Shown in pieces: positions 1 to 64,000 of a stretch of DNA of 64,000 nt. The notes below the pieces were generated by a model. The model was given only the letters and a program-made list of their open reading frames with translations. It was not told where the DNA came from and did no database searches. The translations under genes and the position numbers were made by a program. Numbering within the stretch: the stretch's first letter is position 1; each line of letters opens with the position of its first letter. Origin of the DNA: Saccostrea echinata (Eukaryota); assembly GCF_033153115.1 (NCBI RefSeq), contig NW_026889750.1:3534001-3598000 (forward strand). The letters are read 5' to 3'.

Positions 1-12525: not shown

Positions 12526-14196
12526 TTTTTAGCTCACCTCGACGAAGTCGAGATGAGCTTATGCTATACCCCCGGCGTCGGCGTCGGCGTCGGTGTCGGC
12601 GTCGGCGTTAGCGTCGGCGTCCCAGGTTAAAGTTTTAGGAGCAAGTCCCATTCCCAAGTAACTATAAGCCCTACCTTGACCAAACTTGCATGGATGATGC
12701 ATCTAGGGATGGACACTACCACACTTGCTTCGGATGCTGGATCTGACCTAGATTTTCCGGATGAGTGACCAGGTTAAAGTTTTAGGAGCAGGTCCATTCC
12801 CAAGTAACTATAAGCCCTACCTTGACCAAACTTGCATGGATGATGCATCTAGGGATGGACACTACCACACTTGCTTCAGATGCTGGATCTGACCTAGATT
12901 TTCCAGATGAGTGACCAGGGTAAAGTTTTAGGAGCAGGTCCATTCCCAAGTAACTATAAGCCCTACCTTGACCAAACTTGCATGGATGATGCATCTAGGG
13001 ATGGACACTACCACACTTGCTTCGGATGCTGGATCTGACCTAGATTTTCCGGATGAGTGACCAGGTTAAAGTTTTAGGAGCAGGTCCATTCCCAAGTAAC
13101 TATAAGCCCTACCTGGACCAAACTTGCATGGATGATGCATCTAGGGATGGACACTACCACACTTGCTTCGGATGCTGGATCTGACCTAGATTTTCCGGAT
13201 GAGTGACCAGGTTAAAGTTTAAGGAGCAGGTCCATTCCCAAGTAACTATAAGCCCTACCTGGACCAAACTTGCATGAATGATGCATCTAGGGATGGACAC
13301 TACCACACTTGCTTCGGATGCTGGATCTGACCTAGATTTTCCGGATGAGTGACCAGGTTAAAGTTTTAGGAGCAGGTCCATTCCCAAGTAACTATAAGCC
13401 CTACCTGGACTAAACTTGCATGGATGATGCATCTAGGGATGGACATGGCCACACTAACTTCGGATGCTGGATCTGAACTAGATTTTCCGGATGAGTGACC
13501 AGGTTAAAGTTTAAGGAGCAGGTCCATTCCCAAGTAACTATAAGCCCTACCTTGACCAAACTTGCATGGATGATGCATCTAGGGATGGACACTACCACAC
13601 TTGCTTCGGATGCTGGATCTGACCTAGATTTTCCAGATGAGTGACCAGGTTAAAGTTTTAGGAGCAGGTCCATTCCCAAGTAACTATAAGCCCTACCCGG
13701 ACCAAACTTGCATGGATGATGCATCCAGGGACGGACACTACCACACTTGCTTCGGATGCTGGATCTGACCTAGATTTTCCACATGAGTGAAGTTTAGCCA
13801 TATTTTAACCAAATTAGCATGGATGATGTATCTAGGGATGGACACTTCCAGACTTGCCTTGGATTCTGAATCTGATGTACAATTTTTCCAGATGAGTGAC
13901 CAGGGTAATTTTTTGGAGTAGCTATATAATATTATGGCATGTTATGATTAAACTTGCATAGATGGTGCATCTAAGGATGAAAACTTCCAGACTTGCTTTG
14001 GATGTTGGAAGTGACCAAAATTTTCTTGATTACTAAACAGGTCAAAAGTTTTTTGAGCAGGTCTATAATTAAATCAAACTTGCATGGCCATTGATCTTGG
14101 GATGTACCCTAACTAGAAAAAAAATATGATGTGAAATTTGCCTTACATGTAGATAACATTCGTCGAGGTGAGCTTCGTAATCTTTGATTACCTATG
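12526..14196 (+). mobile_element. Non-autonomous Helentron (HINE-type) carrying a 146-bp tandem array
   Basis: 5' subTIR AGCTCACCTCGACGAA with adjacent inverted repeat, (GGCGTC)n microsatellite ~12574-12621, central array, 3' subTIR TTCGTCGAGGTGAGCT (14159-14174), terminal hairpin GTAATC-TTT-GATTAC, T-rich flanks. Confidence 0.85.
12622..14100 (+). repeat. 146-bp tandem repeat, 8 near-identical units plus about 2 degenerate units
   Basis: Unit starts at 12622, 12769, 12915, 13061, 13207, 13353, 13499, 13645; diverged copies follow 13790. Confidence 0.95.
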
Positions 14197-17100
14197 TTTT
14201 GGTTACCAAAAATATGGAGCAAAGACCCACTATACCTTAAAAATATACTTTTATGACATAACATTCGCATCTTTTCGAGAAATACTTGAAGTCCATTACC
14301 AGGTAAGTCAAGGGTCATATCACAAACATGATTCATCAGGACTTGTGTAGTCTAGTGGTAAGCGTGCTAGTCTTGAAAGAAAATGATACTCAGGATTTTT
14401 ATTGCTAGGGTTCGAACCCCAAGAATACCATATTATTTTTTAATAAAAGAATAAATTTTTGCTGAGAAAATTTTCCTCGGAAAAGTTTTGTTTAATTTAT
14501 CATAATTTCATTAATTTCAATGAGAACTTTACTCTAAATACTAAATTCACAAACTGAACATGATTTTTATATATCTGAAGCTATAGGCTTTCTGCGCGCT
14601 ATGTTCGCCCATCTCCTTTGTTACCAATCATTTTATATAGATCCACCTTTAGTGCGTGATATGCTTCTGAGGTTCAGACGTCAATCTGGTACAATGTACA
14701 TCTATTTACATCATTTCCTGACTCTTTCGACATTAGCTGCCGATACAGATGCTTTAAAACCAACACATTCCCGCGATTAGTATAATCATTATGGGTAATC
14801 CTACCGGAATCCATCATCTGTGGCTCATGTGGGATGAGCAGACGTATTAGAGAAGGTATAATTATCTCACCTTGCACTAAATACAAATGTCATAAAAAAT
14901 TAAAGCTTTAAGAAATTAAATGCACTTTCTAATTAGCAAGAAATGAAAATTGTAAGGATTAAACAATCTTTATTCTTTTTTTTTTTATCCATTGAATACA
15001 CGGCAGAAGATAATTTGAAAGAAATGTTCGCCCACTTTGAAATAACACAAAGTTTTCGGATTTTTTACGTTCTTGGCATTTTGGCAACATATATTTATGA
15101 ATGAAAGACGGGTAAAAAAAATCTTCTATCAAAATATTTCAAGTAACCATTGTCAAAAATTCGTCAATTTGAATGGGATTTGTGGATGAAACCATTTAAA
15201 AAAGTATTGTCCACAAAAGAATAGAAATGTAATTGTTTTTTTTTAACGCCCCCGGTATGTTTGTATACAAATTAGATATATTTCTATGGCCTCCTCTGGC
15301 TGCGTGGGCAATTATAGACACTGGATATGATTAAAACAAATTTTAATTAAAATTGGCAGGTATACTCTGCTTAATACTTGCTGGTTTGAATTGACCCAAG
15401 CCGTAATGTCTAAGGGTGAATGTCAAACATTTCAAATCTTTTGTCCAACTTCAAAACTAAACTGACGCTTCATCGCAGATGGACTGATTAAATTTTTTTG
15501 TTTGACACATATTTATCCACCCGGTAAACATCAGATATATTTTATCTATTACCTTTAAATAGGTAATGTTTATTTTGCAAAGGACACTCGAGAGGTGGCA
15601 CTTTTGGGATTTTCCATGTACATGTAGTAGTTTTTAAAAGATTTGGTCCTATTACAGTTAAGACTCGTCCGGCTAATTGTTATTCTAAATCCCATATCCG
15701 ATTATCACGAGTAAAAAATATTTGTGTGAGATTTTGTTTTCCACTAGAAAATCTGCCGTGATCTTGAAAGGAATGTGTATATTGTTATGACAGTATTTTC
15801 AGCAGATTCACCAGTAACTGGAAATACGGCTTATCGATTGAAAGTCGGAGAAAATCAGGAAAACAGGTTGTTGAGTTACTGAAACCTTATCAGAAAGACG
15901 GTGAGTAGAAAATAACTGATATTTGTTTTTCGCTATCTGATTCTCTCTTATTCAGAACAAATAATGCAAATTCTCCAAGGTGTGCATCAGTAGAGTGAGT
16001 AGAATAATCCCAGATTCTTCCTGATTACTAATATGTCTGTGTTGCAGTGAACATGAGGGGTTTTTTTCTTTCTTTTTGAGAAAACCACATGTACCTCCGC
16101 CTCAATGTACAGTGTACTTGATTTAATTTAACGAGAATATAAATGTAATGTAAAGAATACGAGCCGTGTATTATTATCAAAAATAAAAAAAAAATTACGA
16201 AATTTTATTTATCATTTTTTAATAAACGTATTGTACATTGTAAGGTAGCATATCTTTACATGTAACAATAAACACAATTGTGAATAAATAAGCCTTGTTT
16301 ACACCTGGGAGAATTAACGACACACGCAGGATAGACTCGTGTTAAGAAATTCTCCAGCCAGAAGTAGGCCTTTTATTTAAAGTTTTTATTTCATTTTACA
16401 AATTGTCCTAGCTATTTTAAACCCCAGTTCACTGAAAATAGCAAGTTGTAATTGAGTTCACTGTTGTGCACTGTAGTTAAGTAATCAAGTTCAATTAACT
16501 GGTTAAAAAAAAAGGTTTTGATGTAATTTTCCCGTTTTCGCAATAATTATGAATTTTCTAGAATACGAGTAATTATATTTTTGTATGATCACTTTCATAC
16601 ATATTAACAAATTCCAGAAATGACATATAGTTTCTGACCTCCAAAGTGAGGACCTGTTGAGAAAACTAAACCCACCGAAAATTTACCACAGCGTGTGGCT
16701 ACTTCTATTGCTAAAACAGATACTTCCCCCGTGGTTACATACCATCTAATAACCTTTGTTCATTTTATTATGTCGTGTATAAGGGAAGACCACGATCTTT
16801 TGTGCTCGATTATCTAAGGAATCGGAAATTTACGTAATATTCTGTAATCCGTCGCCGGGTAGAGCCGATGTTGACATTTCATTTGTATGCTCGGCTACCC
16901 ATTAGAAATTAACAGATACTTAAACTAAACCAGAAAAAAAACTAATAATGAAACGATGGGAATATGATTAATTTTGTGGCTTGACACTATACATTCACAG
17001 AATTTTGATCTTGACAAATTTCGGATTCTGTCATTTTCAAAACTGTTGCATCACTGAGATGTAGCAGAGGAAATCAATACGGAAATTGATTAGATTTGCC

Positions 17101-17665
17101 AGCTATATAATCAAACATTAAAACTGGGACGATTATAGGTCAATAATCCATGCTGCAATTTCTGTGTTTCAGATATTCAGTTATTTCTGTGACATTCGGC
17201 AAGCACCAGAGGCGACCAGATCTAATTACGTTAATTGAGTTTTGTGTGGAAATAACAACATATGATGGTTAATGCTGGATTGCAGAGAACGGAAGAACCT
17301 TGATGGTATTCCAGAAAAGCAGAGGGAGAGGGTCGTTGTCAGATGAGGGATGATTAGCGATATTGTGTGTGTGTTGCTTATCATTAACATAATGTAAAAG
17401 AGAAGAGAGGTGCTTCGCTGTCTGCTCGCCTGCTTTGTACTGATGTCAGAGAATGTAACCCTCCTCTGAACACAGACCAAGTTCTCTTGTGTTATATTGG
17501 TGTAAAATTTGAGTACTTGTTCATTTTGAGATTTATTCGATAAAAATTATTTTTCGTGAAACGTGGAAGTGATCAGTTACAAACCCGGATATAAGTCTGG
17601 TATTTTGATCCTGAAGGGATAGTTACAGAAATTACATGACGTTTTGATATAAATACAATCTCAGG

Positions 17666-20600
17666 ATGAGTGATTTCGATGATTTTGATGATAAGGATAT
17701 ATTTTCGGACACGTTCGATTTGTTGGAAGACATCAAAGCCGCAGGATATGATCTGAAGAAATCGAAATTCTTTAACACTCCGATCGAGAAGATATTCGAG
17801 TCTCCATTTTTTACAAGAAACCGAAATCGGACTCGAGGAGATTCCTCAACATCAAGATTTCCAACGTTTTCGTCAAAGTCGTCAAAAAAGTCATCGTCGA
17901 CGACAGAGTCTTCTGAGACGGATTCTGGTGACGAGATTTTCCATTCAAAATCCTTCAAAAGGTCGGATTCGACTTATTCTACTTCTAGTCATGACACGAC
18001 AAGTTCCGGGGAGACGATGTCTGACGCTTCGTCCACTCGGAGTAATCCTAGAAAAGTGTCCATCACACGACAGATTCCAGTGCAGCATTACGTCACGTCA
18101 AATAAAAACTTTCGACCTGGGCTATCTAAGAACGAATCTGAGAAAAATGAAAAACGTCCGATGTCTCAGGAACTTCCAGTGCAACACTTTGTCACGTCAA
18201 ATAAAAACTCTCAACACGAGGTATCTAAAAAGTTAGAACAAGATTCTGAGAAAAGTGAGCGACATTCAATGCCACACGAACATCATTCCCGATTAGAAAA
18301 CGAGGCAAATGATAGGAGACATCAATCGATGTCTCCAAAACCAGTTTCAGTTTCACAAAGGCAGGACAGTTCGAGTTCACAGTGTTTTCGAACTAAATCC
18401 ATAGATTTACTGAACAAATCTGAAGTTAACTCTAGTCATAGAGACAGGAGCAAATCGAACACGCCTGAATTATGTAATATTAGTCGATACGGACAGTCCA
18501 AAAGTCTTCCGGATGTATTAAAAAATGATAGAATGTCACTGCCCTCAAATGTTCCGAAGGTGGGTTGCGAGAAAGGGGAGCAACCTACTTGGGACGAAAG
18601 GCAGGGGCGAATAGAAGGTGCCTTAAAATGGCTGAGATCGGAATTGGTAGGTATCTTATTCTCTTATTTTAAATGGATATCTAATTATGTACGTAAAGAA
18701 CGATATATGGTATTTCAACAAAAATAATCTAAATTACGATGAATTTTTTTTCAATATGAAACAAATCACATATGACATAGGAACGAATTTACGAATATAA
18801 TGTTGTTTTGAAAAATTTATATAAATGGGTCGATTCTTTTTAACCTAAATCGTATTTGGAATATATCTCATTTGTCAAATTTTCAATCGTAGCACAATCT
18901 GGTAGCAGGTACATATTCAATTTCGGTTGCGTTTTGCATGCAAAGTGTCATAATACCATTTGAGGCTCGCCTTTCAATGACGTGACGATTTGATAGAATT
19001 TTAAAAAATGCTATTCATAATAAACAGATAAACGTTTATGTATTGTTAAGTGTTAGGAAAACACATGGAAGAAAACGACCCCGCTTACGGAGGTTTATTA
19101 TAGCAAGTCGTTAAAATTTGAGAAAGTATTTAATCATTTCTGTATCTTTGACGTGGACAGGTGTGTCCTAGTTGAGGAACCCCGTATCAAGCCATCACTT
19201 GCAGGTACATTCGCCCTTTTCATTCAAAATGTCGATAGCACGCGTATAATAGATAAGGTATCATTCAATTTCTTCATTTTATTACATGACTATCTATGTC
19301 AGAAGAATCTATATATAAAACTAAAAATGGGTTTTTATGACTTGGCGAGTTGTCGGATTCGTCCTCAGTTCGCTGAACGTCGCCAGTTTAGGGGTGTGTA
19401 TCACTCTGAAAGAGATAGGGAGTTGAACCCGTGCCAATCTGATCGTGTCAAAGATTCTACACACATTGTAAGGAAGGATGTTCCCTGCCACTTTTCCCCA
19501 CTCTAAAAAAAAAAAAAAATCCAACGTCCCTTCCTTTGCATTTAAATTAACTTAATTTCTCTTCCATTGTTCGAAAAAGAGTTAAAATGATGCAACACAA
19601 TAAACAAAGGGTAATAGTATGACACTTGCGTGCTGTAAGGGCGATCGTTATTATAAGAGAATTTGGCACCAAGACCCATTTTCACAGATGGATGGGCAAA
19701 GAGGTAGTTAACTTGCAAGATTGTATTTTCTAAAGATGAGACGCATAAAAAAACACCTCTTCAAATCACAAAAATTTGGTAAACGATGCAAATTAGGGCA
19801 GATGTTGCACATAGCCAAATTTTTATTGCCAAAAACTGTGTAATTTGAATTATTCATGACATTTTCAAATGATTTTCTTGTCATTTAAAATGAATTGCAC
19901 AAATATAACACGCTGTGATGAAAACCTAAATTTGCACCCGACTAAATTTAGACCATTATTAGATTGCACTTTAGATTGTTCTTACTGTATATGTTGTAAA
20001 ATCAATTTCCGATCCCTTTCACATAAATTTCTATTCTATATATTTCTTTCCATATCTTCTAAAAATGACAAATAAATTGCCTAGAACAGATTTATATTGT
20101 GTTTTTAAGGGACCTGTAATTAATACAATTTTTCAATTTTACGGTAGGGTTTGTTGAGGGCTCAGGATAAGGTGCTCCTGTCTCAGTTGAAGAGGTGCCA
20201 GGACACGATAGAGGTGATAAAGAAACAGAGGTCTGAGGAGATGGAGGAGGGCGAGGAGGAGGAGGAGGGGCACTGGGAGGACTGGGAAATAGCAGGTAAT
20301 TATATAGGATCATAAAGTACTGGGTAATTATAGGACTGTAAAAGACTGGGTAATTATAGGACTACACAAGGCAGAGAAATTATAGTCTCTGTGTAATTAT
20401 TGGACTACAAAACCCAGGGTGACAATGACAATGAATTTATTCTCATAAACTGACATTAAGTACAGTGTAGAGACAGATTACAAATATAGTTAAACATATG
20501 TGCATGCGTGAAACAGAAAAAGTACAAAGTCAAAAAACTAACAATGACCTAACCAGGAGAGCCAACTCTCTCACAGATAATTTTTATAAATTTACACAGT

Positions 20601-21774
20601 TTTATCAATTTAACTGTAGTTACAGGACTACAAAACCCCAGGCTGGGTAATTATTGCGCTGCAATAGTAATTTATAGGAATATAAAAGAACAGGTGGTTA
20701 TCAAAGCAAACCCTGATACTACACATAATTATAAGAACCTTGCTGAATCTGAGAACAAGAAAATTCCTTGTTTCCAAATCAAGGATAAGAATCTTCTTGG
20801 GGGTAAAATAAAAAGAAGTTGATCAAAAACCCTTGCATATCATGTACTTGTATATCAAAAACAAGAGAGACAGTTTCCTGTAATATATTCTTTCCATTTT
20901 ATATATTGCCTGGATGTTAAAAACCATAAATTGCAATATACCATGAGGGCAGAAAATTGAGCATTCCTTCATAGTCACAATAGAGATTTCTCATAAAGAG
21001 ATCTTAATATGATATCTGATACACTGCCAGAGAATACCTGTGTTATTAAGAAATGGTTTACGTTTCCATTTTTCTGGCACAGTGTGTAATGAAGTATGGC
21101 AGTACACTTCTATTATTCTGCTACTAAGCCACTTCCGAGGCTGATACTCCTGTTGATAATAAGCCATATGTTATGTCATTTTGCAGCACTTCACATCGTA
21201 CATTCCCATAAACCCATAATTCAGAAGCGAATTTTGCACTGCTTGAATTGAAATTTTGGATTGCTCACAGCTGACATGATTGAATGCCTATCATATTTTT
21301 TTCCCAAAATTTCTTTGCACTCAATCCTGTCATTTTAGTTTAGGCTTTTACCAATGAATATTTTTGAATATAGACTCATTATACTTTAAGATCCCAACTT
21401 GGAGATATGTCTAATTTGACCAAAATGGAAAGTAAAAGTTTAAGTGTAATAAATAATTATTTACAAACAATCTGATATTCTTTACAAAATAATAAATCAG
21501 GCCCAAAAATTAAAGTTAAAAAAAATAAGACTGCAGAATATCATCAAAGAATAGAACCTAATTTAAAACATTTTATGGTAAATCATAGAGTTCTCCATAA
21601 TTTAAGCAAAATTTGCATTGTACTAATTTGAATGGACTTCAAATATCTTTTTTCCTTTACTTTCCAGAATTTGACAGAAGATGTAAAGAAGGGGAGATCA
21701 TTGATGATATTTCTCCATCATTCACCAGAAAGACAATTGATATTCCCCCCAATGTGGCTGAGGTCACATCATGA
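17666..21774 (+). CDS. Ser-rich, largely disordered protein with a FAM167/AARD-like coiled-coil segment near the C-terminus (3 coding exons)
   Basis: Exon 17666-18646 (long ORF ending RIEGALKWLRSEL|gtaggt), exon 20148-20295 (GLLRAQDKVLLSQLKRCQDTIEVIKKQRSEEMEEGEEEEEGHWEDWEIA), exon 21668-21774 (EFDRRCKEGEIIDDISPSFTRKTIDIPPNVAEVTS*). Phases are compatible. ALxWLRxEL..LRxQD..L..QL resembles the FAM167/AARD signature as I recall it; not searched. Confidence 0.72.
20295..20700 (+). repeat. Degenerate minisatellite (CTGGGTAATTATAGGACTACAAAA-like) directly after a splice donor
   Basis: Units at about 20320, 20346, 20390, 20615-20650. Confidence 0.6.
20420..20610 (-). mobile_element. 5'-truncated non-LTR retrotransposon 3' end (CR1/L2-like)
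   Basis: The minus strand reads KLIKLCKFIKIICERVGSPG*, then AATAAA and a (CATTGT)n tail; it interrupts the minisatellite. Confidence 0.55.
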
Positions 21775-23466
21775 TGTCAGCGTGTTATGTAACACTACAA
21801 GGAAGTCTCAACTATGCTGCTACAGCAAAATATTGTGTTCATCTAAGACATGGCAAAAAAATTCAATTAGCCTCATATATCTAAAGAATTCAACTGATGC
21901 AGCTTGTTAAGCCCTTCAAGTGCATAACAGACAATAATGTTTTAGCTTTTGGACGCAGTATCACTCTGCAATGAGCTAAGCAGAGGAGCTCTCACCCATC
22001 ATATCACACTTCAAAGAAATGTCTGTGAAAAAAATGTGAGATTTGTTCGATGGTAATTCAATGAGAGAAGCATTTGATGCATGTTTTTCAAGTCAAAAAG
22101 CATGGAAATCCATAATCTTCTATAAATAATTCATATGAAGTGATGTTTTCTAGGATTATAAGTGAAGACGGTGCAAAGCTTAAGTGTTTTCCATTACCAG
22201 ATGAGAGAACTCTTTTACACAAGTGAAGACACCACTCCACTAGTGAAAGTAATACACTCCTCCAATGCAAATTTAATATCATGAGCAAGTTGAAGAGACA
22301 AATTCAGCATATAATAGCTTCAAACCTGGAGCATGCATTTTTTTTGTGGTATTATGCCATGATAACTTTCAGTGCCAAAATTGTAAAAAAAAAATTATTT
22401 TTTTTTAAAAAGAAGGAAAAGAAACATTACAAATGTATTGTAATGCTCAAGAATTTCTATAACTTCAAATCTCACTTGAGCCACCTTTTATAAAAGCATA
22501 TCATAGGTTGATATTTATAAGGACTCTGGATTCAGCATTCTTCTCATATAATATAAAAATTTAACTTCATGTGTATAGAAGTCATTTAAGCAGAGTATCA
22601 AAAGTCTAATTTTCAGGACAATGCCAAAGAAATTTATACTCAGGACTTCATCTGAAGTACACCTATTTGATACTTGTCATATTTTTTTTTTATACATTTG
22701 TCATTCAATCCATAATGAAATTAAAAAAATATATATGTTTTTTAAAAATAGCTTTTGCATTGTTTCAATATACTGCTATATCAGTTGCAGCACATACTCA
22801 GTTTATTTCTGTCCTTGAAGAACGTCAATGTAACAGGTGTTTTGTTGTTGAAAATGGAATGTTTTCATCTTTTTTGTAAAAACATTAAAATACTGAAAAA
22901 AATTAAACAACAATTTTCTTGATTTCTTGTTGTCTTTTTGCTTTAATAATCAATATGCTGTCCATTTATTATGAGAATATTGACACTTATTGCTTTTTAT
23001 ATCAATACAGATTCCCCTTAGGGACAAATTGATTTTTCCTGCTCATTTAAGCCTTTTTTTTTTAAATTGCAAAATGTACACAGAGACAATAAAACAGTGT
23101 TCCATAATTCATAGGGCAAATATAAATGTTCATTAGAACATAGCTCTTTATTGATCTTACCTCAGCAACAAACAAAAAGAGAAAAAAAATTTCAATATAT
23201 CTAAAAAAAACATTATTATGGTAACTCACTGCTAAAGTGTCGATGCATTTTTTGAAATACAGATCTTCAAAAACTACTACACTGGTGTGTTTAGAATGGG
23301 CCCCTCCATAAACAGAAATCCATAATCATGCACCACAATTATATTTACATCCTTCCAAAAATTTACAGGTTGGTACCTCCTTTCAATGGCTCCAATTCAG
23401 GACAACACAAAATGGTTTCCAGGAAGAAAAGTTAATTTAAAATTGAATTTAGTTCTGTGTCATCTC

Positions 23467-26400
23467 CTACATAAACATGTCATCATATCCTGGGGGTGGC
23501 ATGTGGTCAGGATCTGGACTGAAAGACAAAAATTTAGAAATATGTGAATATCTTCCACATTTTATACATGTACATGTTAATCAATATCATATACATTTAT
23601 TACAAAAGAAAAATCAGCACAATTGTAACAATATGACAGGGTTGTCCATACGAACTGAAATAGCAGGGTACTTTAAGGAAGTAGAAGAGGAACTAGGGTT
23701 CCTCCCCTAACGGGGTTGAGGGGGAATATTGATGATGATAAATAAAAACTCCTCGTATCAATATAACACATATAATAATTGTATATAATAATATAATATC
23801 AATATACATGTATTGAAAAGAAAGAACTGCACATTTGAACAATATGATACATGATAATGAATAAAAACTCCTTTGTATGGTTTGAAGTGCACGGTGCAGA
23901 AGACCCCATAACATTACCCAGTATCATATGCAAGCCTTATAAGAAACATGAACATCAACTCAAGATCTAGTATTAATGACACTTTCTCTTTTATTGGTCT
24001 GTCATGCTGTCATATGATTTGTAATCATCTTATAAGAAGATTATATAAATATTCTTACCCTGGTCCTGTTCCTGGTGGTCCAAAGGGATCAAATCTGGCA
24101 CCTGGTGGTACAGCTCCCCTGATCAATAAAATAGGTCATGAATAAGTAGATCAAAATTATAACAATCTTTTTGTATACTGCAGATACCTTGCAATAAATC
24201 ACTTCAAAAATTCTATTATAACAGAAAAATAAAGGAGAAAAATTATTAGTTGGACTGGGAACTAAACTTAGGACTCCTGCATTACTATTCAGGTGCTCTG
24301 AGTACTGAGCTATCAAGGCCAATATCTTATCCACAGTTTATACAGCCCAAACCACTACATCATACATGTAGTACTAATAAATACTGGTACAGTAACAATA
24401 TGGTAATTATATCCTAAGTTTAAAATTTTCACCATACATGATTTCAACTTGCTTCAAATTCACCTAAAGCTGTTTTTTGCTAGAAAGTTGAAAATCTTGT
24501 CAATATATGAAAAGTTGCTCATAAAAGATTAGGATAAATGGGGTGACAACATCCCAGCAATTAGTATTATTTAGGTTTTTTCAAATCACATCTACAGTGT
24601 AATTTGAATATGTGAATGTAACAATTCCCACAGAAAAGTAATGTATAGCTTCCCTTACAAAGAAAGACCTACAGTCCTACAGTATACATTTATCATTATA
24701 ACCAATATAAAAATATATATAAATAAAATAAAAACAAAGAAGCTTTATTTGAAATAGCTGATTGAAAATTTGATGTTTTAATGGGGTGAAATATTGTGAC
24801 CACTCACGGAGGGAGCCTCCTAGGTAATCCTGCACTGGGATCAGGTCGCATTCCTGGTATGGCGCCCGATCTCATGGGGTCAAAAACCATTCCTCCTCCT
24901 CTTCCTGCAGCAAATGGGTCAAGGTCACCCCTTCCAATTGAGAAAGGGTCATCTGGTTCATTCCTTTACAAATACCAAGAAAATCTCACTTTTATCTCAT
25001 TTACACAGCACAAATTTACATGGGTACAGTTACTAAAATAAAATTCACCACCAAAACAAACCACTGGCAAAGTGCAGTTGCTTTAAGAGTATTTATTAAA
25101 TGAGCATTTAAAATCAGATGTAAATAAATCAGGAAAGAGTGAAATTCAACATTTTTTTCACCTGACATTTCACTTATTTTTCAAGCTACTCTTACAAAGA
25201 AAGACAACTCTGCATAAGGATACATACCAACCACCAGGTGCTCTCTGTGGAGGTCTTCTGGGAGGAACTCTGAGTGGGTCATCATCCTCTAACCTTGACC
25301 TTTGAGTCCTTGACCTTTCCTGACTTGTGGAGGGTTGACTACTACTTGGAGGTTTTAGTATTGGATCCACAACAGTGGATTTAAATAGGGAACAGAGTTC
25401 ATCCAGCTGTTTGTATGCTCTGAAGAACAAAAAGAGAATAAGTATTTGCTGAAATACATTGTTTTATACTTGTAAATGTTACAATAAATTCTTTACTTTT
25501 TTTAACAATTTGTTTTTAACCATGTGTGCATCTAAAAGTGATGCTCTATAAGTAGTCTCTGGCAGAAATCATCAAATTAATCCAATTTCTTTAACTACCA
25601 GCCAGTACCAAACAAATTTAAAATCATGTAAATGATCAGATATGCTATACCTGATAGATATGGGAATATCATCGCATAATGTAGATTTTAATACAAAGTA
25701 TTATATAATTTTATTGAAATTTATCAAACCTATAGAGAAACAATAAAGCTCAATGTATGATGGCTGTGACAATACATGTAACAGTTACCGGTACTTCTCA
25801 TGGATCCTCAATAATATATGTACCTGGTCGATATATAAATAGGGCGAGACCAGTACCTCAGAGACAAAAGTATCAACCTATCTTCCAAAAATTATGATAA
25901 AATTTATCATTTTCCTCAGATAGAGATTTGAGTTATTCCATATATACCCATCATAAGATTCCACACTTCCAGTTGTGTACTCTGATGTCCTGACATTTAA
26001 ACTCTCTACAACGTCTGTCCCAGCTTTCTGTGAACAGTTAAAATACATCCAATTAATTTTTCTTTATGAATTTAGGGTTAAATTAAAGAATTATGTGCAA
26101 TAATACTTATATCCTGGTGTATTGTGGTTCACTGACAAAAAATATTGTATTGAGATTTTTTTTATAGTACCCATGCACTAGTAAAATACTTCTAAGAGGC
26201 TCTGAGTCAGTATTTCTAATTAAGAATAAAATATAAAGTTTTGATGTCAGAAACATTTGCAATCCTGCCAAACAGCAAGGCAAAAGCTATTGTATGGGTG
26301 CATTTTGGAGCATAACTGTAATTAAGTCAACAATAACTTTTTCAATGCTCCAATAATCAAAGATTTGGGGGTGGGGTGTAGTTTTTGGTCTGTCTATCCC

Positions 26401-27668
26401 TCTCTCTGTTTGTCTGTAAGAATACAATGAATGCATGTGTACATTTACCTTCATAGTTAATTGTAGATACATGTACCTGTATTGTTTATTCTAAAATCCC
26501 CCCTCCCCACTTAAGGAAATTTCAGTTCATTGCAATAGAAAAACAAGAGGCCCAGGGGCGACATCGCTCACCTGAGCACTGTGGCTACGAAAAAAGCAAA
26601 AATCAGTTTTAGTATTGAAAAGCTTAAATGCATGCATAGATGGTCCCAACCTACCACTAAAAGGGAGGGGGGGGGGGGGTTATGAATTGAACAAAATTGA
26701 ATCTATACTAATTAAGGATGCTTGCATATTTTTTTGACTGACACCTTTTTTTCCTACAAGTTTGAACTTTCATTGTGGCCCCACCCTACCCCCAGGGGGT
26801 CATAATTTGAAGAAACTTGAATCTACACTATCTGAGGATGCTTCCATATAAATACAACCAATCATGGCTTTGCTGTTCTTGAGAAGAAGATTTTTGAAGA
26901 TTTTTCCTATATATTCCTATGTAAAACTTTGATCGTCCACTATGGCCCCACCCTACCCCCGGGGGTCATGATTTGAACAAACTTGAATCTACACCATCTG
27001 AAGATGCTTCCGTATAAATATGACCAATCATAGCTTTGCTGTTCTTGAAAAGAAGATTTTTGAAGATTTTTCCTATATACTCCTATGTAAAAATTTGATC
27101 GTCCATTGTGGCCCCACCCTACCCCTGGGGGTCATGATTTGAACAAACTTGAATCTACACCACCTGTAGATGCTTCCTTGTAAATATGACCAAGCATGGC
27201 TTTGCTGTTCTTGAGAAGAAGAATTTTTAAGATTTTTCCTATATATTCGTATGTTAAACTTTGATCGTCCACTGTGGCTCCACCCTTCCCCCAGGGGTCA
27301 TGATTTGAACATACTTGAATCTACACCACATGAGGATGCTTTCACATAAATATGACCACTCATTGCTTTGCTGTTCTTGAGAAGAAGATTTTTAAAGATT
27401 TTTCCTATATATTCGTATGTTAAACTTTGATCGTCCACTGTGGCTCCACCCTTCCCCCAGGGGTCATGATTTGAACAAATTTTAATCTACACTACCTGAC
27501 AATGATTCCACGTGAGTTTCATCTTTCCTTGCCCATTGGTTCTTGAGAAGAAGATTTTTCAATGATGACATTAATTTTTCTCTATTACGTAATTATCTCC
27601 CCTTGGAGGAAGGCATGGACCTTCATTTGAACGTACTTGAATCCCCTTTATCCAAGAATACTCTGTGT

Positions 27669-27699
<31 letters not shown>

Positions 27700-27737
27700 G
27701 GAGAAGAAGATGAAATTGTGAAAAGTTTACAACAACA

Positions 27738-27799
<62 letters not shown>

Positions 27800-30393
27800 G
27801 GCTGGTATCATGAAGATTCCATCCGCATGGTAAAGAAAAAAGATTTTTAGATGATGAACAGTAAAGCCATGTAATTGTTTGAGAACAGTGGCACCATCCA
27901 TAATTTGTTCAAGTAGGTAAGGGTTTAGCACTTATAAAGACAATTACGATGGAAAACTTCAAGAAAAGAATATTTATCATGCACACATGCTGACAGAATA
28001 TTAAAGACTGATTTTACTAAGGATTTAATTGAATAGTTATTTATCATTTCTAGTGTAAGAGTAATTTATCTTTATTTTGACTATTTTGTGGAATGGAAAT
28101 ATATAAATTATCTTTCCTTTCAGATGATACTTTGAAATTTTTTTATTTATTCATCTGATTTGTCCCTAAAGAATTGGATATTCCACCCAATGAAAAAAAT
28201 TACTGTAAAGTGTAAACCAATCATTATTTAATTGTGACAACTTCTAATCTTGATTTGTCAGTTTGAAATCTATAAGTGACTATTACTGGTAAAGTTCAAG
28301 ACTGAGGAAACATTCTTCACAAATACAGTGAATACAGTATTTTCTACAGTAAAATATTCTCCAAGTTGATTGATACATGCATGTACCATGAAATGGACCA
28401 AGAAGTCCTCATCAATCCGAATAACTTTCAGGATGTACACTGCATCTTTCTCATTTTTTGATGTGTAACGCATGGCATAAAAGTCTGGGGTGGAATTCCA
28501 GCCAGCAGGCAAACTCTCTGACGCTTTCTCCGTGGCATTACTTGACTTCTGTAATAAAAATTTACAATGACATGGCCAACTTCTGAAACAAGAACAAAAC
28601 AAAACAGAAATGTAGAGTGCTGCTCCCTAGAATACCTTAAAAAATCATTTTAAATTTGCTGCTTCCTGTCATATTTTGAAAAGACAGTCCAAATTTAATA
28701 GCATTAGCATGCACAGTGAGCTCTATAGAATGCACATGCATGAATAAAATAAGGAAATTCAAGTTAAATCAATATATCTGCAATACTGTCTCTAAATTTA
28801 TAACAAGATTATGTAAAAAGAAAAAAATTATTAACTTTATCTGATAGTAAGCACAGTGAGCTACACAAAGCTCTGCTTGCACTGTGAGCTCTGAAAGCAA
28901 CAACAGCCCTGGGCAATGAAAAAATTTGGACTGTGCACACTGATCAAAATGAAATGTTTTTTCAAAGTTAATTCGGTACTCAAAATTCTTTGTAAATTGC
29001 ATATGGCTGCACAAACTACTTCTCAGTACATGTATAACCAATCAGAGTCCAAAATAAACCAGACACTCACCTTGCTTTAATGGAAACTGCAGATTGAAAC
29101 AAGATTAATTAATTTCTTATTTTAAAAATTTGCACTTTGTAGGCCCTAGACTATTATAAAAATGCAACTAACATACAAATGATATGACATCACAGTCTAG
29201 ACTGAGTGCTTCAGAACTTTAATCTTCCAAATTTCTCATAACATTAGAAGAGAACAGGTGGATCTACAATATCTAAGTTGAACATGATTGTATTTTAAGG
29301 TATTTTATTGATCCAGTAATCAATACACAATTGTGCTTGCCCCAATGGTTGTACCAACAAGCATAGTATAATGATACTCTCTTAATAATACAAATAAATA
29401 ATAGCAAGCGCAGCGAGTGGCACAACACTGCAAGCTCTTAAGGCTATGCCTGCATGGGTGAAGAGAAAAACTGTACTGTGCACATTGAAATCCAAACGAT
29501 TTTTCTTTCACAGAACCTTGAGACCCACAATGAAACAAGAATGCATCTCCCTGCTAACTATGTTTTTGCAGTAACAACAATAGTTCATGAATAATTAACT
29601 CATTGATTTAACTTTTAATGGATATTGCAGAGAAATAGTAGATTAAATGTTTTTTGTTGAACAATATAGATGTTCCAAATGTCTCGTACAGTTTGAAGAG
29701 GCATGATGATGTTTTCTAAGTTAAAAGTGAATAGGTATCCAGTAATATACAACTGCGCTCACCCCAGCAGTCGCACTGTCAACATATTATGACTTAAATA
29801 CTAAGAATACTGCATCTTTGAGAAAGCTTGGTATGTAAGTTATGATAAGTCATAGTCTACACATTTTCTATTCTATGTGCATGCCCCTTTTTAACATTCT
29901 GATGTAACCTGCTTATGAAGATGACACAATATAAATTACATAACTGTGCTCATGGGCACTTGTGTTAATGTAAATAGAGCCAACAACATACTCATATTTG
30001 CATTAACTTCCAGTGACTGTGACTGTGTGCTGGCTCCCAACTGTTACGTAGTGGAACATTTTATAACTAAAGATCCATTATACCATAGTTTTCCATTACT
30101 GAATATACTACATACTTATATCTTAGTTAGTACACGCTAACGAACATAGTACGAGCAAAGTTGGGAGAAATACTTGGAAATGTTCTGAAACTACGAAAGT
30201 GAAAGTAGACCATGAAAACGCAGTTATATTTATCTTTCTTAATCCGTGTTGATTTTACCTCTTCTCCATTTCCCAGACATTTAAAACCGTTCGATATTAA
30301 CTCCCAATGAAAAACAGCAATCAAAGCATCCTGACTTGACTTGAGTTGACTTTTTATGCTGTTGAACAGAAGTTCAAGACCCGGAGAGGCCAT
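23467..30393 (-). CDS. PSMF1: Proteasome inhibitor PI31
   Basis: Exons (minus) 30393-30259, 28548-28387, 26027-25948, 25419-25228, 24963-24808, 24118-24059, 23518-23467. FP domain (GLELLF...DALIAVFHWELISNGFKCLG, SESLPAGWN) and Pro-rich tail DPLRVPPR, IGRGDLDPF, GAVPPGARFDPFGP, PDPDHMPPPGYDDMFM*. Confidence 0.95.
24217..24359 (-). mobile_element. Degenerate solo LTR with tRNA-like core, related to the TRIM at 32853-33211
   Basis: Plus strand tataacagaaaaataaaggagaaaa...caggtgctctgagtactgagctatc...accactaca parallels the TRIM LTRs; TSD not preserved. Confidence 0.5.
26542..27798 (-). mobile_element. Non-autonomous Helentron carrying a 166-bp Cg170-like satellite
   Basis: Ends AACAAGAGGCCCAGGGGCGACATCGCTCACCTGAG and AAAAGCTCACTTGAGCCTTCGGCTCAGGTGAGCTAAAA; units at 26776, 26943, 27109, 27275, 27441 (period 166-167). 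Confidence 0.85.
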
Positions 30394-30583
30394 TGTGAAA
30401 GTAGTCTCTAAACCAAGATGAAATCATTTAATACCTTTAAAATATGTAATGTCATTGATCAAAATTTTAAATAAATGTTTCAAAAATATCCATTTTAATC
30501 AAAATGGATAACTTAAATTGTTCATATAATTGACTCTTTCAAATTTGATTTTAGTTTAGAGATTAACAAGAACCAGAAAAATC
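30394..30583. promoter_or_regulatory. Bidirectional promoter region PSMF1/TRMT11
   Basis: Divergent start codons separated by only 190 bp. Confidence 0.75.
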
Positions 30584-33500
30584 ATGGCGGCCCCCATGAA
30601 ACACAACGCGAGTACACTGTGTAGAACATATTTGCTCTATTTTGCAAATCATCATGTTGATTTCAGGATTTCTGTATGTAAAATTGATATGCTTAAATAC
30701 ACGGATTTATATCCAAAGAGAAATTCTTTTTAGATATTCTTATTTAAAGTTAAATTAAAAAAGAAATAAAAATGCTTTAGTCTAGAGACATTTAGGCTTA
30801 TGTCTCTGTTTAGTCTAATATGTTTACGTCTTACTTGTCTCTTCAACATTAATGCAGGAGCTAGTGGCCCTGGCTGAGATGTTTGGAATTGACTTGCCAA
30901 CAGAGAGTTTGAAAGGACATGATAAGGAGGTAATTAATTGTACCATCACTCAACTAGTACATACATGTAGTTAGTAAATGAAAAGATCTTATGACATCAT
31001 GCAACCTATGATGCCATTACGTCAGCATGGTCAAGTCATTGTAGAATAAATCTTCCACCTCTTAAAAATTAATATGTTTTACGGTGTGACCGTTGGGGCA
31101 AGCGCAGTTGTACCATCAAAAAGCTATAGCAGCTTACACTTGTAACGTTGATCCGCCTCTTCAAAATCAAACGTCAAACCGCACGAGACACAGTCTAGAC
31201 TGTGACGTCACATGACGTCGGAATTAACGGAGACAGCCGAGCGTCTGGTTGAACGAGACTAAAGATCTTGTGCAATAATAAATAAAATACTATAGAGTAG
31301 ATGCAGGGTTGGCAAAAAACTGGGAAATACTCGTATTTCCCAGGACGGTGGGAAATACTGGTAATTACCAGAAATTACTGGTATTTCCCGGGAAATACTG
31401 GGAAATAAGAAATAGGTGTATATTTCATTCATATTGACATGTAGTACACCTTATTGGCTAAGATATCTACCTGGTATCACTGTTCCCGATTTCAAAAATT
31501 CTGGTTTCCAAGTAATTCATTTTATATACATGTAATTGAACACAGTATATTCATATACCAATCATGAGTGCTTGAATCAGATGTAGTCTATAAAGGTCCA
31601 TGAAATGAACACAAAGATCCCAACTGGGTTTTTATGTAACTAAAGAAGGATCTAAGAAAATTCTTAAATGTAGAGTATGGTATGAATATCAAATCTGAGA
31701 AGAAGCCTTTAGTTTTACTCAAGGTAATTATCTCTCAAAACAGGAGCACAAAACTGTCCAGAACAATTTGTTAAAACAACATGATTGTTTGTAATAACTA
31801 CAGTGTTTATAGAAGGATGAAAACAAGTTTTTTTTTGTTGTTGTTCTTGGATTTATAATTAATAAACTTAATAATTTTACAAAACTGAAAAGAAACTTGA
31901 ATTGAAAAACTTCAGTTTTGTACAGCCAGGAAAATGTTTCAGAATGCTTTTGGGTATGGGACCTGGAGTAGGTGATACATTCTGAATATGTTATATAGCA
32001 ATTTGAGACATATTCCATATTATTCATCTTCTGTTTTTATGTTTATTTTATTTTTAAATTTTGTATAAGATTGAATGAATTAGAGAAATAAAAAAACTCT
32101 AATAACTTAGTATTTCCCAGTATTTCCCAATATTTCCCAGTTTAGAGAAAATTTGTAGTATTTCCCGGGACGGGAAATACCAGTATTTACCACTGGTAAT
32201 TCCCACCACTGGTATTTCCCGGTCAACCCTGAGTAGATGTAAATATTTTTTTGTTTCTTTTAAGCCCTCTGCAAAGAAAGAAAAGTAAACGTATCTCTCG
32301 GTAATGAATAATTATCCTTGGTCTTTTGTATGTTTTGTAAGAATTTCGCATGGAACCCTGGTAGCCAAAGAATTCTGGGAATGTTGCACCAGAAAATTTG
32401 CCTGACGTATGTACAGATTTCATTCCGAATTTCCTCTGTTCTTACACGTTAGTCTATTGAGCTCGCTTTGCGAGCAGCGCTTCGCACTGCTCGCTGCACT
32501 CGCTATTAATAATGTGGTAGTGTAAGATACATGCAATCTACTAGCTTGGGCTAGTGTGTTAACCCTTAAGCTCAATAGGTAGAGCACTGGACTGACATGC
32601 CAGAGGGCCCTGGTTCAATCCCAAGTGGAGGCACATACATGTCTCTGTTACAATACAGTCAAACCTCATTATCTTGAACTAGATTGGACAAAAAAAACTT
32701 TTATCTGAGGATTCAAGATATTGAGGTTAAAATACAAAAGAAAAAGAGAAGTGGGGACTTCCAACTCACTTCGGCATATACTTGGTATTCAAGATATTGG
32801 TGTTTGAGATACAGAAGTTCAGAATCACCTATATATGACACTTGGTTTCTCATGTTACCAGACAGGGAGGAAATGTGACAGACCAGACAAGAATTAGAAC
32901 CTGGGCCCCCTGAATCTCCAGTCAAGTGCTCTTCCAACTGAGCTATCTGGCAACCAGTGATCGAACCTGCCTGACCACCATATTCCTTCCTCTGTAAAGA
33001 TCTTCATCCCTAAGACACCAACCCAGGCTCTATACTGGCAGATTTTTCACCTGTCACTTCGAGAACATGGTCAAGGCACCAAATGTAACAGGAAAGGAGA
33101 AAATGCAACGAATCAGATCAGATTCGAACCTGGGCCCCCTGAATCACTAGTCAGGTGCTCTACCAACTGAACTATCTGGCTGCCGGCTATCGAACCCTCT
33201 TGACTGCCATACTCAAATAACACCAGTCCTGAGAACTTGATTGATTCCCTGTTGTGTATTTTTTTTGTCTTGTTCAAAGAGGACTTTAAATTATACATGT
33301 CCAGGCCCCAAGACCATAAACTGAGAACAAACTTAAGTCAGTATTTAGATTTTGAATATATTGACTTAAATTCAACAAGCTTCTTTGAAAAGTCGCACAT
33401 TTGTACAGGGGTTGAAATATACGGTAGCCCGACGCCCGGGGCTAGTCATTTTAAGACTCGGGCTAGCAAATTTTAATGTAACAATAGTCCGTCAGACTAG

Positions 33501-36500
33501 CAGAACAGAAAAAAAATTCTCATCAGTTTACTTTGGATTTTCTATGTAGACTCAGGTTTCTTTTGACTGAGAACTAGTTTAATTTGTTTCTGTCACCAGA
33601 GTGTTGAAACTTTAACTGGTTGTTTTCATTTTGCATAAAAAATTGTTGGGCTAATTAGTTTGAGGTTTGGGCTAGTAATTTTTTACTGATCAGTAGCCAA
33701 TGGGCTAGTGGGATTTCCAGGAAAATTTCAACCCCTGTTTGTAAAATATTTAAATGTAATCACATAATCAAAATTTGATATTATTTTCTTGATTATTCCA
33801 AATTTGAAATTTTGATTAAGTCTGTTCTATGTTTATGGACTTGGGGCCAGATCTATAGAATATTATATTTTTTCATTTTTCTCTCTCAAGAAAACTTCAC
33901 TTAAAACTCCCATTATTCACTTTGGAAACCTTTATTGACAACAGAAATTAAATCTGCATTCCTTTCTCACGTAGTCAAAGAATTAGGAACAGCTGTTTTT
34001 TCTGATGATTACCTCAAACTTGATTCCCTTTCATGGTTTGTTTATTTTCAGTGTCCATTTCTCAACCTCACTTTGACATCAGAAGTCCAGGCAAAACAAT
34101 TAGCAAGTAGAAGTGTACTTATCAAGTAAGGTCATTTATTTATATTATTGAAACACTAAAAATGAAAAATAGAATATGCTAAAGAATATTTTTTTGTGTA
34201 CATTATTTCAAAGTTCATTATTTTGACAGTTACCACTTCTGATTCATGTAGCCTTAGAAGATATTTTTAGAAAAGTAATGTTTGTTTCAGATCAGTTATA
34301 GAGTTGTGGGGCCATGGAAACACTCTTGAAGATTTGTTTCAAGATTTGAAAAAATCCTCAAATTTAATGGTAATTATTATTAATAATGTTTTTTTTTAAA
34401 GAATTTTTTATTATTATTTTTAAATCCAATATCATTCATTTGATTCATTTTTTGATTGATTTTTTTTTTCCAGGTGCCATATTTTTCTGAAAATTCTTCT
34501 TTGAAAGTTGTTGTTGATGGCTTCAATAGGTCACTTCCACAAAAATACAAAATACAGATCATCGAGGTCAGCTATGAGCATATTTATTTACAATAATTGT
34601 TGACTATTCATACTTGTACCTAAACATAGATATGTTATATGCATGCAATATTTGGGTAGATATCATAGGCATGGATTTATTTGTTCATAAATGATTGATT
34701 AAAAGTTGAAGACTTTGCATTTGTCAAAAACAGTAATCTCAACTATTCTGCTTATTTTGACTTAAATTCCCAGTTCCAAAGCAAATATTGATTTTGAATA
34801 TCAAAGTAAGTTTTTTAATTTTTTTTTTTTTTTCATTTTCATTTTTCATTCTTTGAGTAACTAAATATTTTATACAAATTGAATGTGTCACACCTTAATA
34901 ATCTTTATTTTCTTATAATCCATCCAATACTTGAAATCTATGCTTGACAGTATTTTTTCTAATGTAATATATCATATAGAAAGAAATGAATGAATTGCGT
35001 TTGTCTTGGACATTTAAGACTTTAAATGTAAGCCTTGAGGAGCACAAACCCTGGGCTCACAATCAATCACACCAAATCCTAGATCTGCCCTTATTAATTG
35101 TATTTTATGTGACGTTAACATACCGGGGGTATGAGTTTCTTGTGACATTCCAGAATACATTGTACAGTGCTGAGCTTGAATAAGTTTTCCACATTCTAAA
35201 CAAGTCATTTGAACTTGCTCTAAATTTATTCATGTAATGAATGATAGTTACATGTACGAATGACAAGTCAACAATCGATTTAAATGAAAATGAATATTTT
35301 TTTTTTCAGTTTATAACACTGATATGTATATGAACCAATTTGATTTTATTTTCTTTTTCAGAAATTACTAACAGATGATGTTCTACCATTTAAAGGGAGA
35401 ATAGATCTTAAGAACCCAGAACAAATCTATTATTATTTAGAAGACTTTGGGAGACAATCAAAAAATGCCACAGGAGACCCTCAACATGTGTACTTTGGTA
35501 GGTGGGTAAGTATTATTATTAGGGATGGGTATCGCCAAAACTTTTGTATCGTAATATATCATGATTTTTTTTCAAATGTATCACGATAAAATCATGATAT
35601 TTTTTCACATTATTTTTACTTTGATTTTAAATGAATTTCCATGATTTTTCTAACAAATAAAGTGTGAAAATATAACTTCACTTTTTTTCATTTTTATTTT
35701 GGCCTATATACATTTATTAATAAAGCATGATTGGATGCTAGGATGCCGTTGCTTTACTATTTTACAACATTTTTACAGTTCCTGTAATAGTAGTTTAAGA
35801 GTTTGAACAAAAAAAATTACTTATTTTCGGAATTTATAATTACATACTGAATACTAATATTTAATCTCTGTATCACGATACTTATTGCACAATAAAAAAA
35901 TCACAATATACCGGTATACTGATAAAATCGCATATCCCTAATTATACAAAACACCTTGTAAGTATTTGTACGTAAGCAAACTACAAATACATATATATAT
36001 ATGAATAACTATTTACATTCTTTTACAACTTGACCAAAACACCATCTAATGATTTGATTTAACCATTGATTTGTTGATGTGATACTTGAGTATACATGAA
36101 AATTAACAATCAGAAGGTTAAAGATATTAATTTTCTACTGTTCAAAGTTTATATCATGAATTTAAATAATGAAATTCATGTACATTTGGTAGAAAATTAA
36201 GCAAATTAAGACCAGCATTTTTATATTGTGAAGACTTCAGAAGTGTTGGAGCAATCTCGCACTAGAGGACTTAAGTAAAGCTTGGTGAGAGATTGGTGTC
36301 AGAGGTTTTCAAATTTTCAATTAGAGCATTATGTTTGCAAAGATATGAGTATTCACACACAGTAAAATACACATATTTCTATAATACTGGTACTCATTTC
36401 ACATGAAGTATATGCCTTCAGTTTCTAAAGTATACTTTCGTTTTCTTAGTATAATGGTACATGTGAAGTACAGCTGTATGATTATGGCAGGTCAATACTG

Positions 36501-39500
36501 CCTCTACAAGCTTGTTCATTCAGTTGAACCAACCTGGAAGAATTATACATGTACATGTATAAAGCAAGAGTCATTCTTCTGTACAATGAAAAAGCACTTG
36601 TGAAAATATCAAAAAATCCAGTTCCACTTGTGAATTAAATTCCATATTCATCTACAAAACATTGAATATCTTCTATGTATTTCATATTTATGAACTCATA
36701 AGAAAAAAATTTACTCAATTTGAAGTAGAATGTTTTCACAGGAACATAACTATAATGTCATCACTCTTCATAAAATCTCATTTTTGAATTTCAAGGTTGC
36801 AGATGGAAACAGAAATGAAATTCAGAACCAGCTTGTAACCAAAAGATCTTTTATTGGTAAAAATTCCATATTTCATAGTTGTGTTCAGATTTTATGGACT
36901 TTAGAATAATTATTACATGTGTAGCAAACATTTTGATTAAATTAATGATACATGTTTAATGTTTAAATTAACAGATATACAGTTTATTTATTTTTTACTT
37001 TGTAAGGTGGTTATTGTGGAGTATATTGAACTAATGAATTTGCAGGAAATACTAGCATGGAAGCAAGCCTGTCACTCCTCATGGCCAACTTGTCAAAAGT
37101 CCAGAAAAATATGCTTGTGATAGATCCATTTGTTGGAACAGGTTTGGAAACAGTTCTCTCAATTAAGTAATACAATTCAAGGTTAATCTCAATTTGGGCA
37201 AATTTAAGAATCAAATTTTACAAACTTTATGTACACGTTCATCAAAATGTGATTTCAAGACAGTGAAATTTTAACTGCGTTTACAGGAGGTTTCAGTCAT
37301 TTAAAAAATATATAGATAAATGTGCATACACATTTTACAGGTAGCATACTAGTACCATGTGCATACCATAAAGCTTATGTCATGGGAACAGATATCAATT
37401 ACTTACTTCTACATGCTAAAGGTAGGTAGTATTCCTGTATGTATTTGCAATGAAAATAATTTTTTTAATTATACTGGACTTAAAGCTTTTGCAGTAAGAA
37501 AATCTTTCGAAAATTTAACTCTTGGTACAATCAAAATATTTCCTTCAATCATGCTGCTCATTCATGTATTAAGAGAGGACCAACTATGTCATGCATGTTA
37601 CACATGTATATATCATTTTCCTAATTGAAGTTTAAAATACATATTTAAGAAATGAATTTAATTTTTGAAGATTGATGAGGACATGAACTACGATGCTTCA
37701 CTACGGCATATTTGATGAAGTGCGTCAGCGCTTCATGATAAATATGCCAGTGTGAAGCGTTGTAGTTCATGTACCTCATCAATCTTCAAAAATTAAATTC
37801 ATTTCTTATATTTACATTATTTTTCTGATGAGTCACCACAAATTACGCCATTCAACTGATATTTTTTAAGCAAAACAGTTTGCACTATAGTTTTGACGTC
37901 CAGTATGGTATTATGATGTAACAATGAAGATATTCATGCTCATCCATGGTAGTTCATGAGAAAATGAACTGTATTCTATTTGGCAAATAATCTTAAGGAA
38001 AAATATTTGGAAATTTAAATATATAAATTTGAATACTGTAAATCACTTTTTATTCGTGATAACTTTATTTTTGCATAATTAGGCAATACAGTGTGCTTGC
38101 AAAAATTTTATTCTCACTTATTTTAGCATTCCTTCAGATTATAAAGAGCTACAACCATAATTCATGAAAATTTTGTCTCGCTAATAAAGAGTCAATGATT
38201 ATCTCGCGAAAAAAGGTGTTGCGAAAAATTAGTGATCTACAGTACATGTGCTTGAGTTTGAAGCTTAATTTGTACATTATTTGTATGTAACAGCTAAGCC
38301 GAGCAGGTCTAACCAGAAGGAGAGATCCCCCAATGAGAGTATCAGGAACAACCTGGCAGAGTATGGATTGGAATCTTATTACTGTGATATATTAGTTGCT
38401 GATGCTTCAAAACATGCCATGTGGAGGCATTCGGAGATATTTGATGCCATCATCACTGATCGTAGGCATACAAATATCTTCTCAAATTATTTCATTAATA
38501 GAATGTAAAATATAGCATATCAAGATAAACAGCTGATTTCTACATGACTTGTGTGTGTCTTTTTAGATAATTAATCATTGTAAAAAAAACATATTAACTT
38601 GTTAAAGGAGTAAAAATCATCATCATATTTATAATGGAAGTTTTTCACAAAATACAGAATTACCGATAAATGTCATTTTCATGTTACATGTATATTTTGT
38701 GTTCCTCTGACTAAAACTGTCAGACCATCTTGGTGATTAAGTCAACTTCATAAACCGTAAATCAGGAATTTAATCTCTAGTGGAGTTTTTAGTTGATCAT
38801 TCCATAATTCCCATCAAATTTGCTTTTAACAGATGTATAATTAACAGTGTTAGACATCCATTTAAGTTAAAATAGAAAAAAAGGCAATAAATGAGTGTGT
38901 TTGAAATATCTTCCAGCTCCGTATGGGATTAGGGAAGGGGCAAAGAAAGTAGGGAGAGAAGACACTCAAGTCTCAGTGACATCAGACCAGTAAGAATTAT
39001 GTACATTTACATATACAGTACCAACCAGACCCAACCTGACACAAAGCAGTCCCAGAGCAGTCCCGGGGACTGCTTTCTGGGACTGCTATAGCAGTCCCAG
39101 AGCGGTCCCAGCGGTCCCAGAAAGCAGTCCCAGTGGGCGGGGTTAATTAATTTAATGGGCGGAGCTTACTCAGAATGAGATTACCAATAAACAATGTAAC
39201 TATATAAAAGGCAGTTGAAATTGATGAGCAATTCTTTCTGAGTAGTATCAACAAATATTTACAATTCTTACGTGACAGTCATTACTGAACTGTTAAGAAA
39301 ATCACAGTACGCGTATAGAAACAAATTATAATTATTGAATGAAGAAGACGTTCACACCTATTAATAACATGAATATTTAAATACAATTATTTGGTATATT
39401 AATTTTTAACCGATATAAACCAATTTCTTTATTTTTTGTGATTGATATTGGTTTTCATATTTGTTTTTTTTTTATATAGAAAATTAAACTTGAATTGTTT

Positions 39501-42500
39501 ATTTTATACCAGAATTAGCTTTAATTAAGGAATAACTGTCTAATTTTTTGGATTCATGATGTGATCAATCGAGTGGCTTGCGTGATAATTTGCATAAACG
39601 CCGAAGGCGTTTATGCATAAAATTATCACGCAAGCCAATCGATTGATCATCGTCATGAATCCAAAAAATCTGACAGTTATTCCTTATATTTACATGCTCC
39701 TGATTCTGCAAATTCCCATGCTAATAGTCCCGCTTCTGTCTCTATTTGTCACGCCCCGCACGTGATTTTTTTTAACCGCGCCTATCGATGAACCAGTAGA
39801 TTTATGTAGAAATAAAGTATTTTTACAATTTGTAATTTTATCTCGGACAAAGACATTGGAAATGTAAATATATAGATATCAATAATTATAGAGCAAGGCC
39901 GATTCCCATACTATACCCTGAATGCATTTTTCTTAAGTATTGGAGCTTTTGAAAAATTCTTTGTTAAACATTGCCGAGTATTATATTTCAGTCATGATTA
40001 TTTTCAATGACTTCCCAATTTAATTATCTTTAGATAATCGGTTTTAAGTGTTTTATTATATAAATGTTCGAGTGTACATATGTAAATCACGCAAATGGAA
40101 CCCTCAGATTATGTTCAAAATTAATTAATCCCGAAATAAATTTATACACAATTATTGAAACTAAGATTTTTTGAAGGACATAGATTGAAATTAGTGTCAA
40201 TGTTGACCAGCGTGTTCAGTGATGTGTAACACTGATACCCAAATAACATGCATTGACTTTTTGCTAATTATGCCCAAAGGCGATTGAAACCTCAGGTGTT
40301 GACACCATTTTATACAATCCCATTGTATTAACCGGCCAGGTAAACACAAACAAAAGAAACAAGTCACAATTCCCGATATTTTCAAATGTTTATTTTTTAA
40401 ATAAATGTACTCTTTTAATGACTTTTATAAATTAAAAACTAATTCATAAATAAATCCCCGAATAATTGTTCACATTGTTTATGTGACAGAAGAATGGTAG
40501 AATAATTTTATTTCATGGTCATTAAATAAATTATTAGGTTTTATTTAGGGTGGTAAAAAATAGCATGGAGTGCTCTTTTTTAAGCATGGTATTAGCTTTT
40601 TCAATTAAGAAAAAAATCCAGTACAGTACGTTCCTCTGAATACATGTATCTTACTGAAATGGCAAGTTTGTTTTTTGTTTGTTTTTTTTAAATAGTGCTA
40701 ATGCAAACTTTGAGTACATATGTAATTTGACAGCATTAATTTATTAAATAGGCCTAGATAATTTTTTTTTCAAACACCTGTATTGAAGTTTAATTTAAGG
40801 GATAAAAATTATCCCCTGACTTCCCTTTTTAACTACTTTTATTTTCTTAAAATTAATTCTAGACTACAATTGTGTAAATTTACAGCCCTCTGAAGACATT
40901 TAGTACATGTAATTACATGTATAACTATCTCTATTTATTTAATTTTTGTAAGAAATTAATACATGTACTTGTTTTTTTTTTATATTTGCTTTTATCTTAA
41001 ACACTTCTCTACAGAAAGTAAACAAAACAACAACAATGAGCTGCAAATTCAGAATACACAAGGGGCGGAGCTATCATGTCACTCAGAACCTTTTTCACGC
41101 ATGAGTGAACAAAGCAGTCCCAGAAAACAGTCCCTGGGACTGCTGGGTCTGCTTTCTAGAGCAGTCCCAGAGCAGTCCCATAGCGGTCCCAGAGCAGTCC
41201 CACAGCGGTCCCAATGCAGTCCCGGGGACTGCTTTCTGGGACTGCTTTGGTGTCAGGTTGGGTCTGGTTGGTACTGTATCATATATAAAGCAAATCAGCT
41301 GTACCTTTAATCATGCTTACAGGTTTAGAAATTTATAAGAAAGTACATGTACTAATATACTTGTACACTTTGATTTATTATCATATTTGTCAATTGAAAT
41401 TTTCTTTGTTTTCAGAAAGGTGGATCACATTCCACAGAAAGTTGACTACGGTTTGGCCAACATCTTTAATGACCTTTTGAACTTTGGTTACAAATTCCTG
41501 CAGCTTGGTGGCCGACTAACGTACTGGTTCCCTGTCAATAGAGTTGAGTAAGTATCAGTAGCTGAAACATAGCTATTCATTGCTTGCATGTTTGAATGAT
41601 AGGATTGCACAAAGGAAGTACATGTACTTGTAGCTGTAAAAGAAAGTTGGGTAAGTTCTTGATTTGATGTAAATCTGTATTCTGAGAATTTTATTATTGA
41701 GAAGATAATTTATATCACTAAATATATAGAATTTTACCATTCAAACATAATTGCAAATACATGTAATGATATTGCACACATTTCAGTCCCCATTTGTGTC
41801 ATATGGTAGTAAATAAAACCAATTTTTTTAAACTGAAGACACTGTGTTTCTGTGGAATTAAAGTCATATATGGTGTATTTTTGATAAGTTCAGACTAACT
41901 AAAATTAAAAAGATCTATTTGTTTTATTACTTTATATAAAGATATGACTTTCCTGTAAATTACCTTGCACAATTTTAATTAATCACGTTTCAAGGATATT
42001 AGAAATTTGAAACAATAACCAATTTATTTACCGGCTCCGCATTTAAATAAGAGATACAGATTAAGGTCTATGGAAACTTGAGGTTATTCAAGTTCAAAAT
42101 GTTTATATACACTCAATTTCGTATTTTTATTTTTTGGTTCAGATACGCCATATATTGCTTTAAATGATGAAGTTTTGAAATGAGGAAAAATAAAAAAATA
42201 TATACAATTGTAATTATTTAAAGAATATTCAAATATTATTTCTTCAGTTACGAAGAGGAAAACATTCCCCATCATCCCTGTATGAAGCTGATATCAAACT
42301 GTGAACAGGTGTTGAACAAAAGGATATCAAGACGACTGATCACCATGGAAAAGTATCAACCATATAGGGTCAGTACAGCACACATTTTCACACATTATAG
42401 AAAATACAGTTAAGCAACATTACAAGAGCTATTTTCTTTTTTTTTATGAAAATGGGAATAATTCATTTTTTTTAAAACTTGAATAGAAAATCGAGTTATT

Positions 42501-42754
42501 TCCCTTTCAATTTGTTAATAAAATTGCGTTCAGCATCACGAGTTAATACCTGAGAAACTAAATCTTAATTTTTCTTTTTTTTACCTATAGAATAAATATT
42601 TTATTTGCAGGATGACAAGTATTTAGCCAGTCAAACCAATGTGGACCACTACCTGAATGCTTCTTTCAGAGATATGTATTTCAGAGTGGGAGAAAATCCA
42701 CAGAAATCTTCTAAATCTGACGAGAATTTACAAACCAATAATCAACCACCATAA
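30584..42754 (+). CDS. TRMT11: tRNA (guanine(10)-N2)-methyltransferase, Trm11 homolog, 14 exons
   Basis: Exons 30584-30673, 30858-30929, 34052-34125, 34291-34369, 34474-34566, 35362-35505, 36796-36856, 37046-37141, 37341-37421, 38294-38461, 38917-38989, 41416-41547, 42248-42368, 42611-42754. Motifs YLLYFANHHVDFRI, KRSFIGNTSMEASLSLLMAN, SAM-binding IDPFVGTGS, FDAIITDPPYGIRE, GGRLTYWFP, SRRLITMEK. Confidence 0.95.
30783..30808. mobile_element. 26-bp TIR-only micro-element with 7-bp TSD
   Basis: TTTAGTC|TAGAGACAT-TTAGGCTT-ATGTCTCTG|TTTAGTC. Confidence 0.55.
31304..32231. mobile_element. hAT MITE
   Basis: CAGGGTTG...CAACCCTG with a perfect 8-bp TSD AGTAGATG and GGGAAATAC/GTATTTCCC subterminal repeats. 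Confidence 0.88.
32513..32652 (+). mobile_element. Solo LTR with tRNA-like core
   Basis: TGTGGTAG...TGTTACA containing A-box AGCTCAATAGGTAGAGC and B-box GGTTCAATCCC; flanks ATAA/ATAC. Confidence 0.6.
32853..33211 (-). mobile_element. Complete TRIM (miniature LTR retrotransposon) with tRNA-derived LTRs
   Basis: LTRs 33211-33084 and 32982-32853, PBS TGGTGCCTTGACC (33081-33069), PPT AGAGGAAGGAA (32993-32983), 4-bp TSD CTCA on both sides. Confidence 0.85.
33406..33737. mobile_element. hAT-like MITE
   Basis: CAGGGGTTGAAAT...ATTTCAACCCCTG with GGGCTAG repeats; the flanks share TTTGTA. Confidence 0.7.
35520..35940. mobile_element. hAT-like MITE
   Basis: TAGGGAT...ATCCCTA termini with degenerate flanks attattat/attataca. 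Confidence 0.55.
37646..38021 (+). mobile_element. Long-hairpin repeat family 1 (Crypton-like), copy 2
   Basis: Colinear with 3020-3401 over its whole length. Confidence 0.7.
38036..38242. mobile_element. Tc1/mariner-type MITE
   Basis: TA|CTGTAAATCACT...AGTGATCTACAG|TA. Confidence 0.65.
39016..41276. mobile_element. 2.26-kb non-autonomous TIR element with TA TSD in a TRMT11 intron
   Basis: TA|CAGTACCAACCAGACCCAACCTGACAC...GTGTCAGGTTGGGTCTGGTTGGTACTG|TA, GCAGTCCCAG subterminal repeats at both ends, no transposase ORF. Confidence 0.85.
39526..39870 (+). mobile_element. Long-hairpin repeat family 2 (Crypton-like), copy 2, nested in a TIR element
   Basis: TAAGGAATAACTGTC...GACAGTTATTCCTTA hairpin with apex GCCGAAGGC and tail ending ATGTAAATA. 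Confidence 0.75.
41862..42159 (+). mobile_element. Kolobok-type MITE
   Basis: TTAA|AGTCATATATGGTGTAT...ATACGCCATATATTGCT|TTAA; second copy inverted at 49808-50155. Confidence 0.75.
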
Positions 42755-43932
42755 ATTCTCACCAAAATCATTAAATGAATGAAATTAAAGAAACTGTAGC
42801 TTCCTCAAAAGCTTGCAGTATCGTGAAATGGTGTCCAATACATGTTGGTTGCATCAGGAAAATACGGCCTTGCTCACACTGAACACAGATTCTTAAGGCT
42901 ACAGCGAATTAATTGTTTGTTACATTCCTTGAAAGAAAACTATAGTACTTTGAAAAAATATCAACTTCAATAAACTGAGTGGCTTAAAAAGATATGTTGT
43001 TTAATTTATTTCTTTTCATATGGACTGTTTCTGTGAACAAATATGCTTTATTTGATAAGCAAAATGCTCAATATCATAAGAACTGGATTCTTTGCAAATA
43101 GCTTACAACTTTATAAAAGAAGTAAAACCAAAGACTGACAATGAAAGATTCCAACAAATCTTGTGAAATCACATAATCATTTAATACATGTATGTCCTTA
43201 GTAAACACAATAAAAGAACACAGAATATCTCCATTACTTCCATTCTTGGATCATTTTGTAGATGTGACAAGAAATAACAACAAAAAAATCCCAATATACA
43301 TGTATGCATTTTTTTCCCCCAAAAATGTTAGAACAACAATTTTCTGATTCTCTGATTATAGGAATAAACCAGAAATGGCAATCAATTTTCTGTATAATGG
43401 TCAGAGAAAAATAAATTACACATATTCACATTATATTCAGAATTTCTTACCAAATACCAAGGTAAAAACATGCCAAAAAAGTCGACACATTGATAACAAG
43501 GTGAATTATCAATGGAATACTCTCCTTCACATGGGTGTATAAACAATTGGTCTTGGATATCAGACTCCCATCCCCCACAGACACATAAACCTGTACATAC
43601 ATATAATACATAATCATACATACATATATTACATAATAATTAACATTCGACAAGTTCTCATTTCTTTCAGAAGTTCTCATTTCTTTCAGAATTGCACAAC
43701 AGAATGTGTTACATAGCTCAAAGTTTGCTTTTCCTTGCATTTTACTGAAACAGAGAACTGCCTGTAAACATATAAGTCAGCTGTTCTTGTAGTGTTTACT
43801 ATGTAGTTCACAGCATAGTGATTTACTGTGTGGTGACAAGATTTGTTTCCAGATGAACACGTTAAGAGGTGCCTAAAAGTGCGTCGAGTGGTGTGTCCAG
43901 ATCACAAAGTGAGGAATTGGGGAAATATTTGT

Positions 43933-46900
43933 TCAGTTAGATGTTTTCTCTGTGAGAGATTCCAACACTCGCTCTATAGACTCTAATACCCTGGTCTGAT
44001 TTGTAAGGTCTTCTGGCTGGACAGTCTGAAAAGATACAAATATGCATCAATTAATTACAGGTACAAACTTGATAACAACATTAGTAATGTTAATTTTGGT
44101 CCTGTCACGTGCCAAATTACTTTCAAATTTCCTCAGATTATTATATAAATTAGGCAAAAAAAAAATGGGGGTTCTGGGATCAAAATATGACCGGTAGGTT
44201 TACACTGCAAGAGTTATCCTTTTTGTAATAGGAAGGGGAATACATGTAACTCAATTTTCTCTCTTTTTTTTCTCCCTACATGTAATAATTCATTTGAACA
44301 TCAAGGAAATGGTTACTTGATATGTATACAAGTAAATATAATGTCTGTTTAAAGCATTACTATTTTTACATATACATTGTAGTAAACATACTTAAACACA
44401 CTTCAGGATTATTCAAATTCTATATAAATACATGTGTATCCTTTATTCTGTATATCCAGTCATTTTTTTTACTGCACCCTGTAGGAAGAAGTCTCAGAAT
44501 ATCAGATGAGGTTTACAGCCCTATACTTACAGTGTATTTTTCCTTCAGTTGTTGGGCAGCCCATGCTGCATATTTAATATTACTCTGTTTGTCTTTCCTG
44601 TTTGCACTGGTTGCTAAGTTACAAGATGCCTACAAAAGAGACAAGATGTACATGTAGTTTCTCAGAAACAACTGTTTCTAAAAAATTTATTAGAACAGAA
44701 AAGAGTTACTGCATTTACCAGCAAAATTTATCTTGATGGGAATATTTGATGGGGAAAAAAATCTAAAAAATTTTCCCAAGAACAGAAAGGCACCTCCTGT
44801 TGAAAATACAATATCTATCTTAACACAAATATTTGTATGCAGTAAGAGTATTTATATAATCTAAATATAAATATACATAAGTAACTTACCAGGAAGCAGC
44901 CGTACAGGGATCGTACACTGTTGGGATTAAGTTTTATGGCCTGTGCAAAGTAGGTCCTGGCAACAGCCATACTGTCTGGGTCACCCATTGTGTATTTTAT
45001 CTGTAAAATAATGGAAAGATTATCAGGATTATAGAGGTTCATGGACCATGAAGCTCACCTGTCTTAACTGTCAGCGAAAAAACATATCATGAAAAGTATA
45101 ATTAATTGTGGTATCCATAAGGTTCAACAGTTTAGATTTTGATTTCTAAAAAAAAAATCTATGTAATAAAAAATGTGCAATATTCATAAGAAAAACAAAG
45201 TTGAAGTCTATATGCTTTTGATTAAATGTTCTCGGAAAGTATTTCAGTAGTGTATTTGTATATTTTGGGACCCTTACTATCCCCTTGGAATGGACCTTCT
45301 GGTCATGTTACAAACAAAATTCAATCCAAACTATCCTTTTAACTTGACAAAATACACATTTGTTCTGAAAAAAGTTATTGACATATTTTCTTTTTGATGT
45401 TACTGGAATGGAGGAAATTGCGTGCTTCTGGAGAAGAAAGAAGTCAAATATCTGTAAAGTTAAAACAAAAGGTTAACAATGGACAAGCTTTCTTGAAAGA
45501 GCTCAACTGAGTCTCAGGCTGAAAATTAACTGTGTTGTCCACCCCCCCCCCCTTTCCTCCTCAAGCAACAATGGGGCTTTAAATGAATCTACAGATTCAA
45601 TTTGATTACTTAAACAGTATTTATAGAAAAATGGAAAGAAATCGGGAAAACAACATGGTAAACTTTGCATCATAAATTGAGAAATACCAACCTCTGCAAA
45701 TTTTTGGTGATAAAGGTGATTATGGGGGTTAGACATGATCAATTCCTCCATACAGAATGCCGCCTTGGTGTAGTCTTGAACAGCTAAATATAGATCACAC
45801 AGCTCCATCCACGCCTCAAAGTCTGTCATAAATCTGTAATTATCATTCAAAATGGTTCAAAGTGCCTACAGAGTATGTGAAAACTGTCCTCTTTTTTTTC
45901 ACACTATATTTTTAATCCTTGATATTCTGAATTTGTTTATTTACATGGGTATCTATCTTCACAACTTTAATAACTTGAAAGCCAGGAGTTTATTTACATC
46001 TATGTTCTTCTGCAACAACAATTTTTAGCAAATGCATGTTTTCTGAATTTATCAGGCTGGTTGAAGAATTACATGTATAGTTTTCTAATCAAATATTGTC
46101 TATACATTGAATATCATTCAAATGATTGAATACCTCTGTAAGTTCCTGAAAAGATTCTTACTAAGGGAAATACAATTTATATGTACATGTATCACTTACT
46201 GTTTGAGGTATTTGTTTAATTCATCAATTGCCTCTACCATTTTGTTTTGTGCTTTACATATAGCCACTTTCCTTTTCCTGGCAAACTGGATAAAATAAAT
46301 GTTATCATAAAAATATATTCTTTACAACTGGTTCTCAAAAAAAAAATTCTCTGTTTACTGCAGACACAAGTCATAACAGAATAAGAGACAAAGCGTTTAC
46401 CATATTTGTGGGGTCATCTTTGATTATATCATCATATAACTCCCCAGCCTTAATGAACCTGAAATTTTTTTTAACAAAAAGTATCATCCATCTCTTTACA
46501 TTGTTTATGAACACATTTCATCCTAGGATGAGAATTTGTACCCAAGAAGAAAGATACATTTACCGGTAATATAAATTTCTGTTCATGCTTTACCTTTCCT
46601 CAGCTTCAAATTTCATTCCCAGCAATCTTTTCACTCTCATCGATTTGGGGAATTTGGCTTTAAGGAGTTCTATACAGGTCTGAAATAAAAAAAAATATTG
46701 AAACACTGAACTACTGTAGCAAATACATTTTTACTAGCACTATTGAAACTTCATGCTGTTTAGAAACAATGTACTTTTATTGCCTGTTCACTTGTGCTGC
46801 TGTAAGTGTATGAGTAACATTTCAGACAAATTCTACCTGAAAAATGCTCTTTCTTGTTGAGAGTATGTTGGATTGGAATGCAGTTTGAAGTCTGTCTTCA

Positions 46901-48786
46901 TACTTAAGTTAAAAAGTGTTTTATTCTTCATGGTTCATTACCTCTGCGATGTCAGTTCTTTGACAGTCGAGTGCAGCAATACAGACTTGTTCATACACTG
47001 TCCACACTGAAAACATACAGTAAAACCTTAATAATATTGTAAATTCATTATTTCACCTGTCTTATATATATACATGTATACATACATTTGTCTATAAATG
47101 TCTCAACCTTGTCAGCTAATATATTTTGGGTTGGAGATGTTATAATTAGAGTAAAACACGCTTATATTGAAATGCCAGGGACGGACAATTTTGCTTCATT
47201 ATAAAAGTAATTCATTATATCTTTAAGTTCACTGTATATTTCAAAGCCATGTGGAATGAAAATCACTTCACTGTAAGCGTCAATTCATTACATGTTCACT
47301 ATAAGAGTGTTTTACTCTATGTCATACTGATCAAAATGGACTTGCATGTTGAGGCATTGAAAAATGATTTGCAGCATGATATTTCACATGAGGATATTTC
47401 AAGTTTCATCATTCATAAAAAAAAAATAAAATTATACAGCACAACATCTAAATATCTTGTCATATACAAATGTACAAGTGATGCAAAAATATTGTGTTGA
47501 CAGTGGGCTGTTACATACACTCATCTCCAAGTTTGTTTCTTTCTGCCATTAGCACATCTTCCCAAAGTGAAACAACTGTTTGTCCATCTCTAATCTGGTC
47601 CTCTCTCATTCTCCGAAGATGGTTTCTTGCCTCTGTAAATTTATGTTTTCATGTATTCAGATTACAATTTTGATTGTACCATGACAATCTAAAAATGCAT
47701 ATTCTACACTAGAAAAACCTGTTGAATGAGTGTTGATAAATTAAACTTACGTTGAAGCTCATTCTGTACTTTGAATGTGCTAAATTCAAGAAAATTCACA
47801 AAATATAGCTATCTAAGGAGTATTACTTTCTTCTTCATCATAAAGAATGTTCTGGTGTAATAAAAGTGTGAGTGAGCAGCACAAAGTACCACCTGTGAAG
47901 CAAACTCTTTAGAGTAGACTAACATTTAAGAACAGAGGAAATTCAAACTGAAAGCTGTACATTCCTCAAGCAAATTTTTGTGTAAAAAATATTGGGACTT
48001 TAAAAGACACAAAAAATGTATCTACCTAAAATGGCTTTCATTGAGAACATTGCACTATTTAGACTCTGTTATGGAAGTGCAACTAACAAAAGACATGTAC
48101 ATAATAGTCTCGACTAAATCTTGTTCAGTTTGATCAATTTGAAGAGACAGATCAAAGTTAAAAGTGTAAGCTATGCAAGAGTTTTGATGATATCCAGTAA
48201 TAAAAACAACTGCGTTCAACCCAACAGTTGCACTGTAGAAACATAATATTTATCTCAACTGTGCAAATTGTACACTCCTCATACTATATCATGCTTTATG
48301 GGTATCTGGAGATATTGTCCAATGGAGAGCCCAGACTCTAGAGAAATTGTAACTAAGTTTGAAAAACATAAAGTTTTGATTAAGATTTCTACTGAAAAAA
48401 TATTTAAGCCATATGTAAACACACTCATAGCATCTGCAAATTACTGTGATTGTAAATGTGCTTACATTTCAATGAATTAAAGTCTAAAAACCTTTATCTT
48501 ATATACCACTTTAGTTTAATTATGCTAATGTCATTATGTTACTTGGTCTGGTGTGGTGACAGTAGCCGTACAAAATCACAGAGTGAATATAACAAAAAAA
48601 AAACACATCTACAGATCAACACTTACACTATTAAATATATGGTTAAAAGGGTTTATTGTAGATATTTGCATACAATAGCATATACTAAGAACTTGAGTTA
48701 AATGTTTGAGCTGAAAAAGATTCTGTATACAACAAAAACTAAAATAATTTAGGAGTTTCACCTTCCCAAGATACGTGCCGCGCCAT
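43933..48786 (-). CDS. EMC2: ER membrane protein complex subunit 2 (TTC35, TPR protein), about 10 exons
   Basis: Exons (minus, some approximate) 48786-48762, 47632-47519, 47006-46942, 46679-46594, 46458-46401, ~46285-46200, ~45833-45692, ~45000-44890, ~44629-44531, 44025-43933. Motifs KLGDELWTVYEQVCIAALDC, FPKSMRVKRLLGMKFEA, DFEAWMELCDLY, KAAFCMEELIMSNPHNHLYHQKFAE, YFAQAIKLNPNSVRSLYG. Confidence 0.95.
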
Positions 48787-49194
48787 CTTGGATTGCCTGG
48801 TTCCCTGTCCCTCGCTGCTTGATGAGGCTAAATGGCGAAAACAACCCCCAAGAAGGACATTTTTCATATCTCTTTTTTCTTCTTTACTTTGTTTTAATTA
48901 TTCCAAAATTACAAATATAAAAATAGATTTTTATAAACATTTGAAATATCGAGATACTATACGATAATTAAGTCAAATAAGAATAAGCTGTTTTAAAATA
49001 ACATAAAATACCTAAAGTTTATCCCCCCGGTGGATGCCCAGGCCTTTAATATAGAAATACATTGAAATAAGATTTTTTTTAAATGTCAATTTATGCGATT
49101 TTTTTACTATCATCAGTATTTAGCCTGAGACAGACAATACACAAAATACATACGTACATCGATGAATGTTTAAACCATAATTTATTTGAAATGA

Positions 49195-49234
49195 CAGGGA
49201 CCTATATACTAATATATTAGTATATAGGTCCCTG
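49195..49234. mobile_element. Perfect 40-bp palindromic micro-element with 7-bp TSD
   Basis: GAAATGA|CAGGGACCTATATACTAATA-TATTAGTATATAGGTCCCTG|GAAATGA. Confidence 0.75.
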
Positions 49235-49807
49235 GAAATGACAAGCAGAAAATACAGGCAAGTAGTACAAAAAAATCAAAAAGGATTCGGAAACAAGTTT
49301 GAAAACTTATACTAATCCGTTTCCTTATTATTATGATTAAGATGACAGACCCTTATTAGATACAAAACACGGTTTTAAGCTGCTGAATGATTGAATTTAT
49401 ACTAAAGTTTAATAATCTTATCTTATACCAAATCAATATAATTTCTTTTTGTGGGGGATATTTATTTCGGTTTCAGGATATAAATTAATCATACTACATA
49501 CAATTAACAATTTTTTTAATTAAAGCGTCTCATATTTAACACTCTTGAAATGATATGCATTATCCAATGAGAAAAATGATCCGGACATTCGTACAATTTA
49601 TCAATATTCAAAATCATAAGCATAAAATATTTCTTTTAGTTCAGATTCAATTTTAAATTTAAAAAAAAAAACAACACAAATCCCTATTTTAATATGGAAT
49701 TTCCATTTTTATTATTATTATTTTTTTTAATATTTTATACATATCTCTAACATTTTCCTTTCTGCTTATATAATTTCTGCATTGATAATGCAGAAATTAT
49801 GCATAAA

Positions 49808-50155
49808 AGCTATCTATGGCGTATCTGAGCTAAAAAAAAAAAAAAAATAAAAATACGAGATTGAATGTAGATGAACATGATATTTGTTATTTACGTTCAA
49901 ATCAAAATTTTCACCGATTTTGAACTTGATTAACCCCACGTTTCCATAGTTAAATTGACTTAAAACTGTATCTGATATTTAAATTAATCATGTGCGGAGT
50001 CGGTAAATAAATCGGCTAATATCTATGAAACGGAATTGATTTAAATTGTGTAATTTACAGGAAAGTCCTATCTTTATAGAAAGAAATAAAACAAATAGGA
50101 AGATCTTTTTAATTTTAGTTAGTCAAAACTTATCAAAAATACGCCATATATGACT
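49808..50155 (-). mobile_element. Kolobok-type MITE, second copy
   Basis: Reverse-complement similarity to 41862-42159; ends ACGCCATATATGACT|TTAA. Confidence 0.7.
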
Positions 50156-51089
50156 TTAAGATCACGCAATAGAGTGATTGAAAGCAAACGAAAAGGTATT
50201 CACAGAAAATGAAAAAGGCGGCATTTGCGCCAAAAATAAATTAATTATATAAACCATGCATTAAAGGATTGTTTTTACTGGAAAAAACCTTGAATCCGAA
50301 AAGGACATTAAAAAGAACACAAACTTTCAATTAAAGCTGTCCAAAATGTTGTAAATTATTGTTGTTAAAGTTATTAATGTTTGATGAAAAAAAGCATGAT
50401 ATTCCACATACTACAGCCAACTGCTTACTGCCAACTGCCACTGCTTATAAATGATATTGCCTATTTTATTGTCTTAATATCTTTAATACTCATGCTTGAA
50501 TAAATCTGATAGCAAGAAAAGAACGTCGAACAATAGTATTGTTCTGTCTACTGAAACAAGTCAATTTGTTTTTTCACGTGCACAAATGTCCCAAAAATAA
50601 AATATGTAGAGTGTAATAATATTTTATTTCAGAAAAGATATCTCATCAAATAAAGCTTAATTATTATATTTCATGTTTTGATTTTATCACCTTTTAACGT
50701 TTTATTATTTTAAGTTCATTTCACTAAATTCCCATACAGAAGGTACAGTACATATGTATGCATGTAGAGTAGTAAATAAATTTACCTGTAATCGGTGAGT
50801 TAGTTTATCAAATGTGATTGCCATTTTGAATTTTTACTACGAATTTTCCAGGTTTGCAAATACTCCTGTTGGATTTTTAATTAACCTTTTTTTATGATTT
50901 TAATCCTTTTCAGCCCTGATGTCATAATTAAATATATAAACCGGACATATTGTTTCTGAACAACATTGGTTTTTCCATTTAGTAACTTCCTGTTCTTCAG
51001 TCATGCGCATTGGTCTGTTGTCATAGAAGCAACGAAACTGAGTTCGTACCCAAAACACTGCTGGTGGAATATCGCACTACACAGAAAAA

Positions 51090-54000
51090 ATGATTCCTCC
51101 AAACGCATCATTGGTCAAATATGACAACCCAGTACTGGTCAGTCGGAATACAGATAAAAAGACACCGAGGGTAAGATTTTTAACAATCGGTTGTCAATGA
51201 GAGAAATGTCATTTATCGTCCAATAAAAAGTACGTTCTATTCTACAATTAACTACATCACAGCAATATGAACATTTGGTTGAATTAAACTCAATTGTAGA
51301 AAAATATTTTACAACACTATATTGTTATATTTATGATTTGCGTACTTGTATAGTGAAAAGGGGACTGCAATTCTAGTGTAATTTAATTATATATTTATCA
51401 AAGTACCATAATTTGAGTAAAATACAGAATGATATTAATGATGTATTTAAGTTATGTTAAAGTTAAATGTTTGACAACATACAGTAGAAACAAATTATGT
51501 AATATAAATGTGTGAATTTTAGGCAAGGGCTCTCAAAGTTAGCCCTGGACAACCACAAGCAGGAGGCCCAGTGCCAAATCCCCCAGGGAAACAGAAGATG
51601 TCATCTGTTGATGCTAAAGCAGCCCAGCAGACAGATGAAATTCTAAACTCAATTCTTCCTCCACGGTAAATAAAAAACATATATGCATATATTATGTTAT
51701 AAATTTTGTACTACATAGTGATAAATATGATTTGAAATAGATGTTGCTTTTTACCATCATATTACATGTTGATGAATATAGAGCTTACCGTATATACTCG
51801 CCTATAAGTCGGTCTGCCTATAAATCGGTTGTATTTTTTAAGCTTACACTAAAGGGATTGACCCGCTATTATACCAATATTTTCATAACTCGCCTATAAG
51901 TCGGACAGGCGTTTTTGGACCAAAGTTTAACTCCCAAGAAACCGACTTATAGGCGAGTATATACGGTAAATTAATTATTCTTCATATAAAGGGACAGGTA
52001 TTTTCCATATTGTGTGTTTAAGTCTTTGTCTCATATCGCAAATATTTCTTACAGGGAGTGGCAAGAATCAGGACAACTGTGGGTACAGCAAGTCTCTAGT
52101 ACCCCAGCCACTCGTTTAGATGTCGTCAACTTGCAGGAGGAACTTGACAGGAGGTTACAACAGAGACAAGCCAGGGAAACAGGAATCTGTCCAGTCAGGC
52201 GTGAACTCTATTCCCAGTGCTTTGGTAAATAACTTACTGTAAAATAAATTTTAAAGAATTTTGTCAATGAATTAGCATTTTCATGATTAGGATTACAACA
52301 ATAGTAATATCTTTTTTTCTAATGATATAATTAGAAAATTAACAGCATAACATTTACAGATCTATTCAGATACATTATTATATATACTGTAAGTTTGCAT
52401 TACTACTCTTTTGTAGATGAACTTATCCGTCAAGTCACCATCAACTGTGCAGAGAGGGGTCTCTTGCTCCTCCGAGTCAGAGATGAAATCAGAATGACAA
52501 TAGCAGCCTATCAGACCTTATATGAAAGCAGTGTAGCCTTTGGAATGAGGAAAGCCTTGTGGGCAGAACAAGGAAAAGCTGACATGGAGAAGAAGGTATT
52601 CATTGATCAAATATTGTAAATGTACTTTTTTCCATGGCATCATAATTCCCCGGAATCACAATGTCTGTTCAATCTCAAGGCATAAAATTATGCAGATTTC
52701 TTGGATTGTCATTATATGTCATTAATGCATTTAAGTATGCTGTGACAAATTTCAACAGAAAAATTATGACCATTTATATGACGTTAATTAGTCCCTAGCA
52801 GAAAAGGTTACATCTACAGTATGAAATTGCAGTTCTCTTACTCTCATTCAAGGGTTAACTTGTCATTAAAAAATCATTTTATTTTCCAATTGCAGATTTC
52901 AGATCTCGAACAGGAAAAGCGTGACTTAGAAAAGCAAGTTAATGAACTGAAGGGTAAATGTGAGCAAATTGAGAAACGTGCACAGGAGCAGAGAATGGTG
53001 GAGGAGAAGAAACACACTGAAGAAATGCAGTTTTTGAAGAGAACAAACCAACAGCTCAAGGTATGATCAGGGTTTTTTCACTAAAAAGGAGTGGGTTTTT
53101 TTTACTTCAACCATTTTTCTAATTTCTAGGTTTATTACATTTGAAAGTGGAGGAAAATAGATGAAATTGTTTAAGATGGAATGTGTATATTGTTAGAAGT
53201 TCTGGAAATAAATATCAGATCAGAATTGCAATTTATGTTTAATATCTAAAGGTGCAATAGCAGGCCTTTTGAATTACTTCTTTCCTTGTTGATTCAAATG
53301 CAGATGCATTATATGGTTTTTTTTTCTTTGTGTCAATTAAACTCTAGACACAAATGAGTATGATTATGGGGGAGGAAAATGAGGAGGTATAGAGTTGTAA
53401 GTTAAATTTTGCACAAAACTATGTTGTGGATTGCATGAAAAAAAAATTCTGACAATTGTTGATGATATTGGAAGAACAGAACCATCTTGCAATCTCAGAA
53501 AAAAGGTAGTCATACATTTTAAAATGTGTTTAGCTAGAAGAAATTGTGTTGTTCACAAGAAAAATAAATGATTCTATTGTTTATTAGGGTCACTAGTAGA
53601 ATATTTGTGTAGCATCACAACAGCTGTGTAAATTTAAATGAAAGCTTAGTTTTTTACATGAATATTTTTACTACACAATTGCATGATATCACATATGTCT
53701 GTTTTTCAAGATTTGAAGTAATTTAGTCATTTGTAAATTATCACAATTTATTTGTCTTTATTATTGAATCCAAAGTACTTCTATATAGTAAAAGGTTAAT
53801 GGAGACTAAGAGTTTCAAAACAGTAACAATTAATGCATGGAATCATGATTCAAACTTTGGAGGCATTATTAACTAATATAAAATTATAATTATGATGAAA
53901 AATTCACTCTTTTATCCAAATTAATGTGAGATTTCAGAAAAAAATCTTTCTAGATATCTTCAGTGTTGAACTTTCTTCAAAGTTAATTTCTTATGAAAAA

Positions 54001-54148
54001 AGTGTTGAAAAAAAATTTACATCTGTTTTTGTTTTTTAAGAATCATTCTTGGAGAATTTTAGACTGAAGGTATTTGTATATTTTAATCAATTGGTAACTT
54101 CTTTTTTTACAGACTCAGTTGGAAGGAATCATCGCTCCAAAGAAGTAA
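51090..54148 (+). CDS. DNALI1: Axonemal dynein light intermediate chain 1 (p28)
   Basis: Exons 51090-51170, 51523-51665, 52055-52224, 52417-52595, 52896-53060, 54113-54148. MIPPNASLVKYDNPVLVSR, EILNSILPPREW, QRQARETGICPVRRELYSQCFDELIRQVTINCAERGLLLLRVRDE, TQLEGIIAPKK*. Confidence 0.97.
51788..51966. mobile_element. Tc1/mariner (pogo-like) MITE in a DNALI1 intron
   Basis: TA|CCGTATATACTCGCCTATAAGTCGG...CCGACTTATAGGCGAGTATATACGG|TA. Confidence 0.85.
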
Positions 54149-54750
54149 TAGGATAATTGGAAAATTCAATGAAATTTCTGTTCCACATAAAAATTGAAAA
54201 ATCGCATTTTCTAGCATTTCTATTTTATTGACCAATGTTGATGTAACATTTAAATATGAAAGACATAATTGATTCCAAAAAACGTTGAAAACTTTTGTAA
54301 TCATAATGGATTATCATTGTTTATGATGTGAAAACAGGTTGTTTTGTGATAATGTATATACTGTATATATTACAAAGACATTATTGTAAAATCATAAATC
54401 TTTGTGACATTCCATGATGTCAGTGTTTACAAATATAAACACATGTATTTAAGGTAAAAGTTTCTTATTGTTTATGGAATAAACCTTTCTAAAGGGAAAA
54501 AAAATCGATACGTAATTGAAAGAAGCTGAAAAACTTTAATATATTTAAATACTATATTAACATAAAAATGTTGCCTTCCCTGGTTTTTATTCAACCTAAA
54601 CAGTTTATCATGCATATATTATGGCTTTATTCTTGAAATTTACATCACATTGTGTATTAACTTAATTGCAGAGAATTTGAGTAAAATATATTTATTTCAA
54701 TCTAAATTAAAATAAAATTTTCAATGAATATGATGATTTAGCCATCCTTG

Positions 54751-54899
54751 AAGCACAGGGGTTTGCTCCCGGCGTGTAATAATTATTTATTAAAAATCAT
54801 ATTTGGTAATACTAAAACAACACTTGTGTTGTTTTAGTATTACCGTATATGATTTTTTAATAAATAATTATAACACACCAGGAGCAAGCCCCTGTGCTT
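54751..54899. mobile_element. About 150-bp foldback element (hairpin family 4)
   Basis: AAGCACAGGGG...CCCCTGTGCTT with near-perfect arms and apex AAAACAACACTTGTGTTGTTTT. Confidence 0.65.
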
Positions 54900-56869
54900 G
54901 AAGTATATAACATGTATATACATGTACTCCTCTTGTGCCGAAATCATTGACTGGAAAAAGAAGCAACGGTTTCAAATGTGCCGGGGGGGGGGGGGTGGGG
55001 GTCAACTTTACCACTAAATCTGACAAGCAAAAAAAAGGTAATTTACTGTCCAGATCATGGAATTTGCCAGTGCTCGTTCTTACAACATCAAAAAAATGGG
55101 GGGGGGGCAGTATCTTAAGAAAAATTTACTGTAGCAAAATACATGTACTATTCTCAGAAAAAAGTGAGGGGGCCCGCGTTCTACGGTCCTGCTTTTATTT
55201 TATGATTCAATTATTATAAGTGATACGAATTATATGAGCATACCATCTTTCGTGATTTGTTTACAATCTTTGAAGTCATTACCGAACACTGTGAGCGGAG
55301 CGGGATTAAAAAGTACCATAGCCAGTTGATTTCTTGAAATTTTATGTTTACCTGGAAGTCGGATGCAGGTGAACATAACTTTTCATAAATATAACTTTTC
55401 AGAACCAATTGTATCAATTTAATTGTTCTCGATCTATTTTTAGTCCAATATAAAAAAAATGTTATATTCACCTGGAAGGTCTTGTGCAGCTGAACATAGA
55501 TTTTCATAGTTTATTGTATCAATTTGGAAATTCTCGATTAATTTTTAGTCAAATGTAGCAAAATATAAATGTTATGTTCACCAAGGTCTCGTGTAGGTGA
55601 ACATAAGTTACATAACATAGTATGATTTCTACAATGTTGAATCACAGCCAATCAGAGAACTATAGAAATTATTAATCATATCCAATAGTATTTTTTATAC
55701 ATCGGTAAAGGGACAATTTCTAAAACTTAATTAAAAAGGAAAATGATACGATCCATTGTGTATATCAGATATCAGTATGTATAGTATTCATGATATGCTA
55801 GAACTTCGTGTATTCTGATATGTTTGCTTGTCTAAAAGAATCTTAGAGGGGGTGGAATAGGTTACCCTACAGCATCCATGCATACATCAGGTGCTTATGA
55901 TTAATAATTGGTCGAATATTTGATATGGTATAGATAATAAACAAGCAGGTGAGTTTTTACCAGAAATATAAAAAGGGTCATCTGTTCATCATGCATGGTC
56001 ATCTGTGTTAAGAAATATAGATCGATAACAAGTTTTTATTTTTTTTTTTAAAGCAAAGGATTTCCGATATAGTTGGTTGGATAATCTTTGATTTCAACAC
56101 AACAGAGAACCAAGTGATTGTTTTACATTTTTGACCTGATAATTAAAAACAAATCGTTTGTTTGTTATTGCAAACAGTGTATAAAGATCGATGATTATTG
56201 AGCAAACGGTCCTATAAAGAAACATCGACAGTAGGTGTAAAAGCACTGGTTGAAATCAGTAAATGAAAAACTTAGATCAATGAATTAAGTCTTGCATGGA
56301 CAGATTCAGGATTTCCAGTTGAGGGAATGTTGGGGGGGGGGGGTGCAAACAATCTTCTACAAAAAGTTAAAGACACCATAAACCCACAATACTTTTACTT
56401 AATATGAGTTCAATAGCATAAGTTTTATTATGACTTTCTTATTTTGAGGAGGCATCGGGTGCCCCCTTCCAAATCCGCCATTTTTGTGAATAAAAGATTC
56501 AAAGTGCATTTGATATTCAGTAGATAGACTAGGTCTTTCCAAATCTCATCTTAGTTGTAGAGAAGACATAATAAAAACAAGCAAATCCAAGTGTAAAAAC
56601 CGCAGAGCAAACACCACTAGTATTAAAGATGCAAAGATTTGAAAGTCTGGGCATCTTTAAGAGTGATCATTTCCCTAAACCAATTTACGAAAGAAATGCT
56701 AATGAATACAAACGTGAGGTATTAAAGAACAATGTGGAGTTCATGTGGACCATTTATTTATAGGCTTATACATATTTAAAAAAAAAGTTTTAAGAAGCAA
56801 AAAAAGTTCCTTGGGATCTCTTTCTCTCTCTGTGTGTGTGTATCGCTTTAAAGAAAATTCCTTAAATTC

Positions 56870-56872
<3 letters not shown>

Positions 56873-56907
<35 letters not shown>
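56873..56907. repeat. (CT)n microsatellite
   Basis: About 17 CT units. Confidence 0.9.
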
Positions 56908-56909
<2 letters not shown>

Positions 56910-56923
56910 TTCAGTGAAGTAAG

Positions 56924-57183
56924 CAGGTGAGGATCCAGGATTTTTTTTGGGGGGGGGGGCACCCAATTCAAAAACCAATTTCCAATCCAGAAAATTCTTG
57001 ACAAGCAAAAAAAAAAAAAAAATGAAAAAAAACTATTTCGTGGTGGTGATGGTGGGGTCCACGTTTTCTTGGGGTGGGGTGGGGTCCAAAGTTATGTTTT
57101 ATTTGCTTCAGTATATACTTTTAATAACTCTGAAAATCCCAGGGGGTCCGGACCCTCCTGACCCCCCTCTAGATCCGCGCATG
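56924..57183. mobile_element. GGATCC-type MITE (hAT-like), degenerate
   Basis: CAGGTGAGGATCCAGG...CTAGATCCGCGCATG; a related fragment lies at ~56295-56480. Confidence 0.45.
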
Positions 57184-57799
57184 ATACGTGTCTATAAACT
57201 CTTCTTCTTGAGAGTAAGAACCCTTGTACGAGGCTGTCAAGCCCCCCCCCCCCACCCCCAACCAATGACATACATGCACTTACAACGTATTAATTAAAAA
57301 ATTGTTGTTAAAATTCAGTATCCAAAGTCGATGCCACATGCAGATCTGAGAATTACATTGAATGTACATAGCTATATAATAATCGATATTCATTTAGATC
57401 TGAAGGTTTCATTTTTATTTCAATACGAAATTTAAGCGCATATATATAATTACATGCGGTGTATTCTTTTGTTGAATGCTCATTGCATGATCTTTTGTGA
57501 TTGTAACGTTAACGTTTTGTCAAATGACAGGATTGTTAAAACTGTGCTACATACATGTATATCCAATTTAATGACACAACAAATGTTTAAAAATTGTCAA
57601 AGACTTCATCCCTGTTTAAGTGTTTTAGCGTTTTTCCAAATATATTTACTTCATGATATAGATTATTTCTTTGTGGATTAAAAACCCAACTATATATACC
57701 AGGCCAGGTAAATTCTCTTTTTTTGTAGGTGGTAACATTTTGTACTAGGAACTATAAAAGATACATATTAAAATCTAAATTTATCTTGAGTGCTTCTCG

Positions 57800-58078
57800 T
57801 TCTTCCACGTTGCAGCATCCTTAGTGCGTATCAAGTTACTGCCACGCACATGGAATATTTACACCAATGATGAATAACATAAGAACGTCAGTAGGAATCC
57901 CACTAGCCACGTTGGAAGAAATTGATTGGTTGATTTAGGCCATGTGACATTGTCTTATATTTTCATTGGATAATGTGTAAGTGCAACAGAGGTTATTCAT
58001 TTTGACACGTTTAGTAAGTATTTATTCCCACTGAAACTGTTTTGTATTGATTTTTTGCTAGTGTTGTTGAATTCTCAG
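57800..58078 (+). promoter_or_regulatory. Putative calumenin promoter and non-coding first exon
   Basis: CCAAT/ATTGG boxes (57864, 57925, 57965), CCACG boxes (57805, 57842, 57907), donor CAG|GTAATT at 58078; the coding exon starts directly after an acceptor at 60288. Confidence 0.45.
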
Positions 58079-58917
58079 GTAATTGATAGGCGTCTTTTAC
58101 CTCAGCTAATAATAAGATGCACTGTAAAGACATCAAGGTAATAACTTTTCTTTTACATTGGGTGACAGCGATTGCTTTGGGTAATATGAGATACCGCAGG
58201 TCTGCAGTTTTATGTGCATGCTGAATTATTACTTGATTTTACTCGGGTGCTGCAAGTTTATGGATAATTTTGGAGAGTTTTCTTTTATGATTCTATTATC
58301 CTACATTTTATTACATGAAACTGAGTTGGGGAAAATATTTATGAATGCCGGTAGTGTGCATTCCGATCCCGATGCATATAGGATGCATAATTTTGTCAAC
58401 CTGAGCTAATCCTTTCATAGGACTTTGTGACTTAAATATTTAAATCGTATATTTAAAGCTCTGAGAGATTATAGGGCATTAGAGATTGCCAATATTGAAC
58501 AACAAAAGAAAATGCATTGAGTATTTTTTTAAAATATGGTACTGCAGAACCATAGACATTTCATTTGCATGAAAATTTTGTAAGCCAGTTTAATCAGTAT
58601 TACTTAGAGTCATATATAAATTGTATCTTTATATCATAAATTTCATTAATAAAAAAGTTTTCTATTTTGTTGTCTAGTTAATGATTATCTATCTTCATAT
58701 ATGCTAATTTTAGTCAGAAAACGTTGCCCATATATTTTCCCACAACTAAAGGAATCCTCACCTAGAGCAAAATGAGAAGGTTCCCTTAAAACTGTGTATA
58801 AAGCACACATTTGCAAAATTTTAAGGATTTGAATCTGTGAAATACCTTTCACTTACTTGACCTAAATCTACAGAGAGGATTACAGAAAAAAGGGCGAATT
58901 AAAAAAAAATTAGGTAA

Positions 58918-59345
58918 GGCAAAAAAAAAATAATAGTCTTGTTTCCTGCTACCCGACCTACCCTATTTTTTTGCACCCGACCCTAATTTAAAAGTTTTTT
59001 TTAAGTTTTGGAAGAAAAAAAATCGGGAATTTCTGGAATTTCATGGATCTGTCACCGTAATCGGTTTCTGTGTTAACACAAAACAAGCATTTCATGAAAT
59101 TCTTGTTTTAAATATGGACTTTCATAAAATACCACTTGAGTTGTGCATAAAAAGACATGAAAGTTTTATTTTAAAAGACAATATTGACCTGTGACATGTT
59201 TAATTTGATCTTGTATTAGTTCATATCCTAAAAAATGCCGTTGGAAAAAAATAAAATAAAAATATAAAATAAAATAATTTTCCTACCTACCTACCCTATT
59301 TTTTCAGACTGGTAGCAGGAAACAAGACTATTATTTTTTTTGGCC
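58918..59345. mobile_element. PIF/Harbinger-type MITE in calumenin intron 1
   Basis: TAA|GGCAAAAAAAAAATAATAGTCTTGTTTCCTGCTACC...GGTAGCAGGAAACAAGACTATTATTTTTTTTGGCC|TAA. Confidence 0.8.
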
Positions 59346-60288
59346 TAATATATGTACAGAATTTCAGTCATTCCATTGGCCCAAGAGAAATATCTTAAGC
59401 AGGACTGCTTTTCAGATAACTTTAAGAAATACATGTATCAACAATGGTGAAATAGAATGTTGATTCAGAGTTTTAGACAAAATCTTGAAATTCATGACTG
59501 GCAATTTTTTTGGAAGTATTGAACACCATTGGAATTGGATAGCATATGATTATATACTCAGTAAATGGATTGCTTTTGTAGTTAAATTATATAATTTGTT
59601 TAATTGTGCTATATTGTCTGTATCGAAGCATTTACTTTAAATAAATGTTATGATGATGAATGCAAATACTTGAAATTGTTTAATTTGCAATTTAAGTATG
59701 ATATCTATTAACTAAACCAGTTCTTGTAATGATTGTTATAAATGTCATAGTGATACATCCATTTATTCCATACTCCCATATAGAATCAAATATTACAGGA
59801 GTACAATTTGTCGTTTGATCTTTGGAATATGTTTTACACGTAGCAACCACCTGTGACTTTTGTTGATATATAATTATACTGTGTGTCTAGCATTGTTATC
59901 TTGTTTGCCGGGGAGTTTTGTCAAATATCATGCTTCTGCAGCTGTCATTGTCTACCACGAAATGTTACAATTGTTACAGACATTTGAAACGTGTATGTAC
60001 TAAACTGAACAAACAGAGTGTTATTTTATTGATTGGATATGTAGATTTCATTTATTGTACTTCTGTGTATTTAAAAAAAAATCAGAAAAGACCTAAACAA
60101 TATGAAATATTGATATCATATATTGTCTGATAAATAATGATATTACAAATTGAGACAAATATCACATGAATAAGATTTCATAGAAGTGTAAATTTCTCAA
60201 ATACTTTGCATCTGTTGCTTATTAGTAAATTATGATGCATGAAGAAAAAGTAGTTAATTTGTCATTTTTTGACTTTTTTTCTTTTCAG

Positions 60289-63112
60289 ATGAAAAAATCA
60301 ATCAGTATGAAGTTAATCGAGATCTATTTGATACTTGCACTTATTGTTATCACATATTCATCTGCCATTCCTAAACCCGGTGAAGACAAGAAGAACAGAG
60401 TTCATGAACAGGTAGGCCTTTGTAAAATTGATCATGTACTTAAAGATACTTTTTCAAACAAAAAAATTATTACATTTTTTTGGTGTCATGTGCAGTTTTG
60501 ATTCAGAGAATTGAAATCAGATTTGAATATTCACCACGGTGTGAAATACATGTATTGCTAAAGGCAAATACTTCTAAAGGAGATTTAGATTTGAGTTGAT
60601 GATAAAGTATGTAAAAGAATGCAAATTTTACTGATGCTAGATTTTCTTCTTTTACAAATCTTTTGATTATATCTGGTATTAAAAGAAATAGCTGAGAAAT
60701 ATTGATGGATTTGCAAGTGTGTTTTACAGTTTATAACTGTTTAATGCTTTAGTACTTTTACTAATTCACGTTGAAGACCTAGATCAAGTAAACTAGTGAA
60801 CTGCAATATAATTTTGTTCTTGCATATTCAGATAATATTTCTGTGTTTGCTATAGATGAATACCATTGTTTGTAAAATTTTCAGAAATTGAGTGAAGCTG
60901 AGCATGAACACGAAGGTGAACACAATCCAGATTATGACCATGAAGCCTTCCTTGGCAAGGACGAGGCCAAAACGTTCGATCAGCTGACACCAGAGGAAAG
61001 CAAGGAGAGATTAGGGTAGGGGGAAAACATACGCATTGTTACAGAATCTTTATATAGATTGGTACGGTGTGGTGACCCCATAAGTTTCCCACCCATTGAT
61101 ACAACTTGAATTTATCATATGGAGTTTAAAGGGAGAGAAAACATTGATTATCAGAGATGAATAGCAATCTTTCTAATTGATAAAAAAATGTGTAAATAAG
61201 GAAATCTGTGGGTTATACAAACAGATTGCTAGTTTGTGATTCATGCAAGCATTTATTATATATATAAATGAAGTTTATGCAGTATATGAAGTGTGATCAT
61301 TAGGTAAAAACATTAAAATTAGTCACACTTTCTTTGTTAAATTCCGAATTAATTTACCACCAGATCAGATACGGATGAGATGCACATAAAGTAATTACTT
61401 GTACTGTTCCTGAGTAAGCTTATCCTGTAAAAAAAATCAAAATGAAATCAATCTTTCTTATCGTCGTGCTTTATTGCTGTAGAATTATAGTTGGGAAGAT
61501 AGACAAGGATGGAGATGGGAAGATCACAGAGCAGGAACTGAGGGATTGGATTCAGTACGTCCAGAAACGTTACATCATCACAGACACAGACAGGATGTGG
61601 AAGGACCACGATGTGGAGTCAGATAAACTCTCCTGGTCTTCTTATAAAAAGAGAACATATGGATCAGAAGATGGTAGGTGTTTACACCATATCACGTTAT
61701 GTTTATTTTATATCAACATGATGATTGTTGAGATATGCTTTAAGAATTTCATGGTTGGCTATAGAACATTAATTTACAGTGTTTAATTTTTTTACATATA
61801 CCCCCCCCTCCCCCCCCCCCCCCCCCAAAAAAAAAAGAGTCTATGAAAAGAACACACTTAAATTGAAATTTCAGTTGATACCAGGTTTATAAGAGTAGTA
61901 TTAACACTACCATAACACTTGTAATCAGTATGCATTTGAATGGGTTTTTTTCTCAACCAACAAAAATCAGGCTTCCTGATGTTGGTTCCTAGCCTTTTAT
62001 CTGTACGACATTTGAATTGATAAGAGACATCCCTTTTTTGACAGATCCTACTGATGAAGATTCCTCCACATTCAGCTACAAGGACATGATTGAGAGGGAT
62101 GAGAGGAGATGGAAGGCAGCAGATAAAGACGGGGATGGCTACCTCAATAAGGAGGAGTTTGCCGACTTCCTTCACCCTGAGGAGGCCGAACATATGAGAG
62201 ATATTGTTGTCAAGGTAATTATTTGTTTATCCTTTTTTTTTCCCCTCAGATTTATGAATATACATTTAATGTATTTTTCAGTTTGTTTTTTTTTTTTTGT
62301 TTTTTTTTTTAACAGTTTTTTTTGAGATATGTTTTGTAAGTACCGGTAATGTTGTTTAATGACGATATTTTGTGGAAAAAATCTAATAAAAGAAATTGTT
62401 TACTTTTTAAAGGAAACAATGGAGGACATTGACAAAGATAAGGATGGATTTATCAGTTTAGAAGAGTATATAGGTAAACATTTATTTTCAATTTTAATTT
62501 GAATAAATAAATTAATATTATCTAATCTTAAAAATAAAATTTTCAGTAGACGGTTTACCTTTTGGTCATTTAAGAAAAACTAGGAGAAAATTTACTTCTT
62601 GTTCACAATGTCCTGGCATTTGTTAGCTGATATTTATGACGAGGAAGATGATGACCCTGATACAGTCCAAGACGAGGAAAACCTCCATGCAGGGACCCCT
62701 GACTGGGTTCAAAGTGAGAAGGACCAGTTCATCAACCACAGGGACAAAAACATGGATGGCAAGCTGGACCAAGAGGAGGTCAAGGCCTGGGTCATCCCCG
62801 AGGATTATGACCACAGCTCGGCAGAAGCCTTGCACCTGGTTAATGCCTGCGACGATAACAAGGTGGGACATCATTTCATTATCATCCATTAATCGGAAGT
62901 TTTTGAAATTTTCAGGGGACATGTGGCCCGACAAAAATGAGGAGGAACCAGACTGGGTCAAAACTGAACGCGAAACGTTCGCTTCTCAAAGAGATAAAAA
63001 CGGAGATGGCAAAATGGATCTCGATGAAGTTAAAAATTGGATTATTCCCCCTGATTATGATCACTCTGAAGCTGAAGCTAAACACCTCATTAGCGAGTCA
63101 GATTCTAATAAG
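60289..63112 (+). CDS. CALU: CREC-family multi-EF-hand ER Ca2+-binding protein (calumenin-like), 3'-truncated; contains a duplicated alternative exon pair
   Basis: Exons 60289-60411 (signal peptide; alternative ATG 60307), 60885-61015 ([28 protein letters not shown]), 61483-61673, 62045-62214 ([15 protein letters not shown]...[15 protein letters not shown]), 62413-62473 ([20 protein letters not shown]), then 62627-62862 or 62916-63112. The last exon lies outside the window. Calumenin versus reticulocalbin assignment is not formally tested. Confidence 0.88.
62627..63112 (+). other. Tandem duplicated exon pair (A 62627-62862, B 62916-63112), probable mutually exclusive exons
   Basis: Both exons start in phase 1 and end in phase 0 (AAG|gt), encode homologous PDWV..E...F...RDKN.DGK.D..EVK.W.IP.DYDHS.AEA.HL....D.NK, and are separated by 53 nt. 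Confidence 0.85.
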
Positions 63113-63252
63113 GTGTGTACTCACTTTTGGCTCGGTTGGGGTATTATTGAAATTTATTGTGGATGTTTTTTTTTTATTATTTTTTACCTCCCTTTGATGG
63201 AGTTTGGTATTTCTCTTTTATTTATATCTCTTTTTCTAAAAACATTTACATA

Positions 63253-64000
63253 CATACCTGTCAACTCTCCCGATTTTTTCGGGAGTCTACCGATTTTGAA
63301 CCCATTCTACCGCTTGTCTACCGATATATTTTTTACCCCCAATTTCTACCGATTTTTAAGAAATCCGGAATTTTTACCGATTTCGCTTTGAATAATACCA
63401 TATTTCCTGTGAAAGAGAAGATGGCAGTTCATTGTTTATCGGTAGATACATGTTTATTGCCGCTGATAACAGGTAATCAACAAGGTGTCAACTGTGCTAT
63501 CAGTGATTACTGGGATTGTAATTGCTTCCGATTCTCATTAGCAGAGTTTAACAGAGACAGGCATGCCAGATGTGGAAATTTTAGAAATACACATTAGAAA
63601 AATGACAACGGGATACGAGGTAGTGACACTCTGCAGCAAAATATGACAATATACTAATAAACGGCTTATAAATGGAAATAAGTTTTAGAAATATGGCATT
63701 CCTTATTATAATCACGTACGAAGTTTTTAAGCATGGAAAATACACCACCAAAGCCAAAAAAGAAAAGATACGTCTGCAAGTACCTAAATTCTTGGGAAAA
63801 GGAAGCAGAATTCCAAGGTTGGCTAACAAAAAGTGTAAAAGGCGAAGATCATGCTTTCTGCAGATTGTGTATGAAAAATATAAAGATTGACCACGGTGGA
63901 AAAAATGATCTTATGAAGCATGTTTCATCAGCAGCTCATCAAAGCAGCAAAAAATCACAGAACGTCACAATGCCAATACAAAATTTCTTGACAACTTCAA
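63253..64000 (+). mobile_element. Left end of a probable autonomous hAT DNA transposon in the calumenin intron
   Basis: Terminus CATACCTGTCAACTCTCCCG followed by repeated (A/C)CCGAT subterminal motifs (63268-63382), then the transposase-like ORF. Confidence 0.68.
63733..64000 (+). CDS. N-terminus of a probable hAT transposase (TTF/BED-type zinc finger), runs off the window
   Basis: ORF from ATG 63733, absent from the supplied track because it has no stop in the window: MENTPPKPKKKRYVCKYLNSWEKEAEFQGWLTKSVKGEDHAFCRLCMKNIKIDHGGKNDLMKHVSSAAHQSSKK...; W..WL...AFCxxC...HxxxxxH pattern plus a basic NLS-like stretch. Confidence 0.75.
   Translation, partial: MENTPPKPKKKRYVCKYLNSWEKEAEFQGWLTKSVKGEDHAFCRLCMKNIKIDHGGKNDLMKHVSSAAHQSSKKSQNVTMPIQNFLTTS

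What the first reader, a model, noticed from the sequence alone, without database searches (positions are those of the whole stretch)
62627..63112. Duplicated EF-hand exon pair in the calumenin-like gene: probable mutually exclusive splicing switch
Seen: exon A (236 nt, [79 protein letters not shown]) and exon B (197 nt, [66 protein letters not shown]) are paralogous and stop-free. Both have canonical EF loops ([24 protein letters not shown]) and intact AG/GT sites. Both are phase 1 to phase 0, so including both, or neither, shifts the frame. The spacer is only 53 nt, short enough to hinder A-to-B splicing. Established: vertebrate calumenin has mutually exclusive exons at the first EF-hand. 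Here the duplicated exon covers the penultimate EF-hand and the start of the last. Inference: an independently evolved isoform switch retuning the C-terminal Ca2+-binding half of a secretory-pathway protein.
Basis: partly seen in the sequence, partly recalled or inferred. Interest (0 to 1): 0.82.

Follow-up and report, generated by a model that had tools for sequence, protein, structure and literature searches.

The report
Ancient alternative exon pair in oyster calumenin
An oyster gene for a calcium-binding protein of the secretory pathway has two tandem copies of one exon and uses one or the other, a switch already present in public gene models, shared by clams and snails, and therefore hundreds of millions of years old.

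Summary
Exon A (62627-62862, 236 nt) and exon B (62916-63112, 197 nt) are intact paralogues, 60% identical over 55 aa. Both are AG/GT-bounded and run phase 1 to phase 0, and they lie 53 nt apart. The genome is Saccostrea echinata.

RefSeq already annotates this gene with isoforms X1/X2 carrying A and X3 carrying B. None carries both. The same A/B pair is annotated in other oysters, clams, a protobranch, a unionid and many gastropods.

In a tree of the 55-residue core, all 22 A exons form one clade (98/93). Independent duplication in gastropods is rejected (p-AU 3.5e-6). B stays close to non-mollusc calumenins. The pair therefore predates the bivalve-gastropod split. It is unrelated to the vertebrate CALU pair, which covers EF-hand 1 and arose in jawed vertebrates.

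A differs from B mainly by a disordered acidic insert and an L-for-M change in the EF5 loop.

Exclusivity by frame is shown. Steric hindrance by the 53-nt intron is plausible but unproven.

I found no paper describing the pair. It is a real but ordinary kind of feature, of moderate interest. The scan had not noted it elsewhere.

The parts
58117..58137 (+). Alternative 5' exon end with an in-frame ATG (MHCKDIK), donor AAG|GTAATA. Used in RefSeq isoforms X1 and X3.
   Evidence: the N-termini of P0003 and P0092 read MHCKDIK followed by MKKSIS.
60289..60411 (+). Coding exon 1: start codon and hydrophobic signal-peptide-like N-terminus. Ends in phase 0 (CAG|GTAGGC).
   Evidence: Matches residues 1-41 of P0094.
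60885..61015 (+). Exon 2, the acidic/His-rich region. Runs phase 0 to phase 2.
   Evidence: Matches P0094/P0003.
61483..61673 (+). Exon 3: EF-hand 1 ([12 protein letters not shown]) and the degenerate EF-hand 2.
   Evidence: EF-hand_1 E 5.7e-6.
62045..62214 (+). Exon 4: EF-hand 3 ([12 protein letters not shown]).
   Evidence: EF-hand_7 E 1e-6.
62413..62473 (+). Exon 5: EF-hand 4 ([12 protein letters not shown]). Ends in phase 1 and is the common donor for exon A or exon B.
62627..62862 (+). Alternative exon 6A, 236 nt, phase 1 to 0. Encodes an acidic insert, all of EF-hand 5 ([12 protein letters not shown]), the entering helix of EF-hand 6 and the first 4 loop residues. This is the derived copy.
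   Evidence: Present in RefSeq X1/X2. AlphaFold model. Member of the A clade.
62863..62915 (+). 53-nt intron between A and B. The best branch-like motif (TTAAT) has its A 30 nt from the donor. The intron contains a TAA in the exon-A frame, 9 codons past exon A.
   Evidence: The same length and stop position are inferred in Magallana from ungapped alignments.
62916..63112 (+). Alternative exon 6B, 197 nt, phase 1 to 0. Encodes the same structural elements with a short linker and the loop [12 protein letters not shown]. This is the ancestral-like copy.
   Evidence: Present in RefSeq X3.
63113..64000 (+). Start of the 4478-nt last intron, which runs on past the window. It holds a broken hAT transposase from 63733 onward. 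The last exon (34 codons, ends HDEF, then stop) lies outside the window at G000:C1:3601591-3601695 (L002 4591-4695).

Best explanation
This is the calumenin/reticulocalbin-type (CREC family) gene of the oyster Saccostrea echinata. Its sixth coding exon exists as two tandem paralogous copies. One copy is spliced into each mRNA.

Exon 5 is joined either to A or to B, and the chosen exon is joined to the last exon. This gives a 338/345-aa A form and a 332-aa B form (325 aa in its relatives).

The swapped segment comprises the linker after EF-hand 4, all of EF-hand 5, the entering helix of EF-hand 6 and the first four loop residues of EF-hand 6.

B is the ancestral-like version. A is a derived copy that arose once, before bivalves and gastropods split. 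Its hallmarks are a disordered Asp/Glu-rich insert, Leu instead of Met at EF-loop position 8, and usually Glu in the IPxDYD linker.

Shown here: the anatomy, the frame logic, the annotated one-or-the-other isoforms, and the deep conservation of both copies.

Inferred:
- Double inclusion is prevented mainly because the 53-nt A-B intron is too short to be excised (about 55% likely). Reading-frame failure is the backstop.
- The A form has a higher capacity for, or an altered response to, calcium in the secretory pathway.
For: - Anatomy and phases.
- Paralogy: (E 3e-25). Only two tandem copies exist in the genome.
- Identity of the gene: one search gives a 100% match of exon B to 'calumenin-like isoform X3 [Saccostrea echinata]' on a contig of 53,466,550 bases, the length of G000:C1. 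Pfam EF-hand hits are, and the protein ends in HDEF.
- One-or-the-other usage in this gene: P0092 and P0094 carry A, P0003 carries B.
- Expression of both in one sample: coded runs X1-X4 hold 0.54-0.62 of the sampled words of 62380-63140. Expected shares are 0.55 for exons 5+A+B without introns, 0.32 or 0.27 for one exon only, and 1.0 for DNA.
- Both full-length isoforms of Magallana occur in transcript assemblies (Logan sources for P0009 and P0096).
- Conservation: A and B exons are found in oysters, venerids, Dreissena, Sinanodonta, Solemya and many gastropods.
- Single origin: the A clade has support 98/93. Independent gastropod duplication is rejected at p-AU 3.5e-6. Column 23 is L in 22/22 A exons against M in 27/29 B and outgroup exons.
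- Age: synonymous sites between A and B are saturated, with 60.6% nucleotide identity.
- Short-intron idea: the spacer length and in-frame stop look conserved in Magallana. Two Magallana transcript-assembly (Logan) ORFs fit a retained intron: P0099 runs through exons 1-5 and A into the intron, and P0098 is B plus the last exon. Both list a longest contig of 2268 nt.
- Structure: the acidic insert has pLDDT below 50, while EF5 and EF6 are confidently helical.
Against: - No splice junction was counted in S. echinata.
- 53 nt is not universally unspliceable. The C. elegans minimum is about 40 nt (PMC4165533), and a 56-nt human intron is a splicing model (title and abstract). The oyster minimum is unknown.
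- That P0098 and P0099 lie on one contig is inferred from equal contig length. It was not seen directly.
- Gene models that include both exons in frame through shifted donors exist in Magallana, C. angulata, Ruditapes, Mercenaria, Physella, Solemya and Elysia. Strict exclusivity may therefore not hold everywhere.
- No functional difference between the isoforms has been measured.
Confidence: 0.85

Rival explanations
1. The pair is mutually exclusive, but the 53-nt intron is spliceable. Exclusivity would come from regulated competition of the two acceptors for the exon 5 donor, plus loss of out-of-frame products, not from steric hindrance.
For: Short introns of 40-56 nt are excised in other animals. 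Both exon lengths are 3n+2, so frame alone penalises double inclusion or skipping. The intron upstream of a stylommatophoran B exon reads open for 47 codons without an A exon (P0122), so a short spacer may not be universal.
Against: The spacer length appears conserved between Saccostrea and Magallana. The best branch-like motif lies only 30 nt from the donor. The in-frame double-inclusion models of Magallana/C. angulata use a donor 14 nt further upstream, which would lengthen the intron to 67 nt if the spacer there is also 53 nt. Joining A to B at the normal sites leaves the stop in the last exon, so the exon-junction rule predicts no nonsense-mediated decay of that product.
Confidence: 0.3
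2. There are three forms, not two. A 7-EF-hand protein containing both exons in frame would be a real third isoform, made through a shifted donor.
For: In-frame A+B models exist in seven species from several pipelines: P0001, P0097, P0100, P0102, P0103, P0106, P0107.
Against: No such model is annotated for S. echinata. The two donor positions used elsewhere read GC and GA here, not GT. Ab initio predictors tend to include every coding-like exon. No read support could be checked.
Confidence: 0.08
3. One of the two exons is a decaying or rarely used pseudo-exon, and the gene effectively has one isoform.
For: No junction counts were obtained for this species.
Against: Both copies are open, keep canonical EF loops and splice sites, and are conserved across bivalves and gastropods (mean core identity 61% for A, 68% for B). 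Both are in RefSeq models. Word shares indicate both are present in the same transcript-like runs.
Confidence: 0.03
4. The duplication is an assembly artefact.
For: None found.
Against: The copies are only 60.6% identical in DNA and differ strongly in codon usage. The same pair is present in many independently assembled genomes.
Confidence: 0.01

Closest known systems
Vertebrate CALU mutually exclusive homologous exons (calumenin-1/-2; Abascal et al. 2015, PMC4494069)
   Same: Same protein family. A tandem duplicated exon encoding an EF-hand is used one-or-the-other, and both copies are conserved.
   Different: The vertebrate pair encodes EF-hand 1 and dates to jawed vertebrates. This pair encodes EF-hand 5 and the start of EF-hand 6 and arose in a mollusc ancestor. 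It is a parallel invention, not the same event.
Steric-interference exon pairs (mammalian alpha-tropomyosin exons 2/3; C. elegans egl-15, let-2, as reviewed in PMC4165533)
   Same: A very short intervening intron or donor-to-branch distance, with homologous neighbouring exons.
   Different: The C. elegans cases have 14-30 nt introns and exons of 3n length. Here the intron is 53 nt and the exons are 3n+2, so frame adds a second barrier. Unspliceability is not demonstrated here.
RefSeq isoform models of molluscan calumenin genes (e.g. XP_061174292.1, XP_061174300.1, XP_061174316.1 for S. echinata)
   Same: They are this very feature. The A and B isoforms are already annotated.
   Different: They are automatic predictions. 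In the held library no paper was found that describes the pair, its age or its mechanism.

Membership tests
CREC family (calumenin/reticulocalbin) | Multiple (six) EF-hand motifs | tested here: met
   Six loops are readable in exons 3-7; the second is degenerate. Pfam EF-hand_7 scores E 2e-26 and 1.7e-27 on P0094 and P0003.
CREC family (calumenin/reticulocalbin) | C-terminal HDEL-like retention signal | tested here: met
   The last exon ends HDEF, followed by a stop. Human calumenin ends with the same tetrapeptide (PMC12516920).
CREC family (calumenin/reticulocalbin) | N-terminal signal sequence | tested here: inconclusive
   The N-terminus is hydrophobic ([26 protein letters not shown]) and forms a helix at residues 3-25 in the model. 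No dedicated signal-peptide predictor was available.
CREC family (calumenin/reticulocalbin) | Sequence homology to named calumenins and reticulocalbins | tested here: met
   hits named calumenin, reticulocalbin-1 or reticulocalbin-3 across Metazoa, E 1e-15 to 1e-45.
Mutually exclusive homologous exon pair | Adjacent homologous exons with the same phases and splice-site type | tested here: met
Mutually exclusive homologous exon pair | Mature mRNAs carry one exon or the other | tested here: met
   At the level of gene models: RefSeq X1/X2 carry A and X3 carries B in this gene. Both Magallana isoforms occur in transcript assemblies.
Mutually exclusive homologous exon pair | Strict exclusivity: no or negligible double inclusion or double skipping | tested here: inconclusive
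   Junction counting failed. A probable retained-intron transcript and in-frame A+B models exist in other species.
Mutually exclusive homologous exon pair | Both copies maintained by selection across species | tested here: met
   dN/dS was not computed because no foreign DNA could be fetched.
Steric-hindrance type of exclusivity | Intervening intron below the species' minimal spliceable size | tested here: inconclusive
   The intron is 53 nt, and the best branch-like motif is 30 nt from the donor. The minimal intron size of oysters was not determined (one search gave nothing usable).
Vertebrate CALU exon pair (same event) | Duplicated exon encodes EF-hand 1 and is shared with jawed vertebrates | tested here: not met
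   This pair encodes EF-hand 5/6. The A clade contains only molluscs, and vertebrate sequences group with the B type.

The most novel reading that the evidence does not exclude
The Asp/Glu-rich A exon may be an innovation of shell-bearing molluscs. It would turn an ER calumenin into a high-capacity calcium-handling isoform used where calcium is trafficked for shell secretion (mantle, larval shell field). The A/B ratio would then be a regulated switch of secretory-pathway calcium buffering. The evidence neither supports nor excludes this. The acidic insert is the most constant A-specific trait, from Solemya to snails. A larval oyster proteome lists two calumenin-like isoforms that change at metamorphosis (PMC7525975), but those entries could not be mapped to A or B.
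Probability: 0.1. Interest if true: 0.65.

Novelty: new member of a known kind. Interest (0 to 1): 0.35.

Why it matters
The same calcium-binding protein family has twice, independently, evolved a one-or-the-other exon switch over an EF-hand: in jawed vertebrates at EF-hand 1, and in molluscs at EF-hands 5/6. The mollusc pair has been kept since before bivalves and gastropods diverged. That implies two non-redundant forms of a secretory-pathway calcium protein in animals that move large amounts of calcium.

It is also a compact natural test case for how short introns and reading frame together enforce exclusive exon choice outside the usual model organisms.

It does not change any general concept, and the isoforms are already in RefSeq.

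Tried and rejected
- **Foreign DNA.** No genomic or transcript DNA of other species could be read, so there is no dN/dS, no cross-species intron lengths beyond the indirect Magallana comparison, and no check of the contig inferred for P0098 and P0099.
- **Spliced model.** Full-length isoforms used were RefSeq proteins returned by the word search. Exon B was searched inside a natural stop-free frame of the window with the 'region' option. Exon pieces were joined only inside the local script, to locate stops.
- **Big HMMER search.** It was not used. The protein is not open, and that library collapses relatives at 50% identity, which would merge A and B isoforms.
- **RNA pairing.** Inverted repeats around the pair are AT-rich chance matches. 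The A-B junction region folds no better than shuffles (z +1.1). No foreign DNA was available to test conservation.
- **Literature.** Seven searches found no description of this mollusc exon pair. They also gave no oyster minimal-intron figure.
- **Solved structures.** There are no CREC structures in the PDB, only generic calmodulin and troponin C matches.
- **Earlier scan notes.** One unrelated note on this window and none on calumenin.
Full report
**1. What is in the sequence**

- Exon A is 62627-62862 (236 nt).
- Exon B is 62916-63112 (197 nt).
- Both are preceded by AG and followed by GT, and they are separated by 53 nt.
- BLASTP of one against the other gives 33/55 identities, E 3e-25.

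Reading outwards, I placed the rest of the gene by splice sites and frames.

| Exon | Window coordinates | Content |
|---|---|---|
| Coding exon 1 | 60289-60411 | Start codon, hydrophobic N-terminus |
| Exon 2 | 60885-61015 | Acidic/His-rich region |
| Exon 3 | 61483-61673 | EF-hands 1 and 2 |
| Exon 4 | 62045-62214 | EF-hand 3 |
| Exon 5 | 62413-62473 | EF-hand 4, ends in phase 1 |
| Exon 6A / 6B | 62627-62862 / 62916-63112 | Alternative pair |
| Last exon | outside the window | Ends HDEF, then stop |

The last exon lies 4.5 kb beyond the pair, at G000:C1:3601591-3601695. It starts in phase 0.

Each alternative exon runs from phase 1 to phase 0, so exactly one of them is needed. The alternatives fail as follows:

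- Skipping both gives a stop after 10 codons.
- Joining A to B at the normal sites shifts the frame for 93 codons.
- Retaining the 53-nt intron gives a stop 9 codons after exon A.

One correction to the usual assumption follows. The frame-shifted A-to-B product terminates in the last exon. By the exon-junction rule it would therefore not be a target of nonsense-mediated decay. The retained-intron form would be.

**2. Identity of the gene and the genome**

A word search with exon B, taken inside a natural open frame of the window, returned a 100% match to 'calumenin-like isoform X3 [Saccostrea echinata]'. That protein lies on a contig of 53,466,550 bases, the length of the window's contig.

The protein has the marks of the CREC family. 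It has EF-hand hits along its length and six readable loops. It ends in HDEF, like human calumenin. It has a hydrophobic N-terminus, and it has named calumenin and reticulocalbin relatives across animals.

**3. Is the pair used one-or-the-other?**

For this very gene RefSeq lists isoforms X1 (345 aa) and X2 (338 aa) with exon A only, and X3 (332 aa) with exon B only. None has both.

I could not count junctions.

Indirect evidence that both exons are expressed comes from the run index. Four coded runs of one organism hold 0.54-0.62 of the sampled 31-mers of 62380-63140. The expected shares are:

| Template | Expected share |
|---|---|
| Exons 5+A+B without introns | 0.55 |
| Same with the A-B intron retained | 0.67 |
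| Exon 5 plus A only | 0.32 |
| Exon 5 plus B only | 0.27 |
| Genomic DNA | 1.0 |

The sampling error is about 0.06.

In Magallana, both full-length isoforms occur as exact ORFs in transcript assemblies (P0009 and P0096 carry Logan as a source).

**4. How old is it?**

The same pair is annotated or recoverable in many molluscs:

- Oysters: S. cucullata, Ostrea edulis, Crassostrea virginica, Magallana gigas, C. angulata.
- Other bivalves: Ruditapes, Mercenaria, Dreissena, Sinanodonta, Solemya.
- Gastropods: Physella, Biomphalaria, Lymnaea, Aplysia, two Elysia species, Candidula, Littorina, Batillaria.

I cut the indel-free 55-residue core (from PDW to the exon end) out of 22 A exons, 18 B exons and 11 non-mollusc sequences. 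The variable acidic region was left out.

- All A exons form one clade with support 98/93.
- B exons are not separable from annelid, arthropod, amphioxus and vertebrate sequences.
- Forcing gastropod A and B exons together costs 45 log-likelihood units, p-AU 3.5e-6. The group was named as the obvious rival hypothesis, but after the free tree had been seen.
- Column 23, EF-loop position 8, is Leu in 22/22 A exons against Met in 27/29 others.
- Within S. echinata the two cores share 60.6% of nucleotides, and only 15 of 33 identical residues use the same codon.

The duplication therefore happened once, before bivalves and gastropods diverged. B keeps the ancestral sequence and A is the derived copy. 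Both have stayed open and conserved since: mean bivalve-gastropod core identity is 61% for A and 68% for B.

Whether cephalopods, chitons or other phyla have an A exon is not known. Only a B-type Octopus protein turned up. The word search is not sensitive enough to claim absence.

**5. What the switch changes**

An AlphaFold model of the A isoform, built on an alignment of 38 relatives, has mean pLDDT 76.7. Exon A corresponds to residues 226-304:

- a linker with pLDDT below 50 at residues 236-247, which is the acidic insert;
- the helix-loop-helix of EF-hand 5 (helices 251-264 and 274-281);
- the IPEDYDH linker;
- the entering helix of EF-hand 6 (289-300);
- the first four loop residues of EF-hand 6.

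Both versions keep all canonical calcium ligands. A differs by a 13-residue-longer Asp/Glu-rich linker (much longer poly-Asp in clams), by Leu for Met in the loop, and by Glu in the inter-hand linker. A functional difference in calcium capacity or partner binding is a reasonable inference, but it is untested.

**6. How exclusivity is enforced**

Frame incompatibility is shown (section 1).

Steric hindrance is plausible. The intron is 53 nt, by far the shortest in the gene; the others are 153-4478 nt. The best branch-like motif is 30 nt from the donor.

Two ungapped alignments indicate that the spacer length and its in-frame stop are the same in Magallana.

Two Logan ORFs fit a transcript spliced everywhere except at the A-B intron. 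P0099 covers exons 1-5 and A and reads into the intron. P0098 covers B plus the last exon. Both list a longest contig of 2268 nt. I could not open the contig to confirm this.

Against this mechanism, introns of 40-56 nt are excised in other animals, and the oyster minimum is unknown. I put steric hindrance at about 55%.

I found no sign of competing RNA pairing, but conservation could not be tested.

**7. Double-inclusion models**

Several gene models in other molluscs include both exons in frame through shifted donors.

- In Magallana and C. angulata the donor is 14 nt inside exon A.
- In Ruditapes, Mercenaria, Physella, Solemya and Elysia marginata the donor is 4 nt downstream of the A donor, which gives a Val-Gly bridge.

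In S. echinata those positions read GC and GA, and no such isoform is annotated. These models may be artefacts of gene predictors or rare real forms. I could not check reads.

**8. Comparison with what is known**

The vertebrate CALU pair encodes EF-hand 1 and originated in jawed vertebrates (PMC4494069). The mollusc pair is at a different exon and arose in a different lineage, so it is a parallel invention in the same family.

Tandem-duplicated, mutually exclusive exons with short spacers and non-3n lengths are a well-known class (PMC4165533).

I found no paper in the held library that describes this pair. The isoforms themselves are in RefSeq.

**9. Verdict**

This is a further, anciently conserved member of a known kind of feature. 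It is already present in automatic annotation but apparently undescribed in the literature.

Interest is moderate, at 0.35.

- The large HMMER search was deliberately not run.

Noticed in passing
window 62698-62862 versus 62948-63112: The two homologous exon cores have very different codon usage. GC at third positions is 0.745 in A and 0.327 in B, while the other exons of the gene lie at 0.35-0.57. This could reflect different exonic splicing signals. It is unexplained.
   Followed up: partly
window 63733-64000 and beyond (L002 733-3508): A broken hAT-type transposase lies in the last intron of the calumenin gene. It shows a weak BED zinc finger and a clear hAT dimerisation domain (E 5.8e-13), and the ORF is split into at least five pieces.
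   Followed up: partly
window 58117-58137: An upstream 5' exon with its own in-frame ATG adds MHCKDIK in front of the signal-peptide-like N-terminus in RefSeq isoforms X1 and X3. Its effect on ER targeting is unknown.
   Followed up: partly
window 62849-62868 (end of exon A and its donor): Gene models of other molluscs join A and B in frame through a donor 14 nt inside A (Magallana, C. angulata) or 4 nt downstream of the A donor (Ruditapes, Mercenaria, Physella, Solemya, Elysia marginata). The recurring Val-Gly bridge implies a conserved GTNGGT at the A donor in those species. S. echinata has GTGGGA there and TGC at the internal site.
   Followed up: partly
Proteins P0098 and P0099 (Magallana transcript assembly): A probable mRNA spliced at all introns except the A-B spacer. 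One ORF runs through exon A into the intron and stops. A second ORF starts in exon B and ends at HDEF. Both list a 2268-nt contig.
   Followed up: partly
G000:C22:4118782-4118958 (minus strand): A distant paralogue of this exon (41% identity, E 2e-4) occurs as a single copy, presumably in another CREC gene without the duplication.
   Followed up: no
window 62268-62321: A T-rich intron stretch tripped the reads tool's filter. Nothing else is notable there, and it was left alone afterwards.
   Followed up: no
window 62853-62855: Exon A of most oysters has a Cys just before the EF-hand 6 loop (NACD). It is absent from C. virginica, clams and gastropods. A lone lumenal cysteine could matter for disulfide exchange. 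This was not examined.
   Followed up: no
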